A model generated the notes under the pieces. That model was not told where the DNA came from. It saw nothing but the letters and a program-made list of their open reading frames with translations, and made no database searches. The position numbers and the translations under genes were made by a program. A stretch of 64,000 bases of DNA, from the NCBI GenBank assembly GCA_040220235.1, contig JAVJTO010000051.1. One strand, 5' to 3'. This document shows, in pieces, positions 1 through 64,000 of the stretch. Source of the DNA: Coleofasciculus sp. B1-GNL1-01 (GTDB lineage Bacteria; Cyanobacteriota; Cyanobacteriia; Cyanobacteriales; Coleofasciculaceae). Every line of letters begins with the position of its first letter. Position 1 is the first letter of the stretch.

Positions 1-575
1 GAAGCGGACTCTGAAGGAAGAGACCGCCCGGATGAAACAGGTAAGGACTGAGTAGTTCCTGCTGTATCATAAGCATTATAAGAGGTTGAGCCATTTTGCC
101 CCTTGAACTGCTGCATTAAACTCGCCATTTCTAAGGCACTCATGGCATATTCCCAACCCTTATTACTCTTAATTCCTGCCCGTTCCAAGGCTTGCTGCAT
201 CGTATCAGCCGTTAGAATTCCAAAGACTACAGGAATTCCAGTTTGAAAGCTAGCGGCGGCAATGCCCTTAGAGACTTCAGCCGCCACATAATCAAAATGG
301 GGGGTTTGACCGCGAATGACAGCGCCCAAGCAAATCACCGCATCATAGCGGTGGCTAAGGGCAGCTTGACGAGCCATGAGAGGGACTTCAAAACTACCTG
401 GCACCCAAATATAATCAACTTGGGAGCCATGAGGATTGGGATCAACACCGTGGCGTTTCAGGCAATCTTGACACCCGGCTAATAGCTTCTCTGTCACGAG
501 ATCATTAAATCGACCGATGATAATTGCCAAGCGCAGGGAGCTGGCTGATGTAAAATTTCCCTCAAAAACTGCCAT
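1..575 (-). CDS. ribH: 6,7-dimethyl-8-ribityllumazine synthase (3' end runs off the window)
   Basis: Manual translation from ATG at 575: [45 protein letters not shown]...WVPGSFEVP...; no stop before position 1; lies downstream of psbZ, as is usual in cyanobacteria. Confidence 0.93.
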
Positions 576-628
576 GGCTATCTTTCTTTGCCCTCTTGCG
601 TCATGAGCATCTGTCTGTTGGTGAAGAA

Positions 629-660
629 GCCCCGTCTGAATTTAATCATTCAGGCGGGGA
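629..660 (-). terminator. Stem-loop between psbZ and ribH
   Basis: Inverted repeat CCCCGTCTGAAT-N6-ATTCAGGCGGGG just after the psbZ stop. Confidence 0.45.
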
Positions 661-665
661 GAAAG

Positions 666-857
666 TCAGGCTACCACAAAATAGTTCAGGACGCCAACCA
701 CAATGACCAGAGCCAGCCAAAGCCCTGAACCTATCCAAATCAAATTTTTTGATTGCTCCCAGTTTTGGGGGGTAGCATAGGCGACGGGAACGCCCACCAC
801 CATGACGAATGACAAAATTACCAAAGCTGCCAGTGATATTTGAAATAAGATAGACAT
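666..857 (-). CDS. psbZ: Photosystem II reaction centre protein Z
   Basis: 63 aa with two hydrophobic helices and [22 protein letters not shown], typical of PsbZ. Confidence 0.95.
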
Positions 858-958
858 TTCCTGTTGTGCCTTTCAAGACGTTAAATCCTTCTGATTGTAA
901 GCTACCAAAAATTGACCCGCTTTTTTGAAAAAACTGAAAATCAACAACAAAGTAGATG

Positions 959-1259
959 GCAGATGAGGAAGATGAGGGAGATGGGGAAGCAGGGGGAGCA
1001 GAGGGAGCAGAGGGAGCAGAGGGAGCAGAGGGAGCAGGGGGAGCAGGGGGAGCAGGGGGAGCAGGGGGAGCAGGGGAAGCAGGGGAAGCAGGGGGAGCAG
1101 GGGAAGCAGGGGGAGCAGGGGAAGCAGGGGAAGCAGGGGGAGCAGGGGGAGCAGAGGGAGCAAACAAATGGCGAATGACAAATGACAAATGACGAATGAC
1201 AAATGACAAATGACAAATGACAAATGACAAATGACAAATGACAAATGACAAATGACAAA
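959..1259. repeat. Tandem 9-mer array (GGGGAGCAG/GGGAAGCAG) followed by 7-mer STRR array (CAAATGA)n
   Basis: Directly visible; the 7-mer array ends just before the ATG at 1262. Confidence 0.95.
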
Positions 1260-1261
1260 CC

Positions 1262-4048
1262 ATGGACTTAATCTTGTGTCACACGATTAGCGACTTTGAT
1301 GCCCTCGGAGCGGCTGTTGGGCTGACGCGCCTGAAAACAGGAGCGAAACTTGTCCTAACAGGCGGCGCTCACCCGGCGGTTCGGGATTTTTTGGCACTGC
1401 ATCGGGATGAGTATGCTTTGATTGAACGACGTTCGGTTAAAGTAGATCAAATTCATTCCCTCGTCGTGGTGGATACCCAAAAGCGCGATCGCTTAGGGAA
1501 AGCCGCTCAATGGTTCGACTTGCCTCATCTTACTGCCATTGAACTTTACGACCATCACGGCGACACTCATTGTGATATTCCTGCTACATTCCGACAGGTT
1601 GAACCTGTAGGTGCCACCACAACGCTCATCGTCGAGCAATTACAACAAACCTCAATCCAATTAACCACCGCCGAAGCCACGGTGATGGCACTCGGTATCC
1701 ATGTGGATACAGGTTCCTTAACCTTTGACCAAACCACCCCACGGGATGCCATGGCTCTGGCTTGGGTAATGGCACAAGGGGCAAATATCCGCCAGATTGC
1801 TGACTATGTTGATCCAGGACTTTCGCCCCAGTTGCAACAACTGCTCACCACAGCCCTAGAGCAGTTAAAATCTGAAAATTATCAAGGTAATACCCTGTCC
1901 TGGGTGTTCCTGAAAACTCAAGACTATGTACCGGGACTCTCAAGTTTAGCCTCACGATTAGTTGATCTGACTGAAAGCGACGCCCTATTGCTGGCGGCAG
2001 AATATGGGGAAGATGGGGGAGATGGGGGAGATGGGGGAGATGGGGGAGATGGGGAAGATGGGGGAGATGGGGGAGAATCCAACCATCAACAATCAAAATC
2101 ATCCCGTCTCACGATAATAGGGCGATCGCGGATTCCTGGCACGAATTTAAATGCGCTCTTACAACCCCTAGGTGGAGGGGGGCATTCTCAAGCCGCCGCC
2201 GTCACCCTACGCCATGAAAATCCCCCAGAGGTTTTGCCCCAACTCGTTGATCAATTCAAGGAGCAAATTCCCCAACCCCTAAGCGCCCTGGAGTTAATGT
2301 CCTCCCCGGTGCGAACTATTCGCCCCGATACCACCGTTGGCGAAGCACAGCGGATTTTGCTGCGTTATGGGCATTCTGGACTGTCTGTGGTTGATGAACA
2401 TGACCAGTTAATTGGGATTATTTCACGGCGAGATATTGATCTGGCGCTGCATCACGGTTTAGGTCATGCTCCAGTTAAAGGGTATATGACCCGAAACCTG
2501 AAAACCATTACCCCCCAAACCTCACTGCCAGAAATTGAGTCGCTGATGGTGACTTATGATATTGGACGCTTACCCGTGTTAGAGAATGGGCAGTTAGTCG
2601 GGATTGTCACTCGTACTGATGTCCTGCGACAAGTACGCCAAGATCAAGAGCGCTGGGGAGAGACTTGCCCCATCCCGATGACCTATCCCTCATCCCGCCT
2701 GTTAAATATGCGGGAACGCCTTGCTCCTGCCCTGTGGCAATTGCTCACTCAAGCCGCCCAGGAAGCCCAGGAACGGGGTTGGCATCTCTATTTAGTGGGG
2801 GGAGCCGTTCGTGACGTATTGCTGGCGGATGAGAGCCAACCTTTGCTCCTAGAAGACGTAGATTTGGTGGTTGATGGGTTTCATCGGGCGGCTGATGTGG
2901 GCGCAGGAGTAACCTTGGCGAAAGCCTTGCGAGAACGGTATCCGAATGCTCGCTTAGAGGTTCATGGGGCGTTTCAAACGGCAGCATTACTGTGGCATAA
3001 TGACCCGGTGTTGGATTCCTTGTGGATTGATATTGCCACGGCTCGGACTGAGTTTTATCCCTATCCAGCGGCGAATCCGGAAGTGGAAGCCAGTTCTATT
3101 CGCCAGGATCTCTATCGGCGAGATTTTACGATTAACGCTATGGCAGCCCGACTGACGGGGAGGCGAGGTGAGGCGTTGCCCCTACTGGATTTTTTTGGTG
3201 GGATGTTGGATTTGCGATCGCGTCAAATTCGCGTCTTGCATGCCAATAGTTTTATCGAAGATCCCACTCGCATTTATCGAGCCGTTCGGTTTGCCGTGCG
3301 CTTAGGCTTTGAACTGGAACCCCAAACCCAAGACTATATCCAGTATGCGTTAGAGAGTGGCGTTTATGAGCGATCGCTAGGAGCAAAGACGCGAGCGCCT
3401 GCCCTAGAAACCCGCTTGAAAGCCGAATTAAAGTACATCCTAGAAGCCCCCTATTGGCAACGGGCATTCCAACTCATCGGCTCACTCGGAGCATTACGCT
3501 GTCTTCATCCCAGCTTAAAGCTTGACCCATTGTTATGGTGGCGGGTTCGTCTAATTGACCGTTGGTTACGACGCTTTGACCCTGACCAAACCCTCAAACA
3601 TTGGCAGATGCGTCTAGAGGTGTTAATTGCCTATCTAGACCCTCAAGAACGCGGCAAAGTGGCAGAAAATTTACAACTGCCTATTGATAGTATTGAGCGA
3701 CTGCAGCATCTCGGACAAGCCCAAACTGAGGTGGTAGAGTCTCTACCCCAATGTCAGCGTCCCAGTGAAGTCGTTTGGCTGCTACGTCAGTATAAATTAC
3801 CCACATTGGTTTTGATTGCCGTACACAGTTCTAGAGCAATTCGGCGCAAGTTGTGGCACTATTTCACAAACTTGGCAATCGTGCAAGTTCCTCTTAATGG
3901 CAATGATCTCAAAGGTTTGGGGTATAAGCCAGGACCACACTATAAGGAGATATTAGATGCCCTGTTAGCCGCAACTTTGGATGGCGTGATTCAGAATGAG
4001 GCAGATGCCAAAGCATTTTTAGAGCAGCATTATCCTTGCTCTAAGTGA
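1262..4048 (+). CDS. tRNA nucleotidyltransferase (A-adding type) with N-terminal DHH/DHHA1 and CBS domains
   Basis: DHH motifs ([24 protein letters not shown]), CBS pair, class II NTase motifs [42 protein letters not shown]. Confidence 0.9.
2004..2076 (+). repeat. In-frame 9-mer array (GATGGGGGA)n inside the nucleotidyltransferase gene
   Basis: Encodes [21 protein letters not shown]; same repeat family as the intergenic arrays. Confidence 0.9.
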
Positions 4049-4208
4049 GTTTTGACTCTTGACTTGGCACAATTTGGATATAGTTGGTAAAAGTATAGTC
4101 AAATATAGACAGACTGAATTTCATTGCAGAAATTCCCTTCGCTTTTACTTTGAGAGATTAATTCTCCTGGGGTGAACTACGCACCTCTCTATCCCATAGC
4201 GGTTAAAC

Positions 4209-5384
4209 TTATGGGAATGCTTTTCGTAAAATATTGTAGGAACCGATGACATCAGATTGAACGAGAACCCCCTGCTCTGTACGATATAAACCTCGTTTAA
4301 TTCTTTTTCCACTAAAAACGGGTTTTTCAGTAGAGACGCGCCATGGCGCGTCTCTACCATAAACGGGGAGAGGATCTAAATTCAAAAAATTAGAAGCTGA
4401 GGTATAGGATTCTTCTTGAAGAATCACCGATATTCCTAGTAATTGACATTTGTAAATAATCATGTCAATTAATCGAGCATGAGGAACGGTCACAAATTTT
4501 TGATTGTTGACTTTTCCTAAGTTCACTTCTTGTTTCCAACCGTCATTTTTCCCAATAACTAAAGTCGTGATATTTTGGTCAACTAAAAGATTGACTAAAT
4601 AACGACTAGCTCGATGAAGATAATTATCTATCTTCTGATTACGGCAACGGGTTAAACGACGGATTCTTTGGGAACTTTTGTGATTGCCTTTTAACAGAGA
4701 TTGTAACTTCGCTCGACGCTGGTTATAAAATTGATTTAGGCTTTTTAACGGTCTGCCATTAATCAACAAAGGAGTAAAATCCGGTTGATTTGAAGTTACA
4801 GCCATTAAATTATCTATACCTAAATCTATTGCTGCTATCTTTTCATTGGGGGTTAATAACTGTTCTTTTTCTTCATAAATTACCTCGATTACATAACAAT
4901 CACATTTCGGAATGATTCTTACTTCTGCTATACGGTTAGCCACTTGACTGGTCAACTCAATATTAGTTCCTGATAGCTTGACTAATCCTTTTCTTCTGGC
5001 TACTTGACTTATCGCTTGAATTGTATAAATTAGCAGATTTCGTCCTTTTTTGGTATCTTTATAGCCAGGGATTTTCGGTCTGCCTATAAATTTATCGGGA
5101 TGCTTTTTAAATTCGGAGGTCGCGGCGAAAAATGATTTCCAGTTCCGATCTAATCCTCTTAAAACTTGCTGTGATACTTTAGCTGGTAAGGCTTTATATT
5201 GTTCGGTCTCTTTCATTAAGGAAGCCATCTGATTATAAGTCAAATACCCATGACCATAAATCCAGTTTTGACGGATGAGATAATTGGCTGAGTTGTAAAG
5301 ATTTTTAGACTGCCAAGACAAGCGATCTATCGACCTCCAAAAACGATGCCCCTTTTTAATTATATGTCTTTGAGCTAGTCGCAT
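4209..5384 (-). CDS. tnpB: RNA-guided endonuclease TnpB (IS607-associated type); C-terminal tail lost by frameshift
   Basis: Start MRLAQRHIIK at 5384; SKNLYNSANY, AIDLGIDNL, LVIGKNDGWKQ, QEESYTS, SDVIGSYNILRK; the usual tail FNRYGIERCVVHPRRINLSK continues in another frame to 4145. Confidence 0.88.
   Translation of the reverse strand: MRLAQRHIIKKGHRFWRSIDRLSWQSKNLYNSANYLIRQNWIYGHGYLTYNQMASLMKETEQYKALPAKVSQQVLRGLDRNWKSFFAATSEFKKHPDKFIGRPKIPGYKDTKKGRNLLIYTIQAISQVARRKGLVKLSGTNIELTSQVANRIAEVRIIPKCDCYVIEVIYEEKEQLLTPNEKIAAIDLGIDNLMAVTSNQPDFTPLLINGRPLKSLNQFYNQRRAKLQSLLKGNHKSSQRIRRLTRCRNQKIDNYLHRASRYLVNLLVDQNITTLVIGKNDGWKQEVNLGKVNNQKFVTVPHARLIDMIIYKCQLLGISVILQEESYTSASNFLNLDPLPVYGRDAPWRVSTEKPVFSGKRIKRGLYRTEQGVLVQSDVIGSYNILRKAFP
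4330..4357. repeat. Perfect 28-bp REP-like palindrome GTAGAGACGCGCCATGGCGCGTCTCTAC inside tnpB
   Basis: Perfect inverted repeat; related copies at 20149-20176 and 35681-35708, partial copies near 34972 and 37317. Confidence 0.9.
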
Positions 5385-5545
5385 TATTGTCCGTGAGATT
5401 TTAATTCGGCTATAATCTTTTCGGTTTTTCGTTTCGACCTTCTTAAATTGATGACCTGTCAAATTTCCTTGTTTCCACCACATAAAGGCAGTTCGATAAC
5501 TGATTCCTGCTTTTTTGGTATAGATAGTCGGAGAGAGAGTTTCAT
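5384..5545 (-). pseudogene. tnpA: IS607 TnpA serine recombinase remnant (frameshifts plus large internal deletion)
   Basis: N-terminus MKLS..DY.KKAGISYRTAFMWWKQGNLTGHQ (MerR-like HTH) joined directly to C-terminus LRRSKRKTEKIIAELKSHGQ*. Confidence 0.8.
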
Positions 5546-5600
5546 GTATATATTACCCAACATGACTACATCTGACTATATTCTTATTGAAACTTTACAA

Positions 5601-5858
5601 TACCGTCGTAATCAGGTGCAGGAATACATCGTGTGGCAATTTTATGACCAACGCCTCGATTGGTTTAGATTACGAGATGGTGACTATGTTTCCCTACAAC
5701 CGGATGATGAAGGGATTGTCAGGAGTGAGGTTTTTCCGGGATTGTGGTTAGCTGTACCCGCCTTGTTAGCAGGGGATTTGGCTCAAGTGCTGTCAGTATT
5801 GCAGGAGGGATTGGCGACACCGGAACATGGGGCATTTGTTGAGCAGTTAAGGGAGTAA
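5601..5858 (+). pseudogene. Uma2/DUF820 family endonuclease, C-terminal fragment
   Basis: YRRNQVQEYIVWQFYDQRLDWFRL...IVRSEVFPGLWL...LQEGLATPEH is the typical cyanobacterial Uma2 C-half; the 5' half is replaced by the IS end. Confidence 0.8.
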
Positions 5859-7645
5859 TAACTGAAAGGATGTCCTCGGTATTTAAGCCGATCATGATGG
5901 GAGTCAGCATTAGCATTAGAAGGAATGTCTAGATCTTTTAGGTGTCGCTTAACACGACGAAGTTGACGTTCCCGTCCTCGATCCAATTGTTTGAGTTGGG
6001 AACAAACGATACGCCGCCCTTTAAGTTCTTTAAAACCAACACACCAACAAAATACTGAAGGTGCGTCTGGTGGAGTTCCGATTTGCTTGCGTCCAACGGA
6101 CATTGAAATAAGTCTCTGATGCAGTCTATAAATAATTTGACCTTTGCTCCTCCGCGTACCAGGAGAATATGATTTTTCAGAAGAATTTGTTGATTTCTGC
6201 TTAGGACAAACGTACTTGAGAATATTGTCAGCTTGTTCAACTTGTTTTTTGAGTTCTTTTTCAACTGAAGAAGGGCGGATTCTAATTAATCCATCATAGC
6301 GGAGTTGGTATCCGAGAAAGGAAACCCAAGGAACAGCAGCCGCATTGTCTTTAGCTGCCCATTTGTAGGGAGACTTAGATTTTTTATCCCAAAAGCCCTT
6401 GTTGTACTTCTCAACCTGCCAGGGATCATGAGGCAGTAAGTTAAGTGAACTCAGTGCTGTTCTATATTGCTCAAAAGCACTATGACACTTTGCTTTATCC
6501 GGATGAACAATAATCATGTCATCACAGTACCTAGCATAAAATAAATCTGGATCGGGTTTTTCTGGATCTTGGAGTACCTGCCGATCTGCTTGATCGAGCA
6601 GTAAGTTAACAACTAAGCATGAAAGCGCACTTCCTTGGGGTATACCGATATATTCATTTGATGGATTATTATAGAATTGTTTTAATTCATCTTCGGGCCA
6701 TCCTGTATAACCTTCAGGATCTTTTTCTTTAAACCATTTATCAGCTTCATTTTGTGCATACCCTGAAAAGGAATATGATTCTAAATATGCATCAAAAATT
6801 TCTCTGGCTCGTTTATCGACTGCTGGTTCACCTGAATTTATCCGCTGTATTGCTAAATTTAGAGTATCTTTAGCTTTTTGATGGTGTACGCAATCAAAGA
6901 ACTTCTGAATATCACATTCAGCAACCCAAAGAATTTGATCATCTCTCTGTTCTCTATACTCGATAATAGCCTTAAAAGCCTCATGATGATTCTTGCCACT
7001 TCTAAAGGCATAGGAACAATCCAAAAAAAATTTGTCAAATATTTTACAAAAATAGCGAGCGCATAATTTATCTATAATTCGATCAACTATATTTTCGTAT
7101 ACAGCAATTATACGATAACTATGCTCATCAGATTTTGGAATTAGTTTTATACAAGGCTTACTCATGGAGTAGGGAGCAAACATTACCCAAAGTAGGCATC
7201 TTGCAAGGGTTTCAGACCCCTTTGAAAGAGCTAATATCCAAAAATTTGATGCTCCCATTTGATATGTAAATCCTAGAGCAGCACTCTTGATTTCGTCAAT
7301 TTTTTTATTAAGATTTTTTAACCATATTTCATTTTTATACTTAGGATTATTACGCACCCGCAACACAGTTTTACTAAGAGCTAACTTGTTGATTTCTATA
7401 CTGCTCTTATTCTTGCGTTCGTGACGATTCGGACGATACCACTGCTTTCGCGGTGGGAATAAATCATGAATTATTTTGTCTGTTTTTGAAAGCTGGTCAA
7501 GCCGATCAGGGTGTATGGGTGGAGGTGCATCTTTTGATATGTTGTAGAGAAATTGTTTGTCATGTCGCTTCTTAGCAAGTGTCACTCGCAGGGTACACAA
7601 CTCACGAATGATATTCTCATCAGAGAAGCATTTTTCTAGGTGCAT
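5783..7645 (-). CDS. Stand-alone reverse transcriptase (group II intron-like/unknown group), about 620 aa from the probable ATG at 7645
   Basis: RT motifs IPK..YRIIA, DRIIDK, CSYAFRSGKNHHEA, WVAECDIQKFFDCVHH, GIPQGSALS, YARYCDDMII, VSFLGY; long N- and C-terminal extensions. Confidence 0.9.
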   Translation of the reverse strand: MHLEKCFSDENIIRELCTLRVTLAKKRHDKQFLYNISKDAPPPIHPDRLDQLSKTDKIIHDLFPPRKQWYRPNRHERKNKSSIEINKLALSKTVLRVRNNPKYKNEIWLKNLNKKIDEIKSAALGFTYQMGASNFWILALSKGSETLARCLLWVMFAPYSMSKPCIKLIPKSDEHSYRIIAVYENIVDRIIDKLCARYFCKIFDKFFLDCSYAFRSGKNHHEAFKAIIEYREQRDDQILWVAECDIQKFFDCVHHQKAKDTLNLAIQRINSGEPAVDKRAREIFDAYLESYSFSGYAQNEADKWFKEKDPEGYTGWPEDELKQFYNNPSNEYIGIPQGSALSCLVVNLLLDQADRQVLQDPEKPDPDLFYARYCDDMIIVHPDKAKCHSAFEQYRTALSSLNLLPHDPWQVEKYNKGFWDKKSKSPYKWAAKDNAAAVPWVSFLGYQLRYDGLIRIRPSSVEKELKKQVEQADNILKYVCPKQKSTNSSEKSYSPGTRRSKGQIIYRLHQRLISMSVGRKQIGTPPDAPSVFCWCVGFKELKGRRIVCSQLKQLDRGRERQLRRVKRHLKDLDIPSNANADSHHDRLKYRGHPFSYYSLNCSTNAPCSGVANPSCNTDST

Positions 7646-7680
7646 CCTGGACTCTACATTTATTTGATGGGAAAAAGAGG

Positions 7681-7862
7681 CGGACGAGTCTAGGGGTGGT
7701 GTGAGCCTCTTTTTTAAGAAGCCCATTCTACTAGAATACACAATCGTGACTTTACAAACCGGACGAATAGTGTACCTAAGTCGGTCTCAAAACTGACTGG
7801 TGCTTCGATTTCACCTTGTAAGAAGGCTACCTCCGCCCATCAGACACCCCGGACTCGTCCGG
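7681..7862 (-). ncRNA. Putative structured RNA upstream of the RT
   Basis: 5' arm CGGACGAGTCCGGGGTG (7861-7845) pairs with 3' arm CACCCCTAGACTCGTCCG (7698-7681) and encloses several hairpins; starts right after a predicted -10 box. Confidence 0.6.
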
Positions 7863-7866
7863 TACT

Positions 7867-7895
7867 AGTCTATTCAAAATATTCTTGGGTTTCAA
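7867..7895 (-). promoter_or_regulatory. Predicted sigma70-type promoter for the ncRNA-RT cassette
   Basis: TTGAAA (7895-7890)-N17-TAGACT (7872-7867); predicted start about 7861 coincides with the 5' stem arm. Confidence 0.55.
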
Positions 7896-7929
7896 CTCAA
7901 CAGTCAAAGTGAGGAAGTTAAAGTTTTGT

Positions 7930-7994
7930 GTAGGGGCGGGTTTCACCATTATCGTGTCTTGCCTCACAACAGATATAACTAAACCCGCCCCAAC
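7930..7994. repeat. REP-like element GTAGGGGCGGGTTT...AAACCCGCCC (probable fbaB terminator)
   Basis: Inverted arms around a variable spacer; family members at 11322, 31759, 36168, 42961, 43042, 48960 and 58004. Confidence 0.85.
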
Positions 7995-8015
7995 CAAGAT
8001 TGATTTAACTCAGGA

Positions 8016-9098
8016 TTAAGCAATGGTCACGTCGCCGGACAAGTAAACATCCTGAATCGTGTGGAACAGCTTAACACCTTCCTCGAAGGGACGCTGAAAT
8101 GTCTTGCGTCCAGAAATCAGTCCACAACCGCCAGCCCGTTTATTAATCACAGCAGTGCGAACAGCTTGGGCAAAATCATTTTTCCCCGATGAACCGCCAG
8201 AATTAATCAAACCTGCACGACCCGCATAACAGTTGAGAACTTGATAACGAGTCAAATCAATGGGGTGATCACTGGTGAGTTCCGTATAAACGCGATCATC
8301 TGTTCTGCCATATTTTTCGCCCGTAGCTTTAGCCACCGCACCATAGCCATTATTGCATTCAGGCTGCTTCTGCTTAATAATATCGGCTTCAATGGTAACA
8401 CCCAGATGATTGGCTTGACCCGTGAGGTCAGCCGAAAGATGATAATCTTTATCTTGCTTAAAAACGCTATGGCGTAAATAGCACCACAAGATTGTTGCCA
8501 TCCCTAACTCATGAGCGCGAGCAAATGCTTTACTCACTTCCTCGATTTGGCGGCTCGATTCCTCAGACCCAAAGTAAATCGTCGCCCCCACAGCCACAGC
8601 GCCTAAGTTCCAGGCTTGCTCGACATTGGCGAACATTAGCTGATCATATCGATTCGGATACGTCAGCGTTTCATTGTGGTTCAGTTTAGCAATGAAGGGG
8701 ATACGGTGGGCATACTTGCGAGACACCATGCCCAAAACCCCTAACGTCGTAGCAACCGCATTACAACCGCCTTCCAAGGCAAGTTTGACAATATTTTCCG
8801 GGTCAAAGTAGACCGGGTTCGGGGCAAAAGAGGCGGCGGCGGAATGTTCAATCCCTTGGTCTACGGGTAGGATAGACAGATAACCCGTATTAGCAAGGCG
8901 TCCGCTGGAGTAGATCTGCTGAAGGCTACGCAACACTGGGGCAGGGCGATCGCTATTGGCAAAAATCCGTTCCACCCAGTCTGGACTCGGTAAATGTAAC
9001 AGACGTTTATCCACTTTGGCGTTGTACGTCAATAGATTGTCTGCCTCTTCACCTAACCAAGATTCTATCGATTGAGGTGCTGTTAAAGTAGCCGTCAT
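8016..9098 (-). CDS. fbaB: Class I fructose-bisphosphate aldolase (DhnA/FbaB type)
   Basis: [40 protein letters not shown]. Confidence 0.93.
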
Positions 9099-9586
9099 AT
9101 CGTTTTCCTCAAAGTGTTGTCACTTGTTTTTCAATTTTGACAGTCTGTGGGGGCGATCTCTGTCCCCATAACGATAGAGTTTGGCTACTTGGCAAATTCA
9201 AAATTCCCCATGCTGACACCGTAAGCATTCCAATAATGCGCGAATGGTCACTTGATTGCCATTGCGTTGTATTGATCACTACTCCTGCAATCACAAATGT
9301 ATGCTGTAGAGATGTGAATACTTTTGTTTCTACTCAACCCAGAGAATCTTGATTACTCATACGCGATTGATTGCATGACGTTCGGTTGAAGACAAGCTTT
9401 GTTGATCGGTTTTCGGTTATGAACTCTTCGGAGCGCGTCAATCCACCCCGAAAATAGCGTAAGGAGTTGGATTATTGAAAAGTTGATCCGTGGTGGCTTG
9501 ATTCGGTTTCTTTCGGTTTAGTTGATAGTTATTTTCTACGACTTCCTATTTGCCACGTTTCTTTTATTTAAGCAGATTCAACTTAA

Positions 9587-9814
9587 TCAGGAATCTTGAG
9601 GAATAGTATTTTGTCCTTCTAATAATCTGAGATAGGAATAGGGTACAGATAGGGGCCAAGTAATCGTGGCGATAACAAAACAAACTCCACAGCTCAGTTT
9701 ATCGTCTTCCGATAACGTATTATCTTCTCTTAAACAGGTAAACCACTTGTTTAACAAGCGTACCGCTACGACTAAGTAAAGACTAACTGAGCTAACTAGC
9801 ATGATATGCAACAT
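9587..9814 (-). CDS. Small hypothetical membrane protein
   Basis: 75 aa, two hydrophobic segments, IATITWPLSVPYSYL motif. Confidence 0.6.
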   Translation of the reverse strand: MLHIMLVSSVSLYLVVAVRLLNKWFTCLREDNTLSEDDKLSCGVCFVIATITWPLSVPYSYLRLLEGQNTIPQDS

Positions 9815-10007
9815 GGTAAACCTACCTTAAAGAATTGTTTTTTCAGCGCTAACGGCTGGTTAAGTCCTTCGCTTTTTATCTAGTATACTGAACGATTTGC
9901 TTCTCAAAAGCCTATACTACCTATATTTACACAATCTTCACTGTCGCATTTTTTCCTTAACTGTATCTTAATAAAGGGAGTTGTTATCCGTCGCCGTTTT
10001 GTGATAC

Positions 10008-11057
10008 TCAGGTGAACTGAGTCTGGCAGTACGTGTCAAGCAAAGAAATGCAGTTGGCGATCGCACCCAAATGAGCCACCTCATAGCCATGGGTGTTTTG
10101 TGTCGGGAAACTCAAGCAGGCGGCGCGGGAAACATGACCAAACTTCATGGCAATAGACGCATCGCTGCCAAACCCACTAATTGTGGCAAGCTGTAAAGGA
10201 ACACCAATCCCATTCGCCGCCTGTCGCAGTTCCCAGTTGAGTCCCTCATCGTAAATCCCGTAGCCATCCTGGGACAACAGCACAGGTGCTTCCCCATCTT
10301 CAATTGGGTATTCTGAGGAGAGAGGGCAGATTTCTAGGGCGATTAAAGCATCAAGCGAGTGATTTTGGCTAAAATACAACGCGCCAATTGCGCCAACTTC
10401 TTCCTTCGCCGACGCCACTAAATAAGTATCCACAACGGGAGTTTTGACTTGTTCGGCGAGACTCAACAGAATGGCAACAGAGGCTTTGTTATCCAAGGTA
10501 TAACTGGCAATGTAATCCTTGAGGCGTATGGGTCGCTTGCGGTGCTTTCCCACAACCATGCGGGTTCCTGGGCGCACCCCAGCAGCGACAAGTTCAGCTA
10601 GAGTACATTTCGTTTCCACCCAAGCCTCTTCCCAACGCACGGGGACAGTTTCTTGTTGTGCTTTTTGGGGAGATTCATGGGAAACGTGACGTGATCCAAA
10701 GGAAAGAATCCCACTCAAGGTTTGATTATCCCCTAATAAATCGACAACGCCTTCCCCATAAACCCAGGGAAATGAGCCGCCGAGTTTGCGGACTTGCACT
10801 TGTCCCTGTTCGCCTATCGATTTAACAATACCGCCGATTTCATCTTTATGAGCAGTAATCGCAATCGATCGCTCAGGGGTTTGACCCGGTATCTTAGCAA
10901 TAATATTCCCAGCTCGATCCTGCCACGATTCAACCCCTAAGCCATGCAATCGACTGATTAGCAGTTGATCAATTTCTCGTTCTGCACCACTAGGAGAATG
11001 ATGCAGCACTAACTCTTCAATAGTATTAAATAAGTGGTCGTAATTTGAGGATGGCAT
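10008..11057 (-). CDS. M42 family metallopeptidase
   Basis: SPSGAE, AHKDEIG, LDNKAS, KEEVG, NTHGYE metal-binding motifs; start probably MPSSNY at 11057. Confidence 0.85.
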   Translation of the reverse strand: MPSSNYDHLFNTIEELVLHHSPSGAEREIDQLLISRLHGLGVESWQDRAGNIIAKIPGQTPERSIAITAHKDEIGGIVKSIGEQGQVQVRKLGGSFPWVYGEGVVDLLGDNQTLSGILSFGSRHVSHESPQKAQQETVPVRWEEAWVETKCTLAELVAAGVRPGTRMVVGKHRKRPIRLKDYIASYTLDNKASVAILLSLAEQVKTPVVDTYLVASAKEEVGAIGALYFSQNHSLDALIALEICPLSSEYPIEDGEAPVLLSQDGYGIYDEGLNWELRQAANGIGVPLQLATISGFGSDASIAMKFGHVSRAACLSFPTQNTHGYEVAHLGAIANCISLLDTYCQTQFT

Positions 11058-11321
11058 GAAGGCGATAAACTCACGCAATAAAGGCGAATACTACTGACCT
11101 AAGCTAGCTTCATTCGTAGTTGCGCTTTAGCGCCATAAACACCTCAGCGCTGACTATAAATCTATGGATGTATTACATCGATTCATAAAACGCTTACGTC
11201 AGTGCTATTCAGCTCAAATCAACCAACACGATAACATACTCGTTCTATATCGGCAATAACAAATAATTCAACATTTAAAGCAAGAGACGTTATTGATATC
11301 AGACACAAAATTTCCATCCCT

Positions 11322-11387
11322 GTAGGGACGGGTTTAGGGATTAATCTTTCTAGCGTGTGATAATTGAACAGGCAAAACCCGCCCTTC
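11322..11387. repeat. REP-like element
   Basis: GTAGGGACGGGTTT...AAACCCGCCCT. Confidence 0.75.
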
Positions 11388-11437
11388 CTATCCCCTAACT
11401 TATCAGACGAATCAGATTAGCGTGAGAATCGTCCTGG

Positions 11438-11912
11438 TTAAGGTTTAGGGGTTGCCGTCTGGAAAAAGGATTGCGCCTCAAACCCTAACCCCTGTGCCAA
11501 AACTGAGTTAGAAATTGCTGAATCGTTTGATTGTACCGTTGCACCGCCTGATTATAACGCATCCGTTCTACAGCAAGGCGATTTTCTGTCCTGGCTATTT
11601 CATACTGAAGGTTCGCAAATAATTGACTTGATTGTAACTGAGAATTATTGGTGGCATAGTCTTAAAAACGATTAATCGCGTCATTCACTTGTTCCACAGC
11701 CGCCGCTTTTTTTCTGGGGTATCCGCTTGTAAATAAGCCTGACGAGATTGCTGAAATAAAGACCCATTTTTTTTCTCATGTTCGGTGTAAGCTTGAGTGA
11801 CTCGAACTAAATTAGGAATCAAATCAGCCCGCCGTTGAAGTTGATTTTCCATTTGCGCCCATTTAGCCTGAACCACAGAAGCATGGCGGGAAAAAGAGTT
11901 ATATGTCCATTT
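11438..11912 (-). pseudogene. LemA family pseudogene
   Basis: YNS...WAQMENQLQRRADLIPNLV, then after a frameshift and internal stop LFANLQYEIARTENRLAVERMRYNQAVQRYN; further frameshifts near the end. Confidence 0.85.
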
Positions 11913-12533
11913 TTAGTCAGGTTTGTTTAACCGAATTTGATATAAATTAATACCTGGAGGCGGTAACTGTGGCTGACATTGAGGACATCGCCACCCCACA
12001 AAACTGACAATACCCTTTTCTTGAGAAATTTGGGCAGAGTGACTAAGATAAAATCTTAAAGTATTCCCATTTAATTCTTGTAGCGGTTGATGACAATGCT
12101 GGCAATAAAACGGTTGCCGTTGTCGTTTTATTCGTGTGGCTGATAACAGATTATTGGTTAGTCTGTCTGCCAAAGGAAAAGTACTAACTCCCACCACCAA
12201 CGCCATAATTGACAAGCTTATCAGTATAAGTATAAGTAAGGTTGGTTCAGGTTGAGAAGCAACTGTAATAGACCAACCTATCCAATATGTAAATGCAAAC
12301 CCCATAGCAATCCAACCCATATAAGCAAGCCTTTGATGTAACCTCAGTGCTGACTCCTCTAAAAGGACAGTATAGTTTTGATAAATTCTACCATCAGCAG
12401 AACCACCTGTTTGGGTGTGTTGTCCTATTGGTGAGATTAATATCGGACGACTCGCAATAATCCAGATTCGACTATAAGCCAGAATTACCAAAGCTAAACC
12501 TAGAATACCAATTAAGAAAATATATGGAATCAT
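11913..12533 (-). CDS. Membrane protein with C-terminal zinc-ribbon-like motif
   Basis: Three hydrophobic segments; CQHC...WRCPQC. Confidence 0.7.
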   Translation of the reverse strand: MIPYIFLIGILGLALVILAYSRIWIIASRPILISPIGQHTQTGGSADGRIYQNYTVLLEESALRLHQRLAYMGWIAMGFAFTYWIGWSITVASQPEPTLLILILISLSIMALVVGVSTFPLADRLTNNLLSATRIKRQRQPFYCQHCHQPLQELNGNTLRFYLSHSAQISQEKGIVSFVGWRCPQCQPQLPPPGINLYQIRLNKPD

Positions 12534-12750
12534 GTTTGAGTTTCGGGATTAATGGGAAATAAAAGAAATAGATATAGCTCAGTAGAGGTGTTAAGTAGTC
12601 GGACAATTTTCACTCTGTATATTGTTCGTGACAACCTTTAATAAACTATGACGTGCTGGCTATTGGTTAAAAACTGGAGAGGTATCGAGTCCGGATGTTG
12701 ATTCAAATTCCGATGTCGTTTTGTTCAAGTTGTAATGACAACGAATTTGA

Positions 12751-12817
12751 GTAGAGGGCGACCCAACCTAATTGAATGGAATGGAGTATTTAATTAATGC
12801 AAGCGGGTCGCCCCTAC
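12751..12817. repeat. REP-like element GTAGAGGGCGACCC...GGGTCGCCCCTAC
   Basis: Inverted arms; related copy at 61429-61489. Confidence 0.75.
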
Positions 12818-12878
12818 AGTCCAGGCCACAGGTATTTCGGATTATCAATAAGGAGCGATCGCACTCAAGGAAGGCTGC

Positions 12879-13409
12879 TTAGAAATCACCGCCAGCGCCA
12901 CCACCGCCACTGTCACCACCACCAAAACTACCACCACCGGAATCGCCACCACCGGAATCGCCACCACTGTAGTTACTGCCTGTATAAACACCTCCCGTGT
13001 GACTACTACTCGAAGAACGGCGACGCGAGGAACGACGACTCGAAGAACTGCCATTACTATTGGCGACTAGAAAAATCACGACCGTTGGCACACCTAATAG
13101 TACGAGTAATGCCAGTAAAGCTTCTCCAGACGATTTATAGATCTTAGATTGGGACTCTAAAGACGTAGTATTACTAGCGACTCCAGTATTCATTTTAGCC
13201 GTCGGCAAATCGGAAGTAATCGGATTGCTTTGTTTTTCGGTGTCTTCACTAACAATCGCTGCTATTTCTGTCGCCAAACCGCTATTGACTGGTTGCGAAC
13301 TGGTAACCTTATTAATCGTCAATGCTTGTGCGGCAAGGGGTGAAAAAACTGTGAGGCAAAGTGGAACTGTCCAAAGTATCTGTTTAAAATTAGGGGCAAA
13401 AGATTTCAT
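12879..13409 (-). CDS. Signal peptide, Ser/Thr linker, TM helix and Gly-rich tail (paralogue of the TPM protein lacking the TPM domain)
   Basis: KQILWTVPLCLTVFSPLAAQALT and LLVLLGVPTVVIFL match 14395-15210; RBS GGAG before ATG 13409. Confidence 0.75.
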   Translation of the reverse strand: MKSFAPNFKQILWTVPLCLTVFSPLAAQALTINKVTSSQPVNSGLATEIAAIVSEDTEKQSNPITSDLPTAKMNTGVASNTTSLESQSKIYKSSGEALLALLVLLGVPTVVIFLVANSNGSSSSRRSSRRRSSSSSHTGGVYTGSNYSGGDSGGGDSGGGSFGGGDSGGGGAGGDF

Positions 13410-13719
13410 GATTTCAATCTCCAAAAAAACTTGATGTTGATTGGGTTATGTGAGAACGCTGTCAATTCTTGAATCTGCGTCGTCTGTCTCTTACTCGCTA
13501 TTGAGTCTTGGCTTTTATGCGAGAGGTTGATTGTTGTAATATCTCTTTACAACTTGATAGTGTCGATTAACTAACTTAAGAGTTGGTAGAAAGTGATGCG
13601 ATCGCTGATGGCGAAGACAGCGCCACTACAAACCAATGATGTTAGATGTAAGAGTTTGTAGTAAGCGCTTTAGCGCTTCTGGCACTAAAGTGCCTACTAC
13701 GAACCAATATTGATTCCGT

Positions 13720-14184
13720 TTAGAAACCACCACCGCAACCGCCACCACCACTGGAACCGCCACCGCTGCAACCGCCGCCACCACTGGAGCCACTGCCACC
13801 GCTGCAACCGCCGCCACCACTAGAACCGCCGCTAAAGCCACCGCCCGTGTAGCCACTGTAGCCACTACTCGAAGAACGACGACTACCAGAACGATAACCG
13901 CTAGAACTGCTATCGCTATTTAGGGCTAGAATCAGCACTCCAACAGGTATGCCTAATAGTATGAGTAGTGCCAAAATAGCCTCGTTAGACGACTTATAAA
14001 TACTGTCTTCAGCAGATGTCGTATTACTCGCGACTACAGTACTCGTTTCAGTAATGACTGCTTTTGTTTCGTCGAATGTGCTTTCTTCAACGGTTAGGGC
14101 TTGGGCAGCCAGAGGGGAGAAAAAGGTTAGACAAACTGGAACTGTCCAAATCATCTGTTTGAGTTGACGTGCCAAAGGTTTCAT
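13720..14184 (-). CDS. Second TPM-less paralogue with Gly/Cys-rich tail (alternative start at 14273)
   Basis: KQMIWTVPVCLTFFSPLAAQALTVEE, IYKSSNEAILALLILLGIP, GGGGCSGG repeats. Confidence 0.75.
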   Translation of the reverse strand: MKPLARQLKQMIWTVPVCLTFFSPLAAQALTVEESTFDETKAVITETSTVVASNTTSAEDSIYKSSNEAILALLILLGIPVGVLILALNSDSSSSGYRSGSRRSSSSGYSGYTGGGFSGGSSGGGGCSGGSGSSGGGGCSGGGSSGGGGCGGGF

Positions 14185-14394
14185 GGTTTTAATCTCCGAT
14201 AAACTGTTGATGTTGATTAGGTTATGGGGGAAAGCTGTAACTTCCTGAAGCTGAGTTGTCTGTTTCTTATTCATGGTTAACTCCTTGGTTGTCTGCAAAA
14301 GGTCAATTTGAGGAATAATGTTGCACACATTTAGCAAGCATCTGTTCTAGACTTGCGGCAGTCAAACCTTGTCAGTCTTCAACCGGACATGATC

Positions 14395-15210
14395 TTATAA
14401 ATCACCGCCACCAAAACTGCAACCACTAGAACCACCACTACTGATACCGCCATTGGAAGAACGCCTAGAATAACGATGCTTAGAATAACGACGCCTGGAA
14501 GAACGGTTACTATTGCGATTAGCAGCGAGTAGGACAATGATGCCCACAGGTACTCCTATAAATAGAAGTAATGATTGCAACGTCCATCTAGAAAAGGTTT
14601 CTTCACTAGATAATTGAGATGAAGATACAGCCGTCGTACTGTTGGTCGTTTTTCTATTCGTTTGGATAGTATCGGTTGTATTGACGTCATCGCCTAATTG
14701 AACAACTAATGCTTTGGTTCCGGCTAATGTACCCGTGTCAAAGTCACCTTGCTTAAAAGGCGGAGTAATTTTAGTTTCGATAATCTGACCTACCTGGCCA
14801 TCGGGTAAAATCGGTTCGATACCGTATCCGGTTTCAATCTCAACGCGGCGATCGCCTATGGAAATCAAAAACAGTACACCGTTGTCCTCATCCGCTTTGC
14901 CAATCCCCCAGTGATTGAACAATTTAGTGGTAAATGCTTTGGGTGAGGCGGCGGGAGACGTTTCAGGTACAGTCACCACTGCAATTTCTGTGCCATTTTC
15001 AATTTCCAACTCGGAAATCATTTGATTGAGTTGGCGTTCCGTATCCTGACTGAGAATATCTGCCATATCTGTTACCCAAGTGCCATTTAGCTGTTGAGGA
15101 TTAGGAACCTCTTCAACGGTTAAGGCGTGGGCGGAAAGAGGTGAGAGGACAGTGAGACAGAAGGGAACTGCCCAAATTGCCTGTTTGATTTTAGTAGTTA
15201 TTGTTTTCAT
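14395..15210 (-). CDS. TPM domain (DUF477/YgcG) protein
   Basis: WVTDMADIL, EIAVVTV, LFNHWGIG...DNGVLFLIS..DRRVEIETGYGIE, FKQGDFDTG; signal peptide, TM helix and Gly tail. Confidence 0.9.
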   Translation of the reverse strand: MKTITTKIKQAIWAVPFCLTVLSPLSAHALTVEEVPNPQQLNGTWVTDMADILSQDTERQLNQMISELEIENGTEIAVVTVPETSPAASPKAFTTKLFNHWGIGKADEDNGVLFLISIGDRRVEIETGYGIEPILPDGQVGQIIETKITPPFKQGDFDTGTLAGTKALVVQLGDDVNTTDTIQTNRKTTNSTTAVSSSQLSSEETFSRWTLQSLLLFIGVPVGIIVLLAANRNSNRSSRRRYSKHRYSRRSSNGGISSGGSSGCSFGGGDL

Positions 15211-15252
15211 GATGTATTTCCTCTAAAAGCTGGAGTAAGTTTGTCACAGTCG

Positions 15253-15537
15253 TCAGGATGCACTTACCGAAACTGGATCAGTTTCCAGAGTCTGAGATGA
15301 AGTGGGTGTCACCTCTGCCTCACATAAAAATGCGATCGCAGGCTTGTTAATGCACAGAGAGGACATTTGCGTGAGTGGCTGTCCCGGTTGGTGGATTTCT
15401 ACATCCGTCAACACAATGAAATTTCGAGAATTATTGAGCATATCGGAGAGTCGAGAGCGATAGCTGTTAGGAAGGGCAGAAACTGCCATATCACCGAATA
15501 TTTGAACGTTATTTAGGGTTAAAATTTGGACTCTCAT
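15253..15537 (-). CDS. Small hypothetical protein (DUF6812-like)
   Basis: RSRLSDMLN..FIVLTDVEI...LCINKPAI pattern; RBS GAGGA before ATG 15537. Confidence 0.6.
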   Translation of the reverse strand: MRVQILTLNNVQIFGDMAVSALPNSYRSRLSDMLNNSRNFIVLTDVEIHQPGQPLTQMSSLCINKPAIAFLCEAEVTPTSSQTLETDPVSVSAS

Positions 15538-15903
15538 CGAATTCTTCCTCAAATTTCATTTATGCCGTCTGCTGACACCCTGTTCGTTTTTTGCTCATTC
15601 TTGTGAGTTATTTATGTTATAGCCTCTTTAAGTGAGCCTTGTCAAGGGGGAAGTACAAGCTTTAAACCGCCTTAGGATTCAACGCCAAGCTAAAGCTTAA
15701 CGTCCTATAAAGACTACTGGATGGGAGTTTGAGTCAATTTAAACCGTACAAAATGCCCTGGAAAGTGGAGGAACGTGAGTTATGTGAGCTATGTGAGGTA
15801 TAGGTCAACCCCTACAACAGTTAGGACTGATAACCCACCTGCATAAGAAAGGAGCAGGGGGAGTAGAGGAAGATAAAATCTTGAAATATCATTGAGGCGA
15901 ACC

Positions 15904-16779
15904 ATGGCAAACATCCCCAGCTTTACCCCTCAACCCACAGCCGATGGCTCATTCACCTTCTTTTCTGAAGCGTTTGGTGAATATTTCCACAGCACTCAAG
16001 GGGCAAAAACGGAAGCGTTGTTAAAATTTGTGGAACCTTGTCATCTGAAACAAAAAGCCCAACAGCAGGTTGTGCGTCTGCTGGATATCTGCTACGGCTT
16101 AGGCTACAATACGGCGGCGGCTCTAGAAACGATTTGGACGATTAATCCCAGATGTCAAGTTGAATTAGTCGCCCTGGAATTAGACCCGACTGTACCGCGA
16201 AGCGCGATCGCACATCATTTTCTCAGTGGCTGGAATCACCCGATTCCCGAACTCCTAGAGTGTCTGGTGACAACCTCAGAAGTTAAAACGGATCAGCTTC
16301 AGGCGCAACTTTATTTCGGCGACGCCAGAAATAGCATCCAGCAATTGTCTCAGTTGAACCTCCAAGCTGATGCTATTTTTCTCGATCCCTTTTCTTCCCG
16401 TCGCTGTCCCCAATTATGGACAGTGGAATTTTTTCAGCAATTAGCTGAATGCTGTGCCAAAACAGGTAGACTAGCAACCTATTCCTGTGCGGCAGCTGTC
16501 CGTAGCGGCTTAATAACGGCTGGATTTAAGATTGGTTCGACACCCCCTGTAGGGGGACGACAACCGGGAACTGTGGCAAGTTTTGACGCTTCCACTCTAC
16601 CCCCTTTCTCGGAGCGATCGCGTCAACATTTGCAAACCCGTGCGGCTATTCCCTATCGTGATCCTCAACTTGCGGATCAGGCTGAGATTATTCTGCAACG
16701 GCGGCAAATTGAGCAGCAATCTTCTACTCTCGAACCCACCTCACACTGGCAAAAACGTTGGTCGGCGAAAGAGGGATGA
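15904..16779 (+). CDS. tRNA mnm5s2U34 methyltransferase (MnmC methyltransferase domain / MnmD-like)
   Basis: TADGSFTFFS..FGEYFHS..GA, LDICYGLGYN, FLDPFS...PQLWT, LATYS. Confidence 0.85.
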   Translation: MANIPSFTPQPTADGSFTFFSEAFGEYFHSTQGAKTEALLKFVEPCHLKQKAQQQVVRLLDICYGLGYNTAAALETIWTINPRCQVELVALELDPTVPRSAIAHHFLSGWNHPIPELLECLVTTSEVKTDQLQAQLYFGDARNSIQQLSQLNLQADAIFLDPFSSRRCPQLWTVEFFQQLAECCAKTGRLATYSCAAAVRSGLITAGFKIGSTPPVGGRQPGTVASFDASTLPPFSERSRQHLQTRAAIPYRDPQLADQAEIILQRRQIEQQSSTLEPTSHWQKRWSAKEG

Positions 16780-16970
16780 GGGAGCGAGGGGAAGCAGGGG
16801 GAGCGGGGGAAGCAGGGGAAGCAGGGGAAGCAGAGGGAAGATGGGGGAGATGGGGGAGATGGGGAAGATAGGGAAGATGGGGGAGATGGGGAAGATGGGG
16901 GAGATGGGGAAGATGGGGGAGATGGGGAAGATGGGGGAGAATGACGAATGACAAAGGACGAATGACTAAT
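16780..16970. repeat. 9-mer arrays (GGGAAGCAG, GATGGGGGA) plus 7-mer STRR between convergent genes
   Basis: Directly visible. Confidence 0.9.
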
Positions 16971-17886
16971 GACTAATCCCCCATAGGAAAGCAGCCACAC
17001 CGAGTAAACACAAGATACCCGATATCCCAGCTAAGGGATTATCTCCTATTCCCGTTATCCATATCGATCCTTTTCTGGTATAAGAAATCAGTTTGGCTTC
17101 CTGAAGACAGGTTAATCCCCAAATCCAACCCGCATGAAGTCCCCAGGCTAAGCCTAAACTCCCCCCATTTACACACCGGGCTAAAACTAATACCATACCC
17201 ATTAGCCACAATCCAGGAATTTGAGGGAGCGTCTGTTGCTGTTCCCAAATCAGATGTAATAGAGCAAAAATCAGACTGGATATTACCGCCGCTATTGCTA
17301 GAGAATAGTCCTGTTGGAGTTCCGTCAGAAGGAACCCGCGAAACACCAATTCCTCGATTAATCCAATCCCTAGTCCTATTGCACATATTGGCAGTCCAAT
17401 CCGGGTCAATTGCTGCCAATTTTCTCCATGCCAATCCACCCAGCCTACTAGCCATTGTCCCGTAAAGCTGATTCCTAAGCTCAAAATTGCCACGCCCAAT
17501 CCCCCGACTAAGGATATCAAAATCCGCGTCGTCCAGTCCCAGCCATAGTCGGGAAACGATGTATCTTCTATCTGTGTTGCCCCCCAGATAATCAGGGGGG
17601 CAATGAGGTAAAGAACAGCGACGAATGGCAACTTTTTCTGTGCTGCCAAAGGCTTAGGAGGATGCCATTTCAGTCGGGTGGCGATCGCGATGGCTAAGGG
17701 CAACCACAACGCAGACCAAGCCAGAAAAAAAACCGCGACTTTTACTAGCGCCGATGCGCTTATTAGCCAAATAATACACGGATTATCTGCCTGATCAAAC
17801 ATAGCCATAAGCGAGATCGGCAAACGGTGAGGAGCTATAATTTTTACGCTGCTACTTTCATGCTGCCAAGGATGGATACTTTGCAT
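16966..17886 (-). CDS. CPBP/CAAX (Abi) family intramembrane metalloprotease; start uncertain
   Basis: EELVFRG, FALLH and GLHAGW motifs; multiple TM helices. Confidence 0.85.
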   Translation of the reverse strand: MQSIHPWQHESSSVKIIAPHRLPISLMAMFDQADNPCIIWLISASALVKVAVFFLAWSALWLPLAIAIATRLKWHPPKPLAAQKKLPFVAVLYLIAPLIIWGATQIEDTSFPDYGWDWTTRILISLVGGLGVAILSLGISFTGQWLVGWVDWHGENWQQLTRIGLPICAIGLGIGLIEELVFRGFLLTELQQDYSLAIAAVISSLIFALLHLIWEQQQTLPQIPGLWLMGMVLVLARCVNGGSLGLAWGLHAGWIWGLTCLQEAKLISYTRKGSIWITGIGDNPLAGISGILCLLGVAAFLWGISH

Positions 17887-17913
17887 AACCCATCCTTTTT
17901 AGCATGAACTGCC

Positions 17914-18327
17914 TCAAACCTCTGCGGCTTCCAATTCCTCTTCGGACTCCTCAGATGTATCCAGATCCACCTGTTTTAGATGGATATGCTTGTAGCCCAG
18001 TTTAATTTCAAACTCATCACCGGGCTTCAATCCCATTTCCTGAGTGTAGGTTGAGCCAATCACAATCTGACCATTTTTATGGACGCTGACGCGATATGTC
18101 GGTTCCCGACCACGACCATCTTTTGCTCCCTCTGGATCTAAGGGAACACCCTTCGCCGCTAACACCGCATCATAAAAATCAGTTAAGTTGACGCGGGTCT
18201 GACCTGTTTTACTTTCGGAGTAATAGCCACAGCGTTTTGCTGTTTCTCGCCGAGGCAAGTGAGAAAGCTCTTTTACTTTTTGAAGTAAGGCTTTCCCCGT
18301 TAATGCATTAGCTTGGGTCTCTGCCAT
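17914..18327 (-). CDS. calA: Cyanobacterial AbrB-like transcription regulator (cyAbrB1/CalA clade)
   Basis: LTGKALLQKVKELSHLPRRETAKRCGYY...RVSVHKNGQIVIGSTYT..MGLKPGDEFEIKLG. Confidence 0.9.
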   Translation of the reverse strand: MAETQANALTGKALLQKVKELSHLPRRETAKRCGYYSESKTGQTRVNLTDFYDAVLAAKGVPLDPEGAKDGRGREPTYRVSVHKNGQIVIGSTYTQEMGLKPGDEFEIKLGYKHIHLKQVDLDTSEESEEELEAAEV

Positions 18328-18894
18328 AATTTCACAGACTATCCTTTATTTTTCAGGATGGTAAACGTCGTATGCTGCCAAGTGTATTTGGCTATATAAA
18401 AAATATATCGTTAAATCTCTGGTTTTGGTCAAGATTTTTTTGATCATTTATTAAAATTTCTAGGAATTTGAGCCATAAGGATTTTCCGGAGACGCCAAAG
18501 CCGCTTCTTAGGTTAAAATTTTAACCAAGATAGGACTCCGTGGCAAAAGATCGAACCTGAAGTATGTTCAGATCAGTGATCCATCTGGAGATTTGGCAGG
18601 TCATCTGGGAAAAATTTGACCAGACACAAGGGAGAGAGCATCTATCAACAGAAAATCAACACTCCCAAGGATGAATGCTGAGTGACCGCCGATTGTCTTA
18701 GACTGTAGTCAGTTTGCTAAATATCGCGGCTAAATGCTCACGGACAAGTTGAGCGAGTACCTTCTGGCAATATTTCTCATCTATATTTATGGGCGATCAG
18801 GAAATGAGGGGGTGATGGTCAATGGGTAGGTTGTGACTCCTGAGAAGGTGGTAATTTTCATATAGGTGTTGAGATACAAAGAGAGCATATCACT

Positions 18895-19911
18895 ATGCAA
18901 GTTGCCTTTAAAATCATTCGACAGACTCAAAATACCTCCCCCACTATCGAGACTTACAAGTTAGATGTGGAGGAAGGAAACACAATTCTGGAGTGCCTGA
19001 ATCGGATTAAGTGGGAGCAAGATGGAACTTTAGCATTTCGCAAGAATTGTCGCAACACAATCTGTGGTAGCTGTGCGATGCGGATCAATGGTCGCTCCGC
19101 ACTGGCTTGTAAAGAAAATGTGGGCAATGAATTGGCGCAGCTCCCTGAGCATCATCGCCCGGAGATTCCGGAAATCACAATTGCCCCCCTGGGTAATTTA
19201 CCCGTGATTAAGGATTTAGTCGTGGATATGCGGAGCTTTTGGGACAACTTAGAAGCGGTTGAACCCTACGTTAGCACAGCCGGACGAACCATTCCAGAAC
19301 GGGAATTTTTACAAAGTCCCCAAGAGCGATCGCGCCTGGATCAGAATGGTAATTGTATCATGTGTGGCGCTTGTTATTCAGAATGTAATGCTCGCGAGGT
19401 TGATCCCACATTTGTTGGTCCTCACGCCCTCGCCAAAGCCCAACGTCTAGTCGCCGATTCTCGCGATACCGCCATAGAAAGTCGCCTGGAAAACTACAAT
19501 CAAGGCACTCAGGGAGTGTGGGGATGTACCCGCTGTTTAATGTGTAACGCCGTTTGCCCGATGGATGTCGCCCCCATGGATCAAATCGGTAAAATTAAAC
19601 AAGAAATTCTGACTCGCAAAGACAAGCAAGCCAGCCGCTCAATCCGCCATCGCAAAGTCTTAATTGATTTGGTCAAACAAGGAGGTTGGGTTGATGAGCG
19701 CAAATTTGGTATCCAAGTGGTGGCGAACTTCTTCCGAGATATTAAAGGAATGCTCAGTTTAAGTCCCCTCGGATTACGGATGCTCGCCCGTGGTAAATTC
19801 CCCCTAGGATTTGACGCCTCCGAAGACACCGCCCAAGTGCGATCGCTGATTGAATCCGTCCAAACCTTGAAATCTGAGACACCAGAGGAAGAAATTTTAC
19901 CAAAATCATGA
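18895..19911 (+). CDS. sdhB: Succinate dehydrogenase/fumarate reductase iron-sulfur subunit
   Basis: [42 protein letters not shown]. Confidence 0.93.
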
Positions 19912-20096
19912 CATCTCAAACACCCACCCCAGAAGAATCGACAACAGAAACCCCCAACCAACCCGAACCCGCTTTTGGGTGGACACCTTACGCCGAACAA
20001 ATCAACGGACGGTTTGCCATGATCGCATTTGTGGCTTTATTGCTGATCGAGTTGATTACTGGTAAAGGTTTATTAGGCTGGTTGGGTTTGATTTAG
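19908..20096 (+). CDS. High-light inducible protein (Hli/Scp, chlorophyll a/b-binding motif)
   Basis: [19 protein letters not shown] (ExxNGR.AM); ATGA overlap with the sdhB stop. Confidence 0.9.
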
Positions 20097-20148
20097 TTAT
20101 TGGTCATTTGTCCTTTGTTAGGGAGCAGGGAACAGGGAACAGAATAGT

Positions 20149-20176
20149 GTAGAGACGTAGCATGCTACGTCTCTAC
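20149..20176. repeat. Perfect REP-like palindrome GTAGAGACGTAGCATGCTACGTCTCTAC
   Basis: Identical copy at 35681-35708; flanked by 7-mer repeats. Confidence 0.9.
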
Positions 20177-20220
20177 ACCCCCATCTCCCCACACCCGACA
20201 CCCGACACCCGATACCCTGA

Positions 20221-21351
20221 CTACCAACGAGAATCGTGCGTCACTGAATTCCCCCCAATCGCCACCGCCCGTAAATTATATGATCCGGTTTGTCCGGCTT
20301 CATAAGCGTTTGCCATTAACAAATAAATCCCATCGCTGGGTAAAGTGACAAATAATCGGGCATTCGTACCACCACCACTATCATCATCTTGGGCTAAATC
20401 ATTGCCATTGGGATCAAGCAAAATTAAATAAGAATCGATTTCCCCACTGGTCATATCGATTTGCACCTGCTGACCCGCTCTGCCTTCAAAGGCATAGATG
20501 TCAAAAAAGCTGTTATCGTCTGCTAAAACATGACTTCCCTGATCCAGCCGACCGGGAATCACTGTACCATTGAGGGCTAAGGGTTGGGGGGGACGGTGAG
20601 TCGGAGAGGGGCTGGACTGCTGCACCGTCTGGGACGCACGTCCATTGCCTACAGCCGCCAGAAACGGGCGAATTCTATCGATGCTAATCGCAAAGCCAAT
20701 CCCCAGATTCCCGCCGCTAGGACTGCCTAAAATCGCTGTATTTACCCCAATTAATTCACCTTGACTATTCAGTAGGGGACCGCCAGAATTTCCTGGGTTA
20801 ATCGTGGCATCGGTTTGAATTAAGCCCCGTTGTTGGTCGATACGGCTAACAATCCCTACGGTAAACGTGCCTTGATACCTGCCAAAGGGATTGCCGATAG
20901 CAAATGCCCGTTGTCCAACTTGTACGGGACGAGGAGCCAGAGAAATCGTCGGTAAATTGCTGGGAGTGCGAATTTTGAGAACCGCTAAATCTAAACCATT
21001 CTCCCCAAACGCCACCACATCCGCACTCAGGCGTCTGCCATCCGCTAGGGTTACTGTAACTGTAGGGGAACCTGCGACAACATGAGCATTGGTGAGGACT
21101 AATCCATCGGCGCTAATAATACTGCCACTCCCTGTACCCTCTACCGTATCAATGGAAACCACTGCTGGACTGGCTTGTTGATAAACCTGGATATTAATTT
21201 GTTCATCAATATCTTGAGCCACTACAACGGTTGAGCCTAGCCAGAGATTCAGCCAGTCAATTGGTGCGATCGCGTGGAGAGTCGTAGCACCAATCGCAGT
21301 CACAGTAGCAAGGATTCCCGATATAGCAATAGGCAAGCGTTTGGTACTCAT
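20221..21351 (-). CDS. Trypsin-like serine protease (S1C-like) with C-terminal PPC domain
   Basis: LTNAHVV, DLAVLKI, IQTDATINPGNSGGPLLN; C-terminal DSYLILLDPNG...DDDSGGGTNARL. Confidence 0.88.
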   Translation of the reverse strand: MSTKRLPIAISGILATVTAIGATTLHAIAPIDWLNLWLGSTVVVAQDIDEQINIQVYQQASPAVVSIDTVEGTGSGSIISADGLVLTNAHVVAGSPTVTVTLADGRRLSADVVAFGENGLDLAVLKIRTPSNLPTISLAPRPVQVGQRAFAIGNPFGRYQGTFTVGIVSRIDQQRGLIQTDATINPGNSGGPLLNSQGELIGVNTAILGSPSGGNLGIGFAISIDRIRPFLAAVGNGRASQTVQQSSPSPTHRPPQPLALNGTVIPGRLDQGSHVLADDNSFFDIYAFEGRAGQQVQIDMTSGEIDSYLILLDPNGNDLAQDDDSGGGTNARLFVTLPSDGIYLLMANAYEAGQTGSYNLRAVAIGGNSVTHDSRW

Positions 21352-21452
21352 GGTTGATGGTCATTAAACCTCAAGGTCTAGTTTTATGGTGGCTTATGCT
21401 CAAGTCATTGATCAGAATTATGTGACAATTTTTTTTGGATACACCGTAGGAA

Positions 21453-21515
21453 AAGCAGGGGGAGCAGGGGGAGCTGGGGAAGCTGGGGAAGCTGGGGAAG
21501 CTGGGGGAGCAGGGA
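21453..21515. repeat. 9-mer array (GGGGAAGCT)n
   Basis: Directly visible. Confidence 0.85.
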
Positions 21516-21728
21516 GAGAAAGTTATATCTTTGAATGCAACGTGTTATTCTCACTTAGGTTTTTTTCCTTAGACCTTTCTGCCTTGAAGACTTTGGCTAC
21601 ATGTAAAAGAGATCTACACCAATACAAGTGAGCTAGCTCCTATATGTGAGTCCAGCAAATGAAGTAGCTTGCTTCTCGAAAAGCTAATATGACGAATGAC
21701 AAATGACAAATGACAAATGACAACTTAT

Positions 21729-23516
21729 TCAGCGCAAGGTCTTAAGTTGGAGCTGCGCTTCATTATATTGATCAATTCTGCCGTTGTCGAGATGTAGCTT
21801 AGAGGCTTGCTCTAAGTCGTTAATCGCTTCCATTGTATTCCCTAGTTCAGCATGGGTTAATCCTCGACCCGAGTAAGCAAAGGCATTATTGGGATTAAGT
21901 TGAATGGCTTCGGTATAATCGTCTAGAGCGCCAGAGTTATCGCCAAACTTTCGGCGGACACGGGCGCGATTGGTGTAGGCGACGCTGTTTTGGGGATTGA
22001 GTCGAATGGCTTGGGTGTAATCTTCGAGCGCTCCTTGGTTATCGCCTAACTTACGACGAATTTCCCCACGATTAATGTAAGCATTCTCATAACTGGGTTC
22101 AATGCGAATTGATTGGCTGCAATCTTTGAGTGCTTTTTGATACTCTTTAAGATTTAAGTAGGCAATACAGCGATTGTTGTAAGCGATGTGGTTATTTGGA
22201 TTCTGAGTAATTGCCTCCGTACAATCTGCGATCGCGTCTCGATAGTTTCCTAGGTTAAACTTTGCCTGACAGCGATTTGTGTAAGCCATACTATCTGTAG
22301 GGTCAATCGCGATCGCCTGGGTATAATCGTCTACAGCACCCCTATAGTCTGCCAAATGAAATCGGGTTCTACCTCGATTGTAATAAGCCTTAGCATCATT
22401 GGGATTTAACTCAATGGCTTGAGTATAGTCTGCCATGGCTTCTTGTTTATTACCCATCGCCCCCAGCACTAATCCTCGTGCCGCGTAAGCTTGGGCATTT
22501 TGGGGATTGAGCTGAATTGCTTGATCGAGATCTGCGATCGCAGCTTTATACTGGTTCAGTTGGTAGTTGGCGATTCCTCGATGGTAGTACGCTTGATCAT
22601 CATTGGACTTTCGTTGAATTAATTCGGTAAAGTCTTCTACAGCACCTTGCCAATCTTCCAAATCGTAACGGGCTAGTCCTCGCTGATAGTAAGCATCTGT
22701 ATTACTTGGAGCAAGCTCGATAAGTTTAGTGTAGTCTTCTATAGCGGCTTGATGCGCTCCCAAATCATCGTAAGCTATGCCCCGATTCCCATAAGCTAAT
22801 GGGTTGTTAGGATTAAGCTGAATTGATTCATCAAACGCCTCAATCGCGCCCTGCACATTACCACTTTTTAGGTGTTCCACTCCCTGTTCAAAAAACTCTT
22901 GCGCTTTTTCCCGGTCTGGATTTTGGCTTAGCAGCCCCATTAATCCCAGCCCAAGGGCTAAACTTATTCCTCCTACCAAAATGGGCAAACGCCATCGCTT
23001 CAGTCTGGATTGATTCGTCGATTTCGGCAATGCTTTTTCGGGAAATATTTCCCAATTGCCAGAATTAGCAATGGATGTTTGGGTCGAGGTGGATATCAAG
23101 GGGGATTCTACTTCGGGTTCAAGGGGTTTAGCTGCCAAGGTTAGCATTTCTTGAAACCGGATCAACCCTTGATCGTCCTTGGGCTGTTGACCGGATTTTT
23201 TCTTCAATGTATTTAAGGGATGATCGGGAACAAATTCTTCGACTAGATAAAATTTTTTATTTTCGACAAAATAGTTGACAATTTCTGGATTTTGGTTAGT
23301 TTGTGCCAACCGTTCCAGGGTTTCAGATTTATGAGTCAAGAGAAATTGCAGCCTACGAAGTGCCTGAGGATTTTTTGTGGGCAACTTGAGTTGTCGAATT
23401 ACGCAAACCGGGCAATCGGGATGGCGAGTATCGGCGGCTAGGTAAATTAATCCTGAGACACCTGAGCCTAAAATCCTGACAACACGATAACGATTATTGA
23501 AAACCTGATCGATCAT
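21729..23516 (-). CDS. Membrane-anchored TPR protein with truncated Ser/Thr kinase N-lobe
   Basis: RYRVVRILGSGVSGLIYLAAD...FYLVEEFV, then a TM helix and about 11 TPR repeats (AIxDYTQAIxLNP). Confidence 0.85.
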   Translation of the reverse strand: MIDQVFNNRYRVVRILGSGVSGLIYLAADTRHPDCPVCVIRQLKLPTKNPQALRRLQFLLTHKSETLERLAQTNQNPEIVNYFVENKKFYLVEEFVPDHPLNTLKKKSGQQPKDDQGLIRFQEMLTLAAKPLEPEVESPLISTSTQTSIANSGNWEIFPEKALPKSTNQSRLKRWRLPILVGGISLALGLGLMGLLSQNPDREKAQEFFEQGVEHLKSGNVQGAIEAFDESIQLNPNNPLAYGNRGIAYDDLGAHQAAIEDYTKLIELAPSNTDAYYQRGLARYDLEDWQGAVEDFTELIQRKSNDDQAYYHRGIANYQLNQYKAAIADLDQAIQLNPQNAQAYAARGLVLGAMGNKQEAMADYTQAIELNPNDAKAYYNRGRTRFHLADYRGAVDDYTQAIAIDPTDSMAYTNRCQAKFNLGNYRDAIADCTEAITQNPNNHIAYNNRCIAYLNLKEYQKALKDCSQSIRIEPSYENAYINRGEIRRKLGDNQGALEDYTQAIRLNPQNSVAYTNRARVRRKFGDNSGALDDYTEAIQLNPNNAFAYSGRGLTHAELGNTMEAINDLEQASKLHLDNGRIDQYNEAQLQLKTLR

Positions 23517-23769
23517 GGCAGCCTAGCACCTGGCTTATCGCCCTAAAGCATCCGTTTGGGGTCATTTTAAGTGTAGTCTGATCCCAAAAGGGAAAGGGGA
23601 ACTGCTTAGCAGGGAACAGTAAAGAATGTCCTAACCTCAATGGCACGCTCCAGTCAGCATTTTGCGATCGCCGAAATTCTTGATATACCGTAGGGTTGGT
23701 ACTGCCCACCAGCATACCAGTCAGGGGCATTCACCCTCGCGTATCTGCGTAGCCCTAGATATAACTGGA

Positions 23770-24516
23770 CTACACCCTCTGTCTGGTTAAATCTAAGATT
23801 AACTCCGCTAACTGGGGAGTTGCGCCAAGGGGTTCACCGAACTCAAGTTGGAGTTGAGGGTATTGCTGTTGTAAATCAAGGACAGATTGCGCGATCGCGT
23901 CTGTAATTCCGCCAGCAAACAGAAAGTAAGGCACAATGGCGATATGCTGATACCCAGCTTCCGCTAAGGTAGCAACTCGTTGACTGAGGGTTGGTTCGAT
24001 TGACCAATAAGCATCTATAGCGCCTAATTGTTTGGCTAAGGCGGCGACTGGCTGGTTACCACCAGGACGACGTGTGCCATGAGAGATTAGAATTTTAATC
24101 GGAGCATTTAGGGGTGGCTGTTGATTCACCAGCAGTTGTCCTAAATGGGGATGTACTCCGATATGAGGTTGCAAGTTGATGGTTAATTTTTCCCCTAACC
24201 GTTGTTGTGCGATCGCTACTTCTTCCGGGATATCCTCCATCACGTGTACCCCCGGTAAGAGAAATAAGGGCAAAGCTTGGATCGGTGGGTAGCCAGTTCT
24301 TATCGCTTGAGTCGCAAACTGACAAATTTGTTCATGTAAGGGTAGAGGTGCTAGTTCTAACGTGGCAGTTCCGACGCGAATCCTCAAGGCTTGACTTGCC
24401 TCACCTTGACTCGCTAACTGCTTCTGGAGTAACTGTGCCAATTCCTCTAGTCCTCGCTGAGGACGTGGATCTCGGCTTCCATGAGCAATAAGTAGATAAG
24501 CAGAGGAGCTAGGCAA
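23770..24516 (-). CDS. cbiX: Sirohydrochlorin chelatase (CbiX/SirB family)
   Basis: LIAHGSRDPR, LPLFLLPGVHVMEDIP, SHGTRRPGGN, VPYFLFAGGITD. Confidence 0.85.
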   Translation of the reverse strand: MPSSSAYLLIAHGSRDPRPQRGLEELAQLLQKQLASQGEASQALRIRVGTATLELAPLPLHEQICQFATQAIRTGYPPIQALPLFLLPGVHVMEDIPEEVAIAQQRLGEKLTINLQPHIGVHPHLGQLLVNQQPPLNAPIKILISHGTRRPGGNQPVAALAKQLGAIDAYWSIEPTLSQRVATLAEAGYQHIAIVPYFLFAGGITDAIAQSVLDLQQQYPQLQLEFGEPLGATPQLAELILDLTRQRV

Positions 24517-24707
24517 GAGTCTTAATCGTTAATGGGGATTACTTAATAAACAATTGTATCGTCACAGTACCATATTCCCCTGCAATTGTCCTTGCATACG
24601 ATGATTGAGGGTCGAACGATTACCCAACCTTGGCGATTCGTCAAGCAGGTGGCAAAAGCTGATGATATCCCCACCGTTGATGAATTGGTGCGCTTAGTCC
24701 CCCTCAC

Positions 24708-25109
24708 TTGAGTGAAGACTATCCTTTAAACGTCGGTCAGGAATTAGTCGATCAGCAAGAAAAACAGAATAATCCTCAGATGGGATTATATCGACAGGAA
24801 GGAATTGTTCTGAATGTGGAAACACCGTCTAAAGGATTTCAATGGAAATTTAAACCCCCATCAATGGAAGAATATCATCGGTTGGCGAGAGTTAAAATTT
24901 GTCCAGTTACCGTATTTCATTCAATTTGGAAAATGGTCGATCATGGAGAGAATATATCACTTGCCGCTCTGCAAGAAAATATGGCAAAAGAATATGGAAA
25001 AGACACTGTATTGGAGCAATTAACCATGATTGAGCATCACTACTGGCTGTGGTATTCCAACTACTTCGCTCAAATCGTTGCCGCCTTTGATGTTCAATCG
25101 GACAATTAA
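24708..25109 (+). CDS. Hypothetical protein, possibly a 5'-disrupted remnant
   Basis: 133-aa ORF with TTG start; a short upstream ORF (24601-24711) abuts it in another frame. Confidence 0.4.
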   Translation: MSEDYPLNVGQELVDQQEKQNNPQMGLYRQEGIVLNVETPSKGFQWKFKPPSMEEYHRLARVKICPVTVFHSIWKMVDHGENISLAALQENMAKEYGKDTVLEQLTMIEHHYWLWYSNYFAQIVAAFDVQSDN

Positions 25110-25113
25110 GCGA

Positions 25114-26058
25114 TTAGCATTGAATCGTTTCTTTCTCTCGTTTCAGGAATGGTAATGAAGTGGGGGAGGAATGCGTGGAAACATAATTCCAATTTCGCTC
25201 TTGACGATTACCTCCTTTACTCCGCAAGAAACCCACTAAGTTTTGCAAAAGTGATGGCGTAATCCCTTGTTTCTCTGACGCTTTAGACAACTGAGCCGGT
25301 AAAGGCTCAATTTCTTGAGTGGGCAAAATACCAGCCAACAGAGGTACTTCCTCAACTAAACCTACAGTCATCAGGGTAAATGCGACATGCTGCACTTGTT
25401 CAACGGGAACATTTAGTTCTTTAGCGATCGCAGACAATGAAACTGTCCCTTGCGATCGTTCCCATACTTGCTCCTCTAAAGGATACAAGCGATAAGCCGG
25501 ACTACCCGCCATGATACTAGCTAATCCTGAATTTGGATCAGGTAGTTTATCATGGAGATTATCCCAATTTTTCAGTAATCGCAACCCTCTCAATGTGGCT
25601 TCTGTCGCTGAGATGCTCAATCCCGTCATTTCTTTGGTGGGGATGGGAGCGTTTGGAATAAATTTAAACTGACCTTCCTTGAGTTCAAATAACGTACACA
25701 CTCGCTGCAATACCTGATTCTGAAAAAGCTGCTTTAAATGTTCGATTGACAAGATTCCGTGATGTTTGAGACTCAACCCCAAGGGTTTATCAGTCGGACA
25801 TAGCTGTACAAGTTTTGTTACTACACGCTGGCTCACTCCCATCTGTTCAGCAATCAATTTCACTAAACCTTGATGATCTAATTGATGTGCTGCCGCCACA
25901 ATACGTCCCTGGTAAACCCAAATGTAATAAATTGTGTTGAGTGGTGTGGGGTCTTCTGGCAATGCTCCTAGCGTCAACACTCCAGTTTTCTGTCCTTTCT
26001 CTAGAAACTGGAAAATTTCTGGTATCGAAAAGTCGGATAAGGAACTGGTAATCGACAT
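25114..26058 (-). CDS. DUF4388 (PatA N-terminal-like) domain protein
   Basis: SLSDFSIPEIFQFLEKGQKTGVL, IWVYQGRIVAA, LFELKEGQFKF. Confidence 0.8.
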   Translation of the reverse strand: MSITSSLSDFSIPEIFQFLEKGQKTGVLTLGALPEDPTPLNTIYYIWVYQGRIVAAAHQLDHQGLVKLIAEQMGVSQRVVTKLVQLCPTDKPLGLSLKHHGILSIEHLKQLFQNQVLQRVCTLFELKEGQFKFIPNAPIPTKEMTGLSISATEATLRGLRLLKNWDNLHDKLPDPNSGLASIMAGSPAYRLYPLEEQVWERSQGTVSLSAIAKELNVPVEQVQHVAFTLMTVGLVEEVPLLAGILPTQEIEPLPAQLSKASEKQGITPSLLQNLVGFLRSKGGNRQERNWNYVSTHSSPTSLPFLKREKETIQC

Positions 26059-26489
26059 AATTGTTGAATTGAACGCTACGCAGGATAATTTGCTCTACTA
26101 CTAACGCATACTACGCTTTATTGGCTTACTTCGTAAGGTTTCAGACGCCTTGCTTTTCAATTCTTTACTAGCCGTGAGCAAATTGTCGGCTTTTTGTTAT
26201 CTGCTATACGAAAACTTGGTGATTTGCCGCCAGGAACCTGGCATTTAGCGCTGAAGGTTTACTCTAAAATACTAAAATTTGTTAAGCGATCGGCTCAGTC
26301 TTTATTCCTAAGTATCTATACCGACTCCCAAAAAGACAAAGGGGATTGTATGGTGCTATTGAGTAGGTCATCTCAATTTGACGCTTATTCTGCTGGTGGA
26401 TTATCTCCGTAAAATCACTGAATAATCATCTAAGATGTTAGCGATTGCTCACAATCTTCAATCTAAACAAAAATCAAAAACTCTAACAT

Positions 26490-26505
26490 TGTAAAAATTG
26501 ATACA
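26490..26505. promoter_or_regulatory. Candidate NtcA binding site
   Basis: TGTA-AAAATTGA-TACA matches GTA-N8-TAC with the preferred flanks; lies in a divergent intergenic region. Confidence 0.5.
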
Positions 26506-26910
26506 GTTAAATCCTTGAACTTGATCAGGACTACAGCTAGACAGAATCACCAGTGCTTGCCGTGGAGCATCGAACCTGTCTGCGATCGCGCAGAGCAGAG
26601 TTGACAGTTTTACCGTATAGAGCAGATAGGACTCATACCAAATTGCAGTCTAATGTAGAACTTTCTTTTTCTCCCTCTCACCCCCTCACCCCCTCACCCC
26701 ATCTACTCTATCTGCTATCTTTGAACGCAACTTGGTATCAGTTTTAAGGTGGCGTACTCCCAACCCTGCCCATACACCATCAATGACAGTCTCTCTATAA
26801 CAAGAGCCATTCTATTGTATCTCCTTAGCTAGAGGCATCGGATTAATAAAGTTGCTTAAATTAAAATTAATCCCTAAACCACAGTAATTTGAAGCATTAA
26901 AAGGTAGAGT

Positions 26911-28566
26911 TTGATGGCTAGATCAATTGAATTTAAATTATTCGCCCCTTACAACAAAGGCGCTGTATTGAAAGGATGTTTCTCAGATTGGCAAGACATC
27001 CAGATGGAGAAAGGAGAGGATGGTTATTTCCGCACCTCAGTTGAGCTTGAGGATGGCACTTACCAGTACAAGTTTTGTGTGCAATCTAAATCCTGGTTTT
27101 TGGAACCCGATCAATGGGTTGATGTCACCGATCCCTACGCGACAGGAGTGATTGATGACGAAACCCAGAATGGTGTAGTGAGAATTAAGGACGGACAAAG
27201 GATTGTTGATACCTACACCTGGCAGCATGACGACACCCCCTTGCCTCAAAATCACGAATTAGTCATCTATGAAATGCACATTGGAGACTTCTCTGGTGGC
27301 GAAGATGATTCCCATCCACGCGGTCAATTCAAACACGTTGTTGAGAAAATAGATTACCTGTGCGAACTAGGGATCAATGCCATTCAGCTGATGCCGATGA
27401 TGGAATATCCGGGAGACTATAGTTGGGGCTATAATGTGCGCCATTTCTTTGCCTTAGAGTCTAGCTATGGTGAAACCGAAGAGTTGAAGCATTTAATTGA
27501 TCAGTGCCATTCTCGTGGTATTCGAGTAATTGTCGATGGAATTTTCAACCATTCAGAATCCGAACACCCCTTAACCCAGATTGACCACGATTACTGGTAT
27601 CACCATGAACCCCCTCATGAATTTAGTTGGGGACCAGAGTTTAATTATGAACACTATGACGAGAACTTAGAGATTAAACCCGCCTGGAAATTCATTGGCG
27701 ATGTGGTGCTATTCTGGATTGAGGAATATCATATCGACGGTATTCGCTACGATGCGGCGAAGCAAATTGAAAATTATGATTTCATGCATTGGATTACTGA
27801 ACAAGCCCATAAAAAGGCAGGAGATAAGCCATTTTACAATGTCGCTGAACACATCCCAGAAACTCCCAGTATTACCAATGTGGATGGTCCGATGGATGGC
27901 TGCTGGCATGATAGTTTTGCCTACTGCCTCAAGGATCACATCTTTGGTGATACCTTCGATGTAGAGCGTCTCAAGGATGCCCTTGATGGTAAGCGTCAAG
28001 GCTTTATGGGGGCAGTTAATCTCGTAAATTATCTGACTAGCCATGATCAAGAACGGTTGATGGTGGAGTTGGCAGATCATGAAATCTTTGATGAAGTGGC
28101 ATTTAAACGGATCAAGTTCGGTGTGGCTCTTTTAATGACGGCTGTCGGCATCCCGTTAATTTTAATGGGTGAGGAGTTTGGAGAATATAAACCGTTAAAG
28201 CCTGAGTCATCTAAACTGGATTGGACTCTGTTGAAAAATGAAGAAAGTCAGGGGTTATTGGACTACTACAAAGGTTTGATTCGACTGCGGAAAGAGAATT
28301 ATGCTCTCTATGGAGACAACATTGATTTCTTCTATGAAGATCCCGAAGCCAAAGTTCTGGGATACATTCGCTGGAATGATGAAGGATCGCAGCTAATTAT
28401 CATTGCCAATTTTTCGGATCACTTCTTGGAGGGATACGCTGTGTCCCAAATTCCGGAGTCAGGAAAGTGGCATGAATGGACGAGGGACTACGATGTTGAA
28501 GTGGTGGAAGGCAAATTGGAATTGGACTTGGGAGAGTACGAAGCCAAAGTTTTCGTCTGGCAGTGA
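26911..28566 (+). CDS. GH13 alpha-amylase family glycoside hydrolase with N-terminal CBM48
   Basis: LVIYEMHIGDF, SWGYN, VIVDGIFNH, IDGIRYDA, VAEHIP, YLTSHD catalytic regions. Confidence 0.9.
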   Translation: MMARSIEFKLFAPYNKGAVLKGCFSDWQDIQMEKGEDGYFRTSVELEDGTYQYKFCVQSKSWFLEPDQWVDVTDPYATGVIDDETQNGVVRIKDGQRIVDTYTWQHDDTPLPQNHELVIYEMHIGDFSGGEDDSHPRGQFKHVVEKIDYLCELGINAIQLMPMMEYPGDYSWGYNVRHFFALESSYGETEELKHLIDQCHSRGIRVIVDGIFNHSESEHPLTQIDHDYWYHHEPPHEFSWGPEFNYEHYDENLEIKPAWKFIGDVVLFWIEEYHIDGIRYDAAKQIENYDFMHWITEQAHKKAGDKPFYNVAEHIPETPSITNVDGPMDGCWHDSFAYCLKDHIFGDTFDVERLKDALDGKRQGFMGAVNLVNYLTSHDQERLMVELADHEIFDEVAFKRIKFGVALLMTAVGIPLILMGEEFGEYKPLKPESSKLDWTLLKNEESQGLLDYYKGLIRLRKENYALYGDNIDFFYEDPEAKVLGYIRWNDEGSQLIIIANFSDHFLEGYAVSQIPESGKWHEWTRDYDVEVVEGKLELDLGEYEAKVFVWQ

Positions 28567-28568
28567 TA

Positions 28569-28630
28569 CAAGTGAACTACTCCGGCTTACTTCATAGAAG
28601 CCGGAGCTTCTCACTTCCCAGGGGATTGCT
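28569..28630. repeat. Hairpin resembling an IS200/IS605 end remnant
   Basis: GTGAACTACTCCGGCTT-loop-AAGCCGGAGCTTCTCAC just after the GH13 stop. Confidence 0.4.
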
Positions 28631-28962
28631 TAAATTCCCTGCTCCCTCCTGTTCCCTGTTGCCGAGGAAGATGGGGAAGGTAGCTTATCATAGTATATAG
28701 GGATGTATGTAGAGATTAAGCATAAACGACTGTCTGGGTTCATCTAAAAGGTGGACATCTTGCGAGTAGTGGTTTAAGGCACTAAAACAGGGCAAGCAGG
28801 TTCCTGGGTGATGCACCATTAAAAACCTGCATGTAAACCATGATTCGGCGCGACTTCCTCCCCAACGCTAAGATGGGGTATCCAGCCGCAAAAGTATGGA
28901 TGAATAATCAACACTCAAGCCAGTTTAGACTTATAATTTTGACACCAGTCCCCACCTGAGCT

Positions 28963-30066
28963 ATGTTTAACCGTTTCCAAGATCTATTTTCTAAGGGTAA
29001 AAAGGGTATCGGGATAGAATTAGCACCAGAACGTATTAGTATCGCCCAACTGCGTAAGCAAGGTCAGGGCTACAAGCTGGTGAGCCTTCACACCCATGAA
29101 GTCCCCGAAGGTTTGTTTGACGGAGGGAAGATTATCGATGCCGCCAGTTTAGCTGAACTTGTGACTGAAATTCTTGATGAACATAAACTCAAAGTCGAGC
29201 AAGTCGCCACGGCTGTCCCCATGCGGGAAGCGGTGATTCGGATTATTCCGATTCCAGCTGAACTCGATGACACTGAACTGCGAGATATGGTTCTCAACCA
29301 TGAAGCCGGTCTATACTTACCCTATCCGCGCGAAGAAGTGGATTTAGATTACCAAAAACTGGGCTTCTTCATGGACGAAGATGGGATTGAAAAAGTACAA
29401 GTCTTGTTGGTGGCAACACGCCGCGAGGTGACAGACACCTATCTGGATACCTTCCAACTGGTGGGGTTAAAGGTGGATGTCCTGGAAATCAATAGTTTTG
29501 CCCTGATTCGCACCATCCGCGAGCAACTGCGACAGTTTGCGCCCCAAGAAGCGGCGGTATTAGTGGATATAGAATTTGATAGTACCGAAATTGCGATTAT
29601 TGTCGATGGGGTTCCCCAGTTTTCCCGCACCGTTCCCATTGGCACATTCCAACTCCAGAGTGCCTTGTCGCGAGCCATGAATTTACCGACATCCAGAAAC
29701 ACGGAACTCTTGCAGGGAATGACGATACCCAACACCCCCGTAGATGGCATTCGCACAGGTGCTACGGGCATTAATCCGGGAATGGCAGCACTGCTGAGAG
29801 TTTTAGGGGAACTCGCCGATGAATTGCGTCGTTCCATCGACTTTTATTTAAATCAGAGTGAAAATCTAGAAGTGGCTCAACTCCTCCTCGCTGGACCTGG
29901 TGGCGGAATTGGACAACTGGATGAATTTTTCACCCAACGATTAAGCTTGCCTACCACTCAGGTTGATCCGATTGCGGCACTATCCTTAGAGATGGAGCAA
30001 GATGTTCCCCCAGTACAACGACCCGGATTGGGAACGGTACTAGGATTAGGATTGCGGGAGGTTTAA
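28963..30066 (+). CDS. pilM: Type IV pilus assembly protein PilM
   Basis: Actin-like fold: GIGIELAPERI, VQVLLVATRRE, LVDIEFDSTEI, ELRRSIDFY, LLAGPGG. Confidence 0.93.
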   Translation: MFNRFQDLFSKGKKGIGIELAPERISIAQLRKQGQGYKLVSLHTHEVPEGLFDGGKIIDAASLAELVTEILDEHKLKVEQVATAVPMREAVIRIIPIPAELDDTELRDMVLNHEAGLYLPYPREEVDLDYQKLGFFMDEDGIEKVQVLLVATRREVTDTYLDTFQLVGLKVDVLEINSFALIRTIREQLRQFAPQEAAVLVDIEFDSTEIAIIVDGVPQFSRTVPIGTFQLQSALSRAMNLPTSRNTELLQGMTIPNTPVDGIRTGATGINPGMAALLRVLGELADELRRSIDFYLNQSENLEVAQLLLAGPGGGIGQLDEFFTQRLSLPTTQVDPIAALSLEMEQDVPPVQRPGLGTVLGLGLREV

Positions 30067-30071
30067 CCCTA

Positions 30072-30953
30072 ATGTATAGTCTCGATATTAATTTTCTTAA
30101 AGATAGACCCGAATATCGCCAACCCGATAAAGGGTCTGAGTCCCCCAAAGCCAAAAAACAGATTCAAATGGGGGAAATGACGCCGCTGATTATAGGCGTG
30201 ATTGTCGGGTTACTGCCGCTGGCGTTAGTCGCCGGAGTCGGTTTTTTGTGGTTACCTCAGCAAAATGCCAAGTTAAATCAGGAAATTGCTGAAATCGACG
30301 CCGAACTGCAAAGCTTGCAAGCGGAAAAAAATAAAATTAATAACCTGAATAATCAAATCCAAGCGGTGAGACAAGAAACCGAAGCCTTGGCAACGGTCTT
30401 TAATCAAATTAAGCCTTGGTCAGCCATTCTACAGGATATTCGCGATCGCGTCCCCACCGGAGTCCAAATTCAAGCGATTGAACAAACGGAAACCGAAACC
30501 CAAGCGGCGGAGGGGACTGAGGGTAGCGCCCCCTTACCCACAATTAACGTGGAGATTTCTGGTTTAGCACGTTCATTTGATGATGTAAACAACTTTCTGC
30601 TGACGCTACAGCAATCCCCCTTCTTTCAAGAGGAAGAAACTCATATCGTTAGCGCTCAACTGGAGGAGAACCCTGCTGAGTTAGAAGTACCGGAAAAGGA
30701 AGGCGGCGAGACGGTGGCTGAGATAACCTACGAGTTGCCCAAAGTGGTAGGCTATACCGTTGAAACGAGCTTGACAAATGTCCCCGCCTCTGAGCTATTG
30801 CGCGAAATTGACCGCAAAGGAGCGGTGGGATTAGTGGCTCGGATCAAAGCCTTACAGCAGATTGAGCAAAATCAGGCAACGGAGACACCTAGCGCAGCTC
30901 CAAGCCCAAGCCCAAGCCCAAGCCCAAGCCCAACCGAGACAACTACGGAGTGA
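30072..30953 (+). CDS. pilN: Type IV pilus assembly protein PilN
   Basis: MYSLDINFLKDR, TM helix, coiled coil, PWSAILQDIRDRVP, ISGLARSFDDVNNFLLTLQ; operon position. Confidence 0.9.
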   Translation: MYSLDINFLKDRPEYRQPDKGSESPKAKKQIQMGEMTPLIIGVIVGLLPLALVAGVGFLWLPQQNAKLNQEIAEIDAELQSLQAEKNKINNLNNQIQAVRQETEALATVFNQIKPWSAILQDIRDRVPTGVQIQAIEQTETETQAAEGTEGSAPLPTINVEISGLARSFDDVNNFLLTLQQSPFFQEEETHIVSAQLEENPAELEVPEKEGGETVAEITYELPKVVGYTVETSLTNVPASELLREIDRKGAVGLVARIKALQQIEQNQATETPSAAPSPSPSPSPSPTETTTE

Positions 30954-30960
30954 TGTAACT

Positions 30961-31740
30961 ATGACTTATGCTGATCCAGATTTTATCCCCGTTGAAGAGC
31001 AGGAGGAAGAACCCAGTTATCCGGTGGCGTTTGGGATTACCTTCACGCCAAAAGTGTCCGGAATTGTCTTCGCTGTCTTAGGCGTTTTGGGAGCCGCTTA
31101 TCTAGCCATGAACGTGGTGCAGCCCGTGTGGCAAGAATACCAGGGCTTGAAGACGCAGCGTCAAGAAAAAGAGGGTCAACTCCAAGATCCCGAAGAAATT
31201 CAGCAGCAGATTCAACAGAAAGAACAAGAATTAGCTCAGGTAAAGCAGCAAAACCAAACGGTGACTGGTTTATTTGCTGATCAAGAATCGGTAAATACCT
31301 TGCTGCTCGATGTGAATCGGTTTATCAAAGACGCAGACGGAACATTGACGAGTTATGAACCTGTTCAAGTCAATGAAGAAAGCAATATCGTTACCGATAG
31401 TTCCCTGGGAGCAGCCGTTGACGGCAAACTCAAACGCCAAAGCTTTAATTTAGAGATGGAGGGCAGCTTTAACGAAATCCAGTCAATTTTACGGAGTATT
31501 GAGCGACTGCAAACCCTAGTCGTGGTGAAAGAGTTGACGACAGATATCAGCACACCGCAAGGGCTGTTAGTCGATGACAAAGGTACGGTGACACCCATTG
31601 TGCAGAAAGATGAAGAAATCATTCCCGGTGCTCCACCGACTCTGACAACAAGCTATAGACTGGATGTGTTGATGCCCTTGAGTGAGGAACAAAAGCAAGA
31701 GCAGGCAGCGGCAGCCGCCGCTGAAGGAGAAGCTCAGTAA
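30961..31740 (+). CDS. pilO: Type IV pilus assembly protein PilO
   Basis: YPVAFGITFTP, TM helix, coiled coil, TLLLDVNR, SILRSIERLQ; between pilN and pilQ. Confidence 0.85.
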   Translation: MTYADPDFIPVEEQEEEPSYPVAFGITFTPKVSGIVFAVLGVLGAAYLAMNVVQPVWQEYQGLKTQRQEKEGQLQDPEEIQQQIQQKEQELAQVKQQNQTVTGLFADQESVNTLLLDVNRFIKDADGTLTSYEPVQVNEESNIVTDSSLGAAVDGKLKRQSFNLEMEGSFNEIQSILRSIERLQTLVVVKELTTDISTPQGLLVDDKGTVTPIVQKDEEIIPGAPPTLTTSYRLDVLMPLSEEQKQEQAAAAAAEGEAQ

Positions 31741-31758
31741 AGCAAGGGGAGTAGGGCT

Positions 31759-31856
31759 GTAGGGGCGGGTTTTACAGATAACGTTGTGTTGGTGTCGAAT
31801 AGCTTGACTAAACCCGCCCTTGGGGAAGCAGGGGAAGCAGGGGAAGCAGGGGGAGA
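31759..31856. repeat. REP-like element plus 9-mer array between pilO and pilQ
   Basis: GTAGGGGCGGGTTT...AAACCCGCCCT followed by (GGGGAAGCA)n. Confidence 0.85.
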
Positions 31857-31941
31857 AATTCTTAACCTTGATTAATTTCTAATTTACCCCCAGCATAATT
31901 ATGATTAAGGTGGTTTAGAGGTCATAAGTGAGGAGTGAATT

Positions 31942-34767
31942 GTGAGACAGGAGCAACTGTTCAGTGGAATCGCGATCGCGACTGCCGTCTCTCTATCGAT
32001 AACCCAACCCGTCTGGGCGGCGACGGCTCAAGTTACCGATGTTCGGCTCAATCCCAGAGGTAGTAGTTTAGAGCTGATTCTAGAAACCCAAGCTGGGGAT
32101 CAGCGCCCCCAAGTTTTCCCGGTGAACCGGGGTAAGGATTGGGTGGCGGATATTGTCAATGTTCGGTTGAATTTGCCCGAAGGCAACAGCTTTCGTCAAG
32201 ACAACCCTATGGCTGGTATTACCGCTGTTACGGTGAGTCAAATCGAACCCAACAGCATTCGGGTAACGGTGAGTGGGAATGAAAATTCACCTCAGGGTCA
32301 AATTCTCCAGCAAGAATCTCAGGCAATTACTCTAGGAATTAATCCTGCTCCCAGCAATCAAGCCGCCGTTTCGATTCCGATTTCCTCGCCTTCTGGGGAG
32401 TCAGCGTCAATTACTCCACCAACGCTACCCTCCTCATCCACTAAACCGAATAGCGCTAGGAGTAGAGGAAATGTCAGTATTCCTCAGCTAGGAAGCAGAA
32501 GTGCAGGAATGCAGGGAACAGAAACAATTAACGCCGCTTCGAGTAATATTGCCGCTCAATCTGAGATTACCACTCCAGCGAATTTCAATCTTAATCCAAC
32601 ACTAGAAAATCAACAGAACAGTTCCATTCCGGTTACTCCGCCACCGAGGGAATCAGTCTCAACCGCTGCAAATTTACCCAATCCAGGGACAACTCGCTCC
32701 ACTTCAGAGTTCTCATCTCCCGCCACTTCCCGATCTCAATCCCAACGTTTCAATTCACCCCCAGTCGTTGCCCAAACCCCGACACCGGACTCTCCTGAAC
32801 CCAACCAAGCTCAACCTACTCCCGTCGTTCCCGCCCCCTCACCTGAGGTATTAGTTCCCGATCCTCAAATTACTATCGATGGGGTTCCTAGTGCACCTGC
32901 TGGTACGGTACAACCTGTAGCCCCTGCACCTCCCTTTTTACCCAGGGCGGTTGCGCCACCTGTGGGGGATATCGCGGTTTCTAATCTGAATGCCGCCGCC
33001 AGCGAGATTGACCTAGGAACAGCGGCGGTAGTCCCCCGCCTCTCCTTACGAGAAGCCCCTGTGCGAGAAGTCTTGGCACTCTTAGCGCGTTCTGCTGGAT
33101 TGAACCTTGCCTTTGCTGGAGGAGAGGATGGTCAGGCAGAAGCAGAAGCGGCAGCCCAGGAAACAATTTCCTTGGATTTGGAAAATGAACCCGTTCAAGA
33201 TGTGTTTAACTACGTCCTCCAACTCTCTGGACTCCAGGCAAACCGTCGGGGACGTACTATATTCGTTGGTGCTAACCTACCTGATGCAGCTCGCAATATT
33301 ATTAGCCGTACCCTTCGTTTAAATCAGGTTAACGTTGCTGACGCTTCAGCATTCCTAGGGGCACAAGGGGCTGAAACTCAAAGGATTGTAACGAGGACAA
33401 CCATTACGACTGAAGGAGAGGGTGCAGATCGCCGCAGGATTGAAGAAACAACAACAGAGATTAGACCACTAAAGGCAGAGGAAGGAGACGGACCTTTATT
33501 ACTCACTGGTCTAGGAGTAGCGACAGATGAACGCCTAAATTCCATCACCTTGATTGGGGAACCGCGCCAAGTTGAAATTGCCTCAGCTTTGTTGACTCAG
33601 CTAGATTTGCGGCGGCGTCAGGTAGCCATTAATGTCAAGATTGTTGATATCAACCTCTTGGGAACTGATGCGTTCAACACGAGCTTCTCCTTCGGTATTG
33701 ATGATGGCTTTTTCGCAGTTGATCAGGGTGCAGCTGTCTTTAATTACGGTGACTTTAGACCGCCAAGCCAACCACAGGTGACAGGAAGTACTGTCTCTCC
33801 ACCGATTATTCCCAACCCCTTTGAAGATGCCAATGTTTTCGTTGATCCAAACAACCCCATATTTGTGCCGGGAACTGTACCAGGAACGATAGAAGTTGGT
33901 CCTGGTGGTGTCCGAAGAATAGAAGGGCGAGGTGCTGGAGCTTTTCCCAATCCTTTTGTCAATTTAACTAACCCTCTGGAAGCAGGCATTATATCGATTA
34001 CCCCGGCAACGGACAACATTATTACTGTAAACGTGGATGCTGAAGGGAACATAACCAGAACTGCATCACAAGGTACAACGGGAACAATTACAACATCTTT
34101 ACCATCCCTGTTCCAGTTTCCAACCGAGTTCCTGGGGGAATTACAAGCTCAAATTACGAGTGGTAACGCGAAAATATTGACAGACCCAACCATCGTTGTC
34201 CAAGAAGGACAAACAGCTACAGTTAATCTAACTCAAGAGGTTGTCGGTAATATTAGTAGTGAGACGGAATCAGCAGATGGTCTTACTACTAGAACTGTAA
34301 CGGCAGAGATCCGGGAAGCCGGTTTAATCCTTGAATTAGTCGTAGATAGGATTGATGATAATGGTTTTGTCACTTTAGCCATTAATCCGGAAGTAACTTC
34401 CATTGGCAGTGTTCAAGACCTTTCAATTGGAGATGATACGAACCAAATAGCCCTATTGAATACGCGGGAACTGACCTCTGGACAAATTCGCCTACGAGAT
34501 GGGCAAACTCTAATACTGTCTGGTATTATCCAGGAATCAGACCGCACAACTGTAAGAAAAGTGCCTATTTTGGGTGATTTGCCGATTATAGGTGCTCTGT
34601 TTAGAAGTACAGAACGGCAGAATCAGAGGCAAGAGGTAATTGTGTTAGTGACTCCCCAGATTTTGGATGACTCAGAACGTAATGCCTTTGGCTACAACTA
34701 CACACCAGGGCGAGAGGCTCAGGAAGTGTTACAGCGTCGAGGGTTTCCCACGAGGGGTGGTTTCTAG
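31942..34767 (+). CDS. pilQ: Type IV pilus secretin PilQ (AMIN domain, long Pro/Ser linker, secretin domain)
   Basis: DERLNSITLIG, QVAINVKIVD, AKILTDPTIVVQEGQ, LILSGIIQ..RKVPILGDLPIIGALFRS. Confidence 0.92.
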   Translation: MRQEQLFSGIAIATAVSLSITQPVWAATAQVTDVRLNPRGSSLELILETQAGDQRPQVFPVNRGKDWVADIVNVRLNLPEGNSFRQDNPMAGITAVTVSQIEPNSIRVTVSGNENSPQGQILQQESQAITLGINPAPSNQAAVSIPISSPSGESASITPPTLPSSSTKPNSARSRGNVSIPQLGSRSAGMQGTETINAASSNIAAQSEITTPANFNLNPTLENQQNSSIPVTPPPRESVSTAANLPNPGTTRSTSEFSSPATSRSQSQRFNSPPVVAQTPTPDSPEPNQAQPTPVVPAPSPEVLVPDPQITIDGVPSAPAGTVQPVAPAPPFLPRAVAPPVGDIAVSNLNAAASEIDLGTAAVVPRLSLREAPVREVLALLARSAGLNLAFAGGEDGQAEAEAAAQETISLDLENEPVQDVFNYVLQLSGLQANRRGRTIFVGANLPDAARNIISRTLRLNQVNVADASAFLGAQGAETQRIVTRTTITTEGEGADRRRIEETTTEIRPLKAEEGDGPLLLTGLGVATDERLNSITLIGEPRQVEIASALLTQLDLRRRQVAINVKIVDINLLGTDAFNTSFSFGIDDGFFAVDQGAAVFNYGDFRPPSQPQVTGSTVSPPIIPNPFEDANVFVDPNNPIFVPGTVPGTIEVGPGGVRRIEGRGAGAFPNPFVNLTNPLEAGIISITPATDNIITVNVDAEGNITRTASQGTTGTITTSLPSLFQFPTEFLGELQAQITSGNAKILTDPTIVVQEGQTATVNLTQEVVGNISSETESADGLTTRTVTAEIREAGLILELVVDRIDDNGFVTLAINPEVTSIGSVQDLSIGDDTNQIALLNTRELTSGQIRLRDGQTLILSGIIQESDRTTVRKVPILGDLPIIGALFRSTERQNQRQEVIVLVTPQILDDSERNAFGYNYTPGREAQEVLQRRGFPTRGGF

Positions 34768-34801
34768 ACTATCGGTTCAGCTATAGGGACACGGCAGTGC
34801 C

Positions 34802-35053
34802 CATTGGTGTCAGCTTAAGCTCTTGCCAGAACGCAATATTTTGACACAACCCCTCCCTAACCCTCCCCTTACCAAGGGGAGGGAACGTTTCCCGCCCATG
34901 CGTGTCAACTTAAGCCACAACCCTTGCCAATCCTAATTTTCAGCGAGGGTGTCTCTGCTCCCCCTGCTCCCAGACGCGCCATGGCACGTCTCTACATTAC
35001 TCCCCCTGTTTCCCCAGCTTCCCCTGCTTTTGGCGCTTAAGTTGACACCAATG
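34802..35053. mobile_element. MITE-like element with 19-bp terminal inverted repeats and nested repeats
   Basis: CATTGGTGTCAGCTTAAGC ... GCTTAAGTTGACACCAATG (18/19 match); a related end lies at 61316-61333. Confidence 0.7.
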
Positions 35054-35358
35054 ACGGAGCGTGCGCCCCTACGGAAGTCGGGGATCTAATGTCCGTTTTT
35101 CCGGCAAGTTTAGCGGAATATTAAAAAATATAGTCGGTATTTATACTCAAAAATCCCGAAATCTACATAATTTAAAGGTTTCAACGTTCCATATCTGGCA
35201 ATCAGCCATTAGAATAATGCAGTGAAACTTCGAGCCGGTGGGTATTTCAGGCATTTTTCCCGGAAATCCCTGGTTCTGGGGGTCAAATACTGAACTCTAG
35301 ACTAATGGGTTAGAGTAAGCGTTGACCTTTGATTCACGCAGAAATAAGGAGATTTATG

Positions 35359-35640
35359 ATGAACAAGGGCGAATTAGTGGATAAAGTGGCGGAAAAAGCT
35401 GCTGTGACAAAAAAACAGGCGGATGCGGTGTTAACTGCGGCATTGGAATCAATTATGGAAGCTGTCTCTGAGGGCGATAAAGTCACCTTAGTTGGCTTCG
35501 GTTCCTTTGAATCGCGGGAACGCAAAGCCCGTGAGGGACGCAACCCAAAAACTGGCGATAAGATGGAAATCCCGGCGACGAAGGTTCCGGCGTTTTCTGC
35601 TGGAAAGCTGTTTAAGGAAAAAGTTGCCCCTCCCAAGTAA
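35359..35640 (+). CDS. hup: DNA-binding protein HU
   Basis: MNKGELVDKVA...VTLVGFGSFE.RERKAREGRNPKTG; RBS AAGGAG. Confidence 0.96.
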   Translation: MNKGELVDKVAEKAAVTKKQADAVLTAALESIMEAVSEGDKVTLVGFGSFESRERKAREGRNPKTGDKMEIPATKVPAFSAGKLFKEKVAPPK

Positions 35641-35680
35641 GGGTGTGAGTCAAGCCTGATTGGTGAAGATAACAGACAAT

Positions 35681-35708
35681 GTAGAGACGTAGCATGCTAC
35701 GTCTCTAC
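35681..35708. repeat. REP-like palindrome
   Basis: GTAGAGACGTAGCATGCTACGTCTCTAC. Confidence 0.9.
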
Positions 35709-35734
35709 GGACGGATTTTGAGGAGACGTGATCC

Positions 35735-36889
35735 TTGAAACGACCCATTCACGGGGGAAATCTAGCCTGGGCTGCGGCGCAGGTAGGTTGTTCCCCTTCC
35801 CTGATTCTGGATTTTTCGGCGAGTATCAATCCTTTGGGACCGCCAAAATCTGCGATCGCGGCGATTGAGTCTCATCTAGATGACTTAGTTGCTTACCCTG
35901 CACCAGATTACTACCCGTTACGAGTAGCTCTGAGTCAACTCCATCCCACTGTGAACCCTGACTGGATTCTACCGGGGAATGGCTCGGCTGAGTTGTTAAC
36001 CTGGGCAGCCAGGGAACTCTCAGAACTGGAGGAAACGATTATTTTGACTCCCGCCTTTAGCGACTACCAACGGGCGCTGAGGGCGTTTAATGCCAGAATC
36101 AGGGCGTGTCTTTTATTTGGGGAAGATGAGGGAGATGGGGAAGATGGGGGAGTTGTCTCAACACTCAGTCAGGGCGGGTTTTGCCCAAAGGTTATCATCA
36201 ATAGCCAAAACAAAATCCCTAAACCCGCCCCTACATTGCCGCTTGTTCCTGGCAAACGTCAGGGTTTGCTGCTGAATAACCCGCATAATCCGACAGGTCA
36301 ATTATGGGATAAAGCCAGCCTGCTGCCTTATTTGGAACAATTTGCTTTGGTGGTTGTGGATGAAGCCTTTATGGACTTTTTGCCACCGGATCAGCAGCAA
36401 AGCCTGATTCGGTGGGTTCAGGATTATCCCAATCTGGTCATTTTGCGATCGCTAACTAAATTCTACAGCCTTCCTGGACTCCGTTTAGGTTATGCGATCG
36501 CTCATCCTGAACGGCTACAACGCTGGCAACAGTGGCGTGATCCTTGGTCGGTAAATGTCCTGGCTGAGGCGGCTGCGATTGCGGTGGTGCAGGATCAGGA
36601 ATTTCAACACCAAACTTGGGACTGGCTACCCGCCGCGCGATCGTATCTGTTTCAAGGGTTATCATCGTTACCAGGGTTACATCCCTATCCCAGCGCGGCT
36701 AACTTTCTACTGGTACAGTCAGAACACTCCTGTTCCCAACTGCAGGAACACCTACTCAAGCACCATCGTATTCTAATTCGGGATTGCTTGAGCTTTCCGG
36801 AATTAGGCGATGGTTATTTTCGAGTCGCTATTCGTACCCAAGCGGATAATCAACGTTTATTAGATGCTTTAAACGCTGTTATAAATTAG
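35735..36889 (+). CDS. cobD: Threonine-phosphate decarboxylase (PLP aminotransferase class I/II)
   Basis: HGGN, LDFSASINPLG, GNGSAELL, NNPHNPTG, VDEAFMDF, RSLTKFYSLPGLRLGY. Confidence 0.88.
   Translation: MKRPIHGGNLAWAAAQVGCSPSLILDFSASINPLGPPKSAIAAIESHLDDLVAYPAPDYYPLRVALSQLHPTVNPDWILPGNGSAELLTWAARELSELEETIILTPAFSDYQRALRAFNARIRACLLFGEDEGDGEDGGVVSTLSQGGFCPKVIINSQNKIPKPAPTLPLVPGKRQGLLLNNPHNPTGQLWDKASLLPYLEQFALVVVDEAFMDFLPPDQQQSLIRWVQDYPNLVILRSLTKFYSLPGLRLGYAIAHPERLQRWQQWRDPWSVNVLAEAAAIAVVQDQEFQHQTWDWLPAARSYLFQGLSSLPGLHPYPSAANFLLVQSEHSCSQLQEHLLKHHRILIRDCLSFPELGDGYFRVAIRTQADNQRLLDALNAVIN
36119..36235 (+). repeat. 9-mer repeats plus REP-like element inserted in frame in cobD
   Basis: GTCAGGGCGGGTTT..AAAGGTTATCATCAATAGC..CCCTAAACCCGCCCCTACA is nearly identical to the copies at 42961-43109. 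Confidence 0.85.
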
Positions 36890-37027
36890 GAATTATGAAT
36901 CGGAATTATTTTTTAAATGCAGAGGTACGCAGAGGTTAGCGTAGAGGGACGCAGAGGAATTGGGAGTATTGGTGTGAAAATTTTATAGAATTGGGGAGAC
37001 AAGCGGAAATGATATGACAAATGAAAA

Positions 37028-38731
37028 ATGACAAAAGATTATGACCTTATTGTAATTGGTAATAGCAGGGCGGGTGCTTATGCTGCCTTGGCTGCGACTT
37101 ACTTAAAGGCTCGTGTTGCCTTGATTGAACCAGAAAACCTTCAGAGTAACTGGTTAGGTCAAGAAGCACTTTATAATCAGGCATTGATGCAGGTGGGGCG
37201 AGTTCTTCAGCAAGTACGGAAAGCACCTAAATTTGGAATTGATTCGGCTATAAATTACTCAATTCCCGATACGGCTGAGTTAGAAAAACAGTTAGTTAAA
37301 CAATCAGGGGAAGTATGTAGAGACGAGCCATGGCAGGTTGGGGAAGCAGAGAAAGAGGATATTAGAACGTATCTGAGTCCTCTTGAGTCAACCGCCCACT
37401 TTCCTACTGTAGAAATTCCTGACGCAATGGAATGGGCAGAGATGGTGGTTTCTACCTGTTCTGAAGCGACTTCTCCAGCAATTTTGGCATCTTTCGGTGT
37501 AGATATAATTTCTGGCAATGGAGAATTTTGTCGCTTGCCTCACCTAGGCTTTGTTGTCAATAACCGACGCTTGCGAGCCAGGGCGTATCTGATTGCAACG
37601 GGATCTTGCCCAGAAATTCCTGATATTGATGGGCTAGAGACAATCCGTTACTGTACCCCTAGAGATATCTGGAAGTATGTAGACACGTCTAAAGGCAAAG
37701 TTATCGGTGCAAATTTGACTGATACCGTTCCTCAAGAAACCGATAAAGTAACCAAACCTAGTCCTCAAGGAAAACCGAAGAACCTAGAAGAAACTATTCC
37801 ATTTCAGTTACAGAAAAATTGGTTAGTTGTTGGTAGCACTCCCAATGCGATCGAACTCGCTCAAACATTAGCGAGGCTGGATTGCCAGGTGACACTGGCG
37901 GTGAGTGAGGCTCTTATTTTTCCCCAAGAAGACGCAGAGGCGTCGCGTCTGGTGCAAGCGCAATTAGAAGCCGAAGGAATTCGTGTTTTGACTCAAAGTC
38001 CGGTGACTCAGATAAAGTGGATTGAGGGGAAAAAATGGGTGCAAGTGGGAAATCGAGCAATTGAAACCGATGAAATTTTGTTGGCGACGGGTCAAACGCC
38101 TAATATTGAATCGTTAAATTTAGCCGGGGTTGGGGTCAAGTTTTTCCGAAAGGGGTTGAAACTCAATCCAAAACTGCAAACCACTAATCCTCGAATCTAT
38201 GCTTGTGGTGATGTGATTGGCGGTTATCAATTTGATCATATTGCCGAATACGAAGCCAGTATTGCGATCAAAAATGCTTTATTTTTTCCACGATGGACTG
38301 TGGATTATCAGGGCATTCCTTGGGCAATTTTTACTGATCCAACCTTAGCACGGGTGGGGTTAACGGAAGCGCAAGCCAGACGGCGTTATGGTAAGAATGT
38401 TTGGGTGGTGCGACAGTATTTCAAAACTTTGGATAAGGCGCAGATTCTGGGTGAAACGACGGGATTTTGCAAACTGGTGCTGCGTCGGAATGGGACAATT
38501 TTAGGTGGATTAATCGTGGGAGCAAATGCTGATGAATTGATTGGTGCGATCGCGCTACTAATTCGCCATAAAATTAAAGTGGGTTCACTGGCTAAAATGC
38601 CGCAAGCTTCGCCTACAATGTCAGAGATTCTTTATAAAACAGCGCAGGAGTGGCAACGTCAACGGTTAGAGGATAATAAGATATTACAAAATCTACTGGA
38701 AAGCTTTTTTAACTGGCGACGGAAGTGGTGA
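37028..38731 (+). CDS. Dihydrolipoamide dehydrogenase/mercuric reductase-like FAD oxidoreductase, degenerate active site
   Basis: YDLIVIG, YLIATGS, TTNPRIYACGDVIG, IPWAIFTDP.LARVGLTE; lacks the CxxxxC motif. Confidence 0.8.
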   Translation: MTKDYDLIVIGNSRAGAYAALAATYLKARVALIEPENLQSNWLGQEALYNQALMQVGRVLQQVRKAPKFGIDSAINYSIPDTAELEKQLVKQSGEVCRDEPWQVGEAEKEDIRTYLSPLESTAHFPTVEIPDAMEWAEMVVSTCSEATSPAILASFGVDIISGNGEFCRLPHLGFVVNNRRLRARAYLIATGSCPEIPDIDGLETIRYCTPRDIWKYVDTSKGKVIGANLTDTVPQETDKVTKPSPQGKPKNLEETIPFQLQKNWLVVGSTPNAIELAQTLARLDCQVTLAVSEALIFPQEDAEASRLVQAQLEAEGIRVLTQSPVTQIKWIEGKKWVQVGNRAIETDEILLATGQTPNIESLNLAGVGVKFFRKGLKLNPKLQTTNPRIYACGDVIGGYQFDHIAEYEASIAIKNALFFPRWTVDYQGIPWAIFTDPTLARVGLTEAQARRRYGKNVWVVRQYFKTLDKAQILGETTGFCKLVLRRNGTILGGLIVGANADELIGAIALLIRHKIKVGSLAKMPQASPTMSEILYKTAQEWQRQRLEDNKILQNLLESFFNWRRKW

Positions 38732-38904
38732 GTTGATGCAGACGAATGGGGAGCATCCCGTTTTGGACAAAGCATTACCTCAAGTAACGCAATTGCAAGG
38801 GTTTCAGCCCCATTCAAAGAGCCAACGTGCCAAATTGGGATGCTCCCGACGAATGTAGCATCGTTCATAAGTATGGCATCATCTTGCTCAGGGACAATGT
38901 ACCC

Positions 38905-38955
38905 TTGCTCCCCCAGCTTCCCCAGCTTCCCCAGCTTCCCCATCTCCCCCTCACC
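38905..38955. repeat. 9-mer array (CCCCAGCTT)n
   Basis: Directly visible. Confidence 0.8.
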
Positions 38956-39004
38956 TCACCACTTATTCAGCAGCCCCTAAAATAGTGGGTTTTTACGCTC
39001 TGCC

Positions 39005-40207
<1,203 letters not shown>

Positions 40208-40369
40208 TCAGCCAAGGCGATTGAAATCGCAGCTACACAAACAAAGTCCGCCTGCGCGGACTGGGTTATAAGGGAGGTAGCTAACCCGGATTTGGTATAA
40301 TGCTTATATCTAAATTATAAATTATGCACAAAACAAATTGGTTAACAAATGACTAATGACCAATGACCA

Positions 40370-40972
40370 ATGACAAACCCAGTTATTCTCGTTCACGGTA
40401 TTTTTCGCACCTCATCAGTTTTCCGCAAACTCTCTCCCTACCTCAAAAAACAAGGTTTTTCCGTTTATACCCTTGACCTCAAACCAAATAACGCCACATT
40501 GGGTTTAGACCAAATGGCAGCCCAATTAGCTAATTTTGTCAACCAAACATTCCCCCTCAATCAACCCATTGATTTAGTCGGTTTAAGTATGGGAGGACTC
40601 GTCACTCGCTATTATGTGCAGCGATTAGGTGGAATTAACCGAGTGCAGCGTTACATTACCATTTCCGCCCCCCATCACGGCACCTGGTTAGCCTACCTAT
40701 TGAACCGTCGCGCCTGCGTGCAAATGCGCCCAGGAAATCCTTTGCTAGAGGATTTAAACCGAGATGTCCAGATGTTAGAACGCCTCAATTTTACCTCAAT
40801 TTGGACACCCTGGGATTTTATTATTATTCCGGGTAATAGTTCACGAATGCCCGTAGGTCAAGATGTGAAAATTCCTGTTTTAGCCCATGCTTGTATGGTG
40901 ATTAATCCTCACAGTATGCAAGCAGTAGCTACGGCTTTATCCGAACCCTTTTATCAAATTAAGGCAAATTAG
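40370..40972 (+). CDS. Alpha/beta hydrolase (lipase/esterase)
   Basis: PVILVHG, GLSMGG nucleophile elbow, ISAPHHGT. Confidence 0.88.
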   Translation: MTNPVILVHGIFRTSSVFRKLSPYLKKQGFSVYTLDLKPNNATLGLDQMAAQLANFVNQTFPLNQPIDLVGLSMGGLVTRYYVQRLGGINRVQRYITISAPHHGTWLAYLLNRRACVQMRPGNPLLEDLNRDVQMLERLNFTSIWTPWDFIIIPGNSSRMPVGQDVKIPVLAHACMVINPHSMQAVATALSEPFYQIKAN

Positions 40973-41032
40973 GTTTGTAGTTCGTAGTAAGGGCTTTAGC
41001 CCTATTTTAATGATAGGTGTTACCTCAAAACA

Positions 41033-41461
41033 TTACCGATCGCCAATCGCCGCTAACTCGTGACTGCCGAAAATTGCCTCTGGATGAGCATAAAATTTAA
41101 ACTCCATTAAATTATAAAAGGGGTCTTGTAAGAAAAAGGTGCGATGTTCCGTCACATCACCCGGAAAGCGTCGCTTCGGTTGCTGATAGAATTGAAGCTG
41201 CTGCTGTTGGGCGCGATCGCATAAGGCTTGCCAATCAGCTTCAGTGGTAAAAATCAAGCCAAAGTGACGCGGATAAATTCCCCGTTGTGGCGTTAAGGGT
41301 TCATCAGTGAGATGGGCTACCAGTTGATGCCCATAGAGGTTTAAAATGACCGCTTGACGGGTTTCTCGCCCAATGTCACAGCCGAGTCCTCTACCATAAT
41401 AGTCTTTGGTTTGCTCAATATCGCTAACGGGAAATGCCAAATGGAAGAGAATGGGATTCAT
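41033..41461 (-). CDS. VOC/glyoxalase family protein
   Basis: FHLAFPV, LYGHQLVAH, PRHFGLIF, FFLQDPFYNLMEFK. Confidence 0.88.
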   Translation of the reverse strand: MNPILFHLAFPVSDIEQTKDYYGRGLGCDIGRETRQAVILNLYGHQLVAHLTDEPLTPQRGIYPRHFGLIFTTEADWQALCDRAQQQQLQFYQQPKRRFPGDVTEHRTFFLQDPFYNLMEFKFYAHPEAIFGSHELAAIGDR

Positions 41462-41586
41462 CGCTACTACTTGAAGTTCTGCCTAATCCTATAATCACCC
41501 TAAACGGTTATTCATCGATCGCATACCCGAAACTGTCGCCTACGATACACCCGGCAACGTCCTCTTAACCCTTAAGATACGCCATG

Positions 41587-42960
41587 ATAAACTACCCAGA
41601 CTTGCTATCGTTGAAGTCTGGGTTTTCAGTAGCCCTGAAGTAATCAAACAGGCTAAGCTGAACATATTCAATCGTTCTGTTTAACCTACATGACAACCCC
41701 GTGCCTCCAGGCTGGTTTATAGACAGCCCCACAAGTGCGATGTTGTTAGCTCCATTGAAATCGGCATCCCCCTGCCATTCGCAATGCCCACACTTAAAAG
41801 TCTTACCGCTACGGTAGGACTTTCCTTTTATTGGATGAATGTGTAAGCATTTATGGCATTGTTGTGAAGTATAGGCTGGGGGAACAGGAATAACCCGAAC
41901 ACCAGCACCTAAAGCTTTATACTCAATGAACTGACGCAATTGGTAAAACGCCCAACTATTAGAGCGTCTGCGCTCAGTCTTGCTTCTAGGCTGCTCATTA
42001 GTTCTTTTCCTGATTCCCATGAGATCTTCTATAGCAATCGAGGCACTTAACTCGACTGCTTTTTTGACCACTGCCTTAGAGATGCCGTGATTGAGCCATT
42101 GTTGATAGCGCCTCTCCCTCCCCGACAGCCGTTTCAAGATTTCCCGGCATCTACGCCGAGTTGTCCTTGTGCCTTTCGGGGCTTTTTTCTGGAGAGATGC
42201 TCTAACCTGAGAAAACTTATCGCGAACTCGTTGAATACCTGCGCCGTCCCACTTTTGACCTTCGGAGGTTACGGCAATGTCACGCCGTCCTAAATCGATA
42301 CCAATAACCTTATCGGTGTCTGACGGGTCAGGCGCGTCATCCTTAATCTGGATGTGCAGATAGAACAAACCATCACGATGTTTGCACAACTGAGCTGATG
42401 TTGGTCTTCTTCCCTTGAGTTTACCTCTCTGGTAGTTACCCACATTTAGGATGGTGCGTTCCCTGCCGTGAATAGTCGCAAGACTTACAGTCCAATCTTG
42501 CTCACGAAGTCGAAACAAGTCTTTATCGCAGTCCATGCTAGTCGGGGCGAAGCTCTTAACGGGCTTACCCTTTTGCTTGGACACCTTCCGGTTAGCAGAG
42601 ACTCGCGCACAAGCCCTAACCGCCATATTCGCCACAAGACCAAACTCACTTTTAATCGTGTGATAAGTCAAGGACTGAATAGCTATTTTATTAGTCAGTT
42701 TTGGATCTGTGTGTTCATTAACATAGTTACAGGCAGCAGCAAACGCCTGAAGAGTTGCCCCGATTTTGGCAGCTTGTTCAGGCGTAGGTTGAAGCTTTAC
42801 AACTATAGTTAGAACTTGTTTCATCACTAGATTATACCACCTATAGGGACAATGGTTAGAAATATTTCGGGGCTCGACCGATGGCATTTCTCGCTATCCC
42901 CCTACGGGTTATCTGCGCTACGCTACGATTGAACCCGTAGCCCCTCGCGATTTCGGTGGG
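41587..42960 (-). mobile_element. IS200/IS605-family element carrying only tnpB (IS1341-like)
   Basis: Right-end hairpin ACCCAGACTT-loop-AAGTCTGGGT followed by AGTTTAT; hairpin-rich left end; no tnpA; boundaries inferred. Confidence 0.75.
41592..42824 (-). CDS. tnpB: RNA-guided endonuclease TnpB, catalytic residues intact
   Basis: MKQVLTIVVKLQPT start; GIDLG, IAIEDL, PAYTSQQCHKC, CGHC, DADFNGANNI. Confidence 0.92.
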   Translation of the reverse strand: MKQVLTIVVKLQPTPEQAAKIGATLQAFAAACNYVNEHTDPKLTNKIAIQSLTYHTIKSEFGLVANMAVRACARVSANRKVSKQKGKPVKSFAPTSMDCDKDLFRLREQDWTVSLATIHGRERTILNVGNYQRGKLKGRRPTSAQLCKHRDGLFYLHIQIKDDAPDPSDTDKVIGIDLGRRDIAVTSEGQKWDGAGIQRVRDKFSQVRASLQKKAPKGTRTTRRRCREILKRLSGRERRYQQWLNHGISKAVVKKAVELSASIAIEDLMGIRKRTNEQPRSKTERRRSNSWAFYQLRQFIEYKALGAGVRVIPVPPAYTSQQCHKCLHIHPIKGKSYRSGKTFKCGHCEWQGDADFNGANNIALVGLSINQPGGTGLSCRLNRTIEYVQLSLFDYFRATENPDFNDSKSG

Positions 42961-43120
42961 GTCAGGGCGGGTTTGGAACAAAGGTTATCATCAATAGCTG
43001 GCGCCAAATCCCTAAACCCGCCCCTACACAATCAAAACTCGGTCAGGGCGGGTTTTGAACAAAGGTTATCATCAATAGCTTGCGCCAAGTCCCTAAACCC
43101 GCCCCTACACAATCAAACTC
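42960..43120. repeat. Tandem duplication (81 + 80 bp) of a REP-like element
   Basis: Two near-identical units GGTCAGGGCGGGTTT...AAACCCGCCCCTACACAATCAAAACTC. Confidence 0.9.
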
Positions 43121-43132
43121 AACACTTAGTAA

Positions 43133-43903
43133 ATGCTTGCAACCTTCAATTCTCTCAACCCTTGGCTTATTGCCGTCCTCTTAAATACAGTATTATTAGC
43201 GATCGCCTGGGTGATCCCCAAGCAACTCCTCACCCGCGCTGGAGTTCTCCACGCCTGGGCTTTGGGAATTGTAATTTTGGGGACGTTAGGCTGGCAAGGG
43301 TATCTGATTGTTATGGTTTATTTCCTCGTCGGTTCTGCGGTTACCCGTATCGGTATGGCACAAAAAGAAGCGGCGGGGATCGCGGAAAAGCGTTCAGGCG
43401 CTAGAGGACCCGAAAATGTATGGGGTTCCGCCCTAACAGGTACGCTTTGCGCGGTGGGCGTTCTTTTCCTGGATGAACCCTATCGCAGTTTTCTCCTACT
43501 GGGGTTCGTCGCTAGTTTTGCCACTAAGCTTTCTGATACGACCGCCAGTGAGGTGGGTAAAGCTTACGGTAAGCGCACGTTTTTAATCACCACCTTACAA
43601 CCTGTATCCCCCGGAACCGAAGGTGCAGTTAGCTTAGAAGGAACTCTGGCGGGGGCTGTCGCCTCGGCTGCGATCGCGGTTCTGGGTTGGGGCGTTGGCT
43701 TTATAGACTTGACAGGTGTCTATTTTTGTGTATTAGCTGCCTTTATTGCCACTAACCTAGAAAGTGTGATTGGTGCCACTTGGCAATCTCAGGTCGAATG
43801 GATGACCAACGAAGTCGTGAATTTTATCAATACGTTAATTGGTGCGATCGCGGCTATCCTGTTTGTCGTCATCTGGCACAGTATCATGGGGCTAGCCGGA
43901 TAG
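43133..43903 (+). CDS. DUF92/TIGR00297 family membrane protein
   Basis: GIAEKRSGARGPENVWGS, KLSDTTASEVGKAYG, PGTEGAVSLEGT, TNLESVIGAT. Confidence 0.88.
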   Translation: MLATFNSLNPWLIAVLLNTVLLAIAWVIPKQLLTRAGVLHAWALGIVILGTLGWQGYLIVMVYFLVGSAVTRIGMAQKEAAGIAEKRSGARGPENVWGSALTGTLCAVGVLFLDEPYRSFLLLGFVASFATKLSDTTASEVGKAYGKRTFLITTLQPVSPGTEGAVSLEGTLAGAVASAAIAVLGWGVGFIDLTGVYFCVLAAFIATNLESVIGATWQSQVEWMTNEVVNFINTLIGAIAAILFVVIWHSIMGLAG

Positions 43904-44052
43904 TTTATAGCAGAAGCCAGAAGGCACAAGGGAAGGAAAAAAGTGGCAAGGTAAAAAGAAATGATGGCTCTTTAGCCAGACATAACCTCAAAGAAAAGTC
44001 CTCAGTCAAACAACTAAGGACAAATCAATGACCAATAACCACTGACAAATAA

Positions 44053-44964
<912 letters not shown>

Positions 44965-45229
44965 TCACATCGCATGGGTACAACAGAATAAAAGGTAATG
45001 ACGAACCCACGGCTTCACCTAAACCAGCGAGTCCAACTTAAACAGCAAAACATGCGCTTAACAATTTAAAGCACCCTAATATTAAAGTCTAAATTCTCCT
45101 TAGATTATAGACGACGGAAGATAAACAACCCAGGAGATACCATTAACTGGAAGACCCCCTGGATGGGTCACAACTAGGGGGGATAATTCTTCCAGGAAAG
45201 TATATATTATATCAAATGGCACTAACTAC

Positions 45230-45496
45230 CTATGCCCAAGTAAATTCGCGCCGTCCACTACCCCGGTGACAAATCTGGGGCGCGAGGGTGTCTTGGGAGG
45301 TGAAGAAACGCCGTTGTCCACCGCGATTGGTCTCAGGACCTTGAGGACCCGCATCTCCAGTTTTCACTAAAGACAATAGCGAGTGGGCAGGAGTAGACTG
45401 AAAAAGTGAGACCGAGCGATCGCGACTATCATGAGCATGGACAGCAAATGAGAGCGTAAGCAGGCTCACTAAAGTAACAGAAGTGTAAAAGCGCAT
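45230..45496 (-). CDS. patX: PatX-like RGSGR-containing HetR-inhibitor precursor
   Basis: Signal peptide-like N-terminus, C-terminal HRGSGRR, directly upstream of hetR. Confidence 0.8.
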   Translation of the reverse strand: MRFYTSVTLVSLLTLSFAVHAHDSRDRSVSLFQSTPAHSLLSLVKTGDAGPQGPETNRGGQRRFFTSQDTLAPQICHRGSGRREFTWA

Positions 45497-45527
45497 AGCA
45501 GATGTCCGTGTCAGGGTTTCTAGTCCC

Positions 45528-45557
45528 TGTTACGGACTCTTTACTCATGGTTCAGGA
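45528..45557 (-). promoter_or_regulatory. DIF-like promoter motif upstream of patX
   Basis: TCCTGA-N18-GTAACA, a one-mismatch variant of the TCCGGA -35 element of HetR-dependent promoters. Confidence 0.45.
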
Positions 45558-45679
45558 AAAATTCCCGCCAGAGTTAATGTGGATTATGTGAAGTTTAATG
45601 GTAGACTAGCGTGTTTATCTTCAAATTGTTCTAACTAAACCCGCCCTTTTTAGGGCAACAGGAGCAGACTAATCCCTGA

Positions 45680-47581
45680 TCATCGTAAACAGTTCACCAG
45701 CAACCAGTTTCCCGCCGGATTAAAACGTCCCCACCCTTGTAGCTGTTGCTGATGAGGATAATGTTGGAGTTGCTGATTAACATCAGGTTGTACCGTAATC
45801 AACATCCAAATTTGACCGATAAGATTTTCAGGTTCGCTCAGGGTAATTGTGTAATCTTGGTCAGCACGACGTTGGAATATGCCAGTGAAATAGAGTAAGC
45901 CATGGGATTGGGAATTAGTTAGTGATTGGTGATTGGGGAAATTCTCCCCCTGCTCCCCCTGCTCTCCCTGCTTCCCCTGCTTCCCCTGCTTCCCCTGCTC
46001 TCCCTGCTTCCCCTGCTTCCCCTGCTTCCCCTGCTCTCCCTGCTTCCCCTGCTCCCCCTGCTCATCAACTACGCCCGAACTGGGATACTCGTCTGGATGA
46101 TCCAAGTAATAATGTTGCCAATACCGCCAATCGGGATCATCAAGGGATTGGTTAAATAAGGGAATCATGACAGCCGGGGCAATAGTATCGCCCAACAACG
46201 CCTCTTGAATACGCCGGACAGCTAACTCCCTCGGTTGACAACCCAGTTCCACAGACAACGCCGCCGCCATTCCTGCGGCTTGACCGAGATTCATCACTAC
46301 AGGCTGCAACCGCGTTGAACCATTGGCAATATGAGAGACAGAAATATTTTTATCACATACTAACAAACCATTCATTGACACAGGTACAAGGCAACCATAA
46401 GGAATCGTAAACGGTGTTCCCGTCCAGCGCCCTCCCCAACGGATGGATTTTGGGGCTAAGGGAAAGGTGAAACCGGGATAATGATGGTCATTGGCATAAT
46501 TTCCCACCGCAATTCCAGTAAAATCGCCTGACTCATCGATGGGTAAAGGTGCAACTTGACCCCCCGGTATCGGTAAAATATCTTGTTCTCGCAACGTTAC
46601 CAGCCCCACCAGACGCCGACTTTCTCGATAGTAAGGATGTAGGGCGTAAGCCCCACCACCGAGGGACGCATCCGGGAACATATCATCAGCTAACCCATAA
46701 CGCCGTCCCAGTTGAGATTGAATAAAATAGGCAAAACCTTGACTATGCCAATGGGCTTCCTGGAGAAACTGCTGTCGGGATGCATCCGATTCCACTAAGC
46801 GCCCCACCCCCTCACCATAATCATTGCCAGATTGGGGCCAGTTCAGCATAAACAGTCCTCCAGGTAAGCGTCCGTAATTGAGAAAGGATTCCACCCCATA
46901 ACCCTCCCACGCGCCGATAAACTGTTCTGGTTTGTATTCAGGTGGGGGCGGAATTTCCGGCGCTGTATCGGTGCCAAAATCTTTGAGGATGACGACCCAG
47001 GTTGGTGCTTGAACGGGATAGCGTTGAGTCAAGTCATTGCCAGAAATAGGCGCACTCGGTTCACCAAAGCGCGATCGCAACTCCCAACCCCAGCGATAAG
47101 GAATCTCGGCTAATTCCAGTACATCTCCCAATTCCGTGGCGTCTAGGGTGACTTTGGCGTGAATTACAACATCAGCAAATTGCACTCCCGTGACACAATC
47201 CCCTGCTTTTAATACCGCTAACGGCGTTTGTCCTGCAATCCACTTGAGGTTGGGTAATGCTTGCACCCAATCTGTAAAGATTTGAGCGCCAATTCTAGGG
47301 TGGTAGGTAAACAAACTCACCCACCCATTATCCAGTCCTCCGGGCTGTCGCTGTTGGAGTTCTCGCAAAAACGCGCCCCATAACCCCGTTTGCCACGCGG
47401 CTAATTCATTGCCATCGGGCGCACAGACACCGGCTGTCGTTAGCATTCCTCCTAGCCAGGAAAACTCGCTGACTAGAATTGTTTTGACGCCTCGACGTGC
47501 CGCTTGGATGGCTGCACTTGTGCCACCTGTACCACCGCCGACAACTAAGACTTCTGTTGTTAATTCATTCACCGCGATCAA
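45680..47581 (-). CDS. FAD-dependent oxidoreductase
   Basis: [47 protein letters not shown]. Confidence 0.85.
45944..46063 (-). repeat. In-frame 9-mer array encoding (EQG/KQG)n
   Basis: (CCCCTGCTT/C)n inside the oxidoreductase gene. Confidence 0.9.
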
Positions 47582-47709
47582 AAAATGGGTTGGGGATAGT
47601 GATTATCATCACTCCTGGATCAGAGTCAAGTCACAGATGCTTTTTGTAATAATTCGTTACATTGTGAATAACATAAATTTACAAAATAGCTCAACAAAGG
47701 AGAACGATT

Positions 47710-47949
47710 ATGATTAGCCCCATGGTTATCCTAGTTTCATTGTTTGTCGTCGGTTGGGTCGCCGTTGCTGTATTAGGGACTCAGGCTTACTTCCGAGGCG
47801 AACAGAGAAAGCCAATCCATGAGCGCAACTGGCGTTCTGAATCCTTTGAGCAGCTAGCCGAGTCGATCACGGGTACTAAAACAAATTACAGCGATCGCAC
47901 GCCAGCTTACAAGATGGATGCTTATGCGAGCAATAATTTGCCTTCCTAA
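47710..47949 (+). CDS. Small single-TM cyanobacterial protein, probably photosystem II assembly factor Psb35
   Basis: GWVAVAVLGTQAYFRGEQ.KPIHERNWRS motif; RBS AAGGAG; family name from memory, not verified. Confidence 0.6.
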   Translation: MISPMVILVSLFVVGWVAVAVLGTQAYFRGEQRKPIHERNWRSESFEQLAESITGTKTNYSDRTPAYKMDAYASNNLPS

Positions 47950-48140
47950 CCGCATCCCTGTTTGATCAACGCTTTTACACCGCCATCTCGCTTTTAGCCG
48001 CATTTGCTCTTAAGGACGATGGTGACGGTAGGAAAGTAAAAGTAGAGATTTGAGTTGTGGGTTATGAACTCACAACTCCCTAATTTTTCTCTAAGCCAAC
48101 GAATCACTTTATCATATTAGGTGTAGAAATAGCTGAAACC

Positions 48141-48587
48141 ATGATTCAGAAAGTACAAAAGAGTGACGCGGAGTGGAGACAACAGCTTACCCCGGAACAA
48201 TATAAAGTAGCCCGACAGAAGGGAACGGAACGCGCCTATACCGGGGAGTATCACGACAATAAGCAGCCGGGAGTCTACAAATGTGTCTGTTGTGGCAATG
48301 ACTTGTTCACCTCCAAAACCAAATATGATTCTGGCACGGGTTGGCCCAGTTTTTGGGCACCGATTGATGAACAAAGCATCAAATATGAAGCCGATAATAC
48401 TTTGTGGATGCGTCGCACTGAGGTACTCTGTGCTGCTTGTGATGCTCACTTAGGTCATGTATTTGATGATGGACCAGAACCAACGGGTCAGCGTTACTGT
48501 CTAAATTCTGCCTCGCTAAACTTTGTCAAGTCCGATCAGGTTGAATCAGAATCTGAGGCGGAAACTGATAAATCTGCAACTACCTAA
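48141..48587 (+). CDS. msrB: Peptide-methionine (R)-S-oxide reductase
   Basis: GTERAYTG, KYDSGTGWPSF, RTEVLCAACDAHLGHVFDDGP, RYCLNS. Confidence 0.95.
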   Translation: MIQKVQKSDAEWRQQLTPEQYKVARQKGTERAYTGEYHDNKQPGVYKCVCCGNDLFTSKTKYDSGTGWPSFWAPIDEQSIKYEADNTLWMRRTEVLCAACDAHLGHVFDDGPEPTGQRYCLNSASLNFVKSDQVESESEAETDKSATT

Positions 48588-48621
48588 TCTGACTCCAGAT
48601 CAGCGATTTGTCTATCTTGGC

Positions 48622-48828
48622 ATGACCAACCCAATCCAAACTATTAAGTTAGATCAGTTCCTCAAGTGGGTAGGTGTCGCGTCCACAGGTGGCGAAGCCA
48701 AACTGATGATTCAAGATGGTGATGTTACCGTTAATGGCATCATTGAAACTCGACGCGGACGTAAATTAGTTGCAGGCGACTTGGTAACTGTACAAGGAGA
48801 AACCTATAAGGTGGGAACTCCACTTTAG
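48622..48828 (+). CDS. S4-domain RNA-binding protein (YaaA/YbcJ family)
   Basis: IKLDQFLKW.G.ASTGGEAK..IQDG.V.VNG..ETRRGRKL. Confidence 0.9.
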   Translation: MTNPIQTIKLDQFLKWVGVASTGGEAKLMIQDGDVTVNGIIETRRGRKLVAGDLVTVQGETYKVGTPL

Positions 48829-49187
48829 CCATAGGTAAGCGGCGATTTTTTGAACCCTATCCGCTTATAAAATAGGGAAAGAATTCTCCAACGTCCAGAG
48901 GCGAGTCTTTGTCTCTACATGGTTATCCTCCATGGAGGACAAGTATTTAGGAGTTTATCGGGGCGGGTGAGAGGCACTCAACGATGTTAAACAATCTCTA
49001 ACACGTTTGCCCAACCCGCCCTAATCTGTAACATGAAAGTCGGTTTATTGAGATTAACGGAAATGAGAAAAATTAACGACAAAAAGCTGTTACTTTGTAA
49101 GTATTGAGTTCAGAATGATGCCCAGGAAACTGGGCAAGGTCAGAGACAAAAATAAATGGAAAGCTGTTGATGAATTTTAGGGATAGC

Positions 49188-49451
49188 TTACAGTTCCCAT
49201 TCGCGACAGTGAATTAGTATGTCGTCTAAGTTTGTTTCAAACTCCTTCCAGTCATTAAACCAGATGTCCCTATTGTTATCATGTACTGGATAATCTGCAT
49301 CCCATTCGTCGATAAAAGCATCCGCATCCCAGTCTTGGGATAAGACATCTGCATCCCATTCCTCGAAGGATACGTCCCCATTGTTATCTGTGTCTTTTAA
49401 CAGAAGTTCTATATCTCCTTCGCTGATCGTATAATTGGCAAATACTCTCAT
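49188..49451 (-). CDS. Small acidic protein with an EF-hand-like loop
   Basis: DTDNNGDVSFEE canonical 12-residue loop; WDAD repeated three times. Confidence 0.55.
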   Translation of the reverse strand: MRVFANYTISEGDIELLLKDTDNNGDVSFEEWDADVLSQDWDADAFIDEWDADYPVHDNNRDIWFNDWKEFETNLDDILIHCREWEL

Positions 49452-49627
49452 GGTTAGTTCCCCGTTTGCTCTCAACGCAATCAATCTAACTAATCAATCA
49501 CCTTACACCTAAATCATCTCCCATTTTTCGGGAAATTATTGTAATTGAATCCATAAAAGATAGTGATTGTTCTCACCATTTAGTGTGATAAAGTCGGAGA
49601 ATCTTTGTGATTTTCTAAGCGTTTAGC

Positions 49628-49643
49628 TGTGATTAATGTCACA
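49628..49643. promoter_or_regulatory. Perfect CRP-family binding site
   Basis: TGTGA-TTAATG-TCACA = TGTGA-N6-TCACA in AT-rich intergenic DNA. Confidence 0.6.
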
Positions 49644-49795
49644 GATTTTTCAAAAAAATAAAGATTGAGATGTTGCCCAATCTTTTTTATATACCTTGGG
49701 TTACTTAACTTTCATAATGCTCAATAGATATCATTAAAACTTTACATTTATGTCAAAAATTGTAAAGATAATGATCCGAATTTATCGGTAGACCC

Positions 49796-50173
49796 TTCGC
49801 GCACCTGTTCGGTGTTGACTCAGAGCAGGTGGCGACAGGATTGCCACTCGATCAATTTCTCAACGCCATTGAGCCTGAAGATCGCCCTCAAGTCACCGCT
49901 GAAATTGAACAGGCGATCGCCACGGGAGAAGACTATGGGGCTAAGTACCGCGTCGGCGATGCTGACGGAAAACAGCGATGGGTCATTGCCCGGGGACGGG
50001 TAGAATACGACGCAAACGGCAATGCGATTACCTTTCCCGATGCCTTGGCTGACATTAGCGATCGCAAACAAGCAGAAGAGGCACTCAAAGAGAGTGAAAA
50101 ACGCTTCCGCACCCTGGCAGATAACATTTCTCAAAACTCAATCGCGATTATCTCCGTAACCTCAACCAAGTAA
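49796..50173 (+). pseudogene. Isolated PAS/PAC domain fragment of a sensor kinase
   Basis: FAHLFGVD...AIEPEDR...YRV..ADGKQRWVIARG...DISDRKQAEEALKESEKRFRTLADN then breaks off; no proper start. Confidence 0.75.
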
Positions 50174-50698
50174 GTCGCTGTAGTTCACCAATCGGCTGAC
50201 TCAGGAAAACCCAAGCGTGAGAGATCGCTGGGGTAAGAAAGTGAGATTGTAGCCACTATCTAGATTACCATTTCCTTCATCTGTCGAAAATAAGGAATGA
50301 TACAAAATCCGATGAAGTTACCCCCTTTATCCCTGGGGTACTTTTCCTTGCAGCCTTCTGCCTTCTGCTACTTGTGGAATTTTCCGGAGAGTGTCATCTA
50401 GTAAAAGTCTGAGGGGTATAGCTTGATTATTTCTTCCTACAGACAGACGAGAATTAGCTTTTTGCCCATCTAAAGTTAAGGGTGACAGGTTGCTGGCGCT
50501 TGTCGGGAGTATGGAGCGTACAAGCAAGCCATCACGTTCGAGTCGGTTGGATAGAGCGATCGCGAAACCCAACAGGCTCTCTCAAGGAAGGTGGGTAAAG
50601 TACCTCAACCCAGCCCAAATAGGCTCCCGAACATCCTTAATTCATCAGATAAACCTATTCTCTTCATAACATAACCGAAAATAACAGGAGATTTAATC

Positions 50699-51718
50699 AT
50701 GACAAAGATAGCTATTAATGGTTTCGGGAGAATTGGTCGGGCTGTTTTTAAGATTGCTCTTGACAATCCCGAATTAGAAGTCGTTGCGATTAACGATTTA
50801 GTCCCACCCGATAATCTGGCTTATCTGCTCAAATACGATACAGTCTACGGAAAATATAATAAAAATGTAGACAGTACCAAGGATAGTCTAGTTATCGATG
50901 GCAAATCCTATCAAATCTTAAGTGAAAAAGACCCCGTCCAACTCCCTTGGAGTGATTTAGGTGTCGATATTGTCTTGGAATGTACAGGGATCTTTACGAA
51001 AAAACATGATTTAGAAAAACATATCCAAGCAGGTGCTAAGCGGGTGATTCTTTCTGCACCAGCTAAAAGCGAGGGAATTACAACCATCGTACATGGCGTT
51101 AATCAGCCGAATGAATCGGATCAAATTGTATCCTGTGCTAGCTGCACCACCAATTGCATTACTCCCGTTGTTGAAGTCATGGGACGCCGAATCGGGATTA
51201 AAAAAGCCATGATGACAACCATTCATGCTTATACGTCTACCCAAGCAATTGTTGATGGACCGAGTAAGAAATTTCGACGCGGTAGAACAGCAGCGGCTAA
51301 TTTAGTTCCCACCACAACCGGGGCGGCTGTGGCGACAACCCAAGTTCTTCCCCAATATCAAAATAAGTTTGATGGGGTAGCGGTACGGGCACCGATTCCT
51401 GTTGGTTCTATTTCTGATATTATTTTCGTCACCGACAAATCAACTAGCGTTGACGAAATTAACAGTATCTTCAAAGAAGAAGCCGGAAGCGAACGCTATC
51501 AAGACATTTTAGCGGTTTCTGAAGACCCGATTGTTTCATCGGATATCGTTCAAGATCCTCACGCTTCTATTGTTGATTTAACTATGACCCAAGTCGTTGA
51601 TGGTGACTTGGTTAAAGTTATGAGTTGGTATGACAATGAATGGGGATATGCTTCTCAGATGATTAAAGAAGCGGTTCGCATGATTAAGGAATCAAAAACT
51701 CAGCAAACGGCTAGTTAA
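50699..51718 (+). CDS. gap: Type I glyceraldehyde-3-phosphate dehydrogenase
   Basis: IAINGFGRIGR, SCASCTTNC, TTIHAYT, SWYDNEWGY; RBS AGGAG. Confidence 0.95.
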   Translation: MTKIAINGFGRIGRAVFKIALDNPELEVVAINDLVPPDNLAYLLKYDTVYGKYNKNVDSTKDSLVIDGKSYQILSEKDPVQLPWSDLGVDIVLECTGIFTKKHDLEKHIQAGAKRVILSAPAKSEGITTIVHGVNQPNESDQIVSCASCTTNCITPVVEVMGRRIGIKKAMMTTIHAYTSTQAIVDGPSKKFRRGRTAAANLVPTTTGAAVATTQVLPQYQNKFDGVAVRAPIPVGSISDIIFVTDKSTSVDEINSIFKEEAGSERYQDILAVSEDPIVSSDIVQDPHASIVDLTMTQVVDGDLVKVMSWYDNEWGYASQMIKEAVRMIKESKTQQTAS

Positions 51719-51838
51719 GTAGGTGGGGACAATTAAAGTTAACGGTAGGGATTGTCATTCGTCATTCGTCATTTGTAAGGGGTTGAGAGGTGTTGACATA
51801 AATTAACAGGGTTGAGTTCATTTCCACCAACCTACTTA
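51716..51838. mobile_element. MITE-like element with TAAGTAGGT terminal inverted repeats
   Basis: TAAGTAGGTGGG ... CCAACCTACTTA; the left end coincides with the gap stop codon. Confidence 0.65.
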
Positions 51839-52044
51839 ATCTCAGCAATTAACAATTGAGCTTGGTTTGTCTTTGTAGCACTTTCCTTACACAAGTCAGC
51901 CCTCACCCCCAGCCCCTCTCCCAACCCCCCTCGTTCCCCCCTGCGAGGAGGGAGGACTAAGGATGCTTCGCTTTTATGGCACGGGAGAGGGGAGAAAAAA
52001 GAATTCGTCCTATTTTATAGTTTTATTTGCGGTTAACGGTAATT

Positions 52045-54432
52045 ATGACAAGCAACAATAATCAGTACATTCGTTGGTTTGAAAATCTTACCTCTGATGA
52101 TGTATCAAGAGTTGGCGGAAAGAATGCTTCATTAGGTGAAATGATTCGTAGCCTAAAAGATGAAGGCGTTCGCGTCCCGGATGGCTTTGCGACTACGGCT
52201 GAGGCTTACCGTAAATTCCTTGACTCTAATCAGCTTAATGAAAAAATCAAGTCGCATTTATCAGAATTAGACAGTGATAAAACCCCTCTAGAAAAAGTCG
52301 GGAAATCAATCCGTAAGCTATTTCATTATGCTGAATTTCCCGAAGACATTGCCAGGGAAATTCGCGAGGCTTACGACCAACTTAGTCAACGTTATGATAC
52401 CCAAGATGTCGATATCGCGGCGAGAAGTAGCGCGACGGCTGAGGATTTACCGGAAGCCAGTTTTGCGGGTCAGCAGGAAACCTTTCTGAATGTTACTGGC
52501 TATGAAGAATTACTCGAAGCCTGTCGTAAATGTTATGCTTCATTATTTACCGATCGCGCGATTAGTTATCGACAGGCGCAAGGCTTTGACCATCTGAAGG
52601 TAGCACTGTCAGTGGGGGTGCAGAAGATGGTGCGATCGGATAAAGCTAGTGCTGGGGTGATGTTTTCCTTAGATACCGAAACAGGCTTTCCCGATGTAGT
52701 TGTGATTAATGCGGCGTGGGGATTGGGTGAAAACGTGGTACAGGGTTCAGTCACGCCGGATGAATATCGGGTGTTTAAACCTTTATTAGAGGACGCCAAT
52801 CTCCAGCCAATTATTGAAAAAAAACAGGGCGCGAAAGAGAAGAAAATGATCTACGCCAAAGGGGGAAGCGAGACGACGCAAAATATAGATACGTCGTCCC
52901 AAGAGCGTAATTCCTTTGTCTTAAGTGATGAGGAAATTTTACAACTAGGTCAATGGGCAAGTGCGATTGAATCCCATTATCAAAAACCCATGGATATGGA
53001 ATGGGCAAAGGATGGGGATACAGGCGACTTGTTTATCGTGCAAGCGCGTCCGGAAACGGTTCAATCTCAAAAAGAAGCCGGATCATTAAAAACCTATAGC
53101 CTCAAGGAAAAGGGGAAAGAAATTATTTCTGGACTCAGTATTGGGGATGCGATCGCGGCGGGTAAAGTATGCCGAATTAAAAGCGCCGAAGAGATTGATA
53201 AATTTAAAGAAAATTCCATCCTAGTCACCGGAATGACTGACCCCGATTGGGTACCAATTATGAAAAAAGCCGCCGGGATTGTCACCGATCATGGGGGACG
53301 CACCTGTCACGCCGCCATTGTCAGTCGGGAGTTAGGCATTGCCGCTATTGTAGGAACGGGTGATGCAACGAGTACGTTAGAGGATGGTCAAGAGATTACG
53401 ATTTCCTGTGCTGAAGGCGATCGCGGTTTAATTTATCAAGGGATATTGGAGTATGAGGAATCCGAACTCAACTTGGAAGAAATCCCCAAAACCAAAACCC
53501 AAATTATGATGAATATTGCCAGTCCTGATGCAGCATTTCGCTGGTGGCGATTACCCTGTGAAGGGATTGGCTTGGCACGGATGGAGTTTATTATTAATAA
53601 TGTGATTAAAATTCATCCGATGGCGTTGATTCATTTGGATGAGTTAGAGGATGAAGATGCACGCCAGCAGATTCAAAAATTGACTCAGGGGTATGAGGAT
53701 AAGACCGAGTATTTTGTCGATAATTTAGCCAGAGGAATTGCCAAAATCGCCGCCGCCCAATATCCGAATCCAGTGATTGTGCGGATGAGTGATTTTAAGA
53801 CGAATGAGTATGCTGACTTGATTGGCGGTCAACAATTTGAGCCAGAGGAAGCCAACCCCATGTTAGGGTTTCGGGGTGCATCTCGGTATTATAGCGATCG
53901 CTACCGGGAAGGGTTTGCTTTGGAATGTCGCGCCCTGAAACGGGTACGGGAAGAAATTGGCTTTAATAATGTGATTATCATGATTCCCTTCTGTCGCACC
54001 CTAGATGAGGCGGATAAGGTTCTCCACGTCTTGGCTGAAAATGGACTCAAGCGGGGGGAAAATGGGTTAGAAGTCTATGTAATGTGCGAAATTCCCTCTA
54101 ATGTGGAGTTAGCGGAAGAGTTCTCTGAACGCTTTGATGGCTTCTCCATTGGCAGTAATGACCTCACCCAGTTAATGTTGGGGGTGGATCGGGATTCTGG
54201 CGATCTATCTCATCTGTTTGACGAACGCAATCTGGCGCTTAAGAAAACAATCCGGCGGCTGATTCAAACCGCGCATCAGTGCGATCGCAAGGTGGGGATT
54301 TGTGGACAAGCACCCAGCGATCATCCCGAGTTTGCCGCATTTTTAGTGGAAGCGGGAATTGATTCGATTTCCCTAAATCCAGATAGTGTGAGTCAGGTGA
54401 AGCAGCAAGTCGCTCAACAGGAAGGTAAATGA
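52045..54432 (+). CDS. ppsA: Phosphoenolpyruvate synthase
   Basis: VGGKNASLGEM, RSSATAEDLPEASFAGQQET, QARPETV, GGRTCHAAIVSRELG, FSIGSNDLTQL. Confidence 0.95.
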   Translation: MTSNNNQYIRWFENLTSDDVSRVGGKNASLGEMIRSLKDEGVRVPDGFATTAEAYRKFLDSNQLNEKIKSHLSELDSDKTPLEKVGKSIRKLFHYAEFPEDIAREIREAYDQLSQRYDTQDVDIAARSSATAEDLPEASFAGQQETFLNVTGYEELLEACRKCYASLFTDRAISYRQAQGFDHLKVALSVGVQKMVRSDKASAGVMFSLDTETGFPDVVVINAAWGLGENVVQGSVTPDEYRVFKPLLEDANLQPIIEKKQGAKEKKMIYAKGGSETTQNIDTSSQERNSFVLSDEEILQLGQWASAIESHYQKPMDMEWAKDGDTGDLFIVQARPETVQSQKEAGSLKTYSLKEKGKEIISGLSIGDAIAAGKVCRIKSAEEIDKFKENSILVTGMTDPDWVPIMKKAAGIVTDHGGRTCHAAIVSRELGIAAIVGTGDATSTLEDGQEITISCAEGDRGLIYQGILEYEESELNLEEIPKTKTQIMMNIASPDAAFRWWRLPCEGIGLARMEFIINNVIKIHPMALIHLDELEDEDARQQIQKLTQGYEDKTEYFVDNLARGIAKIAAAQYPNPVIVRMSDFKTNEYADLIGGQQFEPEEANPMLGFRGASRYYSDRYREGFALECRALKRVREEIGFNNVIIMIPFCRTLDEADKVLHVLAENGLKRGENGLEVYVMCEIPSNVELAEEFSERFDGFSIGSNDLTQLMLGVDRDSGDLSHLFDERNLALKKTIRRLIQTAHQCDRKVGICGQAPSDHPEFAAFLVEAGIDSISLNPDSVSQVKQQVAQQEGK

Positions 54433-54451
54433 TCCCAAGTCCGGTAAGTAT

Positions 54452-56842
54452 TCACCCGGACATAATAGTAGTCAACCAATAGGTATCAAGCTGTTCAGAA
54501 AGAACGTGCAAAGCTGTTACCATGTCTGCATCTACATCGCGATTGTGAATATCGACAATCAGGTTATAGGCAAGCTCAAAGTTAATCCGATCGGTTTTGT
54601 CCATGATGGCAAATAGTCCGTTTGGGCTGTGGCTAAGCTTGCCAATTTCCTCTTGGCTTTTTTTGCCCATAATTTGGGGTTCTCTAGCATCGCGGATGAG
54701 GCGAAACTGTGTTTTAGGATGGCTGAGAACAAGCTGATTGAAGTTGGCGATGCGGTGAAAAAAGGAAGAGCTACTGATGTTGAGAAAGCCAATCACAAAC
54801 GTGCGATCGCCAATTCTGAGCTGTAAGTGTTCGGGAAGGACTTTTTTGCCCAGTCGCAGTTGATCAATATCGATGGACTGAAGTAGCCCAAAGGCGGCGA
54901 CAATTTCGTTAAGTTTACCCCAGTCGTCGCTATCGCTGATAATGTGGGGACAGGCATCGTAGTCTTGTTCGAGTTCTCTTTGCTTTTGGAGGAGGTAATC
55001 CGCAACGGGGTGTTCGGTAGAGACATCGGAGGTAGCGATCGCCTCTTGAGGAAAGGCGCTGAGGGGTTGTAGTGGTGTGGTGATACCTGTGATCGCTTGC
55101 TTGAGTTGGTTAACCTCGTTCTCTAGTCGGTGCAGTCGGGTTTCGAGACTCGTGGAGGACGTTGGCTTTGAGGAAGCCAGAGGCGCCGAAGGTAAAGGAA
55201 TGTTTTGAGCTTTGTAGCGGTAATAAGCAGCCGCACGGTTGAGAACAGCACGGATCGAGTTTTGGCTAAGAATGTCGTCGAGTTCACTACGCTCAAATAG
55301 CTGGTTTAGGTCAAGGTCAACAGATTGAGCTTTGAGACTGAGGATATCACGCAGCTTGTCATTGTTAGGTCGATTCAGGTGTACTTTGTACTGAGATACA
55401 CGATCAACAACGGAGCCATCGAAGAATTGCTGAAATTGCTCCCAGCGATCGGGAAAAAGGTTGAGAATAATCAGGCTGTTGGGAACGTGGGTTAAAATTT
55501 CTTTGACGGCGCTGCCAAAGTTTTTGAGCAGGGTAGGCTTATCACTGAGTCCTTCGAGTTGATCAAAAATAATAATCAGTGGTTCATCGAGAGTGGAGAG
55601 TGTGCCAAAAGTGGTGATCGCTTCCAGGGAGAATTCCTCTTTACTTATGTCATCGTGCCAGTTTTCCAATCCGATGTCTTTTGCCTGTTCGTCGGGAATT
55701 TCATTGACGGCTAGCCATCGCCGCACCATATCTTTTTTGCGCCGATCCGTGTAGCGACAAAACTTGAGAATCCCTTGGAGTATTGCCGCAGAATATCCAG
55801 CCGCCGTGTAACGATTCGTCCACCAGTCCATGATGTGACGTTCAATGTACTGCCACCAATCGCGGTTCCGTTTTGTTCCCTCTGAACCAATGCGGCTGTA
55901 AAGACTGAGGCTGTCTTGCTCCAATGCTGAAAGGATTTGCGTTCCCTTTTGGGTTGTGGTGACTTGATCGATGGATTTGAGAATTTTGACAAAGCTATTG
56001 GCAAGCAGTTGCTCTAACTGGGTGTGCGGAGTGTCGGGAATGCCCTCGGCAAAGGATTCAAGAATGCGAGCGTAGGTATGATAAACAACGGCATTGGCAT
56101 TATTGGGCTGGCGGATAAAGAGTAGGCGGTTGGTTTTCAGCCGTTCTTTGGCGAGTCTCATCATCAGGTGGGTTTTACCCGCTCCGGCTTCGCCAATGAC
56201 AACCGCACCTTTGCTTTGCTGGTTTGAATCGCATTTGATGTCATTGATGATGGACTTAAGGATTTCATACTCGCTATGGTAAACCGCTTGCAGGTCGATG
56301 TGATCTTGGAACGGTGTGTCTACGCGGCTACTGCTAAATGGGTTGTAGGTGTTCCGGAGGCGTTCGTACATAGCCAGGTGTTCCTTGAGGTTCCGGTAGA
56401 GATGATAAGTAAACTCGGCATCGTAGCGTGCCGTATGAGCGCAATTGGCGTCGAATAGTCTGTTTTTAACTTTAAGAAGGAAATGCTTGCTCAGGTATCT
56501 CAGCGAGTATTCAGGTAGATTGGGGAAACATCGTCGTGCCAGTTCACAACTACACTCGAAGGAAAACGAGGGCAACCTGACTCCGGCTTGAATAAAGCTG
56601 TTTCGCAACACTTTGCTGTCGTGTGCAGCATAGTGGCAGACGAGTTTTTTTCTCTGAACCAGGGTGGCAAATTCGCTCACGATGTTGCGTAGACTCTTGC
56701 ACTTCAGTCGAATGGCTGTATTGTTTGGATGATCTTCAGTGAAGGCTTCATAGATGATCTTGCCCTGACTATCGATGACGGCAATCTCGCTGAGTGCGTG
56801 TTTTCCCTCCGTGTCAATGACGACGAAGTCTTGCTCTGTCAT
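54452..56842 (-). CDS. DEDDh 3'-5' exonuclease fused to a P-loop ATPase
   Basis: VIDTE, HYAAHD, HTARYDAE (ExoI-III); Walker A GEAGAGKT; Walker B IIIFDQLE. Confidence 0.85.
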   Translation of the reverse strand: MTEQDFVVIDTEGKHALSEIAVIDSQGKIIYEAFTEDHPNNTAIRLKCKSLRNIVSEFATLVQRKKLVCHYAAHDSKVLRNSFIQAGVRLPSFSFECSCELARRCFPNLPEYSLRYLSKHFLLKVKNRLFDANCAHTARYDAEFTYHLYRNLKEHLAMYERLRNTYNPFSSSRVDTPFQDHIDLQAVYHSEYEILKSIINDIKCDSNQQSKGAVVIGEAGAGKTHLMMRLAKERLKTNRLLFIRQPNNANAVVYHTYARILESFAEGIPDTPHTQLEQLLANSFVKILKSIDQVTTTQKGTQILSALEQDSLSLYSRIGSEGTKRNRDWWQYIERHIMDWWTNRYTAAGYSAAILQGILKFCRYTDRRKKDMVRRWLAVNEIPDEQAKDIGLENWHDDISKEEFSLEAITTFGTLSTLDEPLIIIFDQLEGLSDKPTLLKNFGSAVKEILTHVPNSLIILNLFPDRWEQFQQFFDGSVVDRVSQYKVHLNRPNNDKLRDILSLKAQSVDLDLNQLFERSELDDILSQNSIRAVLNRAAAYYRYKAQNIPLPSAPLASSKPTSSTSLETRLHRLENEVNQLKQAITGITTPLQPLSAFPQEAIATSDVSTEHPVADYLLQKQRELEQDYDACPHIISDSDDWGKLNEIVAAFGLLQSIDIDQLRLGKKVLPEHLQLRIGDRTFVIGFLNISSSSFFHRIANFNQLVLSHPKTQFRLIRDAREPQIMGKKSQEEIGKLSHSPNGLFAIMDKTDRINFELAYNLIVDIHNRDVDADMVTALHVLSEQLDTYWLTTIMSG

Positions 56843-56957
56843 ATCCTATAAATATTGACTTGCCTGACTATAATTATGGGCAAAATGCTGAACTAATATT
56901 TGAACCTGATAATACCTTGCCAAACTCCTGCAATCGATGCTATGGTATATACGGTTG

Positions 56958-57061
56958 ATTTTCGGTAGAGTAAGCTTGTTTCGATTTTTTCGATTTCGAT
57001 TTTGTCCGCAGGCACTTCTCCGATGTAACTCGCTACAGGTTCAGTAAAAAGGAAGTGCCTT
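56958..57061 (+). promoter_or_regulatory. rbp 5' leader with complementary boxes
   Basis: TTTTCGGTAGAG ... CTTCTCCGA resembles the conserved leader of cold-inducible cyanobacterial rbp genes. Confidence 0.4.
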
Positions 57062-57349
57062 ATGTCTATTTACGTTGGTAATTTGTCCTACGATGTCACT
57101 CAAGAGGATTTGACGGAAGTTTTTGCCGAATACGGTAACGTCACTCGTGTGAGTGTACCCAAAGATCGTGAAACCGGACGTCCACGAGGGTTCGCTTTTG
57201 TGGAGATGGAGTCTGAGTCTAACGAAGACAGTGCTATTGAAACCCTTGATGGTGCTGAATGGATGGGACGCTCAATGAAGGTTAACAAAGCAAGACCACG
57301 GGAACGAAGCAATGGGAATCGCGGTGGCTATAACCGTGGTTCTTTTTAA
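57062..57349 (+). CDS. rbp: RRM RNA-binding protein (RbpA-like)
   Basis: IYVGNLSY (RNP2), RGFAFVEM (RNP1), short Gly-rich tail. Confidence 0.95.
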   Translation: MSIYVGNLSYDVTQEDLTEVFAEYGNVTRVSVPKDRETGRPRGFAFVEMESESNEDSAIETLDGAEWMGRSMKVNKARPRERSNGNRGGYNRGSF

Positions 57350-57713
57350 CTTAACTGGCAAGGGGTTTGGGGAGCTATAAGTCCCGATCTGTACCCGTGA
57401 GGTCAGTGTTGGGATACATGGACTCCCCAACTTTGGGGCATTGAACCCCTACTCAGAGGATGTCACGTATGTCATACTGATATCACTACACTCCATGAGA
57501 GCGGTGATATAAACCGCGCCTTGTAAAAAAAACTTGTTCACCGCTATAGCATTAAATGTTTAGCGGTGGGAGAGCGGTGGGAGTGTCAAAAGCTGATTTC
57601 CTTATTTTTCCCTGAAATTGAGGAACGATAAGAAGTTAAGTTGTTATGGCTTTTGAAATTTGAGGGCAGGTAAATGTCTGCCCTTTTTGTGTTGAGCTTC
57701 AAAGGAGATAAGC

Positions 57714-57905
57714 ATGGCTCAAGTTATTATTGGAGAAAATGAAGGAATTGAATCTGGACTTCGGCGATTTAAGCGCAAAGTATCTCGTGCTGGGATTTTC
57801 TCAGACATGAAGAAGAACCGCTTTTTTGAAACTCCCTTGGAAAAGCACAAACGCAAGGAAATAGCCAGACACCGACAACAACGCAGATATCGCAAACGGC
57901 GGTAA
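57714..57905 (+). CDS. rpsU: 30S ribosomal protein S21
   Basis: [42 protein letters not shown]. Confidence 0.95.
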
Positions 57906-58003
57906 GAAATTGTTTGTGTTCTTGACCTTTTCCCCTACGTTAGTACGGCTTCGCAGACCTTAAAAGTCAAAAGCTTTCCCTCAACGGTTGTGAAAGGTCA
58001 AGT

Positions 58004-58067
58004 GTAGGGGCGGGTTTAGCTACTCAGGTAAGCGGGTTAATGATAACCTCTCACAAAAACCCGCCCT
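58004..58067. repeat. REP-like element
   Basis: GTAGGGGCGGGTTT...AAACCCGCCCT. Confidence 0.8.
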
Positions 58068-58129
58068 CAGTAACGTATTCCTAGGAGTGTTCGCCTCTCC
58101 CTGAGTTATTTAACGACGTTTTAGCGTAT

Positions 58130-60580
58130 CTATGGAACTCGCAAGGTAACTCGAATCGTTCCAGTAACAGATTCTAAAGTAGACCAGCCTAAGAGCGATC
58201 GCCGAATTGGATCGACAATGGTGGTATCCTGTAACGTTGACTCGATATCGTCGAGGATCACTCGTTGAACCGCACCATCGCGAATCTGTAACTCAAAGAT
58301 AATTTCACCCGTGAAACCCTCTGGGAGATTCAAGGATTGTAGATGTTGAGTCAGAGACGCGATCGCATCTTCTGCTTGTTCCGGTTCTAACCCTTCAATC
58401 TTGATCACCTGAAGTTGAGTTGAACCTTGGCTTAAGGTATCAGCCTCCTCTGACTGGGGTTGGGAAGTCGGTAGAGGCGCAGCAGGTAAAGGTGCAGCCG
58501 AACCTCGCGAAAACCCACCTGCACTCCTCCTTGAAGATCGCATTCTGCGATTCCTAAATCTCAATGAAGAATTAGTCGGTACACCTCCAGTGAGTGTTAT
58601 TGTATCCGCCGTATCACCGAAAATCCCTTCATAACTCACCCCTTCGGGTAATTCCACCGGAACTTGTACCCGCCGCCGTGTTCCATCGGGTTCCACTCGC
58701 ACTTCTTCACTCACCGCCACAAATGCCGTATATTGCGATAACAAGTTATAATCTAACGCCGTCTGTGTCACCGCCTCGACACCCGACTTAGTTTCACCAC
58801 CAAACATTTGATTCATCAAATCTTTGATCCGGGCGCGTCCCCACAATTGTGCAATCGCCGGATTATCGGTACTCTGATCAAAATTCACCGATAGGGTTTG
58901 TTCATACCGTTGACCCCCCGCCGCCATTCCGGTAATCTTAATCGTGCCATTGCGACGGTCTGGTTTCCGTCCAAACAAAACCAGAGGCTGATTGGCAAAT
59001 AAATCGGGTGCAGCTAGGGGATAGATTTTCGCCGATGTCCCCTCACCTTGCCAACTGACCTGAATATCCGTTAAGACTGGATTATTAATTTGGCGGAAGA
59101 ATGTTTCCGCCACCTCCTGCGTGGGTTCATCCTGACGAATGACTTGGGCTGTACCCCGCCCCACCTCCGCTAAACGGTTTAGCAAGAAGCGATTCACCGA
59201 ACTTCCGACGCCGAAACTATAAAGACGATTACCGGGTTTGAGTTGTCGTTGTACCTCAGCAATCACCTCCGCCTCATTACCAATATAGCCATCGGTGAGT
59301 AACACCACACTTCGCAGCCGATTCGGTGCAGATGGTGGGAAGTTTAACACCGCCCGTATCCCATTCATTAATTCTGTACCGCCATTTGCCTGCAATCCAT
59401 TAATATAATTTAGTGCTTGAGTGCGATTTTGGGCTGTATTGGCTAAAGGTCGAGGCGAAAGTTGAGTCGTCGTATTAGAAAAATCGATAATCGTAAACGT
59501 ATCATCGGGATTCAACCCATTAATAAAGCGGCGCATCAATTCCTGGGACTTCAGCAATGGTTCACCCCGTTGGGAACCTGATGTATCCATGAGAAAGACG
59601 ACATCCTTGGGGACAATTTCATCAGGGCGATAGTCTAAGGCGGGGATGAGGTAAAGGGCAAAATGTCCACCCTGTTCATCAGCTTGGGAAAGGAGAGTGG
59701 CTTGCGTGCGATCGCCTGCGACTTGATAGCGTAAAATTAGGTCTTTGTTGGGAATTGTGTCTTCCCCGCCTAACTGTACTTGTACGGTTTCACCTTGGCG
59801 TTGGGTGCGAATCTGATGGGAGGGAGAACGCACATCCTGAATCGGTACACCAGCATTAATCTCTACGGTTACATTAATATCATGTCCCGAACGAGTTCCC
59901 GGCTTGAGAACTGGCGGGGTAATTCGGGAGGCGTCGGGAACTTGGTTCGTATTTCCACGATTACCACTGGGATTACCCGGAATATAGCGGGGTCCGACAA
60001 CCATGGGAAACACAAATTCATAGTCACCGCCCTCAAATTTTAGGCTATCGGTGTAGCGAATTGTGACATCAATCTGTTCTCCGGGTTTGATATTCGCCAG
60101 AGACTGAGTAAAGATATTTGCCCGTTCTTGTTCTAGGAGTCCCGCCGTTCGTCCTTCCTGACGCGCCTGTTCGTAAATGGCTTGGGCTTCCTCACGCTTT
60201 TTAATCTCCCCTTTAATCGTGCGATCGCCGATTCTAATCTCCATATCATACACCGCCGCTTCATCGGGCAAGGGGAAGACATAGACGGCTTCTAAGGGTT
60301 CCGCAAAGGGATTTTCAAAGGTTTGAGTAACTTCAACTTGAGAGACATTCCCCGTCACTTTGGCATTCACCTCGGTATGCTTGAGGGGAAAGACTTGCTG
60401 TTGTCCCTCTTCCGATTGAACATATAAGCCGCCAACAGGAGGTTCTTCTGGAGTGTTGGTAAGCGTTTGGCTAATTACCCGTGTCGGAACCTTAGCCGGA
60501 ACTTGAGCTAAGGTTATCGGAACGACTACGAAGATACCACTTAGGCATAAAGTTATGGGTATAGCCTCGATGAATTTCAT
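58130..60580 (-). CDS. Secreted VIT and vWA domain protein
   Basis: Signal peptide from MKFIEA; VIT domain (PLKHT.V...QTFENP...EAVYVFPLP); MIDAS DTSGS, NGGTEL, LLTDG. Confidence 0.9.
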   Translation of the reverse strand: MKFIEAIPITLCLSGIFVVVPITLAQVPAKVPTRVISQTLTNTPEEPPVGGLYVQSEEGQQQVFPLKHTEVNAKVTGNVSQVEVTQTFENPFAEPLEAVYVFPLPDEAAVYDMEIRIGDRTIKGEIKKREEAQAIYEQARQEGRTAGLLEQERANIFTQSLANIKPGEQIDVTIRYTDSLKFEGGDYEFVFPMVVGPRYIPGNPSGNRGNTNQVPDASRITPPVLKPGTRSGHDINVTVEINAGVPIQDVRSPSHQIRTQRQGETVQVQLGGEDTIPNKDLILRYQVAGDRTQATLLSQADEQGGHFALYLIPALDYRPDEIVPKDVVFLMDTSGSQRGEPLLKSQELMRRFINGLNPDDTFTIIDFSNTTTQLSPRPLANTAQNRTQALNYINGLQANGGTELMNGIRAVLNFPPSAPNRLRSVVLLTDGYIGNEAEVIAEVQRQLKPGNRLYSFGVGSSVNRFLLNRLAEVGRGTAQVIRQDEPTQEVAETFFRQINNPVLTDIQVSWQGEGTSAKIYPLAAPDLFANQPLVLFGRKPDRRNGTIKITGMAAGGQRYEQTLSVNFDQSTDNPAIAQLWGRARIKDLMNQMFGGETKSGVEAVTQTALDYNLLSQYTAFVAVSEEVRVEPDGTRRRVQVPVELPEGVSYEGIFGDTADTITLTGGVPTNSSLRFRNRRMRSSRRSAGGFSRGSAAPLPAAPLPTSQPQSEEADTLSQGSTQLQVIKIEGLEPEQAEDAIASLTQHLQSLNLPEGFTGEIIFELQIRDGAVQRVILDDIESTLQDTTIVDPIRRSLLGWSTLESVTGTIRVTLRVP

Positions 60581-60820
60581 ACACGTCTCATTAAAAAAGT
60601 TTGGAAACTTTATGTAGTTTATGTAGGGTGGGCAAGAGTTATAAAATGCAAAATGCTTATAGTATCGTTCGTTGCTCTTGCCCACCACAGGAGTACTTTA
60701 AGCTGATTACCAGTAAGGCAAGATATGAGTATAACTTAAAAGAGTTGGGAGTGCGAGAGTCTTAAGTTGTGACTATCGGGTAATCCAGACTGATAACAAG
60801 GATGGAAAGTTTCGCCACAT

Positions 60821-61147
60821 CTACTCATCCTCCTGATCGAATAATTCTAACAAACCCACTGTACCCACAAAGAACGTATAAGTTCCATAGACGATGGGTG
60901 TCTTTTGTCTAGAAGGCGCATAAGCTGCTGCGATAATCGCTTCCACTAAATGAATGGTAACGGCAAAACGCCCCAGCCAAAAAACAGGTTCAAGGATTGT
61001 GGGGACACTCAGATCACTGAATAAAGCATAAATATTCCAGAGTTCTAGCGCAATTGCACCACTGATCAGACTGGTGGATATAACTTTTATGGCGTTGAAA
61101 AAGTTTTTTTTTGTTTGATAGACTTTAACTGCATAATTTAGAGTCAA
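60821..61147 (-). CDS. Small hypothetical membrane protein
   Basis: IHLVEAIIAA...YGTYTFFVGTVGLLEL; start uncertain. Confidence 0.65.
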   Translation of the reverse strand: MTLNYAVKVYQTKKNFFNAIKVISTSLISGAIALELWNIYALFSDLSVPTILEPVFWLGRFAVTIHLVEAIIAAAYAPSRQKTPIVYGTYTFFVGTVGLLELFDQEDE

Positions 61148-61531
61148 GTATTTTGAATGTTCCTTAGCTTACCATAAAACTCCCTGAAGATTTCCTGGTT
61201 CTGCCGCAAGGTTAGGGATTGTAATGATTATCAGTGAAAAGAATACCCTTTCTTTTTTGTCTTTCTTGCTCCCCTCTCCCCTGGTGGGAGAGGGGCTGGG
61301 GGTGAGGGGGTTGTAGCTTAAGTTGACACCCATAGTCGCTGATAAAATGTGGCGCTGTCAGAATTAACTTGTCTCGACTCGCCCCAGTCCAATGTAGGCG
61401 ATGTCAGATAATTACCGATACCTAATCCAGGGCGACCCGATATAATTAATCGGTTGGTGGTGTTCATTGGTGCAGCAGGTCGCCCCTACAGGGTTTACTT
61501 TTAATTGCTGTTTTCTTTAGTCCGACTACTT

Positions 61532-62383
61532 ATGTCTAGCCGTAAGAACCGAATAGGAGAGCTTTTCTTAAAGCCAATCATAAGCATCGTGATTGGTCAA
61601 GACAAACTCCAGTTCTATGAAACCATTGATTGGCAAAAGCAGAGTGAACGTTTCCGACAAATTAATCTCATTTATCCCGACTATTATAGCCAGCCCGACT
61701 TTCATGGTATTGAAGGTGGCTATCTGAATCCTATAGCGGCTATTACTTATGATACTGTGACGGCTTATGCGTCCCCACCCAATGAAACTCGAATTCGCGA
61801 ACAGTTAATAACGACTATTGAAAAGCCACCCAGTCGAATTCTTGATCTCGGTTGTGGTACAGGTTCGACAACATTGATGTTAAAGCAGGCGTTTCCGAAA
61901 GCTGTTGTTATCGGATTGGATTTGTCTCCGTATATGCTGATTGTGGCAGATTACAAAGCACAGCAAGCAGGACTAGAGATACAATGGCAACAGGGTTTCG
62001 CTGAAGCTGCGGGTTTTGAGAATGCTTCCTTTGATTTAGTCACAGTCTCCATGGTATTACATGAAACGCCGCCCCTGATTTCTCAGTTAATTGTACAAGA
62101 ATGCTTTCGCCTGCTGAAACCTGGCGGACAATTGATTATTCTGGATGGCGATCAACGGAAACTTCGTTATGCTCACTGGTTGATAGAACTCTTTCGAGAA
62201 CCTTATTCAAAGGACTATGCTGCTCATAGTGTCGAAGATTGGATGATAGCGGCTTTTTTAAAACAGGTGCGAACTGAATATGTGGGATGGATTCATCAAG
62301 TAACGTCTGGGATTAAGCCGATAACGCAAGGGATCAGGGCAGATAATATAAGTAAAACGGCTAATATTTCAGGTATAAATTAA
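61532..62383 (+). CDS. Class I SAM-dependent methyltransferase
   Basis: ILDLGCGTG, GLDLSPYML, FDLVT...LHETP, RLLKPGG. Confidence 0.9.
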   Translation: MSSRKNRIGELFLKPIISIVIGQDKLQFYETIDWQKQSERFRQINLIYPDYYSQPDFHGIEGGYLNPIAAITYDTVTAYASPPNETRIREQLITTIEKPPSRILDLGCGTGSTTLMLKQAFPKAVVIGLDLSPYMLIVADYKAQQAGLEIQWQQGFAEAAGFENASFDLVTVSMVLHETPPLISQLIVQECFRLLKPGGQLIILDGDQRKLRYAHWLIELFREPYSKDYAAHSVEDWMIAAFLKQVRTEYVGWIHQVTSGIKPITQGIRADNISKTANISGIN

Positions 62384-62389
62384 TGGTTT

Positions 62390-62517
62390 TAAGCTGTCAT
62401 GCATTTAAATTGGGTATTAATAGCGAGCAAGATGCAAAGCCTGCGGCATGGCTTCGCTTAACGCACTACAAGGATTTCATGATTCTTGACATTAAGGTTT
62501 AAATGCCGAACAGCTTA
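62390..62517. mobile_element. MITE-like element
   Basis: TAAGCTGTCATGCATTTAAA ... TTTAAATGCCGAACAGCTTA imperfect 20-bp terminal inverted repeats. Confidence 0.65.
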
Positions 62518-62594
62518 GCTGAATGCAAGTTCAGTCATAAATGAATAGGATATAATACTTTATTGTTAGGACTTAATTTATAACCTGAAAATAC

Positions 62595-63104
62595 ATGTCA
62601 ACAAAAAACGCCGAATACTGGATTGAAAAGCTTGGACTTCAAAAACATCCCGAAAGAGGATATTACAAGGAGACTTATCTTTCTGATGAACAAATAGCCC
62701 ACGAGAGTTTACCAAAACGTTTTTCTGGACGCCGTAATTTTTCAACAGCTATCTACTTTTTATTAGCGGGGACTGATTTTTCTGCGCTTCATCGCATCAA
62801 GTCCGATGAGTTATGGCATTTTCATACTGGGTCTTCACTCACCATTCATATTATTGAGCAATCGGGAAACTATAGTTCCATTAAGTTAGGTGAAAATTTT
62901 GATCAGGGTGAGGTGTTTCAAGCCGTAGTTAAAGCGGGAGATTGGTTTGGCGCGACTGTTAATGACCCGCAATCCTATTCTTTAGTTGGGTGTACAGTTG
63001 CTCCCGGTTTTGATTTTAATGATTTTGAGTTAGGCAAACGAGAGGACTTAATCAAGCGTTATCCCCAACATCAGTCTTTAATTGAGAAAATGACACAAAT
63101 TTAA
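62595..63104 (+). CDS. Cupin domain protein (DUF985/Cupin_5)
   Basis: LQKHPERGYYKET, STAIYFLL, SALHRIKSDELWHFH, LVGCTVAPGFDF. Confidence 0.9.
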   Translation: MSTKNAEYWIEKLGLQKHPERGYYKETYLSDEQIAHESLPKRFSGRRNFSTAIYFLLAGTDFSALHRIKSDELWHFHTGSSLTIHIIEQSGNYSSIKLGENFDQGEVFQAVVKAGDWFGATVNDPQSYSLVGCTVAPGFDFNDFELGKREDLIKRYPQHQSLIEKMTQI

Positions 63105-63121
63105 CAAAATTTTCAGGTACG

Positions 63122-63937
63122 ATGACAACGATTGAATGGATTCAGGAACTGCTAGGACAACGTTTGCAGCCTTTAGTGTTGGCGATTACCAATCTTGGTT
63201 CTGAATATGCCTACATCGCTTTCCTAACCCTCTATTACTGGTTAATTGACCCATGGACAGGTCGCCAGTTAGGACTACTCTTAGGGATTAGTTATGGATG
63301 TAACACAATCCTCAAAGAACTGTTTGACATACCTCGTCCCTTCGAGTTAAATCCGGACATCGCCTCGGCTGACGCGATCGCGACGAGTGAAAATGCCTCT
63401 TTTCCCAGTGGACACGTCCAAGGTTCAGCAACCTTTTGGATTTACTTATCCTTACACCACAACCGCCTCTGGCTATGGGTGTGGAGTCTAATTCTGCTCC
63501 CCTTAATTGCCATATCACGCCTTTACTTAGGGGTTCACTTTCCTATAGATGTAGTCGCCGGATTAATTGTAGGTATTCTTTTTGCGGGGATAGGTACAGT
63601 CTGGTCTATTCCGGTAAAACCAAGGTTTATTGTTCGGGTTACAGTTGTCATCCTGACGTTTTTTATCGCCAGTTTATGGGAACCTTTAGCGCGTTCTTTA
63701 GGAGTCATTACAGGGTTTTTTCTCACCCAACCTCAGTTTATACCCCCTTCAACATGGAAAAGGCGATTACTCTTTGGCGGAATCGGTTTAATCTTAGTCT
63801 TAACCCTTTTTGTCGGTTCCAGATGGGTATTAGGGGACTGGCGGAATCAAGGATGGGTCATCTACTGGCGCTACAGTCTGCTTACCCTATTCGCGACTGA
63901 GGTTGTACCTAGACTTCTCCATCGCCAAACTTGGTAA
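63122..63937 (+). CDS. PAP2 family phosphatase
   Basis: KELFDIPRP, SFPSGH, SRLYLGVHFP.DV. Confidence 0.9.
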   Translation: MTTIEWIQELLGQRLQPLVLAITNLGSEYAYIAFLTLYYWLIDPWTGRQLGLLLGISYGCNTILKELFDIPRPFELNPDIASADAIATSENASFPSGHVQGSATFWIYLSLHHNRLWLWVWSLILLPLIAISRLYLGVHFPIDVVAGLIVGILFAGIGTVWSIPVKPRFIVRVTVVILTFFIASLWEPLARSLGVITGFFLTQPQFIPPSTWKRRLLFGGIGLILVLTLFVGSRWVLGDWRNQGWVIYWRYSLLTLFATEVVPRLLHRQTW

Positions 63938-64000
63938 GTGGCTCATCTGATTGCACATAAAAATGTATTTACAGCGCTTTTCACGTTTATGGAATACAAA

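Follow-up and report, generated by a model that had tools for sequence, protein, structure and literature searches.

As far as the available text of four reports goes, Class 2 reverse transcriptases (RTs) obey a common rule, by which a short single-stranded template held between two stem-loops is copied repeatedly from a protein primer (PMC12483538, PMC12489045, 10.1101/2025.10.16.682844, 10.64898/2026.06.29.735271). DRT9 associates a UG28 RT with a 188-nt non-coding RNA (ncRNA) encoded directly upstream of it (PMC12483538, PMC12489045), and needs no effector gene. DRT10 comprises a UG17 RT, an ncRNA and a SLATT component (10.1101/2025.10.16.682844, 10.64898/2026.06.29.735271), and DRT2 a stand-alone UG2 RT, an upstream ncRNA and the neo gene. 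UG27, also a Class 2 RT, copies RNA hairpins into DNA of 50-100 nt (10.64898/2026.09.22.753630); no UG3x family is mentioned in the accessible text of the Minerva preprint on UG27.

Family UG39, formerly UG28b (PMC9226505, PMC8934634), was split from UG28/DRT9 within Class 2 by Mestre et al. in 2022 and linked to a VirE and PriCT-2 gene; in the portions available, its defence prediction is inconclusive and ncRNAs are predicted only for UG2, UG8, UG27 and UG28 (PMC9226505). According to the accessible part of Sharifi and Ye (2021), VirE_N co-occurs with 45-46% of UG39 members (PMC8934634), and the primase partner is therefore not obligatory. In these texts, UG39 is described as primase-associated and without mention of an ncRNA of its own, whereas the locus described below and 43 others lack the primase. 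Outside subscription journals and bioRxiv supplements, the literature searched contains neither a UG39 RNA nor a primase-free form, and no functional test of UG39 was found in it.

The window is a stretch of 64,000 nucleotides of contig JAVJTO010000051.1 from Coleofasciculus sp. B1-GNL1-01. Its RT gene is a single open frame on the minus strand in the ORF listing, 620 residues long from the ATG at 7645 to the stop at 5783. A GTG at 7741 would give 652 residues; the N-termini of the homologues match the ATG. The motifs SYAFR, DIQKFFD, PQG, YCDD and FLGY, listed in a preliminary description of the locus, are all present in the translation. The features of the gene are as follows.

5783..7645, minus strand: UG39 reverse transcriptase, 620 aa (ORF, profile, alignment, tree, model)
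6518..6529, minus strand: catalytic YCDD (translation; [YF]CDD in 234/240 family proteins)
5858..5875, minus strand: C-terminal GxPxSY motif, candidate priming hydroxyls or structural helix start (conservation)
7172..7261, no strand assigned: decayed copy of a miniature inverted-repeat element of ~90 bp, in frame (30 aa) (homologue alignment; genome copies)
5448..5858, plus strand: neighbouring Uma2 endonuclease gene, 3' fragment (Pfam positions 116-171 of 172), whose end overlaps the last 24 codons of the RT

The PADLOC profile RT_UG39 matches the protein with 563.6 bits (E 1.3e-169) over profile positions 2-535 of 541, the next-best family reaching E 2.8e-26. The RT is almost certainly a member of UG39, in the Class 2 UG/Abi group, and the suggestion that it might represent a new family falls away, UG39 having been named in 2022. 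A word-indexed search retrieved 445 matches among 5624 candidates; with the UG39 profile, 597 clusters out of 1.84 billion pass E<=1e-30. The alignment used below holds the query and 103 of the 120 matches listed, short ones being left out. In a FastTree phylogeny of 58 rows (24 UG39, DRT9, the five YADD RTs of the genome and 28 short viral RTs), the UG39 rows form one branch with support of 99-100, and the short viral YCDD RTs fall outside it; DRT9 sits on a long branch with no settled position. We take the short viral YCDD RTs to be DGR RTs. The five YADD RTs are group II-like, and the position inside group II intron ORFs that would have undone the preliminary description is not the one obtained.

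Other described families were considered and rejected. Membership of DRT9/UG28 is at odds with the Drt9 score (83.9 bits, as against 563.6 for UG39), the 21% identity and the lack of a conserved U4 template. For DRT10/UG17, the RT_UG17 profile gives 53.5 bits and no SLATT match occurs among the 105 nearest genes of the loci. DRT2/UG2 scores 63 bits for a cut-off of 390, with stop-free antisense frames in 21 of 73 RNAs against 22.3 expected. Like the NCBIfam models for DRT2, group II introns and retrons, that of Drt3a leaves the RT far below its cut-off. The maturase model of group II intron ORFs reaches 92.9 of the 300 bits required, with no Rfam intron match and a place on the tree apart from the YADD RTs. 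The retron model gives 27.1 bits for a cut-off of 235; there is no VTG in the translation and no effector ORF in the cassette.

The AlphaFold model of the RT (pLDDT 91) has DRT9 as its top Foldseek match (E 7e-16). With VIA-align, DRT9 is also the structure superposed over the greatest length, 427 residues at Z 21.5 and rmsd 4.0; in Z it is equalled, over fewer residues, by DGR and group II RTs (one DGR RT ties over 318). The two proteins share 21% identity, and the catalytic motif is YCDD or FCDD in UG39 but YADD in DRT9. The large N- and C-terminal extensions described earlier are real. They superpose on those of DRT9 and are therefore features of the family, not unexplained additions, with the exception of the private 30-residue insert. 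At the C-terminus, S595 (98%) and Y596 (100%, both among the homologues listed) are the sole near-invariant hydroxyls. The superposition ends at model residue 607, equivalent to DRT9 482, short of the DRT9 priming tyrosines Y496 and Y498; S595/Y596 are not superposed on them, and the terminal priming-tyrosine loop of DRT9 has no clear counterpart in UG39. The UG39 tails range from 4 to 75 residues, in contrast to the strict terminal position observed in DRT10.

Upstream of the RT, the self-complementary region of ~180 nt reported previously was recovered: nucleotides 7861-7681 fold as a multibranch structure closed by 16 pairs of probability 0.81-1.0. From the promoter to the start codon, the cassette comprises the following elements.

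7867..7895, minus strand: sigma70-like promoter candidate TTGAAA-N17-TAGACT (9/12 matches; last base 6 nt ahead of the RNA stem)
7681..7861, minus strand: predicted 181-nt non-coding RNA, candidate RT partner (fold; layout and covariation in homologues)
7845..7861, minus strand: P1 closing stem, 5' arm (pair probabilities 0.81-1.0)
7793..7843, minus strand: SL2, first hairpin (fold; covariation of its equivalent within clades A and D and between L009 and L177)
7756..7787, minus strand: P3 stem-loop with an A-N3-A/R-G-U loop motif as in the stand-alone clades (fold; motif defined post hoc)
7725..7755, minus strand: 3' segment with little pairing that varies between lineages, candidate for the template (low pair probabilities; divergence in L009/L177; DRT9/DRT10 analogy)
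7703..7724, minus strand: last hairpin (pair probabilities 0.82-1.0)
7681..7698, minus strand: P1 closing stem, 3' arm (fold)
7672..7678, minus strand: U-tract behind P1, possible leaky terminator releasing the RNA (family count 49/73 vs 13.2 expected)

None of 200 shuffles was as stable as the 181-nt RNA (z = -4.09, with ends chosen on the stem); the untrimmed 261-nt stretch over the same region gives z = -1.37. The promoter proposed earlier is present in the sequence, but the 7 such sites counted, against 6.2 expected, put it by itself at chance level; its position 6 nt ahead of the stem fits the role. An Rfam scan of 5400-8200, group II intron domains included, yielded no significant family and one chance match (E 2.4). 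The cassette is indeed AT-rich (GC 39.1%, genome 45.5%). It contains no HIP1 octamer in 2016 bp, as had been noted, an absence which carries little information since 1.6 are expected at 0.81 per kb. As to the flanks, the damaged Uma2 gene does lie beside an IS605-type TnpB gene, but the supposed fbaB terminator on the far side of the promoter is a dispersed palindrome, its 13-base core being present in 735 genomic copies. The absence of intron, retron and cas context at the locus was borne out, and a DGR context also seems to be lacking.

For the window RNA itself, no close relative allows covariation to be counted. UG39 loci originate from a genome scan (8), a metagenome scan (the best 80 of 446) and a viral scan (1 full-length of 59); removal of 5 duplicates, of fragments and of loci with less than 260 nt upstream left 73 loci, the window included. 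An ungapped closing stem ending at most 70 nt before the RT start scores at least 10 in 52 of them, as compared to 7/73 inside the gene and 5/61 downstream, and beats all 10 shuffles in 44; this position-limited search was written after the sequences had been inspected, and the loci are related, so these counts are not independent. An earlier gapped search separated poorly (mean 36.9 against 31.8 shuffled; 35/74 above 4 shuffles). The later tests use 73 loci sorted by clade from the tree, a set in which a few loci differ and 22 boundaries were placed manually. Its RNAs measure 122-229 nt (median 173), and 64 of the 73 fold with z below -2, a number inflated by the choice of ends. By inspection, they share a common order: P1, SL2, P3, variable hairpins, last hairpin, P1.

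Compensatory changes support this architecture within clades. In clade A (9 of 12 aligned), both sides have changed in 10 of 23 pairs, which kinship may inflate; 90.8% of cells are paired, against 38-59% in slid controls, and none of 500 shuffles reaches the covariation score. Clade A2 (8 of 10 aligned) shows such changes in 9/33 pairs and clade D (11 of 17) in all 8 SL2 pairs, while in clade B (13 of 14) the last hairpin alone emerged (4/6 pairs); in both B and D, alignment on sequence alone produced a consensus for a single hairpin. Between the RNA of L009, the nearest relative of the window copy (52% protein identity), and that of L177, three pairs in P1/SL2 have changed with compensation, and the 3' thirds have diverged. 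A covariance model of clade A recovered its own 9 sequences and neither the window RNA nor those of other clades; homology of the RNA between clades accordingly depends on the shared layout and on one short motif, defined post hoc. The latter, A-N3-A/R-G-U in the P3 loop of the window RNA and of clades A, A2 and B, occurs in 29 of 44 stand-alone loci (13.8 expected), and in the primase clades C and D without excess (5/29 vs 4.5).

A U-tract directly follows P1 in 49 of the 73 loci against 13.2 expected, to which AT-rich leaders may contribute. In 8 of the 12 clade C loci, TAnnTTTG, which we take to be a Bacteroidota promoter element, lies within 20 nt ahead of the RNA (0.12 expected). A promoter-like element before P1 and a U-tract behind it suggest a discrete transcript; no RNA run with this sequence is listed among public ones, and the contigs examined show DNA relatives alone. 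A stem and U-tract placed right before a start codon also have the form of an attenuator, and the structure might be a cis-acting leader that limits a toxic RT working without template RNA, as the poor conservation of the 3' third could indicate. We regard this as quite improbable: a multibranch of 120-230 nt with conserved inner stems exceeds what an attenuator needs, and, in the available text of two reports, the characterised Class 2 RTs all use an ncRNA template (10.1101/2025.10.16.682844, 10.64898/2026.06.29.735271). With the closing stem and the compensatory changes common to homologues, the family comparison supports the promoter-ncRNA-RT layout likened earlier to DRT2 and DRT9, and the upstream RNA is very probably a partner of the RT. 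The RT family itself being known, this comparison adds its RNA structure and primase-free form to the published description.

Like the RNA of DRT10, as far as the accessible text describes it (10.1101/2025.10.16.682844, 10.64898/2026.06.29.735271), that of UG39 is a closed multibranch with a conserved scaffold and a poorly conserved putative template. In DRT9, a U4 conserved throughout serves as template, close to the 3' strand of the stem that encloses the RNA; at the E. coli locus, taken from the accession in the supplement of PMC12483538, it lies a few bases inside that strand. In UG39, the RNA sequence is clade-specific and a U4 is not conserved (11/73 vs 13.1 expected; the window RNA lacks one in the corresponding position). 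DRT9 itself was not found in the 154 genomes searched around G714. In clade B, 12 of the 14 RNAs harbor a 5-nt tandem, CGAUU twice or as a 4-nt core, between two hairpins, L020 carries another 5-nt tandem at the same distance and L040 a 6-nt one. The predicted product of this clade is therefore a 5-nt repeat. The pattern recalls the A-B-A' repeat of DRT10, in the portion of that report available (10.1101/2025.10.16.682844). Family-wide, micro-repeats lying 45-60 nt from the 3' end are weakly enriched (35 vs 23.6), a signal driven by clade B, and no 4-nt repeat is evident within the candidate segment of the window RNA, where the template is bracketed rather than named and would lie in 7755-7725 or in the four bases ahead of P1.

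By analogy with these systems, we lean slightly towards short-repeat DNA as the UG39 product. The RT and RNA might instead be partners that make a single short copy of an internal hairpin, as in retrons or UG27, or a long DRT2-like concatemer. The weak family-wide repeat signal would agree with this, the terminal inverted repeat closing the RNA recalls the a1/a2 arms of retrons, and the accessible text on UG27, also Class 2, describes hairpin copies of 50-100 nt (10.64898/2026.09.22.753630). It is nevertheless improbable, given the low retron score, the missing VTG and the absence of a shared effector in the 44 stand-alone loci. The UG39 RNA is shorter than that of DRT2, and its stop-free antisense frames show no excess (21/73 vs 22.3) in a single-pass test, the concatemer junction being outside the model.

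The partner published for UG39 is seen again in part of the family: in clades C and D, together a single starred branch of the tree, 27 of 29 loci have a BT4734/PriCT-2 primase gene (PrimPol-like, VirE_N) next to the RNA, in agreement with the available text of PMC9226505 and PMC8934634. In clades W, A, A2 and B, none of the 44 loci has this neighbour; 31 of them have at least 1.2 kb upstream. The window locus has no VirE_N and PriCT-2 neighbour, and PF08800 is absent from its genome (completeness 100%). No effector gene is common across clades among the 44 stand-alone loci.

Genes of defence type are frequent beside the homologues, as the reading of the locus as a defence module would have it. 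Among second-nearest genes, 29 of 93 match PADLOC defence models at E<=1e-8, a count which includes some generic kinases and ATPases and has no random-gene baseline; the types comprise type I, II and III restriction, BREX, DISARM, AbiE, AbiL, AbiJ and PD-Lambda-1, and the nearest genes include TIR, Schlafen, MmeI, HsdM and OLD. The only such neighbour of the window copy is the Uma2 fragment. The distribution of the family is patchy and, among cyanobacteria, rare: four samples that overlap, three of them with this genome included, have it in 2/401, 3/401, 3/321 and 1/401 genomes. A role outside defence, for example priming or repair of a mobile element with the primase-polymerase, would find support in the primase of the 27 clade C/D loci, in the integrase or resolvase neighbours at L021, L034 and L089, and in the one full-length viral copy among 59 and the one plasmid record. 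With 44 loci devoid of primase, a genome without a BT4734-like gene, and restriction, BREX, DISARM and Abi neighbours frequent, this has little probability. Judging from gene neighbourhoods, UG39 likely acts in defence.

Whether the window copy is itself in working order is a separate matter. Its frame is intact, all catalytic and invariant residues are kept, and 94 of 97 well-conserved positions are retained, the 3 departures comparing with a median of 4 in homologues and with 0-2 in the 13 closest. The 30-residue insert is missing from all 103 homologues among the matches listed, making it unique among the 104 sequences. It derives from an element with 15-18 genome copies, most with short direct repeats at their flanks; a literature search returned no paper related to its inverted-repeat motif, and the cassette has no other second copy in the genome. 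This insert, the higher departures relative to the closest homologues and a 24-residue tail reading through the Uma2 end could mean that the family reading is right but that this copy is decaying, as deletions carried by relatives might also suggest. We consider such decay rather unlikely: among the differences from sequencing run X3 that are listed (40 of 145 rows), 14 of 26 are synonymous and changes at invariant columns are all silent, and tails of at least 24 residues occur in 40/178 homologues. The copy is probably, if not certainly, functional, and the sequence inclines us modestly to see it as active.

Relatives retain remnants of the cassette. Within the genus, all that is left in G699 is the RT's final codons, fused to the flank beyond, and in G700 a few bases; G494 retains internal pieces (90-96% identity), among them the 30-residue insert. 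X3 has a separate deletion (6608-7810). In G168, the C-terminal half of an RT is all that is present, with no RNA to compare. The cassette would therefore have been at this site before the strains split and have been lost several times. The separate deletions in G699, G494, G700 and X3 fit with a costly gene.

Taken together, a two-component UG39 RT-ncRNA anti-phage system making short-repeat DNA is, by analogy with DRT9 and DRT10, a little better than an even proposition. Transcription from the promoter would begin with ~180 nt that fold into an RNA shut by a long stem; most transcripts would end at the U-tract that follows, and read-through would yield the RT. The RT would bind the conserved 5' scaffold (P1, SL2, P3) and repeatedly copy a short single-stranded segment of the variable 3' third, priming probably from one of its own hydroxyls. 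As in DRT9, DRT10 and DRT3, the product would be tandem-repeat single-stranded DNA, which may accumulate upon phage infection and halt the infected cell. The stand-alone form would need no effector gene, as in DRT9, and the Bacteroidota-type form would add the primase-polymerase. More tentatively, and with the balance somewhat against it, UG39 might be an ncRNA-templated anti-phage system of several hundred lineages with a fixed scaffold and a swapped template domain, each lineage making its own repeat DNA, alone in most clades, with a second-strand primase-polymerase in one and possibly with its own priming site.

If this is true, UG39 would link DRT9, with its fixed homopolymer and no effector, to DRT10, with its variable repeat and effector. 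The DNA that DRT2, DRT3, DRT9, DRT10 and UG27 make from a neighbouring RNA was unexpected in every case. The RNA boundaries, the primase-free two-part form and the product predicted for clade B make UG39 testable with a 2-kb construct, and an RT that has a variable template and no effector would be relevant to how the infected cell is stopped by repeat DNA itself.

The repeats and the mobile-element gene around the UG39 reverse transcriptase (RT) lie at the following window positions.

870-1260 and ~2000-2090, short tandem repeats
4209-5483, IS605-type TnpB gene, adjoining the truncated Uma2 gene
7172-7261, decayed miniature inverted-repeat element, an in-frame insertion within the RT
7925-7995, REP-like palindrome

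The miniature element is present in 15-18 genomic copies, which are bounded by 11-bp terminal inverted repeats and, in most cases, flanked by direct repeats of ~8 bp. The 13-base core of the palindrome occurs 735 times genome-wide. Further copies of the TnpB gene reside elsewhere in the source genome and in related genomes, and one of the tandem-repeat tracts yields, when translated, a Gly/Asp/Glu-rich stretch in a 928-aa ORF (1262-4048).

Outside the window, the source genome encodes other RTs, of which five are full-length and carry a YADD motif and another is split.

C161, C34, C45, C83 (two) and C46, locations of these RTs

A remnant UG39 copy was found in another genome, G168 (loci L149/L154), where the RT is reduced to its C-terminal half and the upstream genes are unrelated.

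In clade C, the primase gene and the RNA-RT unit are arranged divergently (L021, L023, L026, L037, L055, L061, L062, L074, L079 and L081); in clade D, the primase gene is co-oriented with this unit and ends at the 5' arm of the RNA. Two unrelated UG39 copies, L010 and L020, have DUF5131 genes downstream of the RT, and an ORF near L177 resembles these genes, as judged by eye.

In several clade B loci (L032, L040, L045 and L056), a DUF2130 gene is located downstream of the RT, and in L039 the two are fused (3971-6985 of that locus). The DUF2130 gene is a possible accessory effector.
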